Shown here: one piece after another, positions 1 through 64,000 of the stretch
Position numbering within the stretch: position 1 is the first letter of the stretch
How the letters are laid out: each line of letters starts with the position of its first letter
Virus record (IMG/VR): IMGVR_UViG_3300014205_000223
Location: 3,875-67,874 of that record
Strand: one strand, 5' to 3'
DNA: 64,000 bases
DNA from: a virus
Lineage: Duplodnaviria; Caudoviricetes
Position numbers and translations under genes: made by a program
The notes under the pieces: model-generated
The model's input: only the letters and a program-made list of their open reading frames with translations
What the model was told of the DNA's origin: nothing
Database searches by the model: none

Positions 1-177
1 AAGTACATTGCAAAGTTCCGAAATCTACCGGAAGCTAACAAGCAAGCACTGATTAATGTATTGCTGAAAGTGTCAAAGCTGGTAACAGATAATCCGGCTA
101 TACAAGAGCTGGATATAAACCCATTAATTTTAGATGAGAACATGGCAATCGCCTTAGATGCGAGGATTAAATTATGA
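1..177 (+). CDS. 3' end of an ADP-forming acyl-CoA/acetate-CoA ligase ATP-grasp domain protein (5' truncated by window)
   Basis: Frame 1 translates KYIAKFRNLPEANKQALINVLLKVSKLVTDNPAIQELDINPLILDENMAIALDARIKL*. ELDINPL...ALDARI is the C-terminal motif of the ATP-grasp_5 family. Not in the ORF track. Confidence 0.75.
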   Translation, partial: KYIAKFRNLPEANKQALINVLLKVSKLVTDNPAIQELDINPLILDENMAIALDARIKL

Positions 178-411
178 GAAAAACAATTTACATATTAAAT
201 AAAAGAGAACAAAGTCTTTTAAGACCTAGCTGCACGGTAGCAGTAATAACGTATTATCTTTTAGGCTTTATCCCAATTTACAGCTCGCAAATATTGGTTA
301 AATAAGTAATGCAAATAAAGCTTATCTTAAAAAAACTCATTACCATTTGTGCGTTCATTGTTTTTGTTCCGACAATAACATTCTTCTCATCAATGTACTT
401 TTTTATAACTA

Positions 412-600
412 TTGATTACCTGGAGTATTACCGTGAAAACAACAAAAACTGAGTCACTATGGGCTATTTTATTTGAAACCTTTGCCATGTTTGCAAAAAT
501 GGTGATTGTTCTGTTTGCGTTTTTCTGCATGTTGCAGTTAATCACAGGCACACCACCGGAAAACGTAACGCCGATGGATTACCCGATGGCTGATAATTGA
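412..600 (+). CDS. small membrane protein
   Basis: 62-aa ORF with one hydrophobic helix; stop is adjacent to the next start. Confidence 0.45.
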   Translation: MITWSITVKTTKTESLWAILFETFAMFAKMVIVLFAFFCMLQLITGTPPENVTPMDYPMADN

Positions 601-602
601 TT

Positions 603-1256
603 ATGAAAATATCACTCATATCGGCATGTGATACATATGCTAATTTTACCATACTTCACCCAACAAAAAAGTCAGTAGCATTTAGAAGGCTTGTATTTGG
701 AGTCGGTATAAATGACGCTGATTATATGGTTAGTCCAATTATTCACGGAAAACAAACACGATGTATATTTTATACGACATGGAAGCATATGCTTGAGCGT
801 TGTTATTGCCAAAAATACTTGCTAAAAAAGCCTTCTTATAATGGGTGTAAGGTAGTTGACGAATGGAAGATATTTTCTAATTTTAAATTATGGATGGAGC
901 TGCAAGATTGGCATGGAAATGTATTGGATAAGGATATTCTAGTACCTGGCAATCGAATATACTCTCCTGAAAGATGCTTATTCGTAGCCACCAATGTTAA
1001 TGCGCTTCTAACTGGTGTTGATAGAAGCGGGGAATATATAGGAGTTTGGTATGAAAAAGGTAGAAACAGATTCAAAGTATCTTGCCATATAAATGGGGTA
1101 CAAAGACAGATCGGTAGATTCCAGACTAAAAATGAAGCTAGTATTGCGTATAAAGATGCTAAAGCAAAGGAGATATTAAGAGTAGCTGATTTACAAGAAA
1201 ATGAGCTTTTAAGAAGAGCTTTGTATGTGCATGCTGAAATATTGGGTTCACTATGA
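603..1256 (+). CDS. free-standing HNH-like (His-Me finger) homing endonuclease with C-terminal AP2-like DNA-binding domain
   Basis: VFGVGINDADY, WKHMLERCY and LDKDIL.PGN..YSP..C.FV....N motifs, then GV.....RF.V......QIGRF.T..EA..AY (AP2-like). Confidence 0.65.
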   Translation: MKISLISACDTYANFTILHPTKKSVAFRRLVFGVGINDADYMVSPIIHGKQTRCIFYTTWKHMLERCYCQKYLLKKPSYNGCKVVDEWKIFSNFKLWMELQDWHGNVLDKDILVPGNRIYSPERCLFVATNVNALLTGVDRSGEYIGVWYEKGRNRFKVSCHINGVQRQIGRFQTKNEASIAYKDAKAKEILRVADLQENELLRRALYVHAEILGSL

Positions 1257-1759
1257 AAATAAACATCATAGCCGCTTGTGATAGGAATCGCCTGATCGGG
1301 GCAGACGGAAAGATACCTTGGTATATCCATAAAGATCTTAAACGCTTCAAAGAATTAACGATGGGACATGCTGTGATAATGGGTAGGAGTACGTTTGAAT
1401 CTATTGGAAGGAAACCGCTAACTGGCCGTTTGAATGTTGTCATAACCAGCAATGCAGAGTACGGACGTAACCGGGACGGTGCAATATTTGTTAGTAACTG
1501 CGAAGATGCCCTAAAAGCTTGTGATTTATCAGGCCAGGACAGCGTTTTTATTATTGGAGGCCAACAAGTTTACGAAGAAACTATGCCTTATGCAGACACC
1601 ATTTACCTAACTAAAGTCTATAGGACAATAGAAGACGGAGACAACCGGCGTTATTTTCCGACAGTTGACTACAATGAATGGAATTGGGATAAAGCTGAAA
1701 TAAAAGATAGTTATGCGTTTTGCATTGCCAACCGAAGAAACAAGGAGAAAACCACATGA
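1253..1759 (+). CDS. folA: dihydrofolate reductase
   Basis: IAACD.N.LIG..GKIPW.I.KDLKRFKELTMGHAVIMGRSTFESIG.KPL.GRLNVVIT, FIIGGQQVY, IYLTKV, GD...FP. Confidence 0.95.
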   Translation: MKINIIAACDRNRLIGADGKIPWYIHKDLKRFKELTMGHAVIMGRSTFESIGRKPLTGRLNVVITSNAEYGRNRDGAIFVSNCEDALKACDLSGQDSVFIIGGQQVYEETMPYADTIYLTKVYRTIEDGDNRRYFPTVDYNEWNWDKAEIKDSYAFCIANRRNKEKTT

Positions 1760-1911
1760 TATATTTAAAGCTACTGGCCTATTGGTGGCTATGGCTGTTT
1801 ATCGGCTGTTTGATAGCGATACACGCTACGCCAATATTAGCATTCGCAGCCCTGGTTGTTTCAGGGCATTACATAATCAGAATTATCGAGAGAAAACTAT
1901 GCGATTTTTAA
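1756..1911 (+). CDS. small membrane protein
   Basis: ATGA overlap with the folA stop; hydrophobic MIYLKLLAYWWLWLF... Confidence 0.45.
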   Translation: MIYLKLLAYWWLWLFIGCLIAIHATPILAFAALVVSGHYIIRIIERKLCDF

Positions 1912-2246
1912 CTAAAAGAAACTTTGAAGTGCTGTTATTCCTATCACATGACGATGAAGTTGCAACATCATATAAATGTAACGCTTACACGGTGTTGGGA
2001 GCTAAACGATTAGCTCAAGACGCATATCCTACCGGCACGATAGCTAGACTTATAGAGGTAAGGAAATGAGTCCTGTAGCTATTATCGCAACCGTATTCAC
2101 ATTAATGCTGGTTGCCGCAGGGTGCAGTATTATTGTTTTATTCGGTCTTTATTGGGCGTTATTCGAGGGGTATTTATGAGTGCGCAGGATTATTTAGACA
2201 TCGTAATAGCGGCACTTTTACTTTTATCAATTTATGGGTACTGGCA

Positions 2247-2408
2247 ATGAACATTATAACAATCGCGGCAACAACAATACTCATCATAACATCACTGCCG
2301 GTTATCGCCGTATCACTGGGATTCGTGGCGTTAGGCTTTAAAGGTTTATGGGATTTGACGCATAGCTATTGCGGCTATGACTCAGGTTCAGACGATACGG
2401 GGTGTTGA
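2247..2408 (+). CDS. 53-aa membrane protein, copy 1 of a duplicated pair
   Basis: MNIITIAATTILIITSLPVIAVSLGFVALGFKGLWDLTHSYCGYDSGSDDTGC; paralog at 2791-2952. Confidence 0.45.
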   Translation: MNIITIAATTILIITSLPVIAVSLGFVALGFKGLWDLTHSYCGYDSGSDDTGC

Positions 2409-2409
2409 G

Positions 2410-2586
2410 ATGAAAGAAATAATTGAGCAAATACGTGAATGTAATGATTGTGAATGGATTGGGTGGGCTTATGAATGCGTACATCCAAAGCATGTAGAAA
2501 GCTTATTATTATGTCCTGAATGCAATGAAACTACAACATTCATAACTCCACTGAGATGTATTGAAATGAGAGATAATATAAAATGA
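2410..2586 (+). CDS. small zinc-ribbon protein
   Basis: CNDC...CPEC pairs; ATG at 2410. Confidence 0.55.
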   Translation: MKEIIEQIRECNDCEWIGWAYECVHPKHVESLLLCPECNETTTFITPLRCIEMRDNIK

Positions 2587-2771
2587 ATCTCAACATAATT
2601 GAATATAGGCCAAAAGGCGGAATGTGCGCTAATTGTACAAAAATTAAGAATGATTGTAGCGACCTTGACTTTGCAAAGATGGATGTTATTGCAGAAGAGC
2701 ATTATTTTAGAAGAGTAGTAAATATTGTCAGATGCTGTGAATTTGAAAGGAAAACAAAGGCTGTCGCATAA
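2583..2771 (+). CDS. small Cys-rich phage protein
   Basis: Y.PKGGMCANC...CS.L.F..M.VI; coupled start; TAA stop lies within GCATAAC. Confidence 0.6.
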   Translation: MNLNIIEYRPKGGMCANCTKIKNDCSDLDFAKMDVIAEEHYFRRVVNIVRCCEFERKTKAVA

Positions 2772-2790
2772 CTTAACAATTATCACAACA

Positions 2791-2952
2791 ATGATTATAT
2801 TAACAATTACAGCAACAACGATATTCATCATCACATCACTGCCGGTTATCGGTGTAGCACTAGGTTTCGTGGCGTTAGGCTTTAAAGGTTTATGGGATTT
2901 GACGCATAGCTATTGCGGCTATGACTCAGGTTCAGACGATACGGGGTGTTGA
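2791..2952 (+). CDS. 53-aa membrane protein, copy 2 of the duplicated pair
   Basis: Same length as 2247-2408 and identical C-terminal half. Confidence 0.45.
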   Translation: MIILTITATTIFIITSLPVIGVALGFVALGFKGLWDLTHSYCGYDSGSDDTGC

Positions 2953-3018
2953 GATGAATAAAGATTATCCCCGCGCTCCTGTTGAGCGACGGGTTATGCA
3001 CAAACAACAGGACAAAAC

Positions 3019-3258
3019 ATGAAAACACCACGCGATAAATACATGAACGACCCGGAGTACCACGCCCTCGTTAATATGCTGGAGAGCTTTATTGAGCGAG
3101 CGCAATTTACCCCATCCGAATTGCGGGAAGCTTGCGTACTAGCGTGTATCAACTACGAAATGCGCCATGTGCGCGAGATGACTATTGATCCACGGACGGC
3201 AGAAGCACTCAGAGTACTGGATGAATTTACGACAAGGAAGCCTAGACGCGGCGCATAA
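3019..3258 (+). CDS. hypothetical protein in a cassette-like unit
   Basis: 79 aa with AGGA RBS; preceded by GTTATGC (2993) and stop inside GCATAAC (3253). Confidence 0.7.
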   Translation: MKTPRDKYMNDPEYHALVNMLESFIERAQFTPSELREACVLACINYEMRHVREMTIDPRTAEALRVLDEFTTRKPRRGA

Positions 3259-3347
3259 CGCCGTGTTAAGCGGGAAGCCGCCACACTGAACTTTAACCGC
3301 GCAAATGCGCAACATGGCGGCTTGTCCGCTTGAACTAAGAGTTATAC
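3253..3347 (-). other. attC-like recombination site (95 bp), oriented opposite to the flanking ORFs
   Basis: Minus strand reads GTATAAC-TCTTA-GTTCAAGCGG-AC-AAGCCGCCA...TGGCGGCTT-C-CCGCTTAAC-ACGGC-GTTATGC: R and L boxes, 5-nt spacers, an extra-helical base in the L box and a central stem, as in integron attC sites. Confidence 0.65.
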
Positions 3348-3364
3348 ATTTTTGAGGATGCGAG

Positions 3365-3565
3365 ATGGCGTTACGAGCAGAAAAAAGAAATGACGGGGTA
3401 ATTGAACTTTGGGAATTTTTTGAAGAAGGAGGCCCAATAGTACGGTGTTATCCTGACGGGAGAATTGAGTTGTTTGAAGTTCCGCAATATGGTGGGGAAG
3501 AGCGGCCTTATGGAAATTATCCAACACTATGCGCGGCTCTGAAAGAAGCCGAAACATGGACGTGA
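3365..3565 (+). CDS. hypothetical protein in a cassette-like unit
   Basis: 66 aa with GAGG RBS; flanked by GTTATACAT (3341) and ATGTATAAC (3565). Confidence 0.65.
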   Translation: MALRAEKRNDGVIELWEFFEEGGPIVRCYPDGRIELFEVPQYGGEERPYGNYPTLCAALKEAETWT

Positions 3566-3646
3566 TGTATAACGCTTAATTATACGACAGATTGTCGCAT
3601 AACCTAACTATTGTCTATTTTTACGACATTAAACAAAAGGTATTAT

Positions 3647-3817
3647 ATGAAAGAAATTATTACAGAATACAAAAACCAGGACGGACTCTGGTCATTTCGC
3701 ATACTGGACGGCCAAGATTGCTTGCTTGCCGACTCCGGCGATATGGGTTATGTCACCAAACGCATGATGCTGATAGCCCTGGTAGCTAAACTTGTTGAAC
3801 TAGGAGCCACGCCATGA
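3647..3817 (+). CDS. hypothetical protein
   Basis: ATG 3647 with AAGG RBS; MKEIITEYKNQDGLWSF...; coupled to the next ORF. Confidence 0.55.
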   Translation: MKEIITEYKNQDGLWSFRILDGQDCLLADSGDMGYVTKRMMLIALVAKLVELGATP

Positions 3818-4083
3818 TTTCCTTTACTCTTGATCAGCTCAATGTGTTTGCAAAAGAGTACACATCTATGCTGCACAAAGATTATCCGTTTTCCTATGAA
3901 CATTCCGTGCGCCACTACTCTATAGCGTTTGTTTCAGGTTTCGTTAAGTATCTGGAAACAATATCACAGGAACCATTAGTAGACCTTCCTCTTGAGTGTT
4001 GTGATGACAATCCCTGGGAAACACTAACAGCTAGAATAGCCCCGGTATTTCTCCGTGGGCATGACGACACATCAGGATTTTGA
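3814..4083 (+). CDS. hypothetical protein
   Basis: 89-aa ORF with ATGA coupling. Confidence 0.55.
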   Translation: MISFTLDQLNVFAKEYTSMLHKDYPFSYEHSVRHYSIAFVSGFVKYLETISQEPLVDLPLECCDDNPWETLTARIAPVFLRGHDDTSGF

Positions 4084-4738
4084 TATGAAAACTTGGAAAA
4101 TAGAAACAATAAGCGGCTTTGCTAAGTATAGTGTTTGGTATGTGCAATCTTGGTGGCCGGAAGAGCGATTCGATAGATTAAAATTTAAGGTAACGCCAAT
4201 ATGACGCACCCAACATTAAGTGAATTTACGCAACCTAAGAATGGCGACAAATACTGGGCCAAGGGCTTATTCAAGAAAGATGTAGAGCAACACACATGGG
4301 GAGGCGATCCGGTGGATATTTATCTTTTCAAAGCCAAAAAACTATTTTTAACCGAAGAAGACGCGAGGAAATCACTGTGAAAATAATAGCTAAATATGCA
4401 ATTTTCGTCCTGATAGGAATATTGCTGGCATCAAGAGGATTTAATCTTTTGCATGGTCTATGGTGGGTATGGACAATTGCATTAACTTTTGCCATATTTG
4501 CGCGAGATTGGGGTAGAAGCTAACATGGGAATTATAATTTTAGCAAAAAATCTAGTCGCATTTATGGTAATACTAGCATCTGGATACATTATTTTAAAAA
4601 GATGTGAGCGTAAATAATGTGGTTAATCAACAAAATCATAGTAGTAACCGTAGTCCTATTGCTGCTGATATATCTTGGCAGCTTAGAAGCCAGTAAATAT
4701 TTAATAAATAAATGCAACCTAGTTCTAGGAGAATACTG

Positions 4739-4927
4739 ATGACCGAAGACCGTCAAACAAGGATACAAGAATTAAGAAACTCAGCCAACCGAATACGCCA
4801 ATGCGCCTATCGAGCTGATTCCAGAAAAGATCGAGAAGAAGAACGTGCCCTTGCACGTAAACTTGACGACCGGGCTAGTGCGCTTGAAGCCGAAGCGTTT
4901 GGCTTTGATATAACCGAACGGAGATAA
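4739..4927 (+). CDS. small coiled-coil hypothetical protein
   Basis: MTEDRQTRIQELRNSANRIRQ... with GGAG RBS. Confidence 0.55.
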   Translation: MTEDRQTRIQELRNSANRIRQCAYRADSRKDREEERALARKLDDRASALEAEAFGFDITERR

Positions 4928-4929
4928 TA

Positions 4930-5469
4930 ATGAACAAAATTATCTTGAATACCGATGAATCCGCAGCCACACAGGTAACTGTAACGCTCTGGAAAAGTGC
5001 AAAAGGCACTCTTTATAACACTGAAGATGCAGCTAGATATGACGGCTGCACACATAGCCCGTGTGAGGATTGCGGAGATCCAGCAGAAAAAATGTATATC
5101 CATTGCAAACCATGCCGCGATAAACGTGATGCTAAACGTTATGCAGAGCGAGAAAAAATCGAATGGGATTATGAAACACCAATTTATTCAGAAGCATTCG
5201 ACAAATATATTTTTAACCAAGACGATCTTGAGAATATTCTTGACGAGTTCGACGAACCATTAGTTGATTGTGTTGCGTCAGTATTAAGACTGGTATCGTG
5301 CAAACCTATTTATCTGTCACAAGTACCAGAAGATTGTTGGTATGATGAACTTTCTGAAGATATGGAATTACCTGATGAAATTAAAACAGCACTCGAACAA
5401 TTAAATGACGCTATCAGAGCATTTCCTCCGGTTTCCTGGTGTCCAGGAAAGTACGCAATTACATTGTAA
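4930..5469 (+). CDS. hypothetical phage protein with CxxC motifs
   Basis: 179 aa, GGAG RBS, CEDC...CKPC. Confidence 0.7.
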   Translation: MNKIILNTDESAATQVTVTLWKSAKGTLYNTEDAARYDGCTHSPCEDCGDPAEKMYIHCKPCRDKRDAKRYAEREKIEWDYETPIYSEAFDKYIFNQDDLENILDEFDEPLVDCVASVLRLVSCKPIYLSQVPEDCWYDELSEDMELPDEIKTALEQLNDAIRAFPPVSWCPGKYAITL

Positions 5470-5479
5470 GGAACATATT

Positions 5480-5656
5480 ATGAACGACGACAACCCAACA
5501 CACCTACTCGTAATTGCATACATAGCCAAGCTTGAAAAGAAAGTAGCTTCATTGCAAGCAGACAATGAAAAACTGCGAGAAAAGATTTTACTTAAAGACG
5601 TGCAATCTGCTGGCTTCTCTAATTTAGATAAGCTTTATCCGTATGAGGTTTATTGA
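5480..5656 (+). CDS. small coiled-coil protein
   Basis: MNDDNPTHLLVIAYIAKLEKKVASLQ... with AAGGA RBS. Confidence 0.5.
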   Translation: MNDDNPTHLLVIAYIAKLEKKVASLQADNEKLREKILLKDVQSAGFSNLDKLYPYEVY

Positions 5657-6180
5657 TGAAGCCTGAGTATGCAGGAGTTCAAGAATTTTCCGACATGACC
5701 GGCTTTAGTTACACGCAGTCATCACAGATATTAGTTAGAAGAATGGGCGATAAGCGCATTAAGGATGGCAAGACCGCGCTGTATCCTATGGAAGACCTTA
5801 CCGGCTTGGCAAACTACTATATCAATGGCAGAAAGCCTCAACAGCCACATGAACTCAGCCGTAAGGACATCATGAAGCAATACCGAGTTGGCAGTAAGGA
5901 GATAGTTGAGCTGATAGCGCACGAAGACTTCCCGAAGCCATGCCGGACATACATTGATATGGAAGGCAGCAAAGGCAACAGTTTCCAGTTATGGGACAGC
6001 AAGGAGCTGGAAGATATAGATGTGTACGAATTGTTGGACAAAGACGAGCCGGAAGACGCTGTAAAGCTACCATTCGTTTATTATGGTTTCAGGTTCAATG
6101 GCTACCTGATTGTATGTCCTGTAATGCACTTTAGATTAGGAAAAATTGATGAACAAGGTAACGATAGAATTAATCCGTGA
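5656..6180 (+). CDS. DNA-binding protein with AlpA/excisionase-like HTH
   Basis: LSRKDIMKQYRVG...EDFPKP...LWDSKEL resembles an AlpA/Xis winged HTH; a second HTH-like segment lies at the N-terminus. Confidence 0.5.
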   Translation: MKPEYAGVQEFSDMTGFSYTQSSQILVRRMGDKRIKDGKTALYPMEDLTGLANYYINGRKPQQPHELSRKDIMKQYRVGSKEIVELIAHEDFPKPCRTYIDMEGSKGNSFQLWDSKELEDIDVYELLDKDEPEDAVKLPFVYYGFRFNGYLIVCPVMHFRLGKIDEQGNDRINP

Positions 6181-6316
6181 ATGGATACAGGCAGAAATAA
6201 AAGCGCGCCTTGAGGCCATAGAAGAAGATAGCGACGGATACCGAGGATGTAGTAATCATGAACAAAAGGAAGCAGACCGATTGTTTAATGAAATAAAAAA
6301 AATGGTAGGCAACTGA
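6149..6316 (+). CDS. 55-aa hypothetical protein
   Basis: MNKVTIELIREWIQAEIKARLE...; TGATG coupling to the next gene; below the ORF-track cutoff. Confidence 0.5.
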   Translation: MNKVTIELIREWIQAEIKARLEAIEEDSDGYRGCSNHEQKEADRLFNEIKKMVGN

Positions 6317-6822
6317 TGGAAAATGAAATTATTATTTTAGTAGGAAATATAGCGTCCGGGAAAAGCACGCTAACCCGCAAATACGCTGCTGAAGGGTATC
6401 TTATAATTAATGATGATGCTATTGTGTCTGCGCTTCACGGAGGAGATGGAGGGGCATACGAAAAAACACTAAAACCGCTATATAAGGCTGTTGAGGATTG
6501 TATATTTTCACATGGCGCGGCACTTGGCAGAAGTATTGTTATAGACAGACCAAATATGAGCATATCTAATCGCAGAAGATACATAGGCATGGCGAAATCA
6601 AGGGATATGTCAGTTCGTGCTGTTGTAATGCCAATGCAAGATGTTTTAACGCACGCCACACGTAGATACAATACGGATAACAGAGGGCTTACGTTAACGG
6701 CATGGACGAAAGCAGCGATGAGAATAGCAAATAGCTATGAAGCACCTTCGCTTAATGAGGGGATAGATGAAATATGCTACCTATCTGGAATTAATGAAGT
6801 CAAAAAAATGGAAATCAACTGA
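6316..6822 (+). CDS. P-loop kinase (AAA_33 / polynucleotide kinase-like)
   Basis: Walker A GNIASGKST, IVID.PN....RRRY, R..R lid motif. Confidence 0.85.
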   Translation: MENEIIILVGNIASGKSTLTRKYAAEGYLIINDDAIVSALHGGDGGAYEKTLKPLYKAVEDCIFSHGAALGRSIVIDRPNMSISNRRRYIGMAKSRDMSVRAVVMPMQDVLTHATRRYNTDNRGLTLTAWTKAAMRIANSYEAPSLNEGIDEICYLSGINEVKKMEIN

Positions 6823-7463
6823 TGGCTACAAAGATAGAAGGTAAGATCGTGAGTCAAAAGGTTTTAACGGCGGCAGATAAGCCTGTAGAAACAATCCCCA
6901 TCATGAACAAAGAGATCAAGCGTGGTGAAATCCTCAACGGCAGCACTTACAAAGTTAAAGTGCCAAACGATGACAACTCAATGTACATCACCATCAACAA
7001 CATTGAAGTAGGCGGCAAAACTTACCCATTTGAGATATTCGCTAACTCGCGCAATATGTCCCAGTTCCAGTGGATAGTGGCATTAACACGGCTTATCTCT
7101 GCGGTATTCAGGAACGGCGATTCTTCGTTCATTACCGAAGAGCTTAAGCATGTATTCGACCCACGCGGAGGATTCTACCAAAAAGGCACGTTTCACCCCT
7201 CGCTTGTCGCCAAGATCGGCAGCATTATCGAACAGCACCTAGTCGCCATAGGAATTATCCAGCCGGTAGAAATGGAAGCCCATGTTAAAGCGATATTAGC
7301 TGAAAAAAGGGCGCAATTCGACGCACTACAGGGCGAAAAGCCGGAGGAAACGCTAAACTTCCCTGAAAAAGCCAAGTTATGCCCCAAATGCGGTGTTAAG
7401 GCGGTAGTTATCAGCGAGGGATGTACATTGTGTTTGAATTGTTCGGACTCTAAATGTGGCTAA
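6822..7463 (+). CDS. nrdJb: NrdJb-like class II ribonucleotide reductase C-terminal subunit (TSCPD-type) with Zn ribbon
   Basis: GSTYKVK, MYITIN, PFEIF.NS, QWIVALTRLISAVFR.G, EELK.VFDPRGG, C-terminal CPKCG...EGC..CL.C..SKCG. Confidence 0.8.
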   Translation: MATKIEGKIVSQKVLTAADKPVETIPIMNKEIKRGEILNGSTYKVKVPNDDNSMYITINNIEVGGKTYPFEIFANSRNMSQFQWIVALTRLISAVFRNGDSSFITEELKHVFDPRGGFYQKGTFHPSLVAKIGSIIEQHLVAIGIIQPVEMEAHVKAILAEKRAQFDALQGEKPEETLNFPEKAKLCPKCGVKAVVISEGCTLCLNCSDSKCG

Positions 7464-7756
7464 TAAACAACAAATGAATATAATCAAAAACCTTATCGAA
7501 GATACCCTACTCTGCATCATCCTTGCAATAGTGGGAATCATAGGCCCCATTGTTGGACTTTTTAACAAACATGCGAGAACAAAATGAGAATTTTATCTTG
7601 GGCAAATTTTACCTTTCCGGCAATCAATCTCTGGAATTTTCATAAACAATACCGAGACTTTGTAAAGCAAGTTCCCGACAGATCGCAATGCAAGCACCCT
7701 GAGCGTTCATGCAAATGGTGTTTTGATTATCATGAATGTAACTTTAGAGAGCCAAA

Positions 7757-8014
7757 ATGACTATATCTAAATGCCGCACCTGCAAATACTTACACATTAA
7801 CGGAGGGGATCACCCATGCAGCACCTGTGATAACTACGCTAATTTCAGTTCGGAAGGTATCCATGTTGCTCCGGTAAATTCAATCCTGGAAACCGAAATA
7901 TCCGAAACCGAAAGAGTGATAGCACGCATCGAAGCAGACCGCGAGTTCTCTCTGAACCGTCTGCAAAAGAAGTACGCTAAACTAACCAAACTAAAGGCAC
8001 AGAGAAAATCATGA
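7757..8014 (+). CDS. small Cys-rich and coiled-coil protein
   Basis: CRTC...CSTC followed by a coiled coil. Confidence 0.55.
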   Translation: MTISKCRTCKYLHINGGDHPCSTCDNYANFSSEGIHVAPVNSILETEISETERVIARIEADREFSLNRLQKKYAKLTKLKAQRKS

Positions 8015-8030
8015 GAAAAAGGAGATAGAA

Positions 8031-8216
8031 ATGCAAGAACTTAAATGGTGGCAGCATATTTACTGGTCTGCTCGACAAGGCGAATGGGTAATTGGATTTG
8101 AAACACGTAAGACATGGAGAGGTAAGCCCTATTTTGCGTTTGCTTCCTCATATTATGATGGTTGGCATTGGTGCTTGCATATTGGGCAGTTTTACGTAGG
8201 TGCGTCATATTACTGA
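8031..8216 (+). CDS. Trp-rich hypothetical protein
   Basis: 61 aa with AGGAG RBS. Confidence 0.55.
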   Translation: MQELKWWQHIYWSARQGEWVIGFETRKTWRGKPYFAFASSYYDGWHWCLHIGQFYVGASYY

Positions 8217-8563
8217 TTACTCATAAAAACACACATTTTCATACACCGTTGTTATTTTAAAACAAAACAAAAATTCAAATTATGAGAACTAAAAAACCAA
8301 CATCCCTAGAAATCCTCGCCGCTACGGTACTTATTTTATGGATAGGAATGTTTATTATAGGTGGCCTCTTCCCTAAATTATGGAATTGACATGCGGCATC
8401 TCTGGAATATCATGATTGAAGGGGTTGGTATATTTGAATGTCTAGCTAAAAATTATGAGGATGCAGAGAAACAGGCTAAACGTAAATACCCTGACGATAC
8501 TATTGTGTATTGCCGGGTGATGCGTGATCCGGTAACGCATGATGAGTGACCTAACATAATATC

Positions 8564-8592
8564 TTGAATGATTGTTTAGCATGTGCTACAAT
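8564..8592 (+). promoter_or_regulatory. sigma70-type promoter with palindromic operator, upstream of erf-yqaJ
   Basis: TTGAAT-17-TACAAT; TAGCATGTGCTA at 8577-8588 overlaps the spacer and -10. Confidence 0.65.
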
Positions 8593-8793
8593 TTAGCATC
8601 AAAATACTAATTAATTTTTCCGGTGAAATTCCGGTTTTTCTAACTTTAACGGAACAAAAATGATCCAATATTTACTTAAAGCACTGGCAAAGTATGACTT
8701 CAACAAAGGCAATTCGCCACGGATAAAGGCTTACGCCTACATGGATCAGTACAGCGAATGCTATGACGATTTTTACATAACTGGAATTTAACA

Positions 8794-9372
8794 ATGACAC
8801 AAGAAAAACCATCGGTTCACAAAAAACTACAACAAGCACGATTCCAATTATCACAAATTGAACTGAGAAAATCAGCAAAAAATGACTACACCAAACGGCC
8901 TTATTTTGAACTGGCCGATTTCATGCCGCAAGTCACTAAAATTTTTAATGAAGTCGGACTGTGTGGAGTAGTAGACTTTGGCGACAAAGCCGTTTTAAAC
9001 ATTCACGATACAGAAACCGATAACGTCATAAAATTCACCTCTGAAATAGTTCCGGCAGGGTTAAAAGGCGCAACGCCAATCCAGGAGCTAGGGGCAGTAC
9101 AATCATATCTTCGCAGGTATCTTTGGATGCAGGCTATGGACATCACCGAGCATGATTCCGTGGACGCCATTAACAACGAAAATGAACTAAAAGAACCCGT
9201 CTACTATCCAGATAAAAAGTTCAGCACCAACAAAGCGCAATGGAAAAAACTCATTGAAGACGGCAAACAAACCCATGCCGCCATTATAGGACGAGTAGAA
9301 TCCAGCGGTTTAACGCTTACTGATCAGCAGTTAATTACTATACAATCTTGGGAAGTTAATGAAAATAATTAA
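8794..9372 (+). CDS. erf: ERF-family single-strand annealing protein
   Basis: KLQQAR..L....L.KS.KN......YFEL.DF, PIQELGAVQSYLRRYLW.QA..I.E.D. Confidence 0.85.
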   Translation: MTQEKPSVHKKLQQARFQLSQIELRKSAKNDYTKRPYFELADFMPQVTKIFNEVGLCGVVDFGDKAVLNIHDTETDNVIKFTSEIVPAGLKGATPIQELGAVQSYLRRYLWMQAMDITEHDSVDAINNENELKEPVYYPDKKFSTNKAQWKKLIEDGKQTHAAIIGRVESSGLTLTDQQLITIQSWEVNENN

Positions 9373-11101
9373 CATTATCCAGGGAGACGATGCGTGGCAT
9401 CAACACCGTCTAAACTACTTTAACGCCAGCGAAACGCCCGATGTCCTCAACTGCGGTTACTGTTCACGCGCTGCTCTATTGCAGAAAAAGGCGACCGGCA
9501 TCATCCCGGAAGTCAGCTCATTCACCCAACGCATTTTCGATGACGGCCATCGTTTTGAACGACTTGCAAGACCGTTGGCTGTGGAAATTATAGGCGAGGA
9601 TTTATACCCGGTTGTGGGGACAAAAGGCAAGTTCTCGGCATCGTTCGACGGGCTTACCATCGGGGACAATATAGCGTTTGAACACAAAACTTTAAATAAC
9701 GCCATCAGAAATGCCTTAACTGTTGACGACCTGCCAAAGAAATATCATACGCAAATGGAACATCAACTCTACGTATCGGATGCTGACAAATGCCTATTCA
9801 TGGCAACACGATGGGACGCTAACGACGAATTGCTGGAAGAAAAACACTTCTGGTATGAATCAGATCCAGTCTTACGTGAGGACATAATAGCAGCATGGAA
9901 CCAGTTTGATATTGATCTTAAGAGCTATCAACACGTTGAAGTCATAGAACCTCCAAAAGCCGAGCCGATTAAAGACCTTCCAGCGGTAATTGTACAGGTA
10001 TCAGGCGCACTGGAGCGGTGTAACATAGACGAAGTTAAGCCCTTATTCGATAAGTTTTTAGCCAATGCTATTACTGACTTGGTTACTGACGAAGATTTCG
10101 CACAAGCAGAGGCAGAAAGCAAGATTGGCCGGGAAACCGCGAAACGCTGTATTGCAACCGCTAAGTCTGTAGTTGATCAAACCCTGTCAATCAGTGAAGT
10201 TACGCGGGAACTGGAAAACTACGCAGCCAAGTTTAACGCTATCGCATTACAACAGGAAAAGGCCGTAAAGACGCAAAAAGAAGCACGTAAGGTGATGGCA
10301 AAGGCCGAGCGTGAACAAGCGTTTAAAGCGCATGTACAATCCTTGAACGATGAAATCAAACCTATAACCTTGTCGGTGACTGTGCCGGATTGGTTAGGAG
10401 CAATGAAAAGCCAGCGATTATTATCATCGTTGTACTCCAAGCTGGATGATGCTTTAGCTGACGGAAAAATCAGAGCAGACGCAGCCGCACAAGATATACG
10501 TGTGAAGCTGGCGTGGTATACCGAATATGTGACGGTAACGCAATTCCTTTTTCGAGACCTTCAAAACATAATCACCAACAACGGACTGGAAGCGTTTCAA
10601 AGCATTGTTAAAACCCGCATTGAAGCCTATGCTGTGGAACAAGAATTAAAAATTGAAGCCGAGCGCAAACGTATACAAGCTGAAGAGCAACGTAAAGCAG
10701 AAGAAAGAGCCGCTAAGATCATTAAAGATGAGGCAGATAGGGTTGAAGCATTACGTGTTAAAAAGCAATTAGAAATTGAATCAATGCAACGCCAAGAACT
10801 TAAAGATCGTGCAGTAGAATGTGTAGTAATACGCAAAGAAGAGCAGGAAAAAATTCTGCACGATATTGGGGTTAAAAATTTAGAAGAATCTAATCGGATT
10901 GCAAGAGCAGAGCAACAGATTGAATACGTAACTATAAGATTCACTCGTAAACAAGCGGAATTTCTAAGAGAAATGCTATATTATGTGCAGGATGATGGGC
11001 CTAGTGGAAATGGTTGGGCAAGCAAAGAACTTGAAAGTCTACGTATTATTGTTGACGACGAAATTGAGTATGTTAATATACAAAACGAGAAAACGAAATG
11101 A
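9359..11101 (+). CDS. YqaJ-like viral recombinase exonuclease with long coiled-coil tail
   Basis: QG...W..HR....ASE, GH.FE..AR, SASFDG, FEHKT, Y..QMEHQL.V; overlaps erf. Confidence 0.9.
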   Translation: MKIINIIQGDDAWHQHRLNYFNASETPDVLNCGYCSRAALLQKKATGIIPEVSSFTQRIFDDGHRFERLARPLAVEIIGEDLYPVVGTKGKFSASFDGLTIGDNIAFEHKTLNNAIRNALTVDDLPKKYHTQMEHQLYVSDADKCLFMATRWDANDELLEEKHFWYESDPVLREDIIAAWNQFDIDLKSYQHVEVIEPPKAEPIKDLPAVIVQVSGALERCNIDEVKPLFDKFLANAITDLVTDEDFAQAEAESKIGRETAKRCIATAKSVVDQTLSISEVTRELENYAAKFNAIALQQEKAVKTQKEARKVMAKAEREQAFKAHVQSLNDEIKPITLSVTVPDWLGAMKSQRLLSSLYSKLDDALADGKIRADAAAQDIRVKLAWYTEYVTVTQFLFRDLQNIITNNGLEAFQSIVKTRIEAYAVEQELKIEAERKRIQAEEQRKAEERAAKIIKDEADRVEALRVKKQLEIESMQRQELKDRAVECVVIRKEEQEKILHDIGVKNLEESNRIARAEQQIEYVTIRFTRKQAEFLREMLYYVQDDGPSGNGWASKELESLRIIVDDEIEYVNIQNEKTK

Positions 11102-11268
11102 TTGGCACGTTAATATTATGTGGAATAATTATATATATCGGGACATTCTTAGTATTTTGTGGAAAATGGTATGGAGGTATTCTTGTTTTATTGCCGCCAT
11201 TCGCACTAATGGTGTCACTATATTTTAAAAATGGTGGCTCTATATTTTAAAAAAGAGGATTTAAATAA

Positions 11269-11571
11269 ATGATTTCGAGCAAAGAACGACGAGTTATATT
11301 TGAACAGGCATTAGTAAGTGAGAGTAATTCCCAGGAAAGGTGTTTGTGGATGTCATTTTGCGACACAGAGAAACCAAAGGGGCAGCAGTTTATAGGCGTT
11401 GTGATTACACACGCTAAGGGCATTGCGCACGCCATCGACAAGACGCACAAACTTGGGATTAATCCAGGCGGTGAAGTATTTTCGTATGAGACGGATGCAA
11501 CCGATATTGACTTAGCACACTTCGACATTCTTCTATCGAAAGAAGACCTAATCACTGCTGGATATGTTTAA
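11269..11571 (+). CDS. hypothetical protein
   Basis: 100 aa with GAGGA RBS. Confidence 0.6.
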   Translation: MISSKERRVIFEQALVSESNSQERCLWMSFCDTEKPKGQQFIGVVITHAKGIAHAIDKTHKLGINPGGEVFSYETDATDIDLAHFDILLSKEDLITAGYV

Positions 11572-11614
11572 CCCATGACATCTTAACCATGCCAACATAG
11601 GCATAATTCCCTTG

Positions 11615-11663
11615 CCTATCTATTAAAATTTGCGGTAATCTATACGCTACTTTAATAGATAGG
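11615..11663. promoter_or_regulatory. 13-bp perfect inverted repeat upstream of parA
   Basis: CCTATCTATTAAA (11615-11627) and TTTAATAGATAGG (11651-11663); the right arm covers the RBS. Confidence 0.6.
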
Positions 11664-11670
11664 TATAACA

Positions 11671-12333
11671 ATGAGCATCATACTATTCGGGTCCACAAAG
11701 GGAGGTGTAGGCAAATCAACACTATGCGCCAATGTTGCCGTCGCACTTGCGGAACAAGCTTATGACTGTATGATCGTTGACGCTGATCAGCAGGCGAGTA
11801 TTACTGGATGGTGGGCTGACCGCAAGATTGATTACCCCGACAAAACAAAGATATGGTGCATTCAAAAGTACCTGGAAATAGATACAACTCTGGAGGACTT
11901 GTCTACCCGATACCAGCATGTTTTAGTTGATGTTCCTGGGCGATCATCAGAAGAACTAAGGTCGGCATTAAGCGTAGCTGACATAGTGATAATACCAGTC
12001 AAGCCAAGTAAGTTTGACATGGATTCATTTCATCAAATGAATATCTTAATCAGCAAAGCTCGCGGCATCAATAAAAAGATGCAATGCTACGCAGTCATAA
12101 ACTTAGCGCCAACGAATCCGAAGGGTACAGAGATAGAAGAGGCACGTAGTGTTATTGCACTTTACCCCGATGTAACCCAATTACAGCAAAATATATTTGA
12201 CAGAAAATGTTACCGTGATAGCATAGCACTAGGATTAAGTGTGCTTGAGCTGCCTGAAAAATCAAACAGCATCAAGTTGGCACAAAATGAAATTAGAGCA
12301 CTTGTTAAAGAGGTAATAAAAAATGACTACTAA
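11671..12333 (+). CDS. parA: ParA family partition ATPase (short, type Ib-like)
   Basis: Deviant Walker A KGGVGKST, IVDAD.Q.S, LVDVPG, ADIVIIPVKPS.FD, R..YR.S...GLSV.E. Confidence 0.92.
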   Translation: MSIILFGSTKGGVGKSTLCANVAVALAEQAYDCMIVDADQQASITGWWADRKIDYPDKTKIWCIQKYLEIDTTLEDLSTRYQHVLVDVPGRSSEELRSALSVADIVIIPVKPSKFDMDSFHQMNILISKARGINKKMQCYAVINLAPTNPKGTEIEEARSVIALYPDVTQLQQNIFDRKCYRDSIALGLSVLELPEKSNSIKLAQNEIRALVKEVIKNDY

Positions 12334-13333
12334 AAATGTAACAAAATTCAGGACTCCGCAAGAGCTTGAACAAAGGAAGGCGTTTATTCGAGGTGAGCAG
12401 GAAGCAGAACTTACATCATTTGCCGATATGAGCAAAATGAATGCCGACGAACTGGCTGATAGAATGGAAAGCATCTACAATCAGTCACAACTAATGATAT
12501 GGATGCTGTGTATGCACATTCGTGATAGGTTCGGTTCTGATAAGGATCTTGGTGAGTTTATTAACAACTTGCGAATCAAAAACCCTTATCACCCATTATG
12601 TGTGGTTACTCAACAAGCTAGAAACCGATATGTACATGCCGGTAGACTGGCAGCAAAACTTAAGATTACAGACTTTGACACTGTAGGAATCTCGCCAACA
12701 GCGTTCTATGCAATTGCATCACCAAAGAACAAAAATATCGCAGATAAAGTATTTAATCAGGTTAAACGTAAAAACCTTCCGGTCGATGAAATATTCAGGA
12801 TTATCGAGCAGGAAAGCGCAATACCTGAAGCTGATGAGCAAGCTCTTGAAGTAATGGACTACGACAAGCCAAGATCAGTGCTGCGTTCCGTAAAGGTGTT
12901 TGGAAATGTAGCAGAAGACGCTATTATTGAAGGCGTAAGCGAATTAATAGAGCAGGAAGTAGCAAAACATGAAGTAGTTGCGCCAGTAATCTTAACCGAA
13001 CCGGAAGCGACTAGTGTTAGTTACAACAAATTATTCATGCAAGCTAAGGAAGAACCTATCGAAGTGACTATAAATGATGAGCATGTTAAACATGACTGGA
13101 GGATTGACGGCGATAGGCGTAAGCGGCACGATGAAAAGTACGCGCATAGCCCATTGCATGAAATAAGTGCTGATGATTTGTTGCTAGAACTTGCCGCGAG
13201 GCGTGAAGGTAAACCATTCGATGACATCAAGTCAGACTTAATGATGTTTGTTGAACGTTACGACACCAGCTTTACAGAGCTGGAAAAACTATTTGATGCC
13301 CTGAAAAAATGGGCAAAAACAATGCAGGCTTAG
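12323..13333 (+). CDS. ParA-coupled protein, DUF3102-like N-terminal region
   Basis: Overlaps the parA stop; G.F...L.....ARNRY..A.....S.TAFY.IA.P pattern; no ParB box recognisable. Confidence 0.55.
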   Translation: MTTKNVTKFRTPQELEQRKAFIRGEQEAELTSFADMSKMNADELADRMESIYNQSQLMIWMLCMHIRDRFGSDKDLGEFINNLRIKNPYHPLCVVTQQARNRYVHAGRLAAKLKITDFDTVGISPTAFYAIASPKNKNIADKVFNQVKRKNLPVDEIFRIIEQESAIPEADEQALEVMDYDKPRSVLRSVKVFGNVAEDAIIEGVSELIEQEVAKHEVVAPVILTEPEATSVSYNKLFMQAKEEPIEVTINDEHVKHDWRIDGDRRKRHDEKYAHSPLHEISADDLLLELAARREGKPFDDIKSDLMMFVERYDTSFTELEKLFDALKKWAKTMQA

Positions 13334-13723
13334 GATAATAAAATGGAAATAAAAATTTTAATATTTGTAATAGGGGTATTTGTTACATTCTTGTTTTTTA
13401 ATGCGGTGTTTAGTTATGATAGGAAATGTAGAACTAAAGATTGGATGATGAATTTACCTTCGTGGTACGATCCTTTTAAATAAGAACGATAAAAAGCATA
13501 AAACAAAGGAAAAATAATGACTGAAGGAATAAAACCAAAAACTAGATCGCTATCTGATACAGTTGATGCTGCAATAAAAAATATTGAACTTCATATTAAT
13601 CTTGAGACTGGAGATTTTATATGTTCAAATCACTTGCTAACAGATTTTGCAATTCCACAATTAAAAGAGGCTATTGCTAGGCTAAGAAGATAAACCATAC
13701 ATAGCATAATTAGGAGAATTAAA

Positions 13724-13948
13724 ATGGGAATTGAAGATATACCGATGGTCAATAATTTGAAATTTGACAGCATCACATACAGGCAATCTATGGGTAAGAT
13801 ATACGCTTTTGTAACCTGTATTGATGTGCAATCTAGCGGCAAGGGTAAAAACAAAAAACGTTATTGGGGTGAGGTTTCCGCTTTCAATGATAGCGATGAA
13901 ATTGTTAATGTAATTTCTTACGGGGCAAAGTGGGATAAACTACCTTAA
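13724..13948 (+). CDS. hypothetical protein; last early gene, converging on the endolysin
   Basis: 74 aa with AGGAG RBS; stop overlaps the lysozyme stop. Confidence 0.6.
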   Translation: MGIEDIPMVNNLKFDSITYRQSMGKIYAFVTCIDVQSSGKGKNKKRYWGEVSAFNDSDEIVNVISYGAKWDKLP

Positions 13949-14409
13949 CTATATTCAGATGGAATAACCCCTTTAATGATACTTATCATCCGGTTGGCAC
14001 GATTAGTAACCTGCCGGTAATAAGCAGAGTTCTTGATTCCTGCGATAACCGCAACATCGTTATTGGCAAACATGCTTTTTATGGTGTTTTTGAAAGTTAG
14101 AATGCCATTAATGCCAATGTTGAAAGCCATATTAATTAGCACTACCCGGTATTTTTCTTGCAAGTCAGAAAATCCAGGTAGTTTCTTATTGATTCCAGAA
14201 ACAGCTTTTTGAATATCATAATCAAGAAGCTTGTCTGCTTCATCTAGCGTTATCTTGTCACCTATATTAATGTTTCTGTGTAGTATGGATAATGCCTTGT
14301 CAGCATCTAAATTATGGCCGTATCCAACAGTTAGCTTACGGGCAGGGCAAAGGTAAGCGGTAAGCCTTAAACCCTCGTCATAGCCAAGCATCTTTCTTAA
14401 ATCAACCAT
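13945..14409 (-). CDS. endolysin, GH24 phage lysozyme
   Basis: DEGLRLTAYLCPARKLTVGYGH (E-8x-C-5x-T triad), LINMAFNIG..G...F. Confidence 0.92.
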   Translation of the reverse strand: MVDLRKMLGYDEGLRLTAYLCPARKLTVGYGHNLDADKALSILHRNINIGDKITLDEADKLLDYDIQKAVSGINKKLPGFSDLQEKYRVVLINMAFNIGINGILTFKNTIKSMFANNDVAVIAGIKNSAYYRQVTNRANRMISIIKGVIPSEYS

Positions 14410-14578
14410 GCCAATGATTCCCCATTAAATGTCCTTTGAAATCGCTGATGTCGCAGTCATATACCTTCCCGTTGCTATCACGTCTGGACATGGCTTCTAT
14501 TTTCTGCCTATTCATTGACCCCATAAACCCAACCGGCCCATAATGGTTTATTCTAGGGATATAATAATAGATTTTCAT
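14402..14578 (-). CDS. 58-aa hypothetical protein in the lysis cassette
   Basis: MKIYYYIPRINHYGPVGFMGSMNRQKIEAM...HWHG*; AAGG RBS; overlaps the lysozyme start. Confidence 0.45.
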   Translation of the reverse strand: MKIYYYIPRINHYGPVGFMGSMNRQKIEAMSRRDSNGKVYDCDISDFKGHLMGNHWHG

Positions 14579-14609
14579 AAAAGCCTTGGCGTCATCACGA
14601 CGCGATTAA

Positions 14610-14825
14610 TTATTTTATTGCTACGCAACAATCGCAATCACATTTACCAGGACAATAAGCAGGTGCATTGCTTGTCGCACAATCTGAAGCGTGAACATCT
14701 TTGCCGCTTGCTAGAACTAAAGCGTATGCAAGCTGTTCTCTTAAATCGCCTTGAACGTTTTTCAGCAGTTCTATCGAGTCATTAATTTCATTGAGATTTT
14801 TTTGTATACATTCTATTTTTTTCAT
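14610..14825 (-). CDS. hypothetical protein
   Basis: Coiled coil followed by H.SDCA..N.PAY.PG.CDC. Confidence 0.6.
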   Translation of the reverse strand: MKKIECIQKNLNEINDSIELLKNVQGDLREQLAYALVLASGKDVHASDCATSNAPAYCPGKCDCDCCVAIK

Positions 14826-15076
14826 TTTTTATTCAGGTCTTGCTTAGTTGAATCTATGATAGTTTCCAGCAAAACAGCATAATCGGTGATGGCTCTTTGA
14901 CGGTTATATAGACGTTCGTAGACATCCTGACTGACGCACTCCAATTCAGCCGACTTGACCTTTGCCAATACCGGACGTGGTGGTCTGGTTAATTCTGTTT
15001 TAAGATATACTGTTTGAATGGTAGGAGCGCACCCTGCAAGTAATCCAGCAAGCAGTAATGCTTTAAAAAGTGTCAT
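14822..15076 (-). CDS. o-spanin-like lipoprotein
   Basis: Lipobox LLAG|C after a signal peptide; Pro-rich segment; overlaps the i-spanin end. Confidence 0.7.
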   Translation of the reverse strand: MTLFKALLLAGLLAGCAPTIQTVYLKTELTRPPRPVLAKVKSAELECVSQDVYERLYNRQRAITDYAVLLETIIDSTKQDLNKK

Positions 15077-15344
15077 TATCAAAGTCCGTTCTAGCGGCTG
15101 GTATGTGCGTGTCAATTCTTGCCTGTGCTGCGATATGTTTCTGGTTCAAAGCTTCCTGAACCTTGACCACAGCATCTTCTGTCTTTACTTTTTGCTCAAT
15201 AACTGCTGTTGCTGATTTTGCAGTCACTTCAGCCGCTTGCGCTCTTACTTGTGCAGTTTCAGTCTTGGCTTTAAGTATCTTGATATAGGCCGCTAACCCA
15301 GAGAATATGAGCGCAAGAGCGCCGGAAATATAAGCGTAAATCAT
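15063..15344 (-). CDS. i-spanin-like membrane protein
   Basis: N-terminal TM helix plus Ala/Gln coiled coil; ATGA coupling at 15341-15344. Confidence 0.65.
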   Translation of the reverse strand: MIYAYISGALALIFSGLAAYIKILKAKTETAQVRAQAAEVTAKSATAVIEQKVKTEDAVVKVQEALNQKHIAAQARIDTHIPAARTDFDNDTF

Positions 15345-15595
15345 AATAACCAACCGTTCAGTAAATAAGCCAGAATCGGGAATACTCCACCAATAACCGT
15401 CCATAGGAAATCTAAAAAGTCAGGGGTTCCGCGTTTTGAAATCTCATCATAAAATTCCTTACCTGCCGCTGCTAGCAAGACAATAATTATTGCCGATATT
15501 GGACTAATTAATAGCCCTAGTGTAGCCAGCACAACACCAGCCATGAAGTGCAGACGTTTATCTGGTGTTATTAGGTTTGAGATAAAATTAAACAT
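15341..15595 (-). CDS. small multi-TM phage membrane protein
   Basis: DK.LHF.AG...AGKE.YD......DF.D...T..GG pattern. Confidence 0.65.
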   Translation of the reverse strand: MFNFISNLITPDKRLHFMAGVVLATLGLLISPISAIIIVLLAAAGKEFYDEISKRGTPDFLDFLWTVIGGVFPILAYLLNGWLL

Positions 15596-15917
15596 CTTTT
15601 TGCACTGCTTCAACAGCCTTGTCAAAACCTACTTTTACCGCATCAGGCGCACAATCAAGTATAGAGTCCGATGTATAACCCGCTGTGAGCGCCCCTACAA
15701 CAGCGCCTATTGATATGGCTGTGCTTACCGCTGAAAGGCTCATTTCTGCAAATATAATGGCACCGAAAGTATATAATGTAGAAGGAAGATTGCCCTTTAA
15801 ATATTCCATCAAAGTGCATTGCGTAGTTTTATCGATGTAGAATTTCTTGAAATAATGGGCATAAGCACCAACAAATCCAAGCATGATAAAAAGTCCTGCC
15901 ATAATTAATTCGTTCAA
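15588..15917 (-). CDS. putative holin
   Basis: 109 aa, 2-3 hydrophobic helices, charged C-terminus, first gene of the lysis block. Confidence 0.5.
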   Translation of the reverse strand: MNELIMAGLFIMLGFVGAYAHYFKKFYIDKTTQCTLMEYLKGNLPSTLYTFGAIIFAEMSLSAVSTAISIGAVVGALTAGYTSDSILDCAPDAVKVGFDKAVEAVQKDV

Positions 15918-16074
15918 CTGTGCGTCTCCTTAAGAGTGTAAATTGGATCAGGCTTGTTAGCCAGTAGATTAATAGCCGACATGCTATCTGGCAGAGTTCG
16001 AGTCAACTGATCAAGCGAAGGTTTGAATGGAAATGATGCTATTTGCACGCCGTCTTTTTTTAAGAGCCAGGACA

Positions 16075-16389
16075 TTATAATTGCTCCAGGCTAGTTTTAA
16101 ATTTATTAATATCCTCTGGATAACTGATGTCGTCAGGAAAATCATATTTAGCAACAATCTGATTCAAGTCTGACCTTTGTAAGCCATGATCAAGCGCCCA
16201 TAATCGTGATCTAATAATTTTTAATCCTAGAAGCCTATTCTTGTGTTCTGATCTTGTATTAGATACAATCACCGTTTCTCCAGTAGGTATATGAGTTATT
16301 TTTACTGCATTATTGATATTCCAAGAAGCTAACATGATGTTACCGGAATGAGTGATGGATGTGCGTATTATACCACACTTTGCCATCAC
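16075..16389 (-). CDS. peptide-chain-release-factor (RF-1) domain-like protein lacking GGQ
   Basis: AVKITHIPTG..V.....RS.HKNR..GL..I.SRL matches the RF domain-3 segment that follows GGQ; start codon uncertain. Confidence 0.7.
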   Translation of the reverse strand: MMAKCGIIRTSITHSGNIMLASWNINNAVKITHIPTGETVIVSNTRSEHKNRLLGLKIIRSRLWALDHGLQRSDLNQIVAKYDFPDDISYPEDINKFKTSLEQL

Positions 16390-16461
16390 TCATTATGCGT
16401 GAGCTAATTTTGAACATGTATAAAAAACCGATTGTTCCTATGGTTTACTATATGTATAGAT

Positions 16462-17253
16462 TTATTTGATTCTTCGCGGAAAGTTTAATTTAGCCGTATC
16501 TCCATAATATTCAATTGCTTTTTCATCATAAGCTATTGCAGCATCTATAGGATTATCAAATCTACCTAAATAAAATGATATGTTTAATTTTCTTGAGCAT
16601 AACGCAGCCTCATATTTATTTTTTTTAAACCTAACTCCTATATATCCAGTTTTATTATTTAAACGAAGTGTTGTTTTAATATTATCAGGAGCGTTATTTT
16701 CTCGCTTCCAGTGATGCCCTCGTCTTATATGTGATATTGTAGTCGGAGTAACACTAAACTTTTCTGCTAATTCAACACCATTTAATTTAGAAGTTCTAAT
16801 CTCTTGTACATCATATTCAGTTAAAACACTGCTTGGATTGTTTCCACCAAATAATGTACGATTTTTATTAGCCGCATCGGCCATATTATCTAAATAAGTT
16901 CCTAAAAATAAATGATCTGGATTGACATTATTCCTACCTAATTCTTCATATTTATGACATACACACATTCCTTTAGGTATTTCTCCATAACGCATTATGT
17001 ATGCATACCTGTGTGATGAAATAGCTTTACCATTAAACCAAAACTGACCATAACCGTTACCTGACATACCTCCAATCCATAACCATGCCTGAGTGTTTTT
17101 ATCAATAGTGACATAATTCATAAATCTCTCATTATCAGTGAGCTTATTTAATTCAGTAGTACCAGATATACGCATTCTTGAATAATGCACTGAACATAAA
17201 TTTTTTACATAATTATCATTTGCACAACCCGCAACTGAACATAGCTTTTGCAT
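16462..17253 (-). CDS. HNH homing endonuclease with HTH and AP2 domains
   Basis: CSV.GC.....K.LC..HY, W.W.G....GYG.F......SHRY.Y, VCH...VNPDHLFLGT..DNM.D, GYIGV......Y.A...YLG.F...DAA.AYD..A...G..A.LNF. Confidence 0.9.
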   Translation of the reverse strand: MQKLCSVAGCANDNYVKNLCSVHYSRMRISGTTELNKLTDNERFMNYVTIDKNTQAWLWIGGMSGNGYGQFWFNGKAISSHRYAYIMRYGEIPKGMCVCHKYEELGRNNVNPDHLFLGTYLDNMADAANKNRTLFGGNNPSSVLTEYDVQEIRTSKLNGVELAEKFSVTPTTISHIRRGHHWKRENNAPDNIKTTLRLNNKTGYIGVRFKKNKYEAALCSRKLNISFYLGRFDNPIDAAIAYDEKAIEYYGDTAKLNFPRRIK

Positions 17254-17277
17254 ACATTTACCCTATAATTAAAGCTA

Positions 17278-17306
17278 CATTATACCACGAGTACAGGGTT
17301 TATTCA
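17278..17306 (-). promoter_or_regulatory. sigma70 promoter for the HNH gene
   Basis: Minus strand TTGAAT-17-TATAAT. Confidence 0.6.
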
Positions 17307-17316
17307 AATATATTAA

Positions 17317-20300
17317 TTAATTTGTTTTCAAGCGTGGATTAACTTCAGAGTCTTTAGCGTATTCCTGCATTTGCAAATATCTTTGCTTAATAATTTCATT
17401 ATATTCTTTAAAAATATCTTGGCGTTCTTGCTGTGTTAAATTACGATCTTTTAATAACCCGGTTCTACGTGCTTTCACATCCTGAATTTCATACTTCATT
17501 CTACGTATATTAGCAGCCCTGCTTTCATCAGGATTTATTGAGTACAAGTTTACCCCGGCAAACCTTAACAAAGCCTGTGTCACTGTCGTTTTAGGTGCGC
17601 CGGTTTTCTTGTCAACATAACCTGTAAGAGCCTCGTGCAACTTGCCTGCTGCGCCTATGTCGGTTATCCAGGTAGGCATTGCCATACGGTACAGATAACC
17701 CATAAGTGCTGCCATCTGTTTTTCAGGCGGATCGCGTTCATCCATAATTTCTTTTTGCGTAAATGGGTCTATGCCTGTTTTTGCTGCGGTAATTAAATCA
17801 GGCAATGGCCCACCCAATAATCCAGAACCTTTAAAGGCTTCACCAATATCACCATTAGCTGTATTCTTTGCAAGTTCAGTCCATTGCGTCCAAGGGAAGA
17901 AATAGCCAAAATCCATTGCCTCCCAATTACCGGATGAATCTTTGTACGGCAATATATAAGCATGTCCCTGTTTCTGTAGCCATTCAGGCAAAGCCTTTTT
18001 CAGCTTATCAACATCGTCATCATCAACATCCGCTGAACTGGCTATAAGAGCAGTCAGAACGTAAGGGATGGCGATATAAGGCGCAAACCGTAAAGGATGC
18101 GTAGTGGCTACCTTTACCATTTGCGGCAATGCTTTAATCGCAAACGTAAGAAACGGTGAACCTACCGGAGCATTGCGTAAATACCTTACTGAAGGGCTAA
18201 CCAGAGAGTAATCAAACAATGCCTCTTGAGCCGCCAATATAGCATCTCCTTCAGACTTACCTTTCTTCATCTCGTCAATAATCTTGGCAGTCTTGAATAT
18301 GGCTTCTGATAACTGATACATATCTCCGGTTTTATCTACCAGCTTTCCGAACAGGTTGCGGACATGCGCCCAGGAATAGTCCCCTTGCGTCTGTGCTTGT
18401 AAGTCTAACATTTCCCGGTCGATACGCGGCAATTCCTTGGCGGCGAAGGTCGATTCAGTGACGCCGTATTTCTTGGCTATCTGCCAGTAACGTCCATTGC
18501 TGCGAATATCCTTGATGGCTTCTATGACACGGGTAGGAACCATGTGAAAGGATACTCCTGACAGATGTAACAACACGCCGTTAGAGATAAAGTTACGTAT
18601 CTGACTCGGAGGATTTGCCGCCACTTTTGCCCATTTCCACCATTGCGTTGCTTTAGTAATTAATCCACCATTTCCTAACAGCTTTTCGGCGTTGGATATA
18701 TCTCCTGCATTTATCTGTGATGCTCCAATAATGTCATCGTAAATTTCTGACTTAACCAGCAAACCTCGCATAGCGCCATAACGTTTAATATTAGGGATGC
18801 GTTTCCAGCCGTCCGGTACGTTTTCGTAACCTTCAAGTGCTTTGTCGGCTTCTTCATCCATGTTGTTTGCCAAGTCCAGTGCTTTAAACTTGTTTTCGTC
18901 TGTGTAATAAATAGCTTGTTTACGGATGGTTTGCGCTTCGGATTTAAGCCAGTACGGTGTTACCTTCTTGCCTTTCCATTCGATCAATGATTCAGGCAAT
19001 ATCCATTGATTGTTTTGTGATATTTCACTTAACCAATCAAGTATCGCCATATCGCGCATTTGCACCGCATAGCCCTTCGATGCAAGATAACCAGGGTCAT
19101 TTATAGGCCCAAGCGATAACGCCTTGTCATCAGGCAATAAAACGCCTGTTTCGACATCGTGCAAATGAACATCACCATTAGGCGCAACCTGCCATTGATA
19201 AGAACGGTTTTTCAGATAGACTAATGATGAAGGTTTCTTGCCGGTTCCCAATGCCGCAATATCCTGATCCTTGAGCATGAATCTTAAGTACAGTTGCGGT
19301 AAATAGCCACCCTTGTTTTTAGCGTATGTTTCCTCACTTAGCAATCCCTTGTCAACCATTTCCTGCCCAATATCAATAAACAGGCTCTTGGTATCCTCAG
19401 CCTGCCTACGTAATTCAGGATTAGCAATACTTCCTGAATTTGCATCTTTGGTAATCAGGTAATGCAATATTTTTGCCTTGTCCTCCCCCGCAGACTTGAA
19501 TGTATCATAAAGGTTACGCGATACCAAATCAATGTCAGCAATCTTTCCTTGAGTGAGGTATCTTGTTTTCAGATATTCGTTTTTATTGGTTAATGTGCCT
19601 AATGGATCAAAAACATTTAACCAGTCATGCACCTTATCTATAATGCCAGTTGCGCGTTGCCCAAAATCGGTTTGCATAGCATCTTCAATAGTAGACGCCA
19701 TGCTGTAGAGAATGTTGTTTGATTGTTCGCTAAATTCTCCAGTGTTGCCGATTGCGGATTTGATTTGGTTTGGGTTAAAAGCAACGTATGTTGTTGATGG
19801 TTTTCCGCTAGTTTTGCCAACTCCATTATCTACTATTCTGGTAACGATAACACCATCATATTTTCCAGATTCTTTTGCAATCCTAGCTATTTCATTAATA
19901 TTTTGATACTCGCCATTATAAAGAATCTCACGCCAATTATCTCCTTTAGCACTTACTTTAAGTGGTTTCTTAATATTCAAATATACAGGCATTACATTGG
20001 CGTTATCTTTGTATTGCTCAGAAAAATCACCTCTCCATTTAACTGTGTAACTAGACGCTACTTCAGGATCATCGTTAAAAAAGAATGTTCCGTTTGGAGC
20101 ACCTGTTTTGGAACTTTTTCCAGATAAAACTGCGTCAAATTCATCGAAATTACCAGACATTACTTCGCCGAGATTGCCAATATTCCGACCAGTTCCGTGA
20201 TAAACCCTAACAGGACGACCCTGTTTATCCAAAGCCTTGCTATCACTAAAACCATTCCAAAAATTCCTCAACCCTTCCTCAGTCGGATGAATCAGCTTTC

Positions 20301-23300
20301 CGTCACTGTTCTTTGTTGGCCGCTCTACACCATCGATGTTGATAGTATCGCCGCCAGACCATTTTTCACGGCTTGGATTCAAGCCATCATATTTACTAAA
20401 CTTAACTGACTCTCCAGAAGTTTTCCATCCAGGCAAAGACACAGGTTTAGCTACTTCATTACTAACCTTACCCTTGTTTACCACATCATCAGCACTGAAC
20501 ACAATGTAATCGTAATGAGTTCCGTCAGTTCTGCCTTTATAGATGTCAAGCAATGATTCGTTGATCTTGTTGCCGCGTATGCCGATTGACAGCAAATGTT
20601 CGGAAGCCGCTTTATCAGATCCCAGTTGCTTACTGAAGGCGTCGTAAATTTCCCGTCCTGTTTGCGCCATAACATCATCAGCCTGCAACACTGCATCAGG
20701 CAGGTTTCCGTATAACGCAGAATTAATATAATCGCCCTGTTCGCTCAATGGCTTACCCAAGTCCATGAAATGATCTTTTTCAGGCTTTATTTCAACGTTA
20801 TAAGTTGCACCTTTGGCTTCTTCGACAACAAACTTAAAGCCATTGTCTTTCCAGTATTTAGCTACTCCATTCAGATTTTTACCGGCATTAAATGATTTTT
20901 CAAAATCACCCCTAAAAACTGGGTCATTCACCAGCTTCTTTACTAGATTTTCTTGAGCTTTAGTGAGATAATTATCAATCTTGCCATTACTGAAAATATC
21001 CGGTAATTGTGACTTTTCATAGAACCTTCCATGGGCATCGGTTAAGAAATAATGCTCCCCTCCTAATATGTCCCTGTAGAACTTACCTATTTCGTTAAAG
21101 TCCGAGTAATAAAGTCCGAATCCGTTAGTTTGCCGTCCGGTTCCTGTGCCGACCTTGCCCATATCGAACTTGTCTATGTTGGCTCCACTCTCTCCGGTTC
21201 CGTGCCATGCTGGAAATAGGCCCATCACTTTCCCATTCCAGATCACGATCTGATCTCTGTCACTGACATCCTGTGTTACGCTTGGCTCTATGGCTTTACG
21301 ATCGGCTGCGGTCATGGCTTGACGTGACTGAGTGTTACGTGCTTCAACTTCACCAGCTAGTTTATGATAAGCAGCATAAGCCTCTTTCGTATCGTAGGTT
21401 TTTAGCGACTTTACTTTTTCTTCTAATTCTTGAACTTTTTTCAGCAGGATTTTAGTCTGTTGAACCTGTCCTTTAAACCGCTTAGCTTGTGATGCCTTCT
21501 CAAAATCACGCTGTGCTTTGAGGGCTTGTTTTTGCAAGTCTTTAATAGCCGCTATAAATTCTGATTCAGAAGTAAATCCCTTGGTAAGATAGGTTGATCC
21601 ATTGAGATTACCTCCGCTGGAAAACCCCTCAGTATGCTGAACAGCATGTTGTAGCTCATGAAGAAGAATTGACATGACATTAGACATAGGCTCATCCTCG
21701 CCTATTTCAATCATTGCAGGATCTACCGAACTGGCAGACGAATAACTTGCTCCTGATTCATATTGTGTCGTTACTGCTATGTCTGCTAACCCAGGATAGG
21801 CAGCAAACAGCTTGGGATGCTCAAGTATATCGCCTACCGTAACGCTTCCAGTAGCTTTAAATTGGTCATTATGTATGCTGCCAAACGATTGTCCCTTAGT
21901 CGGCCACGGTTTTTTAATGGACGCTTCGCTATCGTCAATCTCAAAGCGATATTTACCGTCTTTAGCTTGATGCCAGCCGGTCTCTTGGCGTACTCTTTCT
22001 TTGTTATTAGCTTTTGCTATTTTGACTAACTCGTTTCTTTCTTGCTGTTGATCGGAAATAAATGTTTCAGCTTCATTCTGAGTTAAGAATCTATCAACAT
22101 ATTTACCGTTCCTTGATACTTGAAACTTTAATTTACCGTCATTACCTTTATCAGTGATGGAATATTCGTTATCATAACCTATGTCTTTTATTTGGCTTAA
22201 CGCATCGTTATATAGCTTCAAGCGTTGCTGTGCAGTCTCCAAAGCGTACTTGTCTGCGGTCTGTGCGCGTTCACCGGCAAAGCTAAACAATGGCATACCT
22301 TCGTCGCGTATCTTTGCTGCCATAGAGGGTGTGATGATTAGGGCGGGTTGCTTTCCTCTTCCTTCCTTTAGCAAACCTCTATAATTATCTGCTTCTATGT
22401 AGCTATTGAAGCGTGGGCCTATCTGCTGATATTCCGAGCCTTCAAGCCAATATTCTGTACCATTACTTGCTACCCTGCCGCCTATTTCTTCTAGTATTAC
22501 CATACCAGCAATCTCAACACTCCCCACTTTGCCGCCGAACTTTTTGGCAATATCTATAGCTGCCTGAGTGATTAATGATGGCTTGCCTTGAGCGTCCATG
22601 CCGGTTTCGTCGCCGTACATGGTTTGCGTCCAAGCCCCGCCTATATCGAGATTGACTCCTTCTATAGAATGCGCGGTTGGGTTCTCTTGTATCCGGTCAG
22701 TCAAAGGTTTTCCTATCACATCAGCTAAATCTTTGCCTACCCAGCTATTATCAGATGCAGTGCCTATCTTGCCATCCCTATTAAGAGTTATTACAATTTT
22801 CTCGTCATCGTTTACAGGAAAAAGCTGTATCACTCTGGATATTGCTAAATCCGGTTTAAAAGCCCCCGCACTTATTTTCTCTATACTCTTTGACAGCGAG
22901 TAGAAATCTGCTTGCTGGCTTCCGGTTGTCCACGCCACAAAGCCTTTGCCTTCGTCTATCGCCTGCGAAACGGCTTTTTTCATCAATAGCGAGATATAGG
23001 CGTCGGTGGCTTTGTTGTTTTTGTCGGTTATGAAAGGTGCTGGCGGGACAGCGTCATAACGCTGCTTGGCTATTTTGGCATTAAGAATTATTACCCCCCA
23101 AAGTGCGGCGTCTTCTTTTGTGCTTTTTAGTATTTTTTTACCCTCACTGCCTAAAAGAAGATTTCCGTCTCTATCTTTTACGGTAAACATCTTTTCGTTT
23201 CTATCATCAGAGACTACTTTATAATCTTCCGGCAACTTTTCGATCTTTTGGCTCGCGAACGAAGGGCCTTTAAATCCCTTCGTCCGTCCATGCTGCCCCC

Positions 23301-24729
23301 GCTGGCTTTGAAACTCGTTGACAAATATCCCCTCGTTGCCGTTGCTGTCGGTGCGCGAGTCCATGCGCATCCACATGACTTGTTTGCCCTCGCCAACGTC
23401 TCCGTAGTGAGTGCTATCGCTTTCGTTATATTTCTCAACCGTCGGTATAGTCACCACAATCTCTCTGGCGTTCTTGCCGCCTGGGACTACGTAGTTGCTG
23501 TTGGCGTATTTGGGTTTACCCTCTTCATTACTTAGGTACTCTATTGCTTCTTCCCTTGTGTAACCTTCCCCCATTTCATCATCCAAGAAAACTTGTATTT
23601 CAGCCTCATCAGTTTCACTAAGTACCACATCAACCGTCTTAACCGTACCCGACTCGCGCATAAACGCATCCATATCAGCCTGTGTTACCTTCTCTTTAGC
23701 TGCGGCTTTTATATCCAGATAGTCATTAATCCCACTCCAGTAAATCTCATCCGGTTTCACACCAATCTTCCCCACGTTACCGCTATTGTTCAGCCATTGT
23801 TTCAACACGCTAGGCGTAGCAAACGCGGCTTTGGGTATCTTGTTGCTTAGAATCGCCCTGTGCAAAGCCGAGTAGAAACGTTCTGATTGCGCACTTGCCA
23901 ACAAGTTTCCACTGTCAGCAAAGTCTGGGTCGAATGCGGCAAAGATGCTGCGGATTTGGTTGGGTTCAAAAACAACGGCAACCTCATCTTTTCCTTGCCG
24001 CAAATCTATGCCATCATTACCTTGTGATTTAGCAATCTCGATAATATCTCTTTTGTTCATATCAAGAAAATCTTGGGGATGTCCTTCGTCGGAAAAAGGA
24101 TCATCTTTATTCAGATCGTATGAATAAATAGCGTCTTTAGTGGTATATGGGTTTTGTATGGCTAGAAATATAGGCATAATATTAGGAGATCCTTCTTTGC
24201 TTGATGCGTTCTTAGCATAAGCACCTGCTGAATATTGACCTTCATATAATTCTTTTTTACCATTTCCGTACTGCACTTCCTCATGAGCCGTATTGGATGT
24301 AAAGAAAAACCCCTCTTCATCAACATTAAAGTTCTTCCCTATCATATCGCTATCGAACGCTTTAATATCGCTTCCCGTTCCGTGATACCAAATCTTACTG
24401 GTATCAAAGCCCATCGCCTGAGCTCTACTAATCCTAGCTTCCTGCGACATATCCAAGCCCTTTTCTTTAGCACGTAGCCATTCCTTAGCCTCTCCAGCAC
24501 TACTTCCTTTGTAGCCCTGATTGCTGGCTTTGGCTATTACATCACCACTGGATATTAAAGCCTTCTCCTGCATCTTCAACTCAGTCACAATACCCTTTGC
24601 GACTTTGGTCATGGCAAGCTCTCTTGACAGAGACGGATTCGCCTTCATTAGATCGGAGGCTTCGGTTCTTACACGGGTAAGGTCGATTACATTACGGTGA
24701 CGGATTAAGCAAGTTACGGCTGTGGACAT
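17317..24729 (-). CDS. giant polyvalent virion/ejection protein (2470 aa): three ADP-ribosyltransferase-like domains, an LPD23-like domain and a HExxH metallopeptidase
   Basis: WYHGT (about 24390-23930), AWHGT (about 21210-20480) and VYHGT (about 20205-19730), each followed by an aromatic FF/LYY strand and V..VF/V.F strand; RQETGW....DGKYRFEIDDS; ILLHELQHAVQ..EGF..GG; helical C-terminal region. Confidence 0.8.
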   Translation of the reverse strand: MSTAVTCLIRHRNVIDLTRVRTEASDLMKANPSLSRELAMTKVAKGIVTELKMQEKALISSGDVIAKASNQGYKGSSAGEAKEWLRAKEKGLDMSQEARISRAQAMGFDTSKIWYHGTGSDIKAFDSDMIGKNFNVDEEGFFFTSNTAHEEVQYGNGKKELYEGQYSAGAYAKNASSKEGSPNIMPIFLAIQNPYTTKDAIYSYDLNKDDPFSDEGHPQDFLDMNKRDIIEIAKSQGNDGIDLRQGKDEVAVVFEPNQIRSIFAAFDPDFADSGNLLASAQSERFYSALHRAILSNKIPKAAFATPSVLKQWLNNSGNVGKIGVKPDEIYWSGINDYLDIKAAAKEKVTQADMDAFMRESGTVKTVDVVLSETDEAEIQVFLDDEMGEGYTREEAIEYLSNEEGKPKYANSNYVVPGGKNAREIVVTIPTVEKYNESDSTHYGDVGEGKQVMWMRMDSRTDSNGNEGIFVNEFQSQRGQHGRTKGFKGPSFASQKIEKLPEDYKVVSDDRNEKMFTVKDRDGNLLLGSEGKKILKSTKEDAALWGVIILNAKIAKQRYDAVPPAPFITDKNNKATDAYISLLMKKAVSQAIDEGKGFVAWTTGSQQADFYSLSKSIEKISAGAFKPDLAISRVIQLFPVNDDEKIVITLNRDGKIGTASDNSWVGKDLADVIGKPLTDRIQENPTAHSIEGVNLDIGGAWTQTMYGDETGMDAQGKPSLITQAAIDIAKKFGGKVGSVEIAGMVILEEIGGRVASNGTEYWLEGSEYQQIGPRFNSYIEADNYRGLLKEGRGKQPALIITPSMAAKIRDEGMPLFSFAGERAQTADKYALETAQQRLKLYNDALSQIKDIGYDNEYSITDKGNDGKLKFQVSRNGKYVDRFLTQNEAETFISDQQQERNELVKIAKANNKERVRQETGWHQAKDGKYRFEIDDSEASIKKPWPTKGQSFGSIHNDQFKATGSVTVGDILEHPKLFAAYPGLADIAVTTQYESGASYSSASSVDPAMIEIGEDEPMSNVMSILLHELQHAVQHTEGFSSGGNLNGSTYLTKGFTSESEFIAAIKDLQKQALKAQRDFEKASQAKRFKGQVQQTKILLKKVQELEEKVKSLKTYDTKEAYAAYHKLAGEVEARNTQSRQAMTAADRKAIEPSVTQDVSDRDQIVIWNGKVMGLFPAWHGTGESGANIDKFDMGKVGTGTGRQTNGFGLYYSDFNEIGKFYRDILGGEHYFLTDAHGRFYEKSQLPDIFSNGKIDNYLTKAQENLVKKLVNDPVFRGDFEKSFNAGKNLNGVAKYWKDNGFKFVVEEAKGATYNVEIKPEKDHFMDLGKPLSEQGDYINSALYGNLPDAVLQADDVMAQTGREIYDAFSKQLGSDKAASEHLLSIGIRGNKINESLLDIYKGRTDGTHYDYIVFSADDVVNKGKVSNEVAKPVSLPGWKTSGESVKFSKYDGLNPSREKWSGGDTINIDGVERPTKNSDGKLIHPTEEGLRNFWNGFSDSKALDKQGRPVRVYHGTGRNIGNLGEVMSGNFDEFDAVLSGKSSKTGAPNGTFFFNDDPEVASSYTVKWRGDFSEQYKDNANVMPVYLNIKKPLKVSAKGDNWREILYNGEYQNINEIARIAKESGKYDGVIVTRIVDNGVGKTSGKPSTTYVAFNPNQIKSAIGNTGEFSEQSNNILYSMASTIEDAMQTDFGQRATGIIDKVHDWLNVFDPLGTLTNKNEYLKTRYLTQGKIADIDLVSRNLYDTFKSAGEDKAKILHYLITKDANSGSIANPELRRQAEDTKSLFIDIGQEMVDKGLLSEETYAKNKGGYLPQLYLRFMLKDQDIAALGTGKKPSSLVYLKNRSYQWQVAPNGDVHLHDVETGVLLPDDKALSLGPINDPGYLASKGYAVQMRDMAILDWLSEISQNNQWILPESLIEWKGKKVTPYWLKSEAQTIRKQAIYYTDENKFKALDLANNMDEEADKALEGYENVPDGWKRIPNIKRYGAMRGLLVKSEIYDDIIGASQINAGDISNAEKLLGNGGLITKATQWWKWAKVAANPPSQIRNFISNGVLLHLSGVSFHMVPTRVIEAIKDIRSNGRYWQIAKKYGVTESTFAAKELPRIDREMLDLQAQTQGDYSWAHVRNLFGKLVDKTGDMYQLSEAIFKTAKIIDEMKKGKSEGDAILAAQEALFDYSLVSPSVRYLRNAPVGSPFLTFAIKALPQMVKVATTHPLRFAPYIAIPYVLTALIASSADVDDDDVDKLKKALPEWLQKQGHAYILPYKDSSGNWEAMDFGYFFPWTQWTELAKNTANGDIGEAFKGSGLLGGPLPDLITAAKTGIDPFTQKEIMDERDPPEKQMAALMGYLYRMAMPTWITDIGAAGKLHEALTGYVDKKTGAPKTTVTQALLRFAGVNLYSINPDESRAANIRRMKYEIQDVKARRTGLLKDRNLTQQERQDIFKEYNEIIKQRYLQMQEYAKDSEVNPRLKTN

Positions 24730-24769
24730 TTTTTATCCTGATGTTTTGATATGAGACATTATAACACAA

Positions 24770-27700
24770 TTAAGCCGCTGCTAAACATGCGATAAAATCC
24801 TGATACCCTATGATTTTATCGCGTATTTCCGCTATTTTAGCCTTAACGCCAAATGAATCGCTTTGTACCTTAGCTCCCATCTTAGCCAAAGCGTTAAGGT
24901 CGGCTGCGGTAAGTTCGTCTGGAGAAAAGCCCATTTTCAACATAGCCATACGAATTGAGGCTATCAGATCCTTAATGAGTTTGACGACATGAGCAGCGAG
25001 TGATTTAGGATTGGTGTTGTACAGGGTTATTTGATACGCCATAAATTCTTCAAGCTGGTCTGCAATCTGTGTCTTGGCGTTAATAACACGCTTAGCTGCT
25101 GCATTTTCCTGTGGTGATGCGTTGCCCTCAACCGCAAGAGAAAAACGCTCCTGCATGGCTTCCTGGAAGGAATTGACTGCTGCTTTCAGGATTGGATTGG
25201 TGGCGAGGGCACGATGAAAAAGCTCATGTAACAGAATGCCATGCACATTACCTTTATTAATTGAATCGGCAATCAGATAAATCGTACCATTGTGATAGAG
25301 AGCCTCAACACCTGATAGATCATCACCATTTTTGATTGCCTGACTTAAAGCATTGCCTTTTCCCAATAACTCTGTCGGAAGCTGGCTAACCGATTGCACC
25401 ACAACCAGCTTATTTGCGCCAAGCATCTTGCGCACCATTCTAGGAAGCCATGACTTAACTTCCGCAATTGTTGATTTTTCCGTGTGACTTGAGCCTTTGC
25501 TGAATATTCCCTTAAGACCGCCTTGTGTGACTAGCGAATTTGCCCTAGATAAAACGTGTTCCAGTATTCTGGGTCTTTCGCTGCTCTCGCTTGATATAAG
25601 GGAGCGGATGAAAATTCCTCGACGAGTCGTAGCCTCACCTGCTCTTGCGTTTCCCGCCAATGCTTCAGCTCCTGTTCGGTCATAATTTCGCCCGTTCGGT
25701 TGTGATGAATCATTCGTGTAAAATCGTCGTTTGTTAAAATCGTATCTTGCATTTTTAATCTCCGGGAATGAGTGTTCAATGTTTGTTACGAAAGTATGAA
25801 TTAAAGCCTTGGTTCTGTCAACATCATTTCCAGTCCATTTTAACGGCGCTATCCCAAGCTTTGCATTACCCTTTAACTGAGTCTCACCCGGTTCCATAAA
25901 ATCAGTGGTTCCGAAGCGCAATGCCAGTGATAGCATAGCTGACGTGCGTCTAATGGTAGCATCATCACTCATTGAAGTCGGATCAGCAATAAATACATTG
26001 CCCGTATTGTAGGCATAGTTTCCTACCGCAGCATATACCGCATCACCACGTTCGCCGGTGCTAAATTTGCTAACATCAATCCATAGCTCATTGCCTCTGA
26101 CATAAACATCAAACCGCTTGCCAAGTGCGTTTCTAAATAACACTTTCTTATCTGCGCCAAAATCTTCATCAGGATTTTGAATAGCTTCCTCTCCGATATA
26201 TTTAAAGTCTGGCGCTATATCCTTCATTACTACCTGTATTGTAGTCGCCTGACTTACAGGATAACGGAACATCTCATCAACTTCCGCAAGCTCATTTAGT
26301 ACTTCTTGAGCAAAGGCCGTATCATTTGACTTGCTAAACTTATTTCCTTCACGGTACTTGACAAGATCCTTCTTCTGGAGTACACTTCTTTTAGCGTAGT
26401 TGTTGCGCCCCTGCCGACTTGGGAAAACCGTCTTGTTACGGATATTGGGGCCTGCACTGCGGCTTCCAGAGCCTTGAGTAAGGTAGGTATTAGCACCAAG
26501 CAATTGCAGCTTGGCAGTCCTGCGCAATTCAAGGCTTTTTTCTTTGTCAAAATAACGCAATAACCCGTCTTGCAGCCATCTATTGATCACTTTATTATCT
26601 GTTTGCGAATCATAGCCGTTGACCAGAAAATTAGCAGTTAAGCCGCCTACATCTGCATTTGGCTCTATGATAATCTTTATCAGTTTGCCATTGAGAGTTT
26701 CTGGTGCGATAACCACAAGCCTGCCATCAACAGTATCGGAATCGAATACTAATGATGGGTCATCCATCCATTCCGGTATTTTCTTCCAATGATCTTCTTT
26801 GAGTCCGTGATTGTACTTGCCATCAATAACCTTGCTTTCATTTAGATAAACCGGCTGGTTATTGTATCCTAGCATATCTAGCATATCAGATTTATCCAAT
26901 ACCTTAATACCATGAATATTTGCTTTTTCATTTGCGAATAACTCATCTATCCTGGCCTCGTAGTTTTCCTTAGTTGTTTGCGAACGGCTGAATTTTAGCG
27001 AATCGTCTCCTGCCTGCTCTGCCTTTTCAATAACAATCAGTCTAGCATTTACCGATGTATTAACTGGTAATGAAGGATCATTAAAGGTTCCAGATGGAAG
27101 TTTTTCCTCAGTGCCGCCTACTTGCTCCAGCCAATCCCTGAACGCTTGCGCTTTCTTATCGCTGCCAAAGAATACACCTTCGCCCATAATAGCTACTAAA
27201 CGTCCTCCAGGATTTAGTAAATCATAAGCATGTTGTACATGGGCTGAATCTCTTCTATCGCCAAAAGGAGGATTCATGATAATCCTATCGTACCCGCCCT
27301 CGTTGAACTCCATGAAATCACTACCAACTACATTAAACCCCTTGGCTTCCAGCAATTCCTTACGGCTGTTTGATAGCTCGATAACATCCGGTTCCACTCC
27401 TGCTTCACGGATTCTTTCGGCAATATGGCCCATCCCGGCTGAAGGCTCAAGAACGGTCATACCTTCCTCAATACCTGCGGTTGCAATCATTTCATCTGCA
27501 ACATTAGCAGGAGTTGGGAAGAAATCTAAGCCGTCATTTTGACGACCGACCATAGCCCTTTCCATTTCCTTGATCTTGTCGGCTTCTTTTGGGGCTTCAC
27601 GCAAACCGATAAATTCACGAATGGCAGCACGTAATTCGGCGGGTGTTTCAATCCCCAAGGCTACCAGTCTTTTGCGCTTGTCAAAAGCATTTTCTAACTG

Positions 27701-30700
27701 CCAAGGTACGGATATTTTAGCGCCGCGTCTTTCGGCTTTGCCTATCTTTTGAACCAGCTCATTACCAAAGTCTGCTGATAGTGTGATGCGCTTATCGTTA
27801 TCACCTTGCCAAATACCTTGCTTAATCGCTTCGGCTGGACTTAGGATAATCAAATTCTCGCCACGTTTGAACGGCAATACAATGGCCTTACCCTTAAACC
27901 CGCCTTTCAGTATCGCGGCTTCAGCAAGCGGCTTGGTAGGTATAGATGCTAATGCCGTGCCACCTTTCATGGTGAATGTGTGAACCTTGTTTAAGTTCTC
28001 TTTGGCAAATTTCAAATAGGCTGCGTTGACATCATCAGCAACTTCCATCATGCGCTTGCCAAGCAGTTTGGTTCCTTCGGTTTCCAACAATGCACGTCCT
28101 AAACGGGAAAGGTCTGAACGCATAGCTGTGTAATTAGGGAACTCTACATAATCGGCTGTTTCCTTAGTGGGCGATTGTTGTCTTAATTTTTCCTGTTCAC
28201 CATATGTTTCGTGTTTTGTTGTAGCCTCAATGTAATGTGCGCTATGTACGAATCCCTGCAACATTTCAACCTGTGTTTTTTGACGTACCAAGTCAAGCAG
28301 TTTGGCGGTTCCGTTATCAATAGCGGTTGCAATATTACGCATTGTCTTAGCCATAGACTTATCATACTCTGCGTTTGCTTCAGCTCTTGCAGCAATACCT
28401 ATGCGTCTGGTTGTGTTTGCTCTGCGGTCACGGCTTAACGATTCATCAGCCTTATCTTCCAGCCTATCAGCCATTTCGTTTAAGCGTTCAACTGCGCTTT
28501 GACTCTTGTCATCGGCAAAGGAATCACGTCTTTCCTGCATAACTTCTTTAGCTTGCTCTACATCACCACCTAAAAACTTTAAGAAAGCGTCGGCATTGTC
28601 GCGTGTTTTAAACGTGAATCCTGGTACTGCGCCATTTCCCTTATACGATGAGTAATAACCACCCAAACGCTTTGCTGTAGCATTCCATTGATTATAAATT
28701 TCACGGTCTACGCGGTCATTTGCCTTAACTACGAATAAAGGCTCTCCGGTTTTGGTATGTGTAGTTTCAACGATCTGGCCTTCCGTGGTTTGCGCTACCG
28801 CTCTAACTTCAGTTTTTTGTTGCGAGGCTTTGGCTTGGCGTTCTGTTCTGGACTTATCTGCCGCTAGAGTGTCGAATTGTTCACGCTGCTCCGGTGTTAA
28901 TTCCATACGAGCATTAGCGTAGGTCTTGCCTTCGGTACGTACCTTATAGCCCATGATACGAACATAATCATCCAGAGTTTGCGGGTTCTCCATTCCAGCT
29001 ACAACTTCTTTTTGTTTGGTAAGGAGTTGTTCTTCCGCTTGTTTTACTTCCCTTGCATAATTCTCAATATCCGCATCGGTAGTTTTATTAACGTCATTAC
29101 GCAATGAATTGACAAACGCATCTTTGCCCATACCATAACTAAACATTCCGTCTTGTAGCCTATATCCCATTAATATTTGCTGATAAGCATTGCTAACGTA
29201 TCTGTCTTTTTTGTCACTACTATTTAAATAACCGGCACCATAACGCTTAACAATTTCATCCTTAGATAATTTATTCAGCTCGGCATAGACAGCCTCTTTA
29301 TTAGCAACAAGGTTTTCAAATTCTGACTTTAATTCTTCCGCTGTTATATTGCCGGTGTTGATGCGTTTATTAATCTCGGTGTGCTTATCCAATAATGCGA
29401 CGGGTTCCGGCTTTGCTACAGGTTTTCCTTTAGCATTAACCTTGGCGTGTGTTTTGGTTATTTTGGTCAGGTCTTTAGTAACCGCCGATGGTGAACTTTC
29501 TTGAAGAGGCGTTGTCGGTGTTGATTCTTGCTCTATCTTCTTTTGTGTAAGTTCATGTAAAATTCCAGTAGATTTAAAAGTTGATGCTAATCCTAAATCC
29601 ATTTTATATTTATCAGACTGTTCCAAACTAAGCATGTGATCCGTAAGTTGGAACGCTCTACGCTTAGTTTCTTTATTTGCATTATTATTATTTAAGACTG
29701 CATAAGCTGTTCCACTTATTAAATCATTATTATCTTTAATGAGTTCCAGTCTATCCATTACGTTGGATAATTCTTTAGATGAATTTGAAACATCTGTTAT
29801 TTGCCTTAATATACTGTTCTTGCGCAGTATGTCTTGCTCAGAATCGTAAACTTCTGTCCATTTTTTAGGTGTATTATTTTGGAACATTGGGGCGCTTTCT
29901 TGTGGCGCTGGCAGTGTTGTTGCTTGACCGTTGCTTGATTCTAATTCAGTTGTAAAGTTATTCTTTACAACTGCTGGTTTTACTTCCTGCTCTTTTTTGC
30001 CTTTGATGGCTATTGTTTCTTTTATAATAGCCGCTATACGCTTCCCTGTTTCTGTTTCAGGTGTATATTTCTTTGGTTTAATGTCAGCTAAAGAACCATT
30101 CTTTTGTGTTGTATGACTGCCAGCAATCCCCTTACCAATATCAGATAGTAAATTATGCAGAGATTCACTAGATGTTTCTCCGTGTACACCATAAAATGCC
30201 TCGTCATAACTCAAACCTTTATCCATGAGTTTTGCGATATTTATTAAATTATCCCTGCCTTTTTTTCTAGTTTCGCTTTGATTAGCATGTTCGCCAATCC
30301 GTTGAATTGCGGCATCAAGGTCTTTTCTAATCTGCTTCTGTTCGGTGTGATCTACTTCCTGCTCCTTTTTCCCTTGGTCTTTTTGGTTTTCTGTATTGAT
30401 CGTGGTTGTGTTCTGGCTTTGCTCAATTGGTTGTTCCTGGGTTAATGGTTTGGTAATGGTTTTAGGCGCAGGCGCAATACCCCATTTTCCAGTAGGCATC
30501 TTCTGCGCAACATGATCGTTCGCGTTAGCCTCGGTCGCTACTTTGGGACTGGCTATGGCTTTGTTGGCATAATCTTCAGTGTTGTAACGGTATGGCTTGC
30601 TGGTTTTTGGGTTCAGGATAAACGGTAATACGCCGCCATCCTGTTGTACTAGTGCTGGTTTTACGTTAGGTAAAACTTTCTGTGCGGAGACATTAGACGG

Positions 30701-33700
30701 TTGAACTTGTACCGATCCAGTTTCGTCATTAATACCTGCTGTCTTTTGTGTGTCCAGCACAGACTGCGCTGCGCTATCAGTTTCCTGATTATTCTTGGCC
30801 GTTTGTGTTTTCGTATCATTTTGTAAGTCCGGGTAATCTGCAAATAACTTATCTCGCTGCTTAATGGCTGTGTCTAACCTTAACTGCCTATCTTTAACGC
30901 TTTTATCTTTCTCTTGATCGCTTACTCTTTCGTTGGTAGATCGGCCCCAATTAACCTCGTTTTGCGCCCGATCTATTTCAGCATTAATAGCTTTAATAGC
31001 AACGGTTCCTTTAGCGTTTTTTACCGCCTTTTGCTCATCTTCCTGTTCTTTTAATCCTTTAAGTACTTTTGCGCTATATTCTTCACTCTGTTTTGCCAGT
31101 TCAGCTTCTTTTACTGCGTCTTTTTCAATAGCGTTTTCACCGTAATGCTTGGCAAAATGGTACTGTTTACCCGTATCCTGACTATCAATAACGTCCTTCG
31201 GTATCTTATTCCCGGCTTTTGCACTCGCTTCTATAGCCGCATAATGTTCGTCGATAAGATGACTTTTCATATTATCGAAGTCGCTTTTATTGCCTATTTC
31301 TTTCTCTGCATAGGCAAGGTATTCGGGTAAAGTTTGTTGCCAAGGCTGTTTTAATCCCTCAGATAAATCTCCATTCTGGTTGGATGGCTGCGCTTGTTCG
31401 CTCTTTTGTGCATTGTACTTTTGTCTAAGATATTCACCAACAACATCAATTTTGTCATCATCTATATGTTCTATTTGTGATGGCGTATATTCGCCCACAA
31501 CATCATTCATTGCTGTCAGATTAACCAGCCTTCCAGCTCTGGTGCTTATTCTTCTCTGTTCTTCTACACTACCGTTTTTAGCATTAGCATTGGTATAACC
31601 TGTAGACGGTTTTTTAATTTCCTGCTTGACTTCTACGGTACTTCCACGGTCAACTTCCACGGCAGGTTGTTTACTTGTAATATCAGCATTGTAAGTATCT
31701 GATAGATTTACTCTTGTTGTAAAATCATCACCAGGAAATTTCACTTCTGCTACATCGCCATTATTTCTAATGGAGTGGACAATAGCTTTACCTTCTTTAA
31801 CCAATCCCCTTTGAGAAAGTTTTTGATCCTTAGCTGTGAGATTGATTTCTGTCCCAAACCATTTATCTTCTTCCTCTGGTTTTGTTCCAGTAAACGGGTT
31901 TAAGCCCTCATCACCAGTTTTTGCCACCACTTCTTTCGACTGTCCTGCTTCAGCAATCTTTTCAGTTCCGGGTGCAAATGAACTTTCTCCTGGTGTTCCT
32001 GGTTGTGTTTCTGTAGTTTGAGTAGTTTGTTCTTTAGCGTCATTCAATGCCTTTTGTGGTAATGTTAAAACAGGACTGTCATTGTTTACCTTAGAAAATC
32101 CCCTAGCTTCATCCTGCATTGTTTTGCCGTTTGCCGCTTGAATGGTAACTCGAACATTATTCGTATCCCCCAAGCCAGAAAAATAGTTCTCGGCATCTAT
32201 GAGCTTCCAGGGATGCGGAAAGTCATTTGGCGCTCCGGCATACGTTTTGTAGACAGTATCCCCGATCTCCATTGGTTCATCGAGAGCAGTAGAACTTCCT
32301 TCCGCATATAACTTTTTGCCGTTAAAAAACCCAGTACCTGTTTCTATGGATGGATGCAGCATGTTAAATGCCTCGTTATACCCTTTTCGGTCTAGCGATG
32401 ACAGATAGCTTTTTTGCTCAGTGGTTAAACTCGTCCTATCCAGGTTATAGGATATGTCTTTATTTTCTAGCAGCCCTTTTGCTTCTTGCCCTTGTTCGGC
32501 ATTGGCATCTTGGGCATTGGTTTCTTCTTTGCGGCCATTTGTAATTTCCTCTTGTGGTGGTTGGATTGGTTTCTGTAACTCATTATGTGTGGCAGCTAAA
32601 CCAGAAGCCACATCATCTTGCTTATCACCAGCGACATCAAGTTGTCCAGGTGTTGATTCCTGTCCATTGAGTAAATCGCCAGTCTGGGCATTAGATATTG
32701 ATTCAATTCGTCCATTATATAAGGGCTCATTTTGTTTAGTCTCGTTTAGTTGTGAATCCTGATTTACCGCATCTAGGGCTGTTTTAGGTTGTAATAATCC
32801 ACCTAATGATGCAAATGGCTTGTTAGATACTTCACCTGCTTGATAGGGTATATCTGTATAACCCAAATTATCTCTGAATTTCTGCGCACGGGATCTTCTT
32901 TCGTTCTCAAGCTCTATGCGTTTTTTACGATATTCTTTTACCTGCTCAGGAGTAGCATCAGGATGTGTTTCCATTGCTTTATATTCGTTCTCCTTACGCT
33001 GTAAATCTTCCTGCTCTTGCTGGTGAAATGCTTTGGCTTTTGAATCTTGTGCGCCTGTTTCTTTTGCTACAGGTGTTTCCCATGTGCCTGACAAAGGATT
33101 ATAACCACCGGGTTTGTATTGGCTATCTATTGCGCTCTGTATATCCTGTCCTGGTACAGTGTTGTTGGCTACAATCGCCTCAGCATCCGGGTTAATTTTG
33201 TATTCTGGAGATTGCCATTGTGATTGATTAGTTTGTGCTGCTGCCCTAGCTAACGGGCCTTGCGGTTTTTGCGTATAACCTTGATATGCTCCAGCTCCTC
33301 CACCTAATGCTGCGAATGGAGCTGTTGCAATCATAGTTTGCTTGGCTGTATCAGATGCAGTTTGTTCAGGGAATCCATGCCTTTGCATGATAGGATTTTG
33401 TAATTGACGCGTAATTTCTTCCTCGCCCATTTCTGTTAATACTGACGATCCTGCTTTAGCTAAACCAGTTGCCGCAGCCCTTACTAACGGTGATGCTAAC
33501 GTGCTAATGCCTTTAGCAACTTTACCTATAGGTGTTGCTAATATTATTGCTTCAGCAATATTTCCTGCTGTTTCAGGCAATGCTTCTGAATAACCTATCT
33601 TAGATGTATCCCCAGTTGCATTTAGTTCATTTTGTAAGGCTATAGACTGCGCCTGTGTTAATGGAGATAATCCCTTTGACTGTAATTTATCATTTTCTTT

Positions 33701-34348
33701 GGCTATGGTATCCCTGACAAACTGGTTTTCAGCAGATCGTTTCATACCTAATAAGCCAAGTCCAGCCCCAGCAAGACCTCCAACTGCCGTACCAATAGGG
33801 CCAAATACTGATCCTATGGCTGCTCCCGCCATTGTTGGAGCCATACCAGCTATTGACCCTGACAAACTTCCCGCTGTTTGCCTGATGTCTTTTTCTGTGG
33901 CTAATCCACCCAATACAGGAGCATTAGCATTCTGTCCACTAATAAAATTGGCGTTTAATCCCTTTTGATCTTGCTGAATTGTATCCAGTATGTTGCTTTC
34001 ATCAAATGGTGTCGCTCCTTCTACAGATGACGCAACGTAAGAAGGAATGCCCTTTACTGCTTGTAGTAAGGTTTGCCCATAAGCTCCGAGTGTTCCAGCA
34101 GGTTTTCTTGGAGCCTCCATTGCGCTAGTATTCAGCCCATTCTTCCTGCCATGCTCTATAATTTCGGCATCTGATTTATCGGCAAAGGCAGGCAATTGCC
34201 GTACCTGTCCCAAGGTTAGTGGAGCAGGGGCTTGTGCCTCCATTGCGCTAGTGTCAAGTCCGTTGCGCTTGCCGTGCGCAAGTATTTCATTATCGGTTAA
34301 GCTGGCAAAAGCAGGGAGTGTACGAGCTTGTTCAAAGGTAAGCGCCAT
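24770..34348 (-). CDS. giant polyvalent virion/ejection protein (3192 aa) with N6-adenine DNA methyltransferase, MuF-C-like domain and HExxH motif
   Basis: FFPTP, LEPSAG.G and MNPPF (about 27530-27020); WKKIPEW.DDP..VF.S.T..GRL (MuF-C-like, about 26990-26340); LHELFH (about 25220); Gly/Ala-rich N-terminal helices typical of ejection proteins. Confidence 0.8.
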   Translation of the reverse strand: MALTFEQARTLPAFASLTDNEILAHGKRNGLDTSAMEAQAPAPLTLGQVRQLPAFADKSDAEIIEHGRKNGLNTSAMEAPRKPAGTLGAYGQTLLQAVKGIPSYVASSVEGATPFDESNILDTIQQDQKGLNANFISGQNANAPVLGGLATEKDIRQTAGSLSGSIAGMAPTMAGAAIGSVFGPIGTAVGGLAGAGLGLLGMKRSAENQFVRDTIAKENDKLQSKGLSPLTQAQSIALQNELNATGDTSKIGYSEALPETAGNIAEAIILATPIGKVAKGISTLASPLVRAAATGLAKAGSSVLTEMGEEEITRQLQNPIMQRHGFPEQTASDTAKQTMIATAPFAALGGGAGAYQGYTQKPQGPLARAAAQTNQSQWQSPEYKINPDAEAIVANNTVPGQDIQSAIDSQYKPGGYNPLSGTWETPVAKETGAQDSKAKAFHQQEQEDLQRKENEYKAMETHPDATPEQVKEYRKKRIELENERRSRAQKFRDNLGYTDIPYQAGEVSNKPFASLGGLLQPKTALDAVNQDSQLNETKQNEPLYNGRIESISNAQTGDLLNGQESTPGQLDVAGDKQDDVASGLAATHNELQKPIQPPQEEITNGRKEETNAQDANAEQGQEAKGLLENKDISYNLDRTSLTTEQKSYLSSLDRKGYNEAFNMLHPSIETGTGFFNGKKLYAEGSSTALDEPMEIGDTVYKTYAGAPNDFPHPWKLIDAENYFSGLGDTNNVRVTIQAANGKTMQDEARGFSKVNNDSPVLTLPQKALNDAKEQTTQTTETQPGTPGESSFAPGTEKIAEAGQSKEVVAKTGDEGLNPFTGTKPEEEDKWFGTEINLTAKDQKLSQRGLVKEGKAIVHSIRNNGDVAEVKFPGDDFTTRVNLSDTYNADITSKQPAVEVDRGSTVEVKQEIKKPSTGYTNANAKNGSVEEQRRISTRAGRLVNLTAMNDVVGEYTPSQIEHIDDDKIDVVGEYLRQKYNAQKSEQAQPSNQNGDLSEGLKQPWQQTLPEYLAYAEKEIGNKSDFDNMKSHLIDEHYAAIEASAKAGNKIPKDVIDSQDTGKQYHFAKHYGENAIEKDAVKEAELAKQSEEYSAKVLKGLKEQEDEQKAVKNAKGTVAIKAINAEIDRAQNEVNWGRSTNERVSDQEKDKSVKDRQLRLDTAIKQRDKLFADYPDLQNDTKTQTAKNNQETDSAAQSVLDTQKTAGINDETGSVQVQPSNVSAQKVLPNVKPALVQQDGGVLPFILNPKTSKPYRYNTEDYANKAIASPKVATEANANDHVAQKMPTGKWGIAPAPKTITKPLTQEQPIEQSQNTTTINTENQKDQGKKEQEVDHTEQKQIRKDLDAAIQRIGEHANQSETRKKGRDNLINIAKLMDKGLSYDEAFYGVHGETSSESLHNLLSDIGKGIAGSHTTQKNGSLADIKPKKYTPETETGKRIAAIIKETIAIKGKKEQEVKPAVVKNNFTTELESSNGQATTLPAPQESAPMFQNNTPKKWTEVYDSEQDILRKNSILRQITDVSNSSKELSNVMDRLELIKDNNDLISGTAYAVLNNNNANKETKRRAFQLTDHMLSLEQSDKYKMDLGLASTFKSTGILHELTQKKIEQESTPTTPLQESSPSAVTKDLTKITKTHAKVNAKGKPVAKPEPVALLDKHTEINKRINTGNITAEELKSEFENLVANKEAVYAELNKLSKDEIVKRYGAGYLNSSDKKDRYVSNAYQQILMGYRLQDGMFSYGMGKDAFVNSLRNDVNKTTDADIENYAREVKQAEEQLLTKQKEVVAGMENPQTLDDYVRIMGYKVRTEGKTYANARMELTPEQREQFDTLAADKSRTERQAKASQQKTEVRAVAQTTEGQIVETTHTKTGEPLFVVKANDRVDREIYNQWNATAKRLGGYYSSYKGNGAVPGFTFKTRDNADAFLKFLGGDVEQAKEVMQERRDSFADDKSQSAVERLNEMADRLEDKADESLSRDRRANTTRRIGIAARAEANAEYDKSMAKTMRNIATAIDNGTAKLLDLVRQKTQVEMLQGFVHSAHYIEATTKHETYGEQEKLRQQSPTKETADYVEFPNYTAMRSDLSRLGRALLETEGTKLLGKRMMEVADDVNAAYLKFAKENLNKVHTFTMKGGTALASIPTKPLAEAAILKGGFKGKAIVLPFKRGENLIILSPAEAIKQGIWQGDNDKRITLSADFGNELVQKIGKAERRGAKISVPWQLENAFDKRKRLVALGIETPAELRAAIREFIGLREAPKEADKIKEMERAMVGRQNDGLDFFPTPANVADEMIATAGIEEGMTVLEPSAGMGHIAERIREAGVEPDVIELSNSRKELLEAKGFNVVGSDFMEFNEGGYDRIIMNPPFGDRRDSAHVQHAYDLLNPGGRLVAIMGEGVFFGSDKKAQAFRDWLEQVGGTEEKLPSGTFNDPSLPVNTSVNARLIVIEKAEQAGDDSLKFSRSQTTKENYEARIDELFANEKANIHGIKVLDKSDMLDMLGYNNQPVYLNESKVIDGKYNHGLKEDHWKKIPEWMDDPSLVFDSDTVDGRLVVIAPETLNGKLIKIIIEPNADVGGLTANFLVNGYDSQTDNKVINRWLQDGLLRYFDKEKSLELRRTAKLQLLGANTYLTQGSGSRSAGPNIRNKTVFPSRQGRNNYAKRSVLQKKDLVKYREGNKFSKSNDTAFAQEVLNELAEVDEMFRYPVSQATTIQVVMKDIAPDFKYIGEEAIQNPDEDFGADKKVLFRNALGKRFDVYVRGNELWIDVSKFSTGERGDAVYAAVGNYAYNTGNVFIADPTSMSDDATIRRTSAMLSLALRFGTTDFMEPGETQLKGNAKLGIAPLKWTGNDVDRTKALIHTFVTNIEHSFPEIKNARYDFNKRRFYTNDSSQPNGRNYDRTGAEALAGNARAGEATTRRGIFIRSLISSESSERPRILEHVLSRANSLVTQGGLKGIFSKGSSHTEKSTIAEVKSWLPRMVRKMLGANKLVVVQSVSQLPTELLGKGNALSQAIKNGDDLSGVEALYHNGTIYLIADSINKGNVHGILLHELFHRALATNPILKAAVNSFQEAMQERFSLAVEGNASPQENAAAKRVINAKTQIADQLEEFMAYQITLYNTNPKSLAAHVVKLIKDLIASIRMAMLKMGFSPDELTAADLNALAKMGAKVQSDSFGVKAKIAEIRDKIIGYQDFIACLAAA

Positions 34349-34419
34349 TTATGTTCCGGGTAATTTGATTCTGATGTTAATTATAGCACATATAGCGTTT
34401 GCTATAATAATTAATTGCG

Positions 34420-35886
34420 CTATCTTCTTAAAAAAGAACCTAATGCAGCATCATTCTGTCCTCTGCGATATTGTGCCGCTGAGTTAAGCTGTCCTAATCC
34501 TGATGATACCGCTGCATTAATGCGGTCTCTGCGCCACTTGTTGATGAGCGCATTTTGCTCTAAATCAGATAGTTTGCTAAATTCATCAGGGGTAATGCCT
34601 GCGTTTTCAGGGATATTTACACCCAATGATTTCGGGGCTGGCTTTTCTTGTGGAGCAGCGATTACTTGAGGTTGTAAAACTGGTGCTGCCGATACTTGTT
34701 CTATAGGCGGTTGTTCTACAGGAGCTGTTACTGACTGACGACTATCGCTTATCTGCTGTAAAGCTGCGCGTTTTTGCTCTGGCGGCAATCTACCAAGTAT
34801 ATCGGATTCCTGTTTCGTCAATACCAAAGATTGTGCCATTGGGCGTCCAAGTATCGCAGGTTGCGCCGGTATCGATGCTTTAGACTGCATTGTGGAAGCT
34901 TCCGCTGTAGGTAATAATGACGCTTTACCTTTTGGGTCTTGCTGTACTGTTTTATCCCATGCTGCTAATTCAGCGTTATTTGCTGGAGCTATAGCAACAC
35001 CAGGAATTGACGGATCAGAATTTGAATATTGTCCAGTGACTTGATTAAAACTTCCTACTGGTATTTCCGTTATATTCCCAAGTTCATCAGTAACTTTTTT
35101 GGAGACTTGCTGATAATGATTTCCCTCTTGTTTCTGAGGATTCATCCCCACACTGGCTTGATGCGCAAAATTAAATAAACCTATATTATCCTGGGAAAAA
35201 GCCGCAGGGCTCTTGCCCATAGTCAAAGGAAATGCGTTACCACTCTTATCCTCGCCAAATATTTCATGCTGATTGGTATTTGGGTTAAACTGTGATCTGA
35301 TAGCCACAGCATTTTCAGTGCCTCCGATACCTAGCTTGGTAAGTGATGCTTTCTGACCAGTTAAGTCAACCACACCGTCAGGGCTGCCAAAATTAAACCC
35401 CTGCCCCAAATCGGCCAGTGCGTTTTGTATTTCGGCTTTCTTCTGTTTTATCTGATATTCAGCATCCTCACGACCTGCTAATGTTGCATCACGCGCATCC
35501 TGACCTAAAATACGCTTATCTTGCATGTCCTCTCTGCCAATCTGACGCTTCCTATCTTCCGCAGCTAATGCGTCCTGTCCCAATTGCCGAGCATTATCCG
35601 CTTCAATCCTAGCACTATAAGCATCAAGTTTCTGCTGTTCATGGTCATTGCTTATGCCAAGCTGCTCCCTATTGGCTGCGTTCTGTTCACGAGTCAATGC
35701 GTCCTGGTTAGCTTGAATGACACTATGTGCTTGCAGCCCCATAGCTGTGCGATTGGTAGCCGCCGCGTCCTGTTGCGCCTGTAATGCCATTTTTCGCGCA
35801 TTTTCTGCGTCTTTTTCTGCTTGAGTTTCAGCAAGCACATAATGTTGTGGAATATACGGACTGAAAGTTTGTGTTTGAATTGCCAT
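34420..35886 (-). CDS. putative ejection (internal virion) protein
   Basis: 488 aa, Ala/Gln-rich, located between tail genes and the giant proteins. Confidence 0.6.
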   Translation of the reverse strand: MAIQTQTFSPYIPQHYVLAETQAEKDAENARKMALQAQQDAAATNRTAMGLQAHSVIQANQDALTREQNAANREQLGISNDHEQQKLDAYSARIEADNARQLGQDALAAEDRKRQIGREDMQDKRILGQDARDATLAGREDAEYQIKQKKAEIQNALADLGQGFNFGSPDGVVDLTGQKASLTKLGIGGTENAVAIRSQFNPNTNQHEIFGEDKSGNAFPLTMGKSPAAFSQDNIGLFNFAHQASVGMNPQKQEGNHYQQVSKKVTDELGNITEIPVGSFNQVTGQYSNSDPSIPGVAIAPANNAELAAWDKTVQQDPKGKASLLPTAEASTMQSKASIPAQPAILGRPMAQSLVLTKQESDILGRLPPEQKRAALQQISDSRQSVTAPVEQPPIEQVSAAPVLQPQVIAAPQEKPAPKSLGVNIPENAGITPDEFSKLSDLEQNALINKWRRDRINAAVSSGLGQLNSAAQYRRGQNDAALGSFLRR

Positions 35887-35900
35887 GTTAATATCCTATT

Positions 35901-36818
35901 TTAGCGTTGTGCCGCTGCCCATTTATCGTAAGGTGACAGCTTGGCCTCAAGCTGTTGCTGAATATCGTCATTATGCTGCTGCTTTGCCTGCTGCTGTTGG
36001 GCTAGTCCCAAGGTTTCTTGTCTACGTGAGTTTTCCTGCCCCAAAAGACCTTCGTAACCGGATGCAGCCGCTTGAGCAGATCCCATGTTAGCGTCATAGA
36101 TACTTTTATAACCGCCAAGAATAAGACCACGGCCTTGCATAAGCTGGCTCTGCATATCGCCTTGCTTTGCTTCCAGACCTGCATAAGCTGACATACCCTG
36201 TTGTTTAGCTTGAACATCTTGATTATATTGGGTATGCCAGTCTTTGTACGCAGTGTTACCAGCATCAGCCATCCCCGCCGTTCTTGCTAAATTAGTAGCT
36301 CTGCTGGCCCCTGTATTGGCATAAGGATTTAAACCCTGACTGGTCATTTGCTGATTCTGTTGCTCTGCGGTCTTGGCGAAAGCGTTGGCAACATTGCCTT
36401 GGTATTCTTCCCTGGTACGTGTGGCGTTAGGGTCAAGCTTGATGCCATTCATCATGGTATCCTTGATCTCGCTAAGTGTCCCGCTATAATCATTAACATA
36501 TTTACTCATCTGCTTAATGTCGCCATTAAGAAAGCCGATGACACCTTTCGCCTGTGCGCCAAAATCCTTGGCGTACTGAGCATAGCCATCATAAAAGCCT
36601 TTAAGCTTATTAATGTACCCATCAGATACCGCATCATGAGCAGCCATGAGTCCATCGAAAGCACTTGCCGCTTTATCGTCCTGCTGCCCATTACTCACAG
36701 ACTTAGTAGGTTTGTTAATCCAATATCCGCCTGTTGATGGAGAACCAGATGACCACCAGCCCTGTGTTTCAACTATTTTAGGGCCTGTGCCGAATTGAAA
36801 ATTATCTGAATAGCTCAT
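35901..36818 (-). CDS. putative ejection (internal virion) protein
   Basis: 305 aa, Gly/Ala/Gln-rich helical composition; position as above. Confidence 0.6.
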   Translation of the reverse strand: MSYSDNFQFGTGPKIVETQGWWSSGSPSTGGYWINKPTKSVSNGQQDDKAASAFDGLMAAHDAVSDGYINKLKGFYDGYAQYAKDFGAQAKGVIGFLNGDIKQMSKYVNDYSGTLSEIKDTMMNGIKLDPNATRTREEYQGNVANAFAKTAEQQNQQMTSQGLNPYANTGASRATNLARTAGMADAGNTAYKDWHTQYNQDVQAKQQGMSAYAGLEAKQGDMQSQLMQGRGLILGGYKSIYDANMGSAQAAASGYEGLLGQENSRRQETLGLAQQQQAKQQHNDDIQQQLEAKLSPYDKWAAAQR

Positions 36819-36854
36819 TGCCGTGATTCCTTTAGTAAAGCGTATGTAAGCATT

Positions 36855-38849
36855 TTATAATATTGCTAAGTAATTAAGTGTACCTGTAGCTAGCGTAGTC
36901 GCTCCTGTTATAGTCGCGTTATACGAACTAAGTTTTAGCGTGTTGCTAGCTGTAGTGACATTTGTTATAGGTTTTCGCTGTTGAATGGTAGCTCCGGTTC
37001 CTGCGGCAAATATGCGTCCTTGTGCCTGTCCGTACTCAGTTCCACCAGAAGGAGGCCCAACCATCCCATCAGCACTAAGATTTAGCCCTGTCCATGTTTG
37101 TATGTACGAGGGTTGCGTAAACCCATATGACCCCATCGACGTAGGGACGCCTCCAGTTCCTATTACCCCCCCAGAGTTTGGCGTATTAGCATAAAACCCG
37201 CCTTGTGGACTAGAGACTTGAGCAGATGAATTAAATCCGCTTGAAAATAAATAATAGCCATAACTAACGCTGTGATTTACGTTATAGACAGTGTATCCAG
37301 GCGTAGGTGTAAATGCTGGTAATACAAAGCTAACTGAAGATGTGGATGGACTCGTTACAGCACCAGTATCTCCAAGAGCCGTATTCGCTGCTAATTGCAG
37401 ATACACATCAGCCGCGTATATATAGCCGCCCGTGCCGCTATTAAAAGTGCCTCCGCCGTCCCCATAGTAGGCTCGTACAAAGAACTCCCAGGAGTTTGTA
37501 GATCCAAACGTAGCGATTAAGCTATTATTTACTGTAGTTAGCGTTGACCCTAGATTAACCGTTTTTTGTGCTACCGTTACAAACGCTGAACCAGAGCCTG
37601 ATATCCTCGCCATAACATGGTAGAGTACTTGTCGGTAATAATATGATGGTGCTATCCCTGTACCACGGACACTGGTTAATCCGACATTGACGGTAAGTTT
37701 GCTGGTGTTAGCTGGCGTTGTGTATGTAGCAGATTGTAACGGACTTGCAGAGGATGACCCGGTTATTTGGTTTGGAGCTGCGGTAAAGGAGCCAGCCGCC
37801 ATCACCAGATTAGCCGTGGCTGTAAACTTCCAGGTTCCGCTTCCAACTACCGTTTCGACAATATTACTCGCTGAAACCTGTAGCGTCTGATCTACATTCG
37901 CATTTGCCGCATGATAAGTTTGCAGGCTATTCGGCATTACCGAGATGATTGGTTGCGTTTGGTAATACTTTGATAGTGTTACCGTCGTTCCATTTTCAGC
38001 AGTTCCTACCTCAATAACTCTCAACGACTTGGAATCAACATAGCCTGAACCGTTCCATTCCCAGTTCGTAATCTGTCCACTGGAAATGCTGATATACTGA
38101 GTGCCATACCAGGGATCAATGCTGCCTGGATTAGCCGCACCATTGCCGATAGTGATATATTTATTGGTCAGGTCAACAACAAACATACCGTCTCCTGATG
38201 CCATACGTCCTGCTGTAACTGTGCCTAGATTGGCTGATATTGCCGATAGCGTTAATGCTACGATCTTGCTTGCGCTGATGCTGCCAACTTGACTATCGCC
38301 TATGCCAAGTGGAGTTGCGCTTGTTCCTGCTGTGCTTACTTCCCCATTGACTAAGTTCCATTCTCCATAAACACCTGTATCGGATACTGCTCTTATCCAG
38401 TAGTAATATGCTATGCCTACGCCTGATGGGATATAATCTCCCCACACGGTATATTGAGTTGTTCCAACTATGGTTGCTATTGTTCTATCATCCGTAGCCG
38501 CACGGTATATGGCGATATGATCAACGTTACCCGGTAAATCTCCCCATGTTAGTAGATTAAATAGAACGCCACCTGTGACAACCAGATTATCCAAAGCAAT
38601 CGGTGGCGTTAAATTAGGAGGAGGTGTTACTGTAATTACAGTGCTCACAGGAGCAGTTGCCAATGCTGCGGCCACTTGTGCTTGAGTGGCTAGATTAGCA
38701 AGTGCGGTAGCAAGTTGTTCCTGTGTAACAAAGCTGCTTGAAGATGTAAGCTGTTGAGCGTCAATATTCGTCTTGACCGCATTCAGAAAATTTGACAGTT
38801 GCGGTTCTACGTTGCCTGGAACAGAAGGGACACTGGGTAAGTTAGCCAC
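36855..38849 (-). CDS. tail tip / fibre-like structural protein
   Basis: FN3-like IYRA..DD...YYYWIRAV, ISASKI..LSAISANLGTVTAG repeats, Ser/Thr/Gly-rich beta regions. Confidence 0.65.
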   Translation of the reverse strand: MANLPSVPSVPGNVEPQLSNFLNAVKTNIDAQQLTSSSSFVTQEQLATALANLATQAQVAAALATAPVSTVITVTPPPNLTPPIALDNLVVTGGVLFNLLTWGDLPGNVDHIAIYRAATDDRTIATIVGTTQYTVWGDYIPSGVGIAYYYWIRAVSDTGVYGEWNLVNGEVSTAGTSATPLGIGDSQVGSISASKIVALTLSAISANLGTVTAGRMASGDGMFVVDLTNKYITIGNGAANPGSIDPWYGTQYISISSGQITNWEWNGSGYVDSKSLRVIEVGTAENGTTVTLSKYYQTQPIISVMPNSLQTYHAANANVDQTLQVSASNIVETVVGSGTWKFTATANLVMAAGSFTAAPNQITGSSSASPLQSATYTTPANTSKLTVNVGLTSVRGTGIAPSYYYRQVLYHVMARISGSGSAFVTVAQKTVNLGSTLTTVNNSLIATFGSTNSWEFFVRAYYGDGGGTFNSGTGGYIYAADVYLQLAANTALGDTGAVTSPSTSSVSFVLPAFTPTPGYTVYNVNHSVSYGYYLFSSGFNSSAQVSSPQGGFYANTPNSGGVIGTGGVPTSMGSYGFTQPSYIQTWTGLNLSADGMVGPPSGGTEYGQAQGRIFAAGTGATIQQRKPITNVTTASNTLKLSSYNATITGATTLATGTLNYLAIL

Positions 38850-40533
38850 TTAACAACTCCACTGCGCTCGATGCCAAAGCGACATTGTTAATGATGCTAT
38901 CGCCTGATAATCTTACTTGCCATTCTCTCGACCGATAGCCTCCTGGTAGTCTAAAAGTCGCGTCCGATGTGACTATTTTGGTATATTTAAGGGTATCTTC
39001 TGCATACAGTTCAAACGTGACTGGATAGCGTTCAGCTCTTACCTTGGCTATCGTGAAGCTTGCTGGTGGCGTTACTACAGGTTTAGTTTTCCATGCTAAA
39101 GGCATATTGGAAATGCCTTCATTAAATTCGTACAGGTAGTTGTTGCCGCCATTGTGTTGAACTAGATACAGCTTGCCGGATACCTTGTCACTAAATGCCG
39201 CCGTGCAGCTTATATCAAGATAGGTTACGGTCTTGCGCACAGGGTCAAGTATAAATGCGCCCTTGGCAGGGATTACCTCGTCAGTTTCCGCTGCAATGCT
39301 TCCTGTCAATCCTGAATCATAGAATCCTACATACTTGTCACGGTAAAAATAGGCATGGATGCTGGAGGGTATCATTGCCTGATAAACGCGCTCAGAGATA
39401 ATGCCATCCGATACCATAATAGCCGAACCTGAAGCCATCAGCACGATGCCATCACGGCTTGCGTACATTGCGCCTACGCCCATGCTTACCATTGACCTGT
39501 CGGCCTGATTAGCAGGAATAGCGCCAAGCTTGGTGAAGCTCATAAAGGATGGATGGTTGCCTATTGCGATTACCGGACTGCCTTCCGTGGAGATGTACAG
39601 CATGTTTCCGATAGCCGATAAACCTTTGACCGGGTAATCCATAGCCTTAATGTAATCTTCAGGCCACGCATGGCTTTGATATGGCTCTGAGAAATAAATG
39701 TTATTGCCAGCGTAAGCAGCCAAGATGCCGTTAGCCATTGCCACTACGCCAATCATGTTATCAGGTGGCGGCGAGTATAGTGTTGTCATTAGCGCCGCAC
39801 CAAACTCATTATCGGTAATCTCAACCGATGTAGCAGGAAGAGTGACCTCCTTTAAATAATTGTAAGTTCCGCCGGAAGCCGCTACATAGATGCGAACCTT
39901 GTGAATGTCTGCTTGGGGAACGGCCGGGAAATTGGTTAGCGTCACTTTTTCATCGTCATTAGTGGCAACGGTATTAGACGCTGGTGATGGAGCTCCTTCC
40001 TTGCCATTATCATTGACGAACGTGTACACATACGAGCGTTCTATACGATCCCCTATAAGATCAAGAATAGTTCCAGCTACAGTCCAGTTAATCCTTACCG
40101 AGTTTGCAGGTGATGTTTTTATAGAAGCCGAGGCTACCAGCACATTAGTTGGAACAGGTATGCCGATAGGGAAGGAAACTTCAGGGTAAGCAGTGCCGCC
40201 GCCTGATACTGCAAGTAGCCTATTGGTGTAGCGTGGTTTATCAGTGCCTGTGTAGATTATCTCCCAATCAAGGTTTGATGCCTTTTGCACCAATGCAACA
40301 TCAACTTTAGCGCCAACCCAAGCCAGCCATCTTGTATTATCCATTAAAAACAGGCTGGTTATCTCGCCACTCTTGGTATTCCATACCCCATCAACAGCTT
40401 TTAAACTACGCCACGTATTCAAGCTACCTGAGTCAGTAAAGACATTAACCGCCTCTACCGCATAATTGTTCGGCAATAGTTCAGGTGATACGTCAGAGTT
40501 TGCTCCTAAGAAGCTGGAAAATTCAAGTTTCAA
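38842..40533 (-). CDS. podovirus tail tube / nozzle (stabilisation) protein
   Basis: F.G......P.LLP...A..A.N, YVYTFVN..G.EG.PS, LYFSEPY..HAWP..Y, ATFRLPGGYR.REW. Confidence 0.75.
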   Translation of the reverse strand: MKLEFSSFLGANSDVSPELLPNNYAVEAVNVFTDSGSLNTWRSLKAVDGVWNTKSGEITSLFLMDNTRWLAWVGAKVDVALVQKASNLDWEIIYTGTDKPRYTNRLLAVSGGGTAYPEVSFPIGIPVPTNVLVASASIKTSPANSVRINWTVAGTILDLIGDRIERSYVYTFVNDNGKEGAPSPASNTVATNDDEKVTLTNFPAVPQADIHKVRIYVAASGGTYNYLKEVTLPATSVEITDNEFGAALMTTLYSPPPDNMIGVVAMANGILAAYAGNNIYFSEPYQSHAWPEDYIKAMDYPVKGLSAIGNMLYISTEGSPVIAIGNHPSFMSFTKLGAIPANQADRSMVSMGVGAMYASRDGIVLMASGSAIMVSDGIISERVYQAMIPSSIHAYFYRDKYVGFYDSGLTGSIAAETDEVIPAKGAFILDPVRKTVTYLDISCTAAFSDKVSGKLYLVQHNGGNNYLYEFNEGISNMPLAWKTKPVVTPPASFTIAKVRAERYPVTFELYAEDTLKYTKIVTSDATFRLPGGYRSREWQVRLSGDSIINNVALASSAVELLSG

Positions 40534-40988
40534 GTCTCAACTCCTGTCAATACAAAATAAGCACTGTTTTCACCCGGTGCATTTATCGTTAGCACACGCT
40601 TTAGCCAGACATGAATAAAGTCACCAGGATTAAGCTGTCCTAACCGTAACGGGGAATGGTCGAATCTTGGGCTCTGAAAAATAATGTTCCCGGTAGGTGC
40701 CGTAGTAGAGTTAGCAATAGTTTGTTCAGTGGTAGAGTTTTTCCCTGTTAATCCTTTAGCCATATATGATGTTGAATATTCAACGGAACTTGAAAAATAA
40801 ATACCAGGATTTACAATAACAGTAGTTCCTGTATTTTTAACGCAGATGCACTTGTAATGCTTGATTCCAGCCGTTGCTTCGGCTAGGGTTACATTTGGGA
40901 ATAAACTCCCTGGTGTTTCATTCAGTTCTGTTGCGCTGATGGCTCCACCAAGGCTACTTCCTGTTGTAAAATAGAATTTCAGCGTCAT
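40530..40988 (-). CDS. virion structural protein
   Basis: SLGGAISAT...LFPNVT..EA.AG...Y.CI.VKN pattern. Confidence 0.6.
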   Translation of the reverse strand: MTLKFYFTTGSSLGGAISATELNETPGSLFPNVTLAEATAGIKHYKCICVKNTGTTVIVNPGIYFSSSVEYSTSYMAKGLTGKNSTTEQTIANSTTAPTGNIIFQSPRFDHSPLRLGQLNPGDFIHVWLKRVLTINAPGENSAYFVLTGVET

Positions 40989-40990
40989 TG

Positions 40991-41287
40991 CTAATCCAGT
41001 GTAACCGGAAGTATTGCAGACAGTACATACTTCTCGGAGCCACTTACAATAGTTGCACGTAGTTTATAAGAATTACCATTGACACCGCCACGTATCATTT
41101 GCACAATAACAGGTTCACTTACAATGGGATCTCCCTGTATAAGACTTGAAGGCGTTGCATCTATTCCTGAATAGGTGGTTACGGTAGTGGTTTCCGCACT
41201 ATCTATCGTAGTGACAAGATTACTGAAGTCAAACGTAACCGGAATCACTTCCGCTGCGTCCTTGGGGCTTAATACTTTAGTTGCCAT
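40991..41287 (-). CDS. small virion / fibre-associated protein
   Basis: K..AE....FDF...GG..G..Y.L...I pattern. Confidence 0.6.
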   Translation of the reverse strand: MATKVLSPKDAAEVIPVTFDFSNLVTTIDSAETTTVTTYSGIDATPSSLIQGDPIVSEPVIVQMIRGGVNGNSYKLRATIVSGSEKYVLSAILPVTLD

Positions 41288-41296
41288 ACCACTGTC

Positions 41297-41782
41297 CTAA
41301 AAGGAATAAATAAAATAATCACGAATATCCGCATACACGGTATATTGTTCAAGGCTGTGAACATTTGCCGTGCCTCCTGTTAATCTCACTGTCAGCGAGT
41401 CGTAAGCAGTAGCGGTTGTCGCTAACGGTGATCTAAGCGTCAGTGATACCGACAGGCTGTCACTTGCTGTAAACGTGCTACGCAGCGTAATATGCGTGGT
41501 TAATCCTGGGATTAGGCTATCTGATGCCGTGCAAGTAACTGCTAAGTCAGTGCCCATATTGACAAACAACGAATCGCTTGCTGTGCAGACTGCCGCAAAA
41601 TTAATCAGCGTAGTTAATGTAGCAATCAACGTATCTACACTGGTTGCTTGCACCGCTAATGTGATCCCTGTATCAAGCTCAACCGTCAGAGTATCTAACC
41701 CTGTTGTTGTCAGATATAACGTAGTATCGCTAAGTTCTTCTGATCCAAATGGTGTCGAGCCTAATAATGATTGTCCAAACAT
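41297..41782 (-). CDS. Thr/Ala-rich fibre-like protein
   Basis: MFG..LLG..PFG start and T.T.SDSL repeats. Confidence 0.55.
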   Translation of the reverse strand: MFGQSLLGSTPFGSEELSDTTLYLTTTGLDTLTVELDTGITLAVQATSVDTLIATLTTLINFAAVCTASDSLFVNMGTDLAVTCTASDSLIPGLTTHITLRSTFTASDSLSVSLTLRSPLATTATAYDSLTVRLTGGTANVHSLEQYTVYADIRDYFIYSF

Positions 41783-41799
41783 AGGATTAACCTGTCATA

Positions 41800-44136
41800 T
41801 TATGGAACCGCCATAAATTCAACATCGGCCGCCCAATTGATTGACGTGGCTGCTGTACCTGATACGATTAATGCCAAAGTATTAGCCGCAGTCGCTGATA
41901 CATAGCCAATCGTACAAGTGCCATTGGTTGCCGTTCCGCTTGTGAAGGTTGGCGCTGTAGAACTTGATGTTCCTGCAATCATGACTAAATAAACATTCCC
42001 GGCATTAGTTAGTAAATCACCTGCCGCGTAGGCATGTGACGCTTGAAAGGCTGTGCCGGTTAATAAATCCAGGACAACGGGGGCGTTGCTACCCGTAATT
42101 AGCTCCGCAGCGGATACCGTTACCGTCGTAGCAGCCGCTGACCCTCCGCTTTGTCTGAAAAAGCTAGCGGTATGTTCGTAGCGAGCTCGCTCCGACGCAT
42201 CGGAGTTGGCTCCTATGCAGCGGGTTTTTACCATACCTACCTGACCGCCCGCGTCTAGCACTCGGCTCCAGATAACCGCGGGCGCAGCGGACGACGTTGT
42301 TAGTTTGAACAACTGGTTGATCTCGTGGCCTTTACCTTGATATGTGTTATCACCGACGTTACATATTAACCCGGCGACATTCGTAAACGTCACGGTATCA
42401 TCAGTGCAATTAGAGTCGGAAAAGTCGTTATTGCGCAACAATAGCGAGGGGGCCCCGCTAGCTGCCAGGGACGCGTTAAATACCACGTTAGATGCGGCGG
42501 CTATCCTATCCGCCTTGAACGTGCAATCAGTCACGGACAAGCTTTCACATTCCGCGCTTATGCCGCTGTAACTAGCGGTGCCAGCGACGTTATGATCATT
42601 GATGTAGCAGTGGTTGATAGACACGTCGTAGACCTCTACGCGACTACTCGCAGTACCCGATATTATGACAGACGTGAGCCTTGACTGCGACAGCGTGCAA
42701 TCCGAAAACGTAATGTTACGAACCTTTCTGGAGTTAGTCGTAAACGCCGCGTTAGCCTGCACGGATATAATAACGTTGTAGTCCGCGTTTTCAGCGCCAC
42801 GGAAAAAAGACCCGTCAAAATGTATGTTCTGGTAAATACCTGGGCTTGATGCAGATAAATAGTTTACAGTGCCTATGATTGATACGTTGCGTCCGTTAGT
42901 ATCGTGCGGGTCGTCAAAATAGCATTTGGAGTCAAAAAATACATCGGTTATAGTGTTGTTGGCTAGGGTTCCCAGCGGGTTGATCTGAACTGCATTGACC
43001 GCATAGCCAAAATGCGACGCGCTTACGTACAGGCCGTCTACCGCGTGGATCAATAAATGTGCTGGCATCATTTCCGTGTGCAACGAATTACCCAAAAACT
43101 CGCTATCAGTTATTCGCATTCCTCCACCGGGCGAATAAGTAATCCCTGAACCTGTAAGGTCTACACCTTGGTGCCGTATTGACGCTATTGCCGCGACTGT
43201 ATTTCTGCCTGTTATCGATGCGTAAAAATTGTCAAAACTCGTTGTGCTTGAACCATAACTATCAACTGCGATATTAAAATCAAAGGCAATGCAATTACTA
43301 ATTCGTACATTAACTGTTCTGTTTAATCGTATAGCTGTCGTTCCGGTAGCCGTTGTATCCGTAGCAATAAAAATCAGGTTTAAAAATTCTGCCCAGTATA
43401 AACGCTCTAAGTACGCAGGATCTCCTACGGTAAATATATTTTGACTTGTAGCCGTCGTTTTTATCATAGCCCCTTTTCCGGGTGGGCCATAAAAACCAAG
43501 TCCGTCCGCTAGTACTGTAACACCCAGGTCAAACAAATAAACCCCATTCGGAAACCCTATGCCGATGCCCGTTGCCGTAAAAAGAGACGACGTACCCGCT
43601 ATAGTTTCAGCATAATTTACTGCGGCCTGCGTAGCTGCCCAATCTATTTCATCAGTAAGAGCTATGGCATGAGGATACACTACTTGCGCAGCACCTAGTG
43701 TTGCAAATCTTTCTGATAATGGATGGGTAGTTCCGTCACCTATTGCACCAAAATCTTTAACGCTTATTATTTCTCTAGCCTTATCTTGATAAGACCGGGT
43801 AATAGCTCCAGTTCCGGCTTGTAAGAACTGTTGCGAATAGGCTAGATTAGTGCAAAATACATCTTTGGTTCCCGCTGAAAAATCAACATGCGTAGTTCCT
43901 CCAGCACTGGATGCCTTTACTGTTGTTCTAGCTAATGTCGTACCTGAAGCCGTCCAAGTGCCAATTCCCGTTTCCCATTCACCTGTGCCTCGTCCGCGTA
44001 TCCCGTAATCTGTAGTATTCCCGTCGCCAATTACCGCGAAGCTTTGGGAACCATCTACCGCGCCTCCTAGCGTTAGCGTGCCGGTTCCAGTTGTTATAGT
44101 GGATTCTTTTACATTATCCGCCAATACATGCGACAT
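41800..44136 (-). CDS. tailspike / beta-helix depolymerase
   Basis: LAD.VKE.T.T.GTGT.TL.GA..G head domain, ISVKDFGA.GDG..DWAATQAAV, beta-helix body, C-terminal F.ASHAY..GD....GNVY carbohydrate-binding-like module. Confidence 0.8.
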   Translation of the reverse strand: MSHVLADNVKESTITTGTGTLTLGGAVDGSQSFAVIGDGNTTDYGIRGRGTGEWETGIGTWTASGTTLARTTVKASSAGGTTHVDFSAGTKDVFCTNLAYSQQFLQAGTGAITRSYQDKAREIISVKDFGAIGDGTTHPLSERFATLGAAQVVYPHAIALTDEIDWAATQAAVNYAETIAGTSSLFTATGIGIGFPNGVYLFDLGVTVLADGLGFYGPPGKGAMIKTTATSQNIFTVGDPAYLERLYWAEFLNLIFIATDTTATGTTAIRLNRTVNVRISNCIAFDFNIAVDSYGSSTTSFDNFYASITGRNTVAAIASIRHQGVDLTGSGITYSPGGGMRITDSEFLGNSLHTEMMPAHLLIHAVDGLYVSASHFGYAVNAVQINPLGTLANNTITDVFFDSKCYFDDPHDTNGRNVSIIGTVNYLSASSPGIYQNIHFDGSFFRGAENADYNVIISVQANAAFTTNSRKVRNITFSDCTLSQSRLTSVIISGTASSRVEVYDVSINHCYINDHNVAGTASYSGISAECESLSVTDCTFKADRIAAASNVVFNASLAASGAPSLLLRNNDFSDSNCTDDTVTFTNVAGLICNVGDNTYQGKGHEINQLFKLTTSSAAPAVIWSRVLDAGGQVGMVKTRCIGANSDASERARYEHTASFFRQSGGSAAATTVTVSAAELITGSNAPVVLDLLTGTAFQASHAYAAGDLLTNAGNVYLVMIAGTSSSTAPTFTSGTATNGTCTIGYVSATAANTLALIVSGTAATSINWAADVEFMAVP

Positions 44137-44137
44137 T

Positions 44138-44950
44138 TTAGTTCACCGCCCATACCAGATTGCTAGCGGCTATGCTAGGAGCAATATCACCAGCGTTGAT
44201 GTTCTTTGCGCTGAGTGCCTGCCAGCTTACGAAGAATCCTGTATTAGTCGAAATTCCAAGTGCGTTAATTGTGCCCCAATTTACAGTAGGGGAAGGATAA
44301 GTTATAGCATTGGCATTAGTTACACTGGTAGTTCCATTAGTTCCGTTCACTGTGATTGGAAAATTGGCATCAAGAGGCGTTATTGACTGTGCCGCATACG
44401 AACCACCAGTTACCTTAGTTCCTCCACCAGCAACGGTTGGAGCAGCCGTGTACAAATCAAATATGAGTGATGTAGGCTTTGTCCAGGTTGCCAGTGTTTT
44501 AAATATGAAACTTAGTATCTGGGTAGCAAGCTCAGTGCTGGTGCTATTATAGATAAATATGAAAGCCCCAGCAGGCCAGCTAGGAGCTGGATCTGAAGCG
44601 CCTACGGTCTTGGGTGTAGTAAGCTCATCCCAGAATAGCAAATTACCACCTGAAGCCGCGTCATAAGCAGCAATATGAGTGATTACACCCCATGCAGCAT
44701 TAGGCGTTGAAAATGTAATTGGGACTAGATTGGTCGCCGTATTTCCTGTAACTGAGAAATTGGTATCGAGAGGAGTGATGGCTACTCTGGTATAATTTCC
44801 AGAGATAACTTCCGTGCCGCCACCAGAATCGCTAGGCGCTGACGTTAAAAGAGCGAAGTAGATGGTTCCAATCTTCGACCATGAGTTTGTCCTAAAGAGA
44901 TGAGAGGCGATTTTCTCTTCCAGGTAGTCGGAATAGGCTGTATTTGCCAT
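44138..44950 (-). CDS. tail-fibre-associated protein made of two tandem copies of one domain
   Basis: Two repeats of L.T.AP...GGGT.V..G.Y....IT....F......TN...IT...P...WG.I. Confidence 0.7.
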   Translation of the reverse strand: MANTAYSDYLEEKIASHLFRTNSWSKIGTIYFALLTSAPSDSGGGTEVISGNYTRVAITPLDTNFSVTGNTATNLVPITFSTPNAAWGVITHIAAYDAASGGNLLFWDELTTPKTVGASDPAPSWPAGAFIFIYNSTSTELATQILSFIFKTLATWTKPTSLIFDLYTAAPTVAGGGTKVTGGSYAAQSITPLDANFPITVNGTNGTTSVTNANAITYPSPTVNWGTINALGISTNTGFFVSWQALSAKNINAGDIAPSIAASNLVWAVN

Positions 44951-44990
44951 TGTGTTATCCTATGTCTCACGACAAGTGGTATTGAAATAA

Positions 44991-45644
44991 TTATTGCGCT
45001 TTAGGCTTTTGTTTTTCCGGCTGAGGGGTAATGCCAATAGCCTGTAAAAATAATTGGTAATGCTGGTTCTTCTTTACGTCCTGATTGCCGTACTCGCTAT
45101 CCTTATCGAAAGCCTTGAACAGTACAAAATCAAGCAAGGCATCCTGATACTGATCGTCCACTGTTATCTTGGTGCCACCATAAGCATTTGTTATTAGCTC
45201 TGGCCTAGCTGAATACACCATTTCAACTTGTGTAGATAAAGCAGGTTGTGGAGGATATACATAAAAAACACTGGGGTCGGAAGGAGAATAAATAAAGCAT
45301 CTTACTGTTACTCCCTGAGTTGCCGTTATCCACCCTGGAACACGCTTATTCATTATTTCAAGCGTGGCCTTGTTAATGACTTCACCAACTAGCGTACCGT
45401 TTGAGCGGTAATTAAAAGGGATGTCTAAGATAAGAATACCGTCTGCCGGGATTGCTTGCTTAACGCCTGGGATAAGTCGCACCTTACTATTCTTAACATT
45501 AGTCTGAGGAGCAAGCGTAACTATCTTTAACTGAGCGTCATTCAGCCAGCCAAGCAACTCCGATTCAGTCCAGTGTACCTTGTCTATGTCGCCAAGTTGA
45601 ATAGCTGCTTTATCTATGATGGTTTTAGCGTCTGTTGTCGCCAT
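44991..45644 (-). CDS. head-tail adaptor / tail tubular protein A-like (DUF6682-like)
   Basis: W...ELL.WLNDAQ..I, FYVYPP, YS..P, Y.DALLD.VL..AF.KD.EY. Confidence 0.75.
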   Translation of the reverse strand: MATTDAKTIIDKAAIQLGDIDKVHWTESELLGWLNDAQLKIVTLAPQTNVKNSKVRLIPGVKQAIPADGILILDIPFNYRSNGTLVGEVINKATLEIMNKRVPGWITATQGVTVRCFIYSPSDPSVFYVYPPQPALSTQVEMVYSARPELITNAYGGTKITVDDQYQDALLDFVLFKAFDKDSEYGNQDVKKNQHYQLFLQAIGITPQPEKQKPKAQ

Positions 45645-45684
45645 TTATATATCCGGTGAAACATTATGTGTGGGGTCGTGCATA

Positions 45685-45718
45685 GCGTATTATACCATGA
45701 ATTGAACAGTGTTTAATT
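45685..45718 (-). promoter_or_regulatory. late-promoter motif, copy A
   Basis: Extended -10 TGGTATAATACGC; 31/34 identical to 51455-51488. Confidence 0.65.
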
Positions 45719-45767
45719 CTAAGCTCAAAGTGGGGCTGTTATTACCCACAGTTAAACTTAAAGATAA

Positions 45768-48700
45768 TTAAGAAATAGAGTTTCCACCAACGAAATCGAC
45801 TATATTACCTCTAGTATTTCCCGTTACCGTATTTCCAGTGCCTGTATTACCTGTAGATCCGCTGTATAATATGACTCCCCATCCGGCATTATTCGTAACT
45901 GTATTGTTAGTGACTGTGTTGTTATTTGAATCGACCTGAATAGTAATTCCGTTGAACGCATTATCATAAACGTTATTTTCGCTAACGATAGCTCCTGATG
46001 TTTTTATGAGAATTAACGCATTGGCGCTTTCAGCTCCAACAATCCCATTATTATAAATCGTGTTTCCGCTAATAGTAAGATTAGTAATAGGTGCATCCGC
46101 ATAAGAATCAGCTACGATTCCCATCATTCTATTGCCGAACACTTGATTATTTAGGATTTGTATGTTATTTGAGCTTTCACCAGCCGCTGGGTTTGGTTCT
46201 ACATCGAGTCCCGCTTGAGGATCAATCCCTTGGCTGTTTTTCAATATTGAATTTTTTACTATAACGCCATCTGCCCATCCAACTGTTAGTCCATTGCGAC
46301 GATTATTATCAGCGATTACTCCATCGAAAGTTGTATTAACAGAGTTATGGCTAACATTAAATCCATCTCCCCACGCATCTATCGCAGTTACGCCTTGAAC
46401 TAATACATTAGTAGAGTTATAAAGTCTTACCGAATGTCCCCATTCTCCTGTTGAACCTGTATGTCCCGCGCGTTCTCCCTGCACCGTGCCGCCAATAATA
46501 GTAACGTTACTAACAGTATCTGCAATAATAACACTACTACTATCGCTGCTATTTGGTATCGCCCTAAGTACTGCCCCACTTGACATTTGGAATGTCATGT
46601 TGCTACCCATATTCAAGCCATTATTAGTTACGGCATTAATCATATAGGTTCCATCAGGAACAATAACCGTACCATTAGTCCCCGCTATCGCATTAATCGC
46701 TGCTTGAATTGCTGCCGTATCGTTTGCCACGCCGTTACCGACAGCATTATATGGAGAATCTTTTACGCTGATACTGTTTGTGAATGCCCTTGTATAGTTT
46801 ACCGAAGATCCAGTATTAACTACTGTACCTGCTACCGGACTTTGCACCGTAACATTACCTGATGCTCCTGTTACCGTACCAACAACAAGACCGGCATTAG
46901 TGATTGCTGTATTAGCGTTAGCTGCTGTCATGCCGACTATGTTTGGTACAGCTATGGTAGCGGCTGACGTTGTGAACGTCTGATCTACCGTTACACTTTC
47001 AATACCTGAAGAATTTATTGAATGTATTTTAAAGTGATAAAGAGTTGATGGCGTTAAGCCAGATAGACTCTGGTTATGCGCGGTTAATAATGTATTTTCT
47101 TTAACTGTAAACGATCCATAAGCTGTAGTAGTACCATATTCAACCTGTCCTGTTGCCGGGACATCTATGTTCCAGAATATATCAGTTGCAGTTGATGAAA
47201 TTGATGTTTTTGTAATACCGCTAATATTTGGAGCAGACCCGGCTAACTCCATTGTAAAGCCATCATGATATACGATTGCATCAAACGTTTCGTGGTTCCT
47301 ATACAGCCCGCTTTTTAAATAATGATCCCCTACTGCACCAGCATTGTAACTTGCTTGATAAGCCAAAGTTGCCTTATTGGGCATATCAAGAACAGTAGTG
47401 TAAACAGTTGCGCCACCAGTACCAGCGGCATCCCTTGTCCTCCGCTCTATTTTAATCGCTCCGGTAGCGTCACTTGAGCCATACTTAACCGTAACTATCC
47501 AATCTATCCAAGAACCGATAGCCAGAGTGCTATCTGATAACAAATAGTCATTACCACCATAAGCATCAGTGTTTCCACCCCGCATTGATAGCATGTACTG
47601 ATTGTTTCCTACTCCACCACAAGTATCTAAAGCCCATACCGGATTAGTACCTGATGGCCCAACATTAGGTGAATCAGGCCCATGAAGTTGCATGAGTATT
47701 GCCCACGCACCGTTACCGTCACCCACGCCTGCCGACCATGTTGAATCTAGTTTCGTCCTGAACCGATAAACATGGGTGCCTGAACTTAAATTCATATAAA
47801 TAGGCCCACTTGCATTTTGCATGTGAACTACTTCTGCTCGCTCACCACCGCCTGGATTGTCAGCCGCATAAACAGTGTACTTTGCATAATACCCAGTTCC
47901 GCCATCAGAGATGAGAGTAATTCGGTTCGTTAGTGATTGTCCTACGGTCTGATAACCGTACCAATTCAGATTAGTACCAGGGGCAGCGACAACATTGTTG
48001 TCATAGTTTCCATAAAATAAAACATTGCTTGCCGGTACTGCTGGAGTTGTAGCGGTTACATTAGCTGAAAGCGGACTATTTGTATTAGGAGCAAGAAACG
48101 CTGATATTTTATAAGTATAAAGTGTGCTTGGCGTTAATGCGGTATCAGAATATGACAACCCATTCACGAGAGCTATTTGAACATTATCCCTGAATAATTT
48201 ATAGCCCGATGCGCTAGCTGAAGCGTTCCAGGATAAGTCAACCCGGCTTGAAGAGACTGCATTTGCGAAGAAACCTGTTGGAGCAACTAATGTTACTGGC
48301 GGCTGCGGTACGTCAAATGTTTTAGTATTTCCATAACTTGATATTTCTGTGGTTTCAGAGGCCAAGATAATGTAATCTGTAGCAGTAGATAAAACTGCTG
48401 TGTACGTCAAATTAAAATCAACACTGGTATCTTCATATAGCGTAAATGAAGTATCCAAATCAAAACCAACAATATCGCTTACTAATGGCGTTGCGCGTTG
48501 GACATTAGTATATCCGGTATTAGTTACTGTGTTGGAATAATGCACGGATGAATGACTGGCTAGTGACCCGCCGTTAATCTCTTCAGTTCCAAAATAAAAA
48601 TGCACTGATTTGGCGTTGGCATTATTAATACAACTCCATGATTGGCGTGTAACTATTGCCCCACCATTACCCAACAAGCCGCCATAAACTGGCAGTGTTA

Positions 48701-49307
48701 AAAGCGTAATGGCTGTAGTCGCCTGAGTATATGCCCCTGGCCCAGTTGCAACAATCGCCGTTTTTACCAAAGGCACTCCGGCCTCGCCTGATACATATAC
48801 GTTGTTGTAAATGGTGCCAAGCGTAGTGCTAGACATCTCTACAAAGTACATCCCTGCTGTTGAACCTGAGTATACAGCCCCGGCTGGGAAATACTGATAT
48901 GACGCTGGAATGATCTCAGGTAAAGCTGTGCCTAAAGTTAATGCGCCGTTATCTGCAATCGTTCCGCTAGGCGGTAGTATCATGGGAACAGTCAATATTG
49001 AATAAACCGTTAATTCTGATTTAGTGTACTTTTGTCCGTCGCAGTACCATACCGATCCGTTAATGCCTACATTAGAAAAATAGATAAATCCAACCCCATA
49101 GATACTAGGCAGTAACTTTCCTGCCCATGTGTATGTTGGTATATTTTTCTTCTGTAAGAGTGTATCATTACCGTCAAGCTTCTGAATCCCTTGAAGTGTT
49201 GTATCACTCCCCGTTATCGTACCTGGAGATGAAACGAATCCTAATAAAGTTCCATTAGCAGAGCCGGAAGTGCCACCTGCCGCCGGTGTTATTGATGAAG
49301 TACCCAT
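45768..49307 (-). CDS. large multidomain spike/adhesin: FN3, polysaccharide-lyase-like, FN3, PASTA and right-handed beta-helix
   Basis: Start 49307 coupled (TAATG) to the upstream stop; GGGERAEV...W..LMQLHG...W.DW...Y.K.GLYR (lyase-like); VPNIVGMT...A...ITNAGL (PASTA); ISVKD..YNAVGNG..NDTAAIQAAIN then parallel beta-helix repeats. Confidence 0.8.
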   Translation of the reverse strand: MGTSSITPAAGGTSGSANGTLLGFVSSPGTITGSDTTLQGIQKLDGNDTLLQKKNIPTYTWAGKLLPSIYGVGFIYFSNVGINGSVWYCDGQKYTKSELTVYSILTVPMILPPSGTIADNGALTLGTALPEIIPASYQYFPAGAVYSGSTAGMYFVEMSSTTLGTIYNNVYVSGEAGVPLVKTAIVATGPGAYTQATTAITLLTLPVYGGLLGNGGAIVTRQSWSCINNANAKSVHFYFGTEEINGGSLASHSSVHYSNTVTNTGYTNVQRATPLVSDIVGFDLDTSFTLYEDTSVDFNLTYTAVLSTATDYIILASETTEISSYGNTKTFDVPQPPVTLVAPTGFFANAVSSSRVDLSWNASASASGYKLFRDNVQIALVNGLSYSDTALTPSTLYTYKISAFLAPNTNSPLSANVTATTPAVPASNVLFYGNYDNNVVAAPGTNLNWYGYQTVGQSLTNRITLISDGGTGYYAKYTVYAADNPGGGERAEVVHMQNASGPIYMNLSSGTHVYRFRTKLDSTWSAGVGDGNGAWAILMQLHGPDSPNVGPSGTNPVWALDTCGGVGNNQYMLSMRGGNTDAYGGNDYLLSDSTLAIGSWIDWIVTVKYGSSDATGAIKIERRTRDAAGTGGATVYTTVLDMPNKATLAYQASYNAGAVGDHYLKSGLYRNHETFDAIVYHDGFTMELAGSAPNISGITKTSISSTATDIFWNIDVPATGQVEYGTTTAYGSFTVKENTLLTAHNQSLSGLTPSTLYHFKIHSINSSGIESVTVDQTFTTSAATIAVPNIVGMTAANANTAITNAGLVVGTVTGASGNVTVQSPVAGTVVNTGSSVNYTRAFTNSISVKDSPYNAVGNGVANDTAAIQAAINAIAGTNGTVIVPDGTYMINAVTNNGLNMGSNMTFQMSSGAVLRAIPNSSDSSSVIIADTVSNVTIIGGTVQGERAGHTGSTGEWGHSVRLYNSTNVLVQGVTAIDAWGDGFNVSHNSVNTTFDGVIADNNRRNGLTVGWADGVIVKNSILKNSQGIDPQAGLDVEPNPAAGESSNNIQILNNQVFGNRMMGIVADSYADAPITNLTISGNTIYNNGIVGAESANALILIKTSGAIVSENNVYDNAFNGITIQVDSNNNTVTNNTVTNNAGWGVILYSGSTGNTGTGNTVTGNTRGNIVDFVGGNSIS

Positions 49308-51058
49308 TATGCACCTACCGTTGCTGTTACTGCTGCGCCTGTTCCTGATATTCCTGACAATACGCAATATACATACGGCCATTCTGCATCAATCGGGACA
49401 CCTGTTGAATCAGATGTTGTTCCTGATAAAGTTTGTGTTGCCAATAGCGTTCCATATGTTGTGTTGTTATGATTTGAACCGTACCATGTTATCGTTGCAG
49501 CTACAGCCCCAGTCCCTACCACGTAGGATTGCAATGTCCTTGTGTATGCACCAATCGCAAATACGGCTGATGTTTCATTGGCTGTAACCCCATTTAAAAC
49601 CGTACTAATTACTTTTGACCGGCTTGTAAAGAGAGTCACTAATGCTTGTACGGATGCGCTAATTTGTTTCCATACCTGCATAGCTGTTATTGATGTGGCA
49701 TCAGTAGCCGTACTCTTGGCATCTGTTTTTGCCCCTAATGTGGTATCACCGCCATCAACAATAGTCACTGCATGGCTTGGAACCGAGGCTATTGATACAG
49801 GTTGTGTGGCTTGATAAAAAGTACCAGTAACAGGTACGCTATCATCGGTCGCTATAGTAACTCGTTGCGTTCCTGCGCTTCTGACTCCTGTGCCCATTGC
49901 TATCGCAGCACCGCCTAACTGAGATACGTTTGTTATAGTTCCAGAATCAACTACAGTATGAAGATTTGTACCTGTCGGCTGAGTTACTGCAATCGTTTGT
50001 GACGATGCGACATTAACAGTGCCAATAACCTTTGTTGTTTCTGCTACTAAGGTTGTTTGTGTTGCAAAAGTTCCCGCGTTTGTTACTGCATGAGATGGGA
50101 CAGACGCTAAAGATACTGGCTGAGTAGCCTGATAAAATGTTCCCGTGACTGGCACACTGTCGTCTGTAGCAATCGTTACCCTTTGTGTTCCTGCGCTCCT
50201 TACACCAGTACCCATGGCAATCGATGCGCCATTAAGCTGAGTAAGATTTGTTATGGTTCCAGAATCTACAACAGTATGCAGGTTTGCTCCTGATGTCTGC
50301 GTAACTATGCCGCCACCAGCCCCACCTGCGGTAACGTTTACCCTCAATGCGCCAGTAGTGTCTAATGATAATGGGGACGTTTGTGCAGTAGTATAAACAG
50401 GAGCTGTCGTAGTAACTGCCCCCTGTATTAATGTCCCTGCTTGACCTAATGTTGTTGACCCTTGTTCAACTCCACCTGCCGTTGACCCTGATTTGATATG
50501 GACATCTAGCGCATTGCTTGTAGCTCCTATCACATTGCCTACGCTATCAACAACTTGCGTTTTTTGGGTTCCGTCAGATTGCTTTGTTGATGTAGCCGCC
50601 GATGCTGGCAATGGTAATGATGCTGCACTAATCGGCTGTGTCGCTTGATAAAAAGTCCCTGTAACTGGCGTTATAGGCGCAACAGCTATTGATACCGGCT
50701 GCGTTACTCCAGAACCATCTACCACAACCGTACCAGATAAGGCAACTGTACCGTCTATAGTTATTGAACCGCCAGCATCACTAATAGGTAAAGGCGTATT
50801 ATTCGATACTACTGAGAGAGTGTTTGTATTCGTATCTGACTCAAACAGTATAGCGTTGCCTGTTATCGAGGCGTCAGTATCTCCTTCCGAGTACTGACTG
50901 CCACCGCCAAGCGATACAAGTTGATTACCTGAAGCATCTACTAAAGCGACTGAAACAGCGTCTGTAGCGGAAACAATAGGTATCGCATCTTTTGCTAGAG
51001 TTGCAGTGGCGTATAATAAATCACCACCGACAATATTATTTACTCTTGTAATAGCCAT
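49307..51058 (-). CDS. Thr/Val-rich fibre protein with internal repeats
   Basis: Two copies of about 70 aa NLHTVVDSGTITN..QL.GA.IAMGTGVRSAGTQRVTIATDDSVPVTGTFYQATQPVS.ASVPSHAVT. Confidence 0.7.
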   Translation of the reverse strand: MAITRVNNIVGGDLLYATATLAKDAIPIVSATDAVSVALVDASGNQLVSLGGGSQYSEGDTDASITGNAILFESDTNTNTLSVVSNNTPLPISDAGGSITIDGTVALSGTVVVDGSGVTQPVSIAVAPITPVTGTFYQATQPISAASLPLPASAATSTKQSDGTQKTQVVDSVGNVIGATSNALDVHIKSGSTAGGVEQGSTTLGQAGTLIQGAVTTTAPVYTTAQTSPLSLDTTGALRVNVTAGGAGGGIVTQTSGANLHTVVDSGTITNLTQLNGASIAMGTGVRSAGTQRVTIATDDSVPVTGTFYQATQPVSLASVPSHAVTNAGTFATQTTLVAETTKVIGTVNVASSQTIAVTQPTGTNLHTVVDSGTITNVSQLGGAAIAMGTGVRSAGTQRVTIATDDSVPVTGTFYQATQPVSIASVPSHAVTIVDGGDTTLGAKTDAKSTATDATSITAMQVWKQISASVQALVTLFTSRSKVISTVLNGVTANETSAVFAIGAYTRTLQSYVVGTGAVAATITWYGSNHNNTTYGTLLATQTLSGTTSDSTGVPIDAEWPYVYCVLSGISGTGAAVTATVGA

Positions 51059-51059
51059 G

Positions 51060-51377
51060 TTACACCCCCACAGATACGGTAACTGCGGCTTGTATTCCGC
51101 TGATTTCTGTTAATCTTGCTCTGGCATACGACCACGGATTGTTATTTAAATCGCCATTTGAAGCTATATCAGTACCCGATAATGGTATGGTGAATCCGGG
51201 TATCCAACCTACAAGATCATTGCTGAACTCAACAATAACGGTTGCGGAAACAGAGCCAGAACCTGCTACGGTTGCCTGTACTGTTTGTGGAACTTTTATA
51301 ATTGTTCTATCACCAGGAAGGTGTAATGGAGTGCCTGTGTGCGTTGCGGTAGCGCCGTCTAAAAGTTTGGTAATCAT
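51060..51377 (-). CDS. small virion decoration-like protein
   Basis: VQATVAGSG.VSATV.VE.SND..GW...Y.RARLT.ISG jelly-roll-like pattern; similar to the C-terminus of the upstream gene. Confidence 0.6.
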   Translation of the reverse strand: MITKLLDGATATHTGTPLHLPGDRTIIKVPQTVQATVAGSGSVSATVIVEFSNDLVGWIPGFTIPLSGTDIASNGDLNNNPWSYARARLTEISGIQAAVTVSVGV

Positions 51378-51454
51378 TTAATAATCCTGACGCCTCACGG
51401 CGATAAGTTTGGTTAATTGAAATATGGGTAAAACATGATGTGTGAGTATTTATG

Positions 51455-51488
51455 GCGTATTATACCATGAATTAAATAGTGTTAAATT
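51455..51488 (-). promoter_or_regulatory. late-promoter motif, copy B
   Basis: GCGTATTATACCATGAATTAAATAGTGTTAAATT on the top strand; see copy A. Confidence 0.65.
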
Positions 51489-51493
51489 ATGTG

Positions 51494-51934
51494 CTAAAGC
51501 TGAATTGATTCAGTACCAGCATAGGCGCTGAGATAAACGGTATCTGCCAGTGTGACCGGCACAAACGTCTCACTCACAGAGTCCCAAACCGGGTTCAGAT
51601 AGGGCAGGAAATCGGCTTTTGTGGCTTGGTATTCGGTGATATAGCACGGGGTGTCTACGCCATCAATCAGCTCGCTACCGTCTTTGTACGCGCTTCGGAT
51701 TGACAGCACTTGCCAATCGAGATTATGCGCTGCGAACATGCCTTCTAGCACGGCTTTCGGGAGCAGTTGCGTCATGCGGACATGCAAAAGCTTTCGTCCG
51801 GCGACTGTTTGCGTGCCAACCATCGGAAAGTCCGGCCATTCGCTGCCCAGGCTGCGGATGATAGCCTGCACCTGCCCGGACATCGTATCAAACTCGGTGT
51901 CATTCTGGCAGTTAAAAATAAAGTCTGTGTTCAT
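51494..51934 (-). CDS. hypothetical protein
   Basis: 146 aa with GGAG RBS; visibly GC-richer than its neighbours. Confidence 0.6.
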   Translation of the reverse strand: MNTDFIFNCQNDTEFDTMSGQVQAIIRSLGSEWPDFPMVGTQTVAGRKLLHVRMTQLLPKAVLEGMFAAHNLDWQVLSIRSAYKDGSELIDGVDTPCYITEYQATKADFLPYLNPVWDSVSETFVPVTLADTVYLSAYAGTESIQL

Positions 51935-51943
51935 GGTAAGCTC

Positions 51944-53146
51944 CTAAGTCGTCAAACTTATGAGTTTAGCGTCTTTCAAAGCCTTCTTCCAGATTTTTAT
52001 GTTGCGGATGGTGCCGAACATAAATATAGTATTGCTTTGACCAGTCCCAATACTTATTATGCTTCCAGATATAGTGCCACTGAACGCACCAGAATTAAAC
52101 GTACCATTAAGAGCAATATTTACTTTATGACTTGAAAAGCTCATCGACATTTTATTTACAGAGCCAAATTCATACGCTATATTTCCGACATTATTTACTC
52201 CGTCATAGAAAAATAATTTATCGCTGGTATTTAAATAGAATATCATCGGCGTAGCCCCGATACCTAGTATCCCTCTTGTATTGCTCAACGAAGAACTAAA
52301 TTGCATTACTGTCTCTGCATACACACTGCCGGACGTACCTATAAAATTACCAGCACTTGGATAACTCAGTACATCGGCTGCACGGGTGACTGCTGCGGTA
52401 GTTGTTAAAATTGGACTTGAAGCAAAAGTACCACCTTGATTATCTGCATAGTCAACTGCAATGACATCGCCGCTTGTTGCCAGTTTAAAACCAAAAACCG
52501 GATTGGCTACGGTTTGCGAAAATTGTACTCGTGTATAGGTAGAGGAATTTATCAGGGCAGTAACATCCGTCCATGTTGTACCATTATTAGTCGTTATTGA
52601 TACGGCTCCTGTCCCAGTAACTCGTTTAATGTACGGTTGAAATACTCGGGCGCTAGATGCGAGTGTTACTGTTTGCAACACGGTTGAATCCGCGCCTGTT
52701 GCGGTAAGGGTTGATGCTGCATTAGTAACACCATCAATACCCGTTGCGGTAAGAGCTACTGTTGTTGTGGTGGCTACCCAATTTACATGAGTTAGATCAC
52801 GATTAGGCCAAGCTATGTTAATCCGCGCCCCCTCAGCCAAATAGCCGTGCAGGGTTGCGTCGGGGATGGGTGCGCCATCAGCAAAAACACCAGACCATGT
52901 GTTATTAGATGCTATAAATCTGGCACCTTCAAAGCGCGGTATGCCTGAAGGTATTGTCAATAACTTTTGAGTAGCATCGCTATTATCTGCCTCCAAATAG
53001 CCCATAACTGTAGCTGTTGAACTCCTAGTAAAAGTAGGCGTGCCGCTGCCTGTTGCTTTTTCTGGCACTAGCGAAGTTTTTAGCGCGAGCTCAAAGAGCG
53101 TTGGGTTCGTGTTGCCAAATAAGATTTGTCTGACTGCGGCACGCAT
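51944..53146 (-). CDS. head spike / fibre protein with C-terminal LamG/ConA-like domain
   Basis: TFTRSSTAT, G.L.EGAR.N, Q.GTFASSPI.TT.AAVTRAAD.L, G.IRNIKIW..AL.D..L..LT. Confidence 0.75.
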   Translation of the reverse strand: MRAAVRQILFGNTNPTLFELALKTSLVPEKATGSGTPTFTRSSTATVMGYLEADNSDATQKLLTIPSGIPRFEGARFIASNNTWSGVFADGAPIPDATLHGYLAEGARINIAWPNRDLTHVNWVATTTTVALTATGIDGVTNAASTLTATGADSTVLQTVTLASSARVFQPYIKRVTGTGAVSITTNNGTTWTDVTALINSSTYTRVQFSQTVANPVFGFKLATSGDVIAVDYADNQGGTFASSPILTTTAAVTRAADVLSYPSAGNFIGTSGSVYAETVMQFSSSLSNTRGILGIGATPMIFYLNTSDKLFFYDGVNNVGNIAYEFGSVNKMSMSFSSHKVNIALNGTFNSGAFSGTISGSIISIGTGQSNTIFMFGTIRNIKIWKKALKDAKLISLTT

Positions 53147-53147
53147 C

Positions 53148-53690
53148 TCAGGCGTCCAGAAGATGTATCGTTAACCTTTTTACTGTGCCAGAACCTGGCG
53201 TATAAGCGCCTATTGTTTGCAAAATTACAAAAAGCGATGTACTGATCATCGTTATTGGCTTATTGATTTGATCATTATCAGAAAAAAGCGTACTAATCTC
53301 ATCCACTGGCGTAGCTAATTGCACTTTTCCTAAATATTTTCCGCGATCTGCAACAGGAAAATCCCATGCGTCATTATCAGAAATGGCAGTAGGTGAAGCG
53401 TTGTATAATCTAACATTAAATCCAGCCATGCCTGATGGTACAGCAGTAACATCCACCTCAAGCTCTATTGACGTGATGAATTTTTCACCGGCAAAGGTCA
53501 CGATGTCAGTAAATTCCAGTATCGCAGTAGTCGCATTGCCCACTACATCTAAAGCCGTATAAGGCGTAGTGTTGGCTGGTCTGGTTATAATAACGGTTTT
53601 AGGATGGCCTGAACTTGACAAGGATGTGTTTAATTGTTCAACATACAACGCGCCGGTTGTTGGGTTCTTTTGTATATCACTAATTGGCAT
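53148..53690 (-). CDS. virion structural protein
   Basis: ITRPANTT.Y.A.DVVG, L.LY...PT...DN pattern. Confidence 0.6.
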   Translation of the reverse strand: MPISDIQKNPTTGALYVEQLNTSLSSSGHPKTVIITRPANTTPYTALDVVGNATTAILEFTDIVTFAGEKFITSIELEVDVTAVPSGMAGFNVRLYNASPTAISDNDAWDFPVADRGKYLGKVQLATPVDEISTLFSDNDQINKPITMISTSLFVILQTIGAYTPGSGTVKRLTIHLLDA

Positions 53691-53702
53691 GATGATCTCT
53701 TT

Positions 53703-54002
53703 TTATTCTTTGTGCCTGGACAGATAGAAACTGTCGAAGCGTAAGGTGATGTTCTGGTTGATTTCATCCAGTTTCTTTGATAGTTTATCTACGCTTTGTG
53801 CAAACTCGACCCGGCTATTATTGAACTCGCTACGCTTGACGTAATCACCGGCTATTTCAGATTCAATTTTGTAAAGCTTGTCAGTAAGTTCCTTATTGCT
53901 TTGCTTAAGCTCATTTAAGACACCCCACAATACTCTAGCAAAGGCGCTAATAACCAATATCAACAACGGATGAGTTATATTAATTAATGTTTGAATTTCC
54001 AT
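53703..54002 (-). CDS. single-TM coiled-coil protein
   Basis: N-terminal helix, ...YVKRSEF...KL..KLD.I. Confidence 0.6.
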   Translation of the reverse strand: MEIQTLINITHPLLILVISAFARVLWGVLNELKQSNKELTDKLYKIESEIAGDYVKRSEFNNSRVEFAQSVDKLSKKLDEINQNITLRFDSFYLSRHKE

Positions 54003-54710
54003 TTACCAGTCCTCGTCAGTATCAATTGCATTTTTAAAATAAGATGCTGCGGAAATGGTCAAAGACCTTGGGCTTTCAAACTGATGCTGTCTTACTAACG
54101 CAGAGACAGGATTACCGAATATCTGATTAAACTGGAATAGGTAATATTCTGACTGCTCAGGATTGTAAGCCTCTGCATCTCTCTTTTTGTAACATTCATG
54201 TAATACCCACCATATTAAATCACGATGATTTTCAGCCGGTATTTCAGGCTCCTGAGAACTGTCAGTTATAGCCAAAGCTGGCAATCGATAGGTTTCAAGA
54301 TAAAGATAACTTCCAGCATCGGCAGCGTTAGGGACAGGAGAAACACGCAATTGTCGGCCTGAAATAACCGCATAGACGGTATTTCCGGTCATACCTGTAT
54401 CAGAGCGCCATGAAGGAGATAAAACGTCCATGTCTTCTTTAGTTTTCTTGGTGATATAAGCGCCATTAAAAAGAATGTTCTCAACGACAGTTATCTTTGG
54501 ACTGAGTGCGTAACTGGCTTGCCCAGCTACAAGGGTGATGCGAGTGTAAGCAGTTGTTGTGTCATCGTAAATCAGATTAGCACGGCTACATGCTTGTCGC
54601 TCGGCTTCTGTGAAATACCTAAGCAAGCTTTCATCTGACCATAAATAAGGGAAGAGAACGTCATACAAGTAATCATTCCTAACGGTCGTGATTAACTCGC
54701 TGATTAACAT
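54003..54710 (-). CDS. second adaptor-like protein (DUF6682-like paralog)
   Basis: YLWSDE.LL.YF.EAE.QAC.R, PEIP..H.DL..W.L...Y.K.DAE. Confidence 0.7.
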   Translation of the reverse strand: MLISELITTVRNDYLYDVLFPYLWSDESLLRYFTEAERQACSRANLIYDDTTTAYTRITLVAGQASYALSPKITVVENILFNGAYITKKTKEDMDVLSPSWRSDTGMTGNTVYAVISGRQLRVSPVPNAADAGSYLYLETYRLPALAITDSSQEPEIPAENHRDLIWWVLHECYKKRDAEAYNPEQSEYYLFQFNQIFGNPVSALVRQHQFESPRSLTISAASYFKNAIDTDEDW

Positions 54711-55327
54711 TAGCTGCCTGCCTGTATGACTTTAAATACTATCGTACCTGATGTATAAGAAGTTACTTTAACTCTTACAGCACGGACTGGAACAGTTGAT
54801 GACCCTACTGAATCAGCGGTTGCTGAAGCTTGTACGGTAAAAGCAACTGGTGTAACCGTGCTGTCCTGTACATTATCCAGTGTCCCTTCCAGGGTGTATG
54901 TTGCAACGCCTATATCAATAAAATAACTGTAGTTAAAGGGTTGTGCATAAGTGTTTAACGGTAGCCAAGGTGTTTCAAGAACACCTAAAACGCCTGCTGT
55001 TACCGCTCCTGCTGTTGCAGCATCTACGGTGATAGAAGTGATAGTCTTGAAGTTTTTTGTGCCGCTAGTGGTATTGGTTGCCGCTCCTGCAATTGTTTCA
55101 GTAAGGGCATTGCCAAGCCAGTCGGTGCCGGTTACAATGAATGAACGCGCTGAGTCTGCCCCTGCGCAATAAATTGATACGTGTTGGGCTGTTGCCAAAG
55201 TTACCGTTCCACTTGCAGCGAGAGCACCATTGATGGTGAGTGCTCCTGCCGCCAAAGGTGATTGACTCTGACAGATCCCATCCGCATCAGTCGCTACTGG
55301 ACTGTACGTAATAGGTTTTTGTCTCAT
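54710..55327 (-). CDS. virion structural protein
   Basis: 205 aa, Ala/Thr-rich, SA..F.VTGTD..G..LTETI.G...KNFKTITSI. Confidence 0.65.
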   Translation of the reverse strand: MRQKPITYSPVATDADGICQSQSPLAAGALTINGALAASGTVTLATAQHVSIYCAGADSARSFIVTGTDWLGNALTETIAGAATNTTSGTKNFKTITSITVDAATAGAVTAGVLGVLETPWLPLNTYAQPFNYSYFIDIGVATYTLEGTLDNVQDSTVTPVAFTVQASATADSVGSSTVPVRAVRVKVTSYTSGTIVFKVIQAGS

Positions 55328-55331
55328 GACC

Positions 55332-56111
55332 TTACGCCTGAGTTACGCCAAACAACGTATCGGTAGTAGATGGATCAAATGCAGCCCATATCTCGAAAAG
55401 AACGCCATTACAAGCGGTAGTAGGGTCAATCGTGCCTCTAACATCACCTGTAGTTGCGGTTGCGGTTGTATCGACAGCAACTACAACAGTGCCAACTGCG
55501 TCAATAACGCCAGCTTGATAAGTGGCTAACAGATCAGATTTACTAACCAAACGATAAGGAAGGCCAAGAACATCACCCCATCCAATATTTAATGTATTAG
55601 CGGTTGCGTTTGCTGCTGATGTAATGGCAATTGAGTAAACATACTTGAAAGCCTTTAACCCATCAGCAACAATACTGGTAGCTGTTGCAGCCGAGGTGAT
55701 GGTTTCCGTCATGGGTTGACCGTAAACATCATAGCCTGTCACAGTGATAGTGAGTGCTGCGGTGGTGCCTGAGTCGGCATTGATGGTTGTAATGTTACGA
55801 GGTACATCCAGTACCCAAACTAAACGATCTGCACCATTCAGGAATACGGTAGAAGGAGCGGCAATAGCGCCATCTAAAGGTGATACGGTGTCAGTTGCGG
55901 TCGTGTAGGTTATGGTTGACGCATTTGGCATCTCAGTACTGGTTGCCGCTTTAACGATGCCATCAGCATCAAGCAGAACAGGAGAGCCTAAAGAAACTTT
56001 TGTAAGGGGTTGAAAAGGTACGCCGCTTCTTTCATTTGCAGCGAAGGCTTTAGCGGTGTAACCAGACCCAAAAGAAAGGGAACCCGCATAGGAGATGTGG
56101 TGCTTAGACAT
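55332..56111 (-). CDS. capsid decoration-like protein
   Basis: DVPRN....VTG.DVYGQ.M.E.I...G.KAFK, G.GDVLGLP, ATTGDVRGT..P. Confidence 0.65.
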   Translation of the reverse strand: MSKHHISYAGSLSFGSGYTAKAFAANERSGVPFQPLTKVSLGSPVLLDADGIVKAATSTEMPNASTITYTTATDTVSPLDGAIAAPSTVFLNGADRLVWVLDVPRNITTINADSGTTAALTITVTGYDVYGQPMTETITSAATATSIVADGLKAFKYVYSIAITSAANATANTLNIGWGDVLGLPYRLVSKSDLLATYQAGVIDAVGTVVVAVDTTATATTGDVRGTIDPTTACNGVLFEIWAAFDPSTTDTLFGVTQA

Positions 56112-56280
56112 TGTAATAATCCTGACGCCTCACGGCGATAGAAACTCATAAGAGAAATTGCTTTTAAATAGGCATTGCACCTATTTACGCGAATTGTATC
56201 ACGTTTTTTGTGGTATGTAAAGTTGTTTTTTCAGTATACACCATTATTTTGACAGATGCAATTTTTCTATGTGACAGACA

Positions 56281-56306
56281 ATAAAAAGCCCCGAATGAAC
56301 GGGGCT
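56281..56306 (-). terminator. rho-independent terminator after the major capsid gene
   Basis: Minus strand AGCCCCG-TTCATT-CGGGGCT-TTTTAT. Confidence 0.8.
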
Positions 56307-56334
56307 AGTTTTACTTACTCAGGTACTATTTACA

Positions 56335-57246
56335 TCAACCGCCTTGGCTTCCAAAAATTCCACGAGGATCTGACCAACCAGCCGAGAATCTGGTACGCGC
56401 GGCATATCTCATGTTTCCGGTATTAAATTCAGGCTCCATTTTAGTCTGAACAGGGACACGAATATACATTTTCAATCCGTTATCAGCATCAGTTTTGACG
56501 GCCCACATATCTGGGTCGGTGATCCGTGTTACAATAATAGGATCACGGCCAAAAATGCCTTTACGGTTGATGGCGTTAATGTCATTATCTGGGCTTCCTG
56601 GACGTTGGGTACTGTTCAATATACGGCTTGCTATATATTCCAGTTCAGGAGGAATAACAATATCAGTTGCTCTCAATGCAATAGGGATACCACGATCATC
56701 TTTACATTTGCGAATCTGGATTAAAAGATCTTCCAGCGCCGTTTCGCTAAAATCAGCCGGTGTTGCAAGCAAATTAGAAAACGTACCCCCACCAGCCAAC
56801 GGATGTGAAGCTGAGAATAATGCTACGCCGTCACCACCAGTATAAGAAGAACTGAAACCATTGTTAAGTATTGAAGCAGTTTTGATTTCGATAGCGTGAG
56901 CCATAGAACGAGCGAGTGCTTTTGAATATTTTGCACCCATCGTCATGTACAAATTATCCTCTATAGCCTCTTGTGTGATTTGGAAGCCTAGTGCAATCGT
57001 ATCATGAACATAGCGACTTGTCCAAGCCTCAGCAGCGTCATCATAAGTGATGGCTGTGCCTTCAGGCTTAACAACAGCAGCTCCGAAACCAGTAGTTAAC
57101 TGATCTTCTTCGTAAGCTTTTTTGCTATTTTCAATCTTAAATACTTGCTTGTATTCTTCAGGATGTGAATTATATTCCAGGCCCCATACGGTGTCTAAAC
57201 CCTCTTGCAGTTGTCTAGCGAACTGCGCGCGTGTCATTACGGCCAT
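56335..57246 (-). CDS. major capsid protein (Mu gpT-like podovirus family)
   Basis: RAQF..QL.EGL...G.EY, S.KAYEE....GFG.A..K.EG..I.YD, GGDGV.LF...HP, TGN.RY.AR.R.S.GW.DPRG..G. Confidence 0.9.
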   Translation of the reverse strand: MAVMTRAQFARQLQEGLDTVWGLEYNSHPEEYKQVFKIENSKKAYEEDQLTTGFGAAVVKPEGTAITYDDAAEAWTSRYVHDTIALGFQITQEAIEDNLYMTMGAKYSKALARSMAHAIEIKTASILNNGFSSSYTGGDGVALFSASHPLAGGGTFSNLLATPADFSETALEDLLIQIRKCKDDRGIPIALRATDIVIPPELEYIASRILNSTQRPGSPDNDINAINRKGIFGRDPIIVTRITDPDMWAVKTDADNGLKMYIRVPVQTKMEPEFNTGNMRYAARTRFSAGWSDPRGIFGSQGG

Positions 57247-57830
57247 TAGATACCACCTACGCCAGAAACGACGCCTTTAAGTGCATGTTCTGCGAAGACA
57301 ACTTCAACGTCTGAATAAGCTCCAGCAACGTTTTCGCCGTCATTGATCAAGCGTAAAATACGCAGATGTTTGCCGGTAGTAGCCAAGCCTGTTGATACAT
57401 CCAGGTTAGTAGCTGATTTACCAGTTTTTGTGCTGCCTGCAACAATTTCAACATCGCATAATTGTCCAACGTCAACAGCGGCAACTCCGGTTGCATCTGA
57501 TTGGATGGCATATATGATGTTTGGATCGGTGTAGATGGTCGCTTTGATATTGGTTGCCGCAGTGCTCGCAGGCCAATAGGGTTTGAAGACTTGTGCGCCG
57601 GTTGCGTCAGTATATTGAACGCCGCCGAACACGCCGAAGGTTTGAACTGAAGGTGTTCCGCCAGTGCCAACAGCAATGATGATAGAACCATCAGAGTGTT
57701 GCAGGACAGGATCGCCCGTGAATATGCTAGTTGCGTAACCAGTAGCGATAGGATATTCTTCGCTAGTGATATTGCCACCAGTCATGTGGCGCAAGGGTTT
57801 TAACCCGTACGCGTTGTCTGTGTTGCTCAT
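57246..57830 (-). CDS. capsid-associated (cement-like) protein
   Basis: N.D.A.GL.P......GG, Y.IA..Y.T.IF.GD.V, DP...Y.IQ.D. Confidence 0.7.
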   Translation of the reverse strand: MSNTDNAYGLKPLRHMTGGNITSEEYPIATGYATSIFTGDPVLQHSDGSIIIAVGTGGTPSVQTFGVFGGVQYTDATGAQVFKPYWPASTAATNIKATIYTDPNIIYAIQSDATGVAAVDVGQLCDVEIVAGSTKTGKSATNLDVSTGLATTGKHLRILRLINDGENVAGAYSDVEVVFAEHALKGVVSGVGGI

Positions 57831-57858
57831 TGTTGCCTCCCGGCAATAAGTTTAATTT

Positions 57859-58395
57859 TTAGTCGTCTATCGGAGCGATTCTGCCCCTAGATACATTTGT
57901 TCTTTCTGTCATTTCCGGGCGTGACAACCCGCTACGAGGATCATGTTCTTTATACATGTTTTGCTTTACAGCGGACATTTGAAGGCGGGTATCCTCTTCG
58001 ATTGACCGTCTTTGCTTATCTTGTAAAGCTTTTGGTCTTTCCATCAAAATCATGCCATGAATGCCTATAACATCTATGCCATTGAAATCGACGTGCATTA
58101 CGAACTGGCCTTTAGGGACACTTGACATGGGCCTTGGTTTCCAGCCTCTGTTGTATTTTTTAAATACATTGGCTTGGTCTTCAGTACCTTGTACTAGGGT
58201 TCTTACCCATCTTTGTACATAACCATCACGAGGCGGGATATTGCTCGTATTAAGCATTGAATCATCATCCCACGCTGCATAATCTTCATGCACGGGCTCT
58301 GCTGCTCTCAAGTCTTGATCTCTTGATTCTCTTTGATCTTGATGTGCTGCCAGTTTTGCCGCATTAGCAGCTCTTTGTTCTCTTGTATAAGCCAT
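57859..58395 (-). CDS. conserved head-region protein
   Basis: P.P..GY..RWVR...GW.P...GMILMERP pattern; lies between scaffold and capsid genes. Confidence 0.65.
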   Translation of the reverse strand: MAYTREQRAANAAKLAAHQDQRESRDQDLRAAEPVHEDYAAWDDDSMLNTSNIPPRDGYVQRWVRTLVQGTEDQANVFKKYNRGWKPRPMSSVPKGQFVMHVDFNGIDVIGIHGMILMERPKALQDKQRRSIEEDTRLQMSAVKQNMYKEHDPRSGLSRPEMTERTNVSRGRIAPIDD

Positions 58396-58397
58396 GA

Positions 58398-59291
58398 TTA
58401 TTTCCTGTTTTTAATCCATTCTTGACGTTGACGAGGGTCGTTGGGGTCTAGCCCCCATGCAGCCATTCTTTTTTTGTCTTCGGCGGTGAATGCAGTTTTT
58501 GAATTGGAACCTACCACTTGTCCACGATCTGGCGCTCCGGCTGGCGGTGGCGTCTCACGCTTCAGCTTTCTATCGAGTTGCACATAGGTGTCAGGGTCGT
58601 CTAAATCGTACCCATCATCTAACAGTTCTCGGAAAATCTTGTTGGCTTTTTCAAGTCTGGACTTTTGATTAACATCGAATATCCAGGCATTGTTTGTTTC
58701 CCAATTTTGTTGGGCTTGTGGCGTGTTCGCTACTGGAGCTGGCTCAGGTTGAGTAGGCTCTGGTGTCGCTGGTTGTGGGGTTTGTTTTTGAACGACAGGC
58801 ACTGACTTAGGTTGCCTTGACTGTATTTTGAGCTCCATGAGTTCATCATCGATTTCAACTATCTCATCGTATTCGCCTATTTCCAAGGCTTCTTTTTTAC
58901 GCTGAAGGAGAGCTTTTCTCTTTGACTCAAGTTCTTGTGTTGATTGATCTTCTATTTCTTTTTTACGGTGCTGCCTTAATTCTTCTATCTGTGCCTTCAA
59001 TTCTTCTTGTTCGGCATTTAAGGCTGCTAATTTTTCAGCGTCCTTTGCTCTTGCCTCACGTTCTACATTGCGCTCATAGACTAGCTTATCCAGTCTTTTC
59101 TGTACTCTGCGGCTATAGGACTCCTTGTCGTCATCATCTTCTTTTTTGGGCTCTTTAGGTAGTTCTTTGGTGGCTTCCGGTTCTACTTCCTTAATGAGCT
59201 CTGCAACCTTATCAAGGTCTTCATCATCCTCTATTAAATCCTTTGGTATTTCATCATCGAGAAGTTCAATCTCGTCATCATCTTCGTACAT
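58398..59291 (-). CDS. capsid scaffolding protein
   Basis: Acidic N-terminus, YS.RVQKRLDKL..E coiled coil, W..NN.W, position. Confidence 0.7.
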   Translation of the reverse strand: MYEDDDEIELLDDEIPKDLIEDDEDLDKVAELIKEVEPEATKELPKEPKKEDDDDKESYSRRVQKRLDKLVYERNVEREARAKDAEKLAALNAEQEELKAQIEELRQHRKKEIEDQSTQELESKRKALLQRKKEALEIGEYDEIVEIDDELMELKIQSRQPKSVPVVQKQTPQPATPEPTQPEPAPVANTPQAQQNWETNNAWIFDVNQKSRLEKANKIFRELLDDGYDLDDPDTYVQLDRKLKRETPPPAGAPDRGQVVGSNSKTAFTAEDKKRMAAWGLDPNDPRQRQEWIKNRK

Positions 59292-59364
59292 GATTGGGTT
59301 TCCACATTGGGATCGCGCACTTGTCGCGGGGTGGGAGTCATCACGACTGCCGTTTCACGGATAA

Positions 59365-59568
59365 TTAATCCATGTCTTTGTCAGCATCCATATCCATAGA
59401 ATCTATTACACATCCCTTATATTGCTGAATTTTGTTTTTGGCATACGCAATAGCTGCGTTTAGCCGTTTTGGATCTTTTTTGATGCAAGCTGCGTCCATT
59501 AAAGACCTTGCATCGTTCTCTGCTTGCCAATCATGGTCAATAGATGGAGCTTTATTTATTTTTGCCAT
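59365..59568 (-). CDS. hypothetical protein
   Basis: W.AE.DAR.L..A..IKKD..RL.AA. Confidence 0.6.
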   Translation of the reverse strand: MAKINKAPSIDHDWQAENDARSLMDAACIKKDPKRLNAAIAYAKNKIQQYKGCVIDSMDMDADKDMD

Positions 59569-59576
59569 TTGTTTTC

Positions 59577-59993
59577 CTATAGAAAATTTAATACTGATAG
59601 ATCATCAATAACAGCAATAACCTCATCATCATTAATAATTTTGAGTTTGCTTAATTCACCCTTATCATGAATTGTGATCTCAGCTCCAGTGTAAGAACTG
59701 TACTGAATAATATCGCCAATTTTGCACCAGGGTTTAGGTGTATGTTGATCAAGTGGAATGCCGCCTTGAAATTTTGTATGAAAGTAACACTCATCGCCCA
59801 TAGCGACAACTTTTGCAATGTTGCGGAAATATTCGAGTGTTTTTACTGACTCATTGAGAAGAGCAATTCCGCCAGCGGATTTGTCATTTATTTTTACTGG
59901 AGCAATTAGTATGCGCCAGCCTGCGGGTTTTGGTAGTTTTTCTACCGGGATATTTTGTGCTTCAAAATTTAGACTGTTCAATGGATTTACCAT
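59577..59993 (-). CDS. groES: GroES-like co-chaperonin
   Basis: LP.PAGWRILI.P, KSAGGI.L, VVAMG..CY, PWCK.GD...Y..Y.G, IINDDEVIAVI. Confidence 0.88.
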   Translation of the reverse strand: MVNPLNSLNFEAQNIPVEKLPKPAGWRILIAPVKINDKSAGGIALLNESVKTLEYFRNIAKVVAMGDECYFHTKFQGGIPLDQHTPKPWCKIGDIIQYSSYTGAEITIHDKGELSKLKIINDDEVIAVIDDLSVLNFL

Positions 59994-60088
59994 AGTTTGT
60001 GAAGAATTGAATTATTGGAAGCTAGATTGTCCAATATCCGTATATTAGCATTAAATCATATACTTGTCAATGTATATTTTAGCACATG

Positions 60089-60361
60089 CTAACGTTCGTC
60101 CTCATCCTCGTCATTGACGTATAGATCAATTGCATCATCTACAATTGCCAGAGATTGCCGCAATCCCTGAATCTTACCGCATTGCCTCTTATAATCCTCA
60201 AAATTACCTGCCGTACCATTGGCAAGCGAATTGGCAATCTTTTCAATTTCGTCGTTTATAAACAATTTTATTTGTACTATCAGGGGGTCGTCGTGGAGGG
60301 ACATTGGGCTTTTACTCATTATGTGTGGGGTATGGCACATTATAGCACGGTTTAACACCAA
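60089..60361 (-). CDS. small conserved head-module protein
   Basis: L..G.A..F.DYK..CG.IQGL...L; start uncertain. Confidence 0.6.
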   Translation of the reverse strand: MVLNRAIMCHTPHIMSKSPMSLHDDPLIVQIKLFINDEIEKIANSLANGTAGNFEDYKRQCGKIQGLRQSLAIVDDAIDLYVNDEDEDER

Positions 60362-60428
60362 AATTTAGTTTGCAATTTGGGTAAAAATGAGTTGTAATAA
60401 GTTGCACTTTTAACTATTGGAGATAAAT

Positions 60429-60701
60429 ATGAAAACAATCAATACCGGAGTAAAACTTGATGAGGCATTGCACACCCGCCTTAAAGCCCTGGGCGAGATA
60501 AAAGAACGCTCTCCCCACTGGATGATGAAAGCGGCCATCGAGGATTACGTAAGCAGGGAAGAACGCTATGAGCGGGAGAAGCGTGAGGACGAGGAAAGCT
60601 GGCAGCAATACAAACTAACTGGACATAGCATACCGCACGAACAGATTATACGGTGGGTGGAGTCCTGGGGAACCGATGAGGAATTGCCATGCCCAGAATA
60701 A
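60429..60701 (+). CDS. CopG/ribbon-helix-helix antitoxin
   Basis: GVKLD..L..RLK.L....RS.HWMMK.AI..YV..EE; W..Y..TG.S....I..W..SWGT..E...P; GGAG RBS. Confidence 0.85.
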   Translation: MKTINTGVKLDEALHTRLKALGEIKERSPHWMMKAAIEDYVSREERYEREKREDEESWQQYKLTGHSIPHEQIIRWVESWGTDEELPCPE

Positions 60702-60973
60702 GCTGGCTTCCTACAGCACAAAGGGATCTTCGCAGGTTGCGCGCATTCCTGGCCGACAAAAGTCCAAGCGCGGCCAGGCGAGCCGTGATGAAGATGCTGA
60801 CCGGAGCGGAAATACTTTGTGATTTCCCGGAAGCAGGCAGCCCAATGAACGATGGCACCGGACGGCGAGAACTGATCCTGCCATTCGGCGCGGGTGATTA
60901 TGTGCTGCGCTACCGGCTTGACGGGCAAACTGTGCTAATCATCCGCGCTTGGCACAGCAAAGAAAACAGGTAG
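60689..60973 (+). CDS. RelE/ParE family toxin
   Basis: A..DL.RL..FL..KSP.AA.RA...I..GA..L..FP..G, RELI.PFG...YV.RY......V.I.R.WH..E.R. Confidence 0.9.
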   Translation: MPRISWLPTAQRDLRRLRAFLADKSPSAARRAVMKMLTGAEILCDFPEAGSPMNDGTGRRELILPFGAGDYVLRYRLDGQTVLIIRAWHSKENR

Positions 60974-61022
60974 TTTTTAGCACAGATTTTTGTTGAGCAT
61001 TTGCTTGACAACTTTATTTAGC

Positions 61023-61716
61023 TTATTTTAAAAACTCTTCCGGTATTTTTGCGCCCTTTATTATGTTATCAATAGCCCATAACGGTCTTAAGTTGGTATA
61101 GTGGTTTAGTTCCAACAAATGTGCTTCATCACGGGCCTTTGATACTGGGAAATGATGATCGATGTGCCATTCACTTCTTCGCTCCCAACTCATCCCTTCC
61201 TGGAATTGACTTTCTATGTGCATTTTGAATTCTTCAAAAGTGCAGCCAAGTATTTCAAATGTCTTGGATTTTTTGGTGTATCCTTGGTTTTTTATAGATC
61301 GCTTTATAATCGTTCTAATGTACATAGAGAACTTATATAAGGGATCGGAGTCTAATCGCTTTTTACGGTATCTTTTATACATTTCAGAAACCTTCTCTGT
61401 ATTGGCCGATTTCCATTTCCTGACGTTTTCAGCATTCTTTTCTGGGTTCTCTGCCCTCCATATTTTGTTTCTCTCACAATTCCTCTCACTGTGTCCTTCA
61501 TAATATTTTCTATAATTATAAATAACTTTATCTGGATTCGCTGTCCGCCATTTTTTTTTGACGATCATATAGAATATCTTTATTTTTTGCTTGCCATTTT
61601 TTTGAACTTTCACGTAAACATTCCTTGCAGTATATATTTAGTCCATCTTTTTTACTCTTATCTTTACCGAACTCACTCTCATCTTTTTCAATTTTGCATC
61701 TTCTACATAATTTCAT
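61023..61716 (-). pseudogene. Zn-finger HNH-type (endonuclease VII-like) gene split by a frameshift in an A9 run
   Basis: 5' part MKLCRRCK.EK..SEF.K....KDGL...CKEC (ATG 61716, GGAG RBS) ends at 61528; 3' part KWR...F..HIE.QF..GMSW....WHIDH..PVS....NHYTNL.PLW..DN..K is in another frame; removing one A at 61551-61559 joins them. Confidence 0.75.
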
Positions 61717-61855
61717 TATTTTTCTCCACAAACTTTTCAAACATCAATTCAATCAACTGTATGACCGTTATATCCATCTCTAACGCCAGTCTTTTTATAT
61801 TCTTGTGTGTTGCTACTTTGATTCTTATTGTCTTATACGGCGCGTTCTTGTTCAT
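61703..61855 (-). CDS. 50-aa ribbon-helix-helix-like DNA-binding protein
   Basis: MNKNAPYKTIRIKVATHKNIKRLALEMDITVIQLIELMFEKFVEKNNEIM*; AGGA RBS; overlaps the HNH start; below the ORF-track cutoff. Confidence 0.6.
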   Translation of the reverse strand: MNKNAPYKTIRIKVATHKNIKRLALEMDITVIQLIELMFEKFVEKNNEIM

Positions 61856-61882
61856 TTGAATTTCCTAGTTATGTAAGATTGC

Positions 61883-61911
61883 AATATACCACGTATTACA
61901 CATAAAGTCAA
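61883..61911 (-). promoter_or_regulatory. sigma70 promoter for the RHH-HNH cassette
   Basis: Minus strand TTGACT-17-TATATT. Confidence 0.65.
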
Positions 61912-62299
61912 TCTATAATTATGCTAAATAACATGCACAGTTATTTGACATTAGCGTAGATTTATGTTGCGTTCAAGTTTAGCATGTGCTATACTGCTCG
62001 TGTAAATAAAAAATCTGCCTACACAGATAGAAAAGATGAGCGATCGTTCTGGAGCATATTAAAACAATGCTCGTGTAGGCAGAATGATCCCTCATCTTTT
62101 TTGCGTTTTGTAAAATAAAATTGAGCACTTCAGGGGTAACCAGGTTCAACTCAATTTGATCGGCGGGAAGAATGAGCAAAGCCCGCACCGTGTGGATAAC
62201 AATCTGAAAATGTTTTTACGGCAAGACTCTTGAAATACTGGGCCATAACCTGACACTGTTGTTATGGAATTACCGGGGAGAGTTGACATCCTCCCTGAC

Positions 62300-62902
62300 C
62301 TAAAGGACAGGGATTCCTACTGCTAGTCTCTGATGTCCCAGAGAGAGAATGTTCTTAGCTGCATTAATATCTCTATCATGCATAGTGCCATATCTTTCTA
62401 GTATTTCTTTAGCCCAAGCTATTTTATCGACGACACGCTGTCCACATGGTTGTGATGATGACCATAGTTCTAAGTTTTCAATTCTGTCGTCATCACGCAC
62501 ACCGTTTAAATGGTGAACATTTTCATCTTTATACAAAGGCCTACCGATGTGTTGCTCCATGATATATCGGCATTTTCTATAGACTTTCCCATCAACACGT
62601 ATCTCTACATATCCTTGGTTTGTTAACCACTCACCGCCTTTGAAGTTAGGGTTTTTACTGCCTAATTTACTTAACCCTTGGCATTTTGTTGAGCAAAATA
62701 ACAAAGCGTTTTTGGGTGTTAGATTTCCTTTGTCCCTAATAAACTCTTTTCCACATGATTTGCATACGCGAGTTATTTTTGACGCTATTGATTGCCATTC
62801 ACAAGCGCATTTTCTTGAACAGAATATCCTGTTGATAGTTCTATGCTTATTTATGGTTTCCAAGCCGCATTGCTTACAGTTAAACAAATCACCTACTTTC
62901 AT
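62300..62902 (-). CDS. HNH endonuclease (two Zn-finger repeats plus HNH_3-type core) fused to the TnpB C-terminal RuvC-III tail
   Basis: CKQCG...FCSRKC, CKSCGKEF...FCSTKC, GYV.I...YIMEQHIGRPL...E.VHH.NG..DD.R.ENLELW, then GTMHDRDINAAKNILSLGHQRLAVGIPVL. Confidence 0.85.
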   Translation of the reverse strand: MKVGDLFNCKQCGLETINKHRTINRIFCSRKCACEWQSIASKITRVCKSCGKEFIRDKGNLTPKNALLFCSTKCQGLSKLGSKNPNFKGGEWLTNQGYVEIRVDGKVYRKCRYIMEQHIGRPLYKDENVHHLNGVRDDDRIENLELWSSSQPCGQRVVDKIAWAKEILERYGTMHDRDINAAKNILSLGHQRLAVGIPVL

Positions 62903-63102
62903 TATTTCAACTCCTTCATTAAATCGAAGCCGGAAGTCTCAAGGTTCATATAACCAACTTCTGGAACTGGAACCCAAGAGAATTCAGCAGACGTTTCATT
63001 AGCTGCATTCCAAACCTGATTGCACTCAAAAGCCATACGATTCAGCACCTTTGCGTGCTTGTCGCGTATTCTAACTTTGAGTGTTTTAGTTTGGAGTGTC
63101 AT
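62902..63102 (-). pseudogene. tnpB: TnpB N-terminal fragment (66 aa)
   Basis: KTLKVRIRDKHAKVL..MA.E.NQVWNAAN is a TnpB-type N-terminus; stop overlaps the HNH start (TAATG). Confidence 0.75.
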
Positions 63103-63263
63103 TTGCCTTGCAATAATTCCATAAGTTGTTTTTCAGTATAACGCCTATGCCCACCAGCAGTACGCACAGGGACTAATTTCTTTTTGACTTCCCATCTTCT
63201 CAGTGTGGTTACATCTACACCAAGTAGTTCAGCCGCTTGTCGAATGTTAATATATTTTTCCAT
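63099..63263 (-). CDS. 54-aa MerR-type HTH (IS607 TnpA N-terminal-like, no serine recombinase domain)
   Basis: MEKYINIRQAAELLGVDVTTLRRWEVKKKLVPVRTAGGHRRYTEKQLMELLQGK*; ATGA overlap with tnpB; below the ORF-track cutoff. Confidence 0.8.
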   Translation of the reverse strand: MEKYINIRQAAELLGVDVTTLRRWEVKKKLVPVRTAGGHRRYTEKQLMELLQGK

Positions 63264-63427
63264 GTTGTATATTATTTCATAGTTTTACATAGAAGTCAAC
63301 ACCTATTTATGCTAACATTAAATTAGTGGTAGTGCCTTATATTCCCCAAATTAAGCAAGTGGCTTTACGGCGTATTTAGGTAACATTATATCGAGGAAAA
63401 TTAATTCACTATTTGCTAAATATTTAC

Positions 63428-63457
63428 TTGACAACTTTGTTTAGCATATGCTATACT
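63428..63457 (+). promoter_or_regulatory. sigma70 promoter with palindromic operator
   Basis: TTGACA-18-TATACT; perfect palindrome TAGCATATGCTA at 63442-63453. Confidence 0.75.
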
Positions 63458-63459
63458 TA

Positions 63460-63960
63460 CCCATAAAGTCGAGCTTGGTAACTCGGCGACATCAAAAATC
63501 GGAGTTCATGGGAAGCGTGAACCGTTTGATGCAATTTTAGATTTTTGATGTGTTAAACGACCAGGCCGATTTTAGATTAATTCCACAGAAAAGCCTGCGT
63601 CATAACCGATGTAGGCTTTTCTGTTTGCATCGAAAAAACACTAATTCAATATTTTAAAGGGGGTTTGCACCCTGGCGCGTTACCTCAAACGTAATCGTCA
63701 AGCATGGATAGAAAGCAAATACGCTATATCTGGGAGGGTAAACTGACCGGGGATATAGCGGAAAATGCCAAACCGGGTGGGAACGTGGCAATAAGGTGGA
63801 ATCGAAATAGTAGAGCCTTTCCCTGCGTAATTTACTGCGCGAAGTCTGCTATGTTATAGCCTGTGAATGGGTCTATTTCTGCCATAGTCGGGTATCTAAT
63901 CCCCTGGGCAAGCGATTGATTCCCTAGGAATCTTTTGCCTTTGCGGGATTAGGTAAGTTA
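63460..63960 (+). ncRNA. candidate long structured RNA / leader
   Basis: No ORF of 60 aa or more; many stems (63489-63500/63540-63551, 63586-63598/63611-63623, 63722-63730/63752-63760, 63893-63903/63945-63955). Confidence 0.45.
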
Positions 63961-64000
63961 AGTAATGTTAAATATATTGATTCTAGGAATGCCCGTTGAT

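Follow-up and report, generated by a model that had tools for sequence, protein, structure and literature searches.

Integron-type elements in phage genomes

Integrons have been treated as bacterial devices, and the origin of their cassettes is still an open question. In the definition used by IntegronFinder, a CALIN consists of at least two detectable attC sites lying close together with no intI. CALINs have been described in both temperate and virulent phages (Qi, Rajabal, Ghaly, Tetu, & Gillings, 2023; PMC9892861), and the integrase IntI1, which can recombine attCs from virulent phages, did so with five of the six phage attCs tested (PMC9892861). The phage locus described here resembles these CALINs in that attCs and cassettes lie in a phage genome without intI, a host IntI being expected to act in trans; it differs from them in comprising one intact attC and two relics, and in carrying cargo from phage gene families common to several unrelated uncultured phages.

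With class 1 attCs (aadA1, aadA2, and others in plasmid NZ_OM144974), the phage sites share the order of the boxes, a 5–6-nt unpaired spacer and two bulged bases, a G at 3 bp from that spacer and a T another 6 bp inward, and the L-box consensus of the two is almost letter-identical. The variable loop is longer in the phage site than in the class 1 attC (95 nt vs. 60), and the relation to the gene is turned around: a class 1 attC follows its gene and its bottom strand is antisense, whereas the phage attC precedes its gene and its bottom strand is sense. The sedentary chromosomal integron of a Methylobacter sp. metagenome-assembled genome (MAG; G007) has attCs of the same class, one of them identical to the phage DNA at 24 of 26 positions (2971–2996), but its array, unlike the phage locus, is accompanied by IntI and is of canonical polarity in all seven classifiable cassettes.

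T4-type phages offer another comparison, for their promoter-early stem-loop (PeSL) regulatory cassettes, reportedly described by Arbiol, Comeau and Krisch in 2010. A PeSL combines a promoter with a hairpin and is presumed to recombine by homology. As at the present locus, small accessory phage genes lie between repeated stem-loops and are shuffled as modules among relatives; unlike phage attCs, PeSLs lack the R/L box architecture as well as bulges and complementary own ends.

Clusters of attCs in integrase-less phages are thus already known (since 2023). The reversed polarity and the phage-type cargo are what is new, the locus below being a modest example; neither reversed gene polarity nor phage-family cargo common among phages is described in PMC9892861 or in the further literature searched.

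The phage genome and the cassette locus

The window, by which we mean the whole 64,000-nt stretch of DNA analyzed, covers bases 3875–67874 of a 67.9-kb IMG/VR virus record estimated to be 87% complete. On its + strand the phage encodes a DHFR, an ERF-type annealase, a YqaJ-type exonuclease and a ParA-like ATPase, and on its − strand tail, internal-virion and giant methyltransferase-like proteins. Among the latter is a 3192-aa protein (window 24770–34348, −) whose residues 1624–2447 match both phrog_11358 and giant “DNA methyltransferase” PHROGs. A reading of the phage as N4-like, with hairpins serving as virion-RNA-polymerase promoters, was dropped, as this protein resembles phrog_11358 and the methyltransferase-like giants and not a virion RNA polymerase. 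The locus itself lies in a block of small + strand ORFs; the original prediction placed it in an early region, a label that is not established. Its features are as follows (window coordinates; an arrow marks the predicted crossover).

2897–2999, +: decayed attC upstream of ORF 3019–3258; 11.5 bits with model R2, 24/26 match to a Methylobacter attC
3019–3258, +: cassette gene 1 (P0001, 79 aa), between GTTATGC (2993–2999) and GCATAAC (3253–3259)
3253–3347, +: intact attC, 95 nt, with R box, hairpin and mirror half; found by models R1 and R2 and by folding
3253–3259, +: 5′ R box of the intact attC, GCATAA↓C, which includes the TAA stop of ORF 3019–3258
3341–3349, +: 3′ R box GTTATAC(AT) of the intact attC, GTTATACAT (box GTTATAC, 3341–3347)
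3365–3565, +: cassette gene 2 (P0002, 66 aa), between GTTATACAT (3341–3349) and ATGTATAAC (3565–3573)
3565–3573, +: R box (AT)GTATAA↓C, ATGTATAAC, overlapping the TGA stop of ORF 3365–3565
3565–3625, +: degenerate downstream site with R box, spacer GCTTA and short hairpin; at most 4 bits with R1

We consider it very probable that 2897–3625 is the remnant of an integron-type cassette array in an integrase-less phage, and that the two ORFs are R-box-bounded cassettes of reversed polarity. The locus is regarded as the relic of an array because only one of its three sites is intact and the other two have decayed.

The boxes at the ends of each gene carry much of this reading. Those of gene 1 (GTTATGC/GCATAAC) are perfect complements over 7 nt and those of gene 2 (GTTATACAT/ATGTATAAC) over 9 nt, while a complement within 300 nt would arise by chance about 2% of the time for a given 7-mer and about 0.1% for a 9-mer; both pairs fall exactly at the ORF borders. 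The pair that faces each other across the intact attC (GCATAAC/GTTATAC) has one mismatch. Every box coordinate in the original prediction holds, as do the own-end complementarity that it saw (perfect over 7 and 9 nt) and the single differing base of its facing pair. As GCATAAC alone occurs in the window at chance frequency (10 seen, 11.6 expected), the boxes carry meaning only through their context, which is strongly non-random.

The intact attC site

The element at 3253–3347 has the layout of an attC throughout. First, inverted R boxes of the form nnnnAAC...GTTnnnn stand at its two ends. Second, the L-box stem is set off from them by unpaired spacers of 5 nt each (GCCGT and TAAGA). Third, extra-helical bases are found at the characteristic positions: from the spacer inward run a 3-bp L box, a bulged G, 6 bp, and a 1 × 2 internal loop (G opposite GT) that leaves a net one extra base on the 3′ arm, followed by the rest of the stem, a variable loop and the mirror half. 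In cmsearch alignments this bulge geometry equals that of the aadA1 and aadA2 bottom strands, and since the net extra bases sit on the 3′ arm of the + strand, the + strand is the bottom strand of this attC. Finally, the element matches a covariance model trained on bona fide attCs (R2, below). As DNA, the 95-nt imperfect hairpin folds at −28.4 kcal/mol (z = −4.7), and none of 200 shuffled sequences is as stable.

Two covariance models were cross-tested. R1 was built from phage elements only, taken on the ORF-sense strand. Fifteen phage elements align to one architecture, with AAC and GTT invariant in all 15: the 5′ half of the consensus reads nnnnAAC, a 5–6-nt spacer, a 3-bp stem, a bulged G and 6 bp, and the inner part a conserved GTC with a bulged T, a variable loop, and a mirror half ending in GTTnnnn; 7 of the 12 predicted pairs show compensatory changes. 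On 3253–3347, R1 scores 51.9 bits on the + strand versus 15.3 on the −. Control integrons, namely the class 1 integron of plasmid NZ_OM144974 and a second one, were located with the aadA1 attC sequence, which has 100% matches in many plasmids, NC_002134 among them. From these R1 recovers all the true attCs (six of six and two of two, respectively), every match lying opposite to the resistance genes at 19–52 bits, versus 9–16 bits on the sense strand. R2 was built from the bottom strands of bona fide attCs, seven of class 1 and six of the Methylobacter integron. Run over both strands of the whole window, it places its best match at 3253–3347 on the + strand (38 bits, E = 2.6e-6) and its second-best at 2897–2999, also on the + strand and ending exactly at 2999 (11.5 bits, E = 3), and gives no match at E ≤ 10 on the − strand.

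By sequence and structure, then, the element is an attC, and a functional-looking one, with a predicted crossover in its 5′ R box between 3258 and 3259. The original prediction had described a full 95-bp attC-like hairpin between the ORFs, inverted as judged from its extra-helical base, and had proposed a covariance-model run on both strands to check it. R2, which is independent of the phage elements, finds a genuine attC there, on the + strand only, and both models agree that this is the bottom strand. No second full attC was found in the 67.9-kb record by the covariance models or by our own motif-plus-fold scanner, and Rfam families at gathering thresholds gave no match.

Could the hairpin instead be purely regulatory (a terminator, an RNA-processing site or an mRNA-stabilizing element), the genes being shuffled by homologous recombination between repeated motifs, as proposed for T4-type cassettes? 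It does stand between two co-oriented genes, and a weak terminator activity has been ascribed to attC sites (PMC9892861). A scan for intrinsic terminators (G+C-rich stem with an immediate T-run), however, reports none at 3253–3347, where the stem ends at about 3335 and a T-run begins only at about 3350; the terminator that the original prediction allowed as an alternative is therefore not supported. A regulatory role would also leave unexplained the box complementarity across each gene, the conserved bulge geometry, and the ability of R1 to detect true attCs. We regard this explanation as very unlikely.

Decayed sites on either side

Under the reading of the locus as a relic array, the flanking sites are what remains of two more attCs. 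Of the upstream one (2897–2999) only the 3′ part, about 2953–2999, is recognizable, with a loop remnant, the 3′ arm TTGAGC, the 5-nt spacer GACGG and the R box GTTATGC (2993–2999); its 5′ part is overlapped by the end of ORF 2725–2952. Positions 2971–2996 are 24/26 identical to an attC beside the Methylobacter IntI (E = 6e-5, the best match in the window). The half-site TTGA-7nt-GTT that the original prediction had pointed out at 2982–2995 is indeed present, as the decayed 3′ part of this attC. It is the sole match to TTGARCGNNNNGTT in the window, where 0.19 are expected, and at least one match turns up in 17 of 100 shuffles; the pattern is weak by itself, so its value comes from the Methylobacter match.

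The downstream site (3565–3625) has its R box and spacer (GCTTA), followed by a short 10-bp hairpin at about 3577–3602 and no GTT box, and scores at most 4 bits with R1. The locus consequently falls outside the CALIN definition given above, one site passing as detectable and the second reaching 11.5 bits; nor, with no PF00589 match in the phage record, does it form a complete integron, in which intI, with attI and Pc, lies beside the array.

A 16-mer, TGTCGCATAACyTAAC, occurs at 2762–2777 and 3593–3608 (15/16 identical, 831 bp apart) and so brackets the cassette block; at the degenerate downstream site the second copy makes up the short hairpin's 3′ arm. Such a repeat is at about chance level within 1 kb and is given no weight as evidence; it may be a promoter, an old recombination core, or nothing.

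The two cassette genes and their relatives

P0001, the product of gene 1, has relatives on 18 viral contigs (56–89% identity) and no match in Pfam or PHROG; its nearest Atlas clusters are 89–100% viral, and it belongs to a phage-type gene family. In several contigs its relatives are flanked by GTTnnnn/nnnnAAC boxes of other sequence together with a similar hairpin, and relatives occur also in phages without any attC. P0002, the product of gene 2, has 24 homologues (52–83% identity); used as a query against the Methylobacter MAG and four related phage records, it finds no match. In two contigs (L049 and L051) its relatives have + strand attCs on both sides and perfect GTTAGGC/GCCTAAC ends, in a third (L052) an attC abuts the start codon, and elsewhere the gene is found without attC. 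Relatives of both ORFs therefore sit as attC-bounded cassettes beside differing neighbors.

Traces of cassette movement in phage arrays

Phage contigs with relatives of either ORF carry arrays of 2–13 attC sites, among them the following.

L002: 13 attC sites within 6.7 kb
L026: 11 attC sites
L004: 9 attC sites
L003: 7 attC sites
L018: 4 attC sites
L017: 3 attC sites

With both models all sites in these six contigs lie on the gene-sense strand, and all six contigs qualify as CALINs. L002 is a real phage contig, with genes for a portal, a large terminase and a primase-helicase.

If cassettes have been excised and reinserted by IntI at AA↓C (G↓TT), complementarity between the two ends of each cassette is the expected footprint. 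We compared, in the phage arrays, the 3′ box of each attC with the 5′ box of the attC that follows it, over the four variable positions. These own ends are perfectly complementary in 29 of 41 cassettes and imperfect in the other 12, whereas 5.8% of non-adjacent box pairs are perfect (binomial p of about 5e-27 for 29/41) and the two boxes of one and the same element are perfectly complementary in 9 of 48.

Homology borders drawn by BLAST agree with this footprint. The P0001 copies of L002 and L003 are 95% identical, and their homology ends 1–2 nt past AA↓C. The pairs L002 2523–2603/L004 4236–4317 and L004/L017 begin at the 5′ box or up to about 10 nt upstream of it, and their homology carries on across the hairpin, past the 3′ box and into the next gene; the hairpin thus belongs with the downstream gene, in line with the strand assignment. 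Some cassettes do not behave as tidy units: neither of the hairpins flanking gene 1 is common to its L002 and L003 copies, and the hairpin closest to 3253–3347 (L026 6033–6129) precedes a different gene. Searches with the flanking genes, and megablast of 2500–4200 against GenBank phages (no match), found no close relative differing by one cassette.

Two further observations concern these arrays. L003 contains three near-identical 90-nt attC hairpins (4236–4325, 4572–4661 and 7491–7580) that have a common 3′ box, GTTGGGC, and three different 5′ boxes, which would be expected from crossover in the 5′ box. In L026 a PAPS-reductase-like gene (phrog_424; 6149–6904) forms a cassette whose flanking attC ends match perfectly (GTTATGC/GCATAAC).

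Reversed polarity

The strand that carries both ORFs is the integron bottom strand, and each attC precedes its gene. Canonical cassettes have the gene before the attC and on the top strand; both genes here are on the bottom-strand side, and the control integrons show the arrangement opposite to that of the phage cassettes. For the arrays at large, polarity was called from the strand carrying an ORF that fills at least 65% of the cassette.

Phage arrays: 19 cassettes sense to the bottom strand, 7 antisense
Methylobacter chromosomal arrays: 0 cassettes sense to the bottom strand, 7 antisense

The difference is significant (Fisher p = 8e-4), though the counts are noisy, as G+C-rich DNA has antisense ORFs; the strand of the two window genes is set by protein conservation and is firmer than the ORF-fill measure. 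ORF stops falling in the boxes were also tried as a strand test and set aside, since TAAC/GTTA yields stops in both directions and does not discriminate. The reversal is not universal, in that arrays with the same gene family (P0001) in L007 and L008 score best in canonical polarity. In these contigs (L008 3229–5554 and L007 243–2249) the sites around the P0001 homologue are of a divergent attC type with 7-nt spacers, scoring 16–28 bits. The P0001 family accordingly occurs in cassettes of both polarities as well as without attC.

As for what the reversal might bring, in Vibrio folding and excision are far easier for bottom strands that lie on the lagging-strand template (PMC13108822). By analogy, the reversed polarity might put the bottom strand on the lagging-strand template, if phage replication runs with transcription.

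Polarity also bears on whether any exchange took place in phage DNA at all. The locus might have been carried over passively, as a piece of a bacterial integron array gained by illegitimate or homologous recombination and decaying since, with no integrase-mediated exchange in the phage. That two of the three sites have decayed, and that the upstream remnant is of the bacterial chromosomal-integron type, would fit such a history, and routes of this kind are discussed by Qi et al. (PMC9892861). The cargo, on the other hand, is of a phage-type family that attC-free phages have too, the polarity of the genes is the reverse of that in the bacterial array (19 of 26 phage cassettes against none of seven), and unrelated phages hold long arrays whose cassette ends are still perfectly matched. 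Passive carry-over consequently seems improbable to us.

The probable host and its integrase

A scan of genome collections found a P0001 relative on a phage-like contig (C212, made up of L026 and L038) of the Methylobacter sp. MAG. The contig encodes a replication initiator, a small terminase, a portal, a major head protein, and an internal virion protein of the same family as the one in the window, and has at least 11 reversed attC sites between the replication genes and the terminase. The MAG as a whole yields 38 R1 matches. Its IntI (L037 4256–5230; TIGR02249, 494.9 bits against a cut-off of 265) lies beside an array of homogeneous 89–90-nt attCs in canonical polarity (L036 1–8662 and L037 1–5230), and one cassette attC of the phage-like contig (L026 8440–8529) is of this chromosomal 90-nt type. 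Because the upstream decayed attC of the window is of the same lineage's chromosomal-integron type, the host of our phage is likely Methylobacter-like; the link rests on one MAG, in which the phage-like contig may be mis-binned.

The phage itself appears to bring no integrase. The claim in the original prediction that the window lacks an integron integrase stands and extends further, the whole 67.9-kb record having no match to PF00589 (the Phage_integrase domain) at E ≤ 1; an integrase in the missing part is conceivable, as the record is 87% complete. The original prediction had also suggested looking for IntI in genome and host, and the outcome is a phage without PF00589 and a plausible host lineage, represented by the Methylobacter MAG, with IntI. 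Since no integrase was found in the record, one may ask whether the hairpins are worked by a recombinase encoded by the phage, either of non-tyrosine type or within the 13% of the genome that is missing. Yet nothing, bulge spacing included, sets the sites apart from IntI substrates, and likewise no tyrosine recombinase (PF00589) was found in five related contigs, of which one is 94% complete. Of the explanations weighed here we give this one the least credence, and its probability is very small indeed.

A host IntI acting in trans is the economical explanation, given a phage without integrase and a likely host lineage with both an IntI and the same type of attC. We infer that cassettes were inserted or exchanged by a host integron integrase working on folded single-stranded + strand DNA. 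The + strand would fold when single-stranded during infection, and the host IntI would cut between A and C of the 5′ box. Cassettes would then be exchanged as units of the form C-hairpin-GTTnnnn-RBS-gene-nnnnAA, with the crossover (AA↓C) just after the stop codon. At the present locus a cassette could still be taken up at the one intact attC, while attC × attC excision of either gene is now unlikely. The proposal in the original prediction that the phage shuffles or captures small genes through a host IntI thus gains support from the own-end matches in the arrays, the differing neighbors and the lack of a phage integrase, with the qualification that this locus is a relic.

Phages as possible traders of cassettes

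The same genes are found with and without attC in different phages, and one site matches the integron type of the likely host. It can now be tested whether phages trade accessory genes via host integrases, and whether phages are a source or a sink of cassettes. A broader idea, which we advance only tentatively, is that phages keep their own pool of reverse-polarity cassettes, borrow the host IntI during infection, and so exchange small accessory or counter-defence genes, both among unrelated phages and with the integron of the host chromosome. If this is true, the integron would be a phage-wide gene-exchange system, beyond occasional bacterial cargo. The type of an attC may further serve as a clue to the host of an uncultured phage.

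Elsewhere in the window, a 22-nt unit, AATGGTGkCwCTATATTTTAAA, stands in two tandem copies at 11208–11251, about 420 nt upstream of the ParA-like gene (11671–12333), and could be a partition or operator site.

Follow-up and report, generated by a model that had tools for sequence, protein, structure and literature searches.

Apparent overwriting of an IS200/IS605-type transposon by an HNH endonuclease gene in an uncultured phage

When a gene for an HNH nuclease is found fused in frame to the last codons of a tnpB gene, with the right end of the transposon still attached, has a new RNA-guided enzyme been assembled or has one selfish element been overwritten by another? This question is raised by a locus in the window, which is the whole stretch of 64,000 nucleotides of viral DNA that was analysed. 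An earlier note made from the sequence had offered two readings of the locus: a nuclease swap, in which the HNH protein is linked to a TnpB-derived fragment, or a homing endonuclease that has colonized tnpB.

On the minus strand, the locus comprises a promoter-like site, a gene for a 54-aa helix-turn-helix (HTH) protein, tnpB codons 1-66, a TAATG overlap, a 200-aa HNH_3 open reading frame (ORF) and a transposon right end. All of these parts had been described previously, and correctly almost to the base. Alignment to intact tnpB genes, which the earlier note had proposed, maps both breakpoints to the base. The DNA homologous to intact elements is exactly 63106-62905 and 62390-62283, and its resumption at 62390 bears out the in-frame switch that had been placed near 62389. 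Between these two segments, tnpB codons 67 to ~336 (~810 nt) are gone, and in their place are 514 nt that amount nearly exactly to one complete HNH_3 ORF. Intact TnpB proteins of the IS605 relatives have 364 residues, rather than the ~400 assumed earlier, of which residues 1-66 and 337-364 remain, in agreement with the reported loss of RuvC-I, RuvC-II and the zinc finger. Translation is indeed preserved at both joints, with the ATGA overlap, the TAATG overlap and the in-frame tail all present. A left end is also recognizable at ~63379, beyond the previously proposed span, and the HTH gene therefore lies within the transposon.

The N-terminal remnant of TnpB (positions 62902..63102, minus strand) comprises tnpB codons 1-66 and then a TAA stop, as had been proposed, and its product shares 94% identity with residues 1-66 of P0123, an intact TnpB of 364 aa. 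Identity to intact relatives of ~364 aa in Methylobacter/Methylococcales and metagenomes is 79-94%, and homology to intact tnpB at the DNA level stops exactly after codon 66. The pN/pS ratio of the remnant against intact relatives is 0.09-0.18, much like the 0.06-0.10 obtained for pairs of intact genes. This lack of an excess of amino-acid changes is compatible with a recent event and fits constraint equally well. The match to the NCBIfam model guided_TnpB scores 16 bits (cut-off 100), and a complete RuvC fold (D-E-D triad), a zinc ribbon and WED/REC domains are not present in the TnpB remnants.

The HNH ORF (62902..62300, minus strand) matches HNH_3 (PF13392) across residues 112-151 with 36.6 bits, above the cut-off of 24.8, and a second match just under its cut-off, to a Cas12f1-like TNB domain, covers residues 149-185 (25.0 bits). 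The foreign insert itself (62391..62904, minus strand) extends from the ATG to the ...KEILERY(G) of the ORF, and encodes two N-terminal units that resemble Cys4-type zinc fingers. Its 241 homologues, the best of which shares 54% identity, are mostly HNH_3 proteins of phages and metagenomes, and families of HNH endonucleases in PHROG also match (best E 3e-25). Homologues extend 0-46 residues past the column of Y171 (median ~7, many 0-3), and the ORF described here extends 29. Because many of the homologues end within a few residues of the ...ERY motif at the junction (alignments A1 and A8), the HNH ORF is judged from these alignments to be full length, its stop codon being the sole loss. An AAGGAG sequence encoded by tnpB is located 8 nt ahead of the HNH ATG, and thus the GGAG ribosome-binding site within TnpB codons and the TAATG overlap that had been described are both there.

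In the beta-beta-alpha-metal motif (HH ... N ... N), residues H130, H131, N133 and N143 are retained, whereas the central N139 is replaced by D and H111 by C. These substitutions, reported earlier as EH-to-KC and DN-to-DD changes, are real: each of H111C and N139D is seen in no other of 120 aligned HNH homologues, in which the two positions are otherwise invariant. Two such private changes suggest that the HNH protein is attenuated or already decaying. An AlphaFold model of the fusion protein has a mean pLDDT of 80, with values of 93-97 across residues 91-150. The best structural matches from Foldseek are weak (YacG, E 0.17; I-HmuI, E 0.42), and no solved structure was found to match the fusion in sequence. 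The gene resembles the free-standing HNH homing or competition endonucleases of phages (HNH_3, PF13392, with an I-HmuI-like core) in its hundreds of phage and metagenome homologues and in its placement in a variable phage region beside another HNH cassette. Unlike these genes, it resides within another selfish element rather than between phage genes, and it no longer has a stop codon or ribosome-binding site of its own.

Downstream of the insert, the 3ʹ end of tnpB (62300..62390, minus strand) contributes its last 28-29 codons and a TAG stop in frame with the HNH ORF, including the RuvC-III motif HDRD.NAA.NI and the C terminus, or in structural terms the RuvC-III helix plus 15 residues. Residues 173-200 of the HNH protein correspond to TnpB residues 337-364 and are up to 96% identical to the last 28 residues of TnpB; at the DNA level, this tail is 94.4% identical to the related locus L128. 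A T.TGG microhomology is present at the junction. An ORF entering another frame would be expected to produce an in-frame junction about one time in three, and selection on HNH expression would explain the rest. In the AlphaFold model, the TnpB tail is a plain extension of the C-terminal helix of the HNH protein, predicted with falling confidence, and the tail would be a passenger.

The retained portion of the omegaRNA region together with the right end (62283..62390, minus strand) measures 108 nt, contains three covarying hairpins and ends with GGATGTCAA, a boundary that is identical in 45 related loci. The right-end hairpin reads ...CCCTGTCC-TTTA-GGTCAGGG-AGGATGTCAA, and the 45 aligned right ends all finish with GTCAA. 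The earlier note was correct that the hairpin and right end are retained, but the TCAAC that it gave as the terminus is one base too long: the element ends with TCAA at 62283, and the flank begins at 62282 (CTCTCCCCGG...). All three terminal hairpins exhibit compensatory pairs in a consensus fold of 27 intact 3ʹ regions, and the right-end hairpin of the present copy carries a private compensatory C>T/G>A change. This double change provides some indication that structural constraint has acted in the lineage, at a time that is undatable relative to the HNH insertion.

The consensus structure of these 27 regions reaches at least 160-250 nt. Its helices at columns 98-101:267-270, 128-134:189-195 and 137-141:181-186, which are predicted and exhibit little covariation in what is coding sequence, have had their 5ʹ strands deleted here. 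The earlier note had estimated that ~105 nt of the likely omegaRNA region were preserved. The functional scaffold of ISDra2 requires 116 nt, including a pseudoknot (PMC10097598). As judged from the consensus model, the 108-nt remnant is not expected to fold into the guide-RNA scaffold of the IS605 relatives, nor would guiding be expected without TnpB in cis. A search of Rfam returned HgcC alone, on the tail, at 19.9 bits, short of the threshold of 50. Any omegaRNA made here would take its guide from the right flank (62266..62282, minus strand; CTCTCCCCGGTAATTCC). No second match to this flank was found in the window, as had been reported. In the 151 genomes from the family to which a Methylobacter MAG belongs, there is a single match with two mismatches, which approximates chance expectation, and no reconstituted empty site was found in viral contigs.

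The intact relatives of the shell are IS200/IS605 elements that carry a divergent Y1 tnpA (PF01797, E 1e-38 to 1e-40; loci L122, L124 and L126), a 364-aa tnpB and the same ends. The 67.9-kb record contains no tnpA, whether within the element or outside it, and by its gene content this copy is non-autonomous at best. The left end (63336..63379, minus strand) is 76-82% identical to those of L003, L021 and L124-L126. Directly 5ʹ of it is TTAC (63380..63383, minus strand), the presumed target or TAM motif by analogy with IS608-type elements. This motif precedes the conserved left end in six of six aligned copies, and the sequence further upstream differs in each. The subterminal hairpin of the left end is degenerate, with several substitutions that convert the CCCCTTCC-TTNA-GGTGGGG of relatives to CCACTTGC-TTAA-TTTGGGG. 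DNA folding predicts no hairpin here (z +0.43), whereas the left ends of L003 and L124 do fold, and the broken hairpin means that the shell is probably no longer mobilizable.

Compared with known IS200/IS605 elements (IS608 of Helicobacter pylori, ISDra2 of Deinococcus radiodurans, and tnpB-only or PATE-like derivatives), the TTAC-type motif 5ʹ of the left end and the TCAA right end are alike. Intact relatives likewise have similar subterminal hairpins at both ends and a tnpB 3ʹ end that overlaps a structured RNA, and the closest intact copies carry the divergent Y1 tnpA. The present locus differs from these elements in lacking tnpA, in having tnpB cut to codons 1-66 and 337-364 and the left-end hairpin broken, and in carrying two foreign genes (HTH and HNH) within the shell.

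The slot of the divergent tnpA is occupied by the gene for the 54-aa MerR/excisionase-type HTH protein (63099..63263, minus strand). Matches to the Pfam families MerR (1.8e-12), HTH_17 (1.1e-10) and MerR_1 confirm the earlier assignment of this protein. A phmmer search of 1.8 billion representatives returned relatives of mixed kinds at 55-64% identity, the nearest being stand-alone HTH proteins of 60-80 aa (55-64%) and the N-terminal domain of an IS607 serine-recombinase TnpA (L009, 57%). The latter similarity, together with a stop codon (TGA) embedded within the ATGA of the tnpB start, is reminiscent of IS607 elements, whose serine-recombinase TnpA begins with a MerR-type HTH. However, the resolvase catalytic domain of the L009 TnpA (PF00239) is absent from the 54-aa protein, which ends after the HTH. 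Also unlike IS607, the ends and the tnpB relatives are of IS605 type with a Y1 TnpA, and the stand-alone HTH proteins are equally close. The gene may have originated as a phage regulator or as a fragment of an IS607 TnpA. The promoter noted earlier upstream of this gene is present as a promoter-like site, TTGACT-17-AATAAT with TG (63271..63299, minus strand), that matches 10 of 12 consensus positions, although sites of this quality occur at least as often in shuffled sequence. The stretch TTAGCATAA..TTGACTT is similar to the promoter region of the adjoining HNH cassette (61905-61927).

The surrounding phage region is variable and rich in mobile elements. In related phages, the portal and terminase genes are located directly upstream of a small ORF and groES, whereas ~3.6 kb of inserts separate them here. 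These inserts include the second HNH cassette, which interrupts a duplicated promoter. The late genes of the phage are shared with loci L097-L099, but the element region is not. An allele without the element or the insert was not found, nor was a related phage that carries the locus. The host is probably a member of the Methylococcales, and autonomous relatives that carry tnpA are found in this presumed host clade.

A search for further representatives of the HNH fusion and its synteny, as the earlier note had suggested, returned only the original. The tnpB-side search covered viral contigs, one genome per species and metagenome contigs, and neither the HTH nor the HNH gene was present in any of the ~120 loci at which a related tnpB was identified (6 viral, 76 genomic and 40 metagenomic). 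Where both ends reside on the contig, they are spaced by ~310-364 codons (mostly 350-364), which is the length of tnpB. From the HNH side, the 80 viral loci with the best-matching HNH genes were scanned with a family-specific TnpB HMM and a regular expression for RuvC-III; a TnpB remnant or RuvC-III motif was absent from all of these, and the window alone matched. Proteins of 110-350 aa that bear the tail proved to be ordinary partial TnpBs and two other read-in chimeras (P0401 and P0402). The protein database thus does contain other 5ʹ-truncated tnpB remnants and other chimeric ORFs that read into the tail (P0392, P0401 and P0402). Among the HNH homologues and tail-bearing proteins searched, PF13392 and PF07282 occur together in the window protein only, and the exact junction 22-mers were absent from viral contigs. 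Within the scope of these searches, the architecture is a singleton, an outcome that the earlier note had listed among those that would refute its proposal. A full-text search of the literature likewise yielded no description of an HNH gene that replaces the core of tnpB.

These observations are best explained by a starting element with a left end, tnpA, a 364-aa tnpB and a right end, whose tnpA slot would later have come to be held by the small HTH gene with its phage-like promoter. Most likely, a free-standing gene for a phage homing-type endonuclease recombined into this decaying transposon, and the replacement most likely occurred by illegitimate, microhomology-assisted recombination or by template switching. 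Removal of the HNH stop codon would have allowed ribosomes to read on across the final 28 codons of tnpB as far as the stop of that gene. A single transcript from ~63299 would encode the HTH protein, a 66-aa TnpB-N leader peptide and the HNH protein, with translation presumably coupled by the ATGA and TAATG overlaps and with the tnpB-encoded AAGGAG serving as ribosome-binding site. If active at all, the HNH protein would be a protein-guided nuclease. Three junctions with working-looking expression signals are more orderly than a random wreck, and selection for HNH expression can explain this order. The locus is thus probably a one-off wreck of two selfish elements that formed recently and gives no sign of a new RNA-guided enzyme. 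The element is likewise probably a dead, non-autonomous IS200/IS605 sequence in a variable region of an uncultured phage, the core of its tnpB lost to a gene for a protein-only HNH nuclease.

Other explanations were considered. The element might instead be a mobile composite, in which a non-autonomous IS605 shell with HTH-HNH cargo is moved or maintained in trans and the HNH gene hitch-hikes. Such an element could be moved by a Y1 TnpA of host or phage acting on the two ends, or be maintained through host TnpB that uses the right-end RNA to cut empty sites, although either route seems improbable. Both ends are recognizable, with TTAC at the left and TCAA at the right, the right-end hairpin is intact and compensated, and the presumed host clade offers autonomous tnpA relatives; TnpBs with N termini that are 79-94% identical occur in Methylobacter/Methylococcales and in metagenome copies. 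However, the left-end hairpin that TnpA must recognize is disrupted and unfolded, the guide-RNA remnant lacks its predicted pseudoknot partner, and neither a second copy nor an empty site nor any further insertion was found in the loci and viral contigs searched. For these reasons, we consider this explanation unlikely.

Similarly unlikely is the proposal of a recurrent and so far undescribed association in phages, in which protein-only HNH homing genes take over IS200/IS605 shells and keep a tnpB 3ʹ end and right end that are still useful. The retained piece could then serve as an mRNA stabilizer or terminator, as a handle for TnpA or TnpB in trans or, at the extreme, as an RNA partner of the HNH-tail fusion. 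If this were true, the junction that places HNH before RuvC-III would be a natural snapshot of the insertion events of the IscB/Cas9 type.

It is very unlikely that the locus is an assembly artefact, in which a chimeric contig was built from the reads of a phage HNH gene and those of community tnpB elements. The arrangement is known from a single metagenome-assembled contig, the cluster of its protein contains no second member, related tnpB genes are multi-copy in the community, and the nearest relatives of the N-terminal part (L122, 87.6%) and the tail (L128, 94.4%) differ. In contrast, the junction microhomologies of a few bases are far below assembler k-mers, and misassembly would not be expected to yield four alternating junctions at which reading frames and start/stop overlaps all survive. 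Furthermore, G+C content is even along the element (36-42%), which is flanked by unique phage sequence.

A functional nuclease swap, in which the HNH-tail fusion (perhaps with TnpB-N) binds the right-end hairpins to form an RNA- or hairpin-tethered HNH nuclease like IscB or Cas9, is most unlikely: HNH does directly precede RuvC-III along the polypeptide as in those enzymes, and three terminal hairpins and the translational coupling of all three ORFs are kept, but RuvC-I, RuvC-II, WED, REC and the zinc ribbon, which hold the guide RNA in ISDra2 TnpB (PMC10097598), are gone, the tail of 28 residues forms a plain extension of a helix in the model, a singleton offers no conservation to examine, the HNH protein has unique changes at two invariant positions, and no target of the would-be guide was found. 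Unlike in IscB and Cas9, there is also no bridge helix, PLMP domain or complete guide-RNA scaffold, and the HNH portion, rather than an inserted domain, is an entire protein of foreign origin that brings its zinc fingers with it and has its own start after a stop codon. Thus, of the two readings offered at the outset, colonization of tnpB by a homing-type endonuclease fits the complete HNH family member and the neighbouring HNH cassette, whereas a nuclease swap is unsupported because the tail is tiny, the 5ʹ strands of the RNA are missing, the left-end hairpin is broken and the architecture is a singleton.

If our reading is right, a homing-type HNH gene stands in place of the tnpB core of an IS605 transposon in a phage, which represents the overwriting of one selfish element by another. 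The locus yields no new enzyme or guide system. It also advises caution, as a phage protein that combines PF13392 and PF07282 can be a read-through artefact of nested elements and is not necessarily a new effector. The value of the locus, if this account is true, would be that of a neatly resolved overwriting in which every breakpoint is mapped and both partners exhibit signs of decay. It would further indicate that a foreign nuclease ORF is easily fused in frame to a RuvC-III segment, which may provide a background against which the entry of HNH domains into RuvC nucleases can be viewed.

Direct reading of the minus strand of the window confirmed the presence of every part listed in the earlier note. 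A promoter-like site (TTGACT-17-AATAAT, 63299-63271) is followed by a 54-aa HTH ORF (63263-63099) with Pfam matches to MerR and HTH_17, whose stop codon overlaps by ATGA with the start of a 66-aa ORF (63102-62902) carrying codons 1-66 of tnpB (TnpB-N). A 200-aa HNH ORF (62902-62300), which ends in the last 28 residues of TnpB, begins in a TAATG overlap with the preceding stop codon and has AAGGAG 8 nt upstream, and the 3' end of the locus is formed by a hairpin and then GGATGTCAA. In total, the element spans 63379 to 62283 (1,097 nt, minus strand), compared with ~1,360 nt for an otherwise intact copy lacking the transposase gene tnpA (L003). The window corresponds to the final 64 kb of an IMG/VR virus record (67.9 kb, estimated completeness 87%), and the chimeric locus, located 700 nt from the contig end, is known from a single assembled contig.

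The NCBIfam model guided_TnpB gives weak matches to the 66-aa peptide at profile positions 2-34 and to the tail at positions 352-388. TnpB-N shares 94% identity with the first 66 residues of the intact 364-aa TnpB P0123 and 79-94% with intact TnpBs of ~364 aa from Methylobacter, other Methylococcales and metagenomes. The final 28 residues of the HNH ORF are up to 96% identical to the final 28 of those proteins. DNA homology to intact elements is confined to 63106-62905 and 62390-62283, with none between. Between tnpB and the left end (LE), the closest intact copies (L122, L124 and L126) carry a divergently oriented Y1 transposase gene (PF01797, E ~1e-38 to 1e-40), and thus the element belongs to the classical IS200/IS605 family. 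Its N-terminal part is nearest to L122 (87.6% nucleotide identity) and its tail to L128 (94.4%); the tail of L122 aligns with the window over only 57 nt, at 84%. These different nearest relatives therefore point to a mosaic family, or to two tnpB pieces derived from different copies. The pN/pS ratio of TnpB-N against intact relatives is 0.09-0.18, compared with 0.06-0.10 among the intact copies themselves, and pS to the nearest sampled copy is 0.43. The low ratio therefore suggests either that the truncation is young relative to the divergence from that copy or that the peptide is constrained, two readings that these data do not separate.

The boundary of the right end (RE), ...GGA(T/C)GTCAA, is identical in 45 loci and is followed by unrelated flanks, which places the window RE at 62283 and the first flanking nucleotide at 62282. 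The LE is recognizable at 63379-63336 and, like that of five other copies, directly follows TTAC. The LE hairpin of five relatives reads CCCCTTCC-TTNA-GGTGGGG, compared with CCACTTGC-TTAA-TTTGGGG in the window, and the latter no longer folds when evaluated as DNA. The RE hairpin is intact and carries a private compensatory C>T/G>A pair.

The HTH gene resides inside the element, in the slot that holds tnpA or a tnpA remnant in relatives. Its nearest relatives are stand-alone HTH proteins of 60-80 aa (55-64% identity) and, equally near, the N-terminal domain of an IS607 serine-recombinase TnpA (L009, 57%), whose gene likewise shares an ATGA overlap with its tnpB. Homology to intact IS605 copies begins merely 4-7 nt ahead of the tnpB ATG, and therefore the HTH gene takes its stop codon from the start of tnpB. 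The HTH may derive from a phage regulator or from a fragment of an IS607 TnpA. Two tnpA-less copies of the same IS (L003:3752-4000 and L021:2276-2500) keep ~200-250 nt between LE and tnpB, which in L003 includes, on the opposite strand, a 51-aa ORF that lacks a Pfam match and whose N-terminus is ribbon-helix-helix-like. Across copies, LE and tnpB are 225 to 511 nt apart, and content seems to be exchanged in this slot.

At the left breakpoint (62905|62904, ...GAG TTG AAA | TAATGAAAG), the window and L122 differ by one mismatch in the preceding 56 nt and are unrelated beyond. At the right breakpoint (~62393-62390), AGA TAT GGC ACT joins TnpB ...TGT GGC ACT, with T.TGG in common. The 514 nt between the breakpoints are essentially a single ORF. 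Pfam HNH_3 matches residues 112-151 of the 200-aa protein above the cut-off, and a Cas12f1-like TNB domain matches residues 149-185 slightly under it. The insert ORF has 241 database homologues, all of them phage or metagenome HNH_3 proteins (best identity 54%). In alignments of 16 and 120 sequences, these homologues end 0-46 residues (median ~7; many 0-3) past a conserved ...WAKEILxRY motif, where the window junction falls. The HNH gene is therefore complete, minus its stop codon only. By this comparison of sequences, the in-frame tail results from translation continuing as far as the tnpB stop codon. In an AlphaFold model (mean pLDDT 80; 93-97 over residues 91-150), the C-terminal helix runs straight on through the tail with dropping confidence, and structural matches are weak at best (YacG, E 0.17; I-HmuI, E 0.42). 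The window protein carries Cys111 and Asp139 where the other 119 of 120 homologues have His and Asn, and it retains all remaining invariant residues.

A consensus fold built from an alignment of the 3'-terminal 250 nt of 27 intact elements contains three terminal hairpins in the last ~80 nt, which exhibit many compensatory changes and are all present in the window. Also predicted are three long-range helices: one of 4 bp, in which ~-160 pairs with the bases just before GTCAA, one of 7 bp (GAGAATG:CATTCTC), and one of 5 bp adjoining the 7-bp helix. Being nearly invariant, these helices are backed by conservation more than by covariation, and the window has lost their 5' strands, which lie upstream of the breakpoint. 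In ISDra2, the omegaRNA requires 116 nt of scaffold and forms a pseudoknot between -3 to -5 and -103 to -105, and the C-terminal domain of ISDra2 TnpB is dispensable and disordered (PMC10097598). Because the window keeps 108 nt and no TnpB body, a functional guide RNA would be unlikely by analogy. An Rfam search of the remnant returned only a sub-threshold match to HgcC. As previously noted, the would-be guide has no second match in the window; likewise, viral contigs yielded no empty site, and 151 genomes of the family of a Methylobacter MAG yielded no match beyond chance.

Neither the HTH nor the HNH gene was found in ~120 loci with related tnpB genes, and a scan within 2.5 kb of the related HNH genes in the best 80 viral loci revealed no TnpB fragment and no RuvC-III motif. 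Among tail-bearing proteins of 110-350 aa, only the window protein combines HNH_3 with the TnpB zinc-ribbon family, and both junction 22-mers are absent from other viral contigs. The architecture thus appears unique as far as these collections go. The tail search revealed that 5'-truncated tnpB remnants (118-149 aa) are common in the family of the element. In protein P0401, from a 595-nt contig, a MarR-type HTH N-terminus (PF12802) is joined in frame to the TnpB zinc ribbon and tail, and in P0402 a hydrophobic N-terminus reads in frame into the 3' third of the same tnpB family. Because other unrelated N-termini also read into tnpB remnants in frame, the window junction is less remarkable.

In phages whose GroES and late genes are 63-67% identical, a small ORF and groES immediately follow the portal and terminase genes, and the window phage carries ~3.6 kb of extra DNA at the corresponding place. 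This extra DNA includes a second nuclease cassette (~61004-61995, minus strand), in which a promoter of its own is accompanied by a 50-aa ribbon-helix-helix-like ORF (61855-61703, minus strand) and an endonuclease VII/HNH-type gene. The endonuclease gene occupies two overlapping frames (70 aa, 61740-61528; 196 aa, 61613-61023), both matching phrog_1035, and is broken at a run of nine A (~61553-61561), where a frameshift, a slippage site or an error of sequencing could be the cause. The two cassettes have similar promoter regions (TTAGCATAA...TTGACTT). A further promoter, intact at 63412-63457, has another copy that is disrupted by the second cassette. The region is therefore a dumping ground for selfish nuclease genes, consistent with arrival of the HNH gene by recombination.

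The intact promoter reads TTGACA-18-TATACT, with a TAGCATATGCTA palindrome at 63428-63457, and its split copy comprises 60989-61026 and 61977-61995 (repeats D2 and D6; 82% and 95%). Between groES and the HNH cassette lies a G+C-rich island (60400-61000, 52-58% versus 33-44% around it), in which no tRNA was found and no PHROG match for a 120-aa ORF. Between the element and the contig end, a 17-bp inverted repeat (ACAGAAAAGCCTGCGTC / GATGTAGGCTTTTCTGT, 63585-63624), matched by Rfam Thr_leader below threshold on each strand, probably acts as a bidirectional terminator. At 597-1256, a 219-aa ORF without a Pfam match at E 0.01 terminates in an ATGA overlap with the start codon of folA; it begins MKISLISACD, similar to the folA N-terminus, MKINIIAACD.

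The earlier note's proposal of a nuclease swap, with the HNH tied to a TnpB-derived RNA- or DNA-binding fragment, fails the computational tests run on it, and computationally the architecture is a singleton whose RNA region shows no evidence of function. Judged from its sequence, the chimera itself is real and was precisely described. It is most economically explained by nested selfish elements in decay, in which the IS605 shell would be immobile, the HNH gene complete but probably weakened, and the 28-residue TnpB tail incidental.
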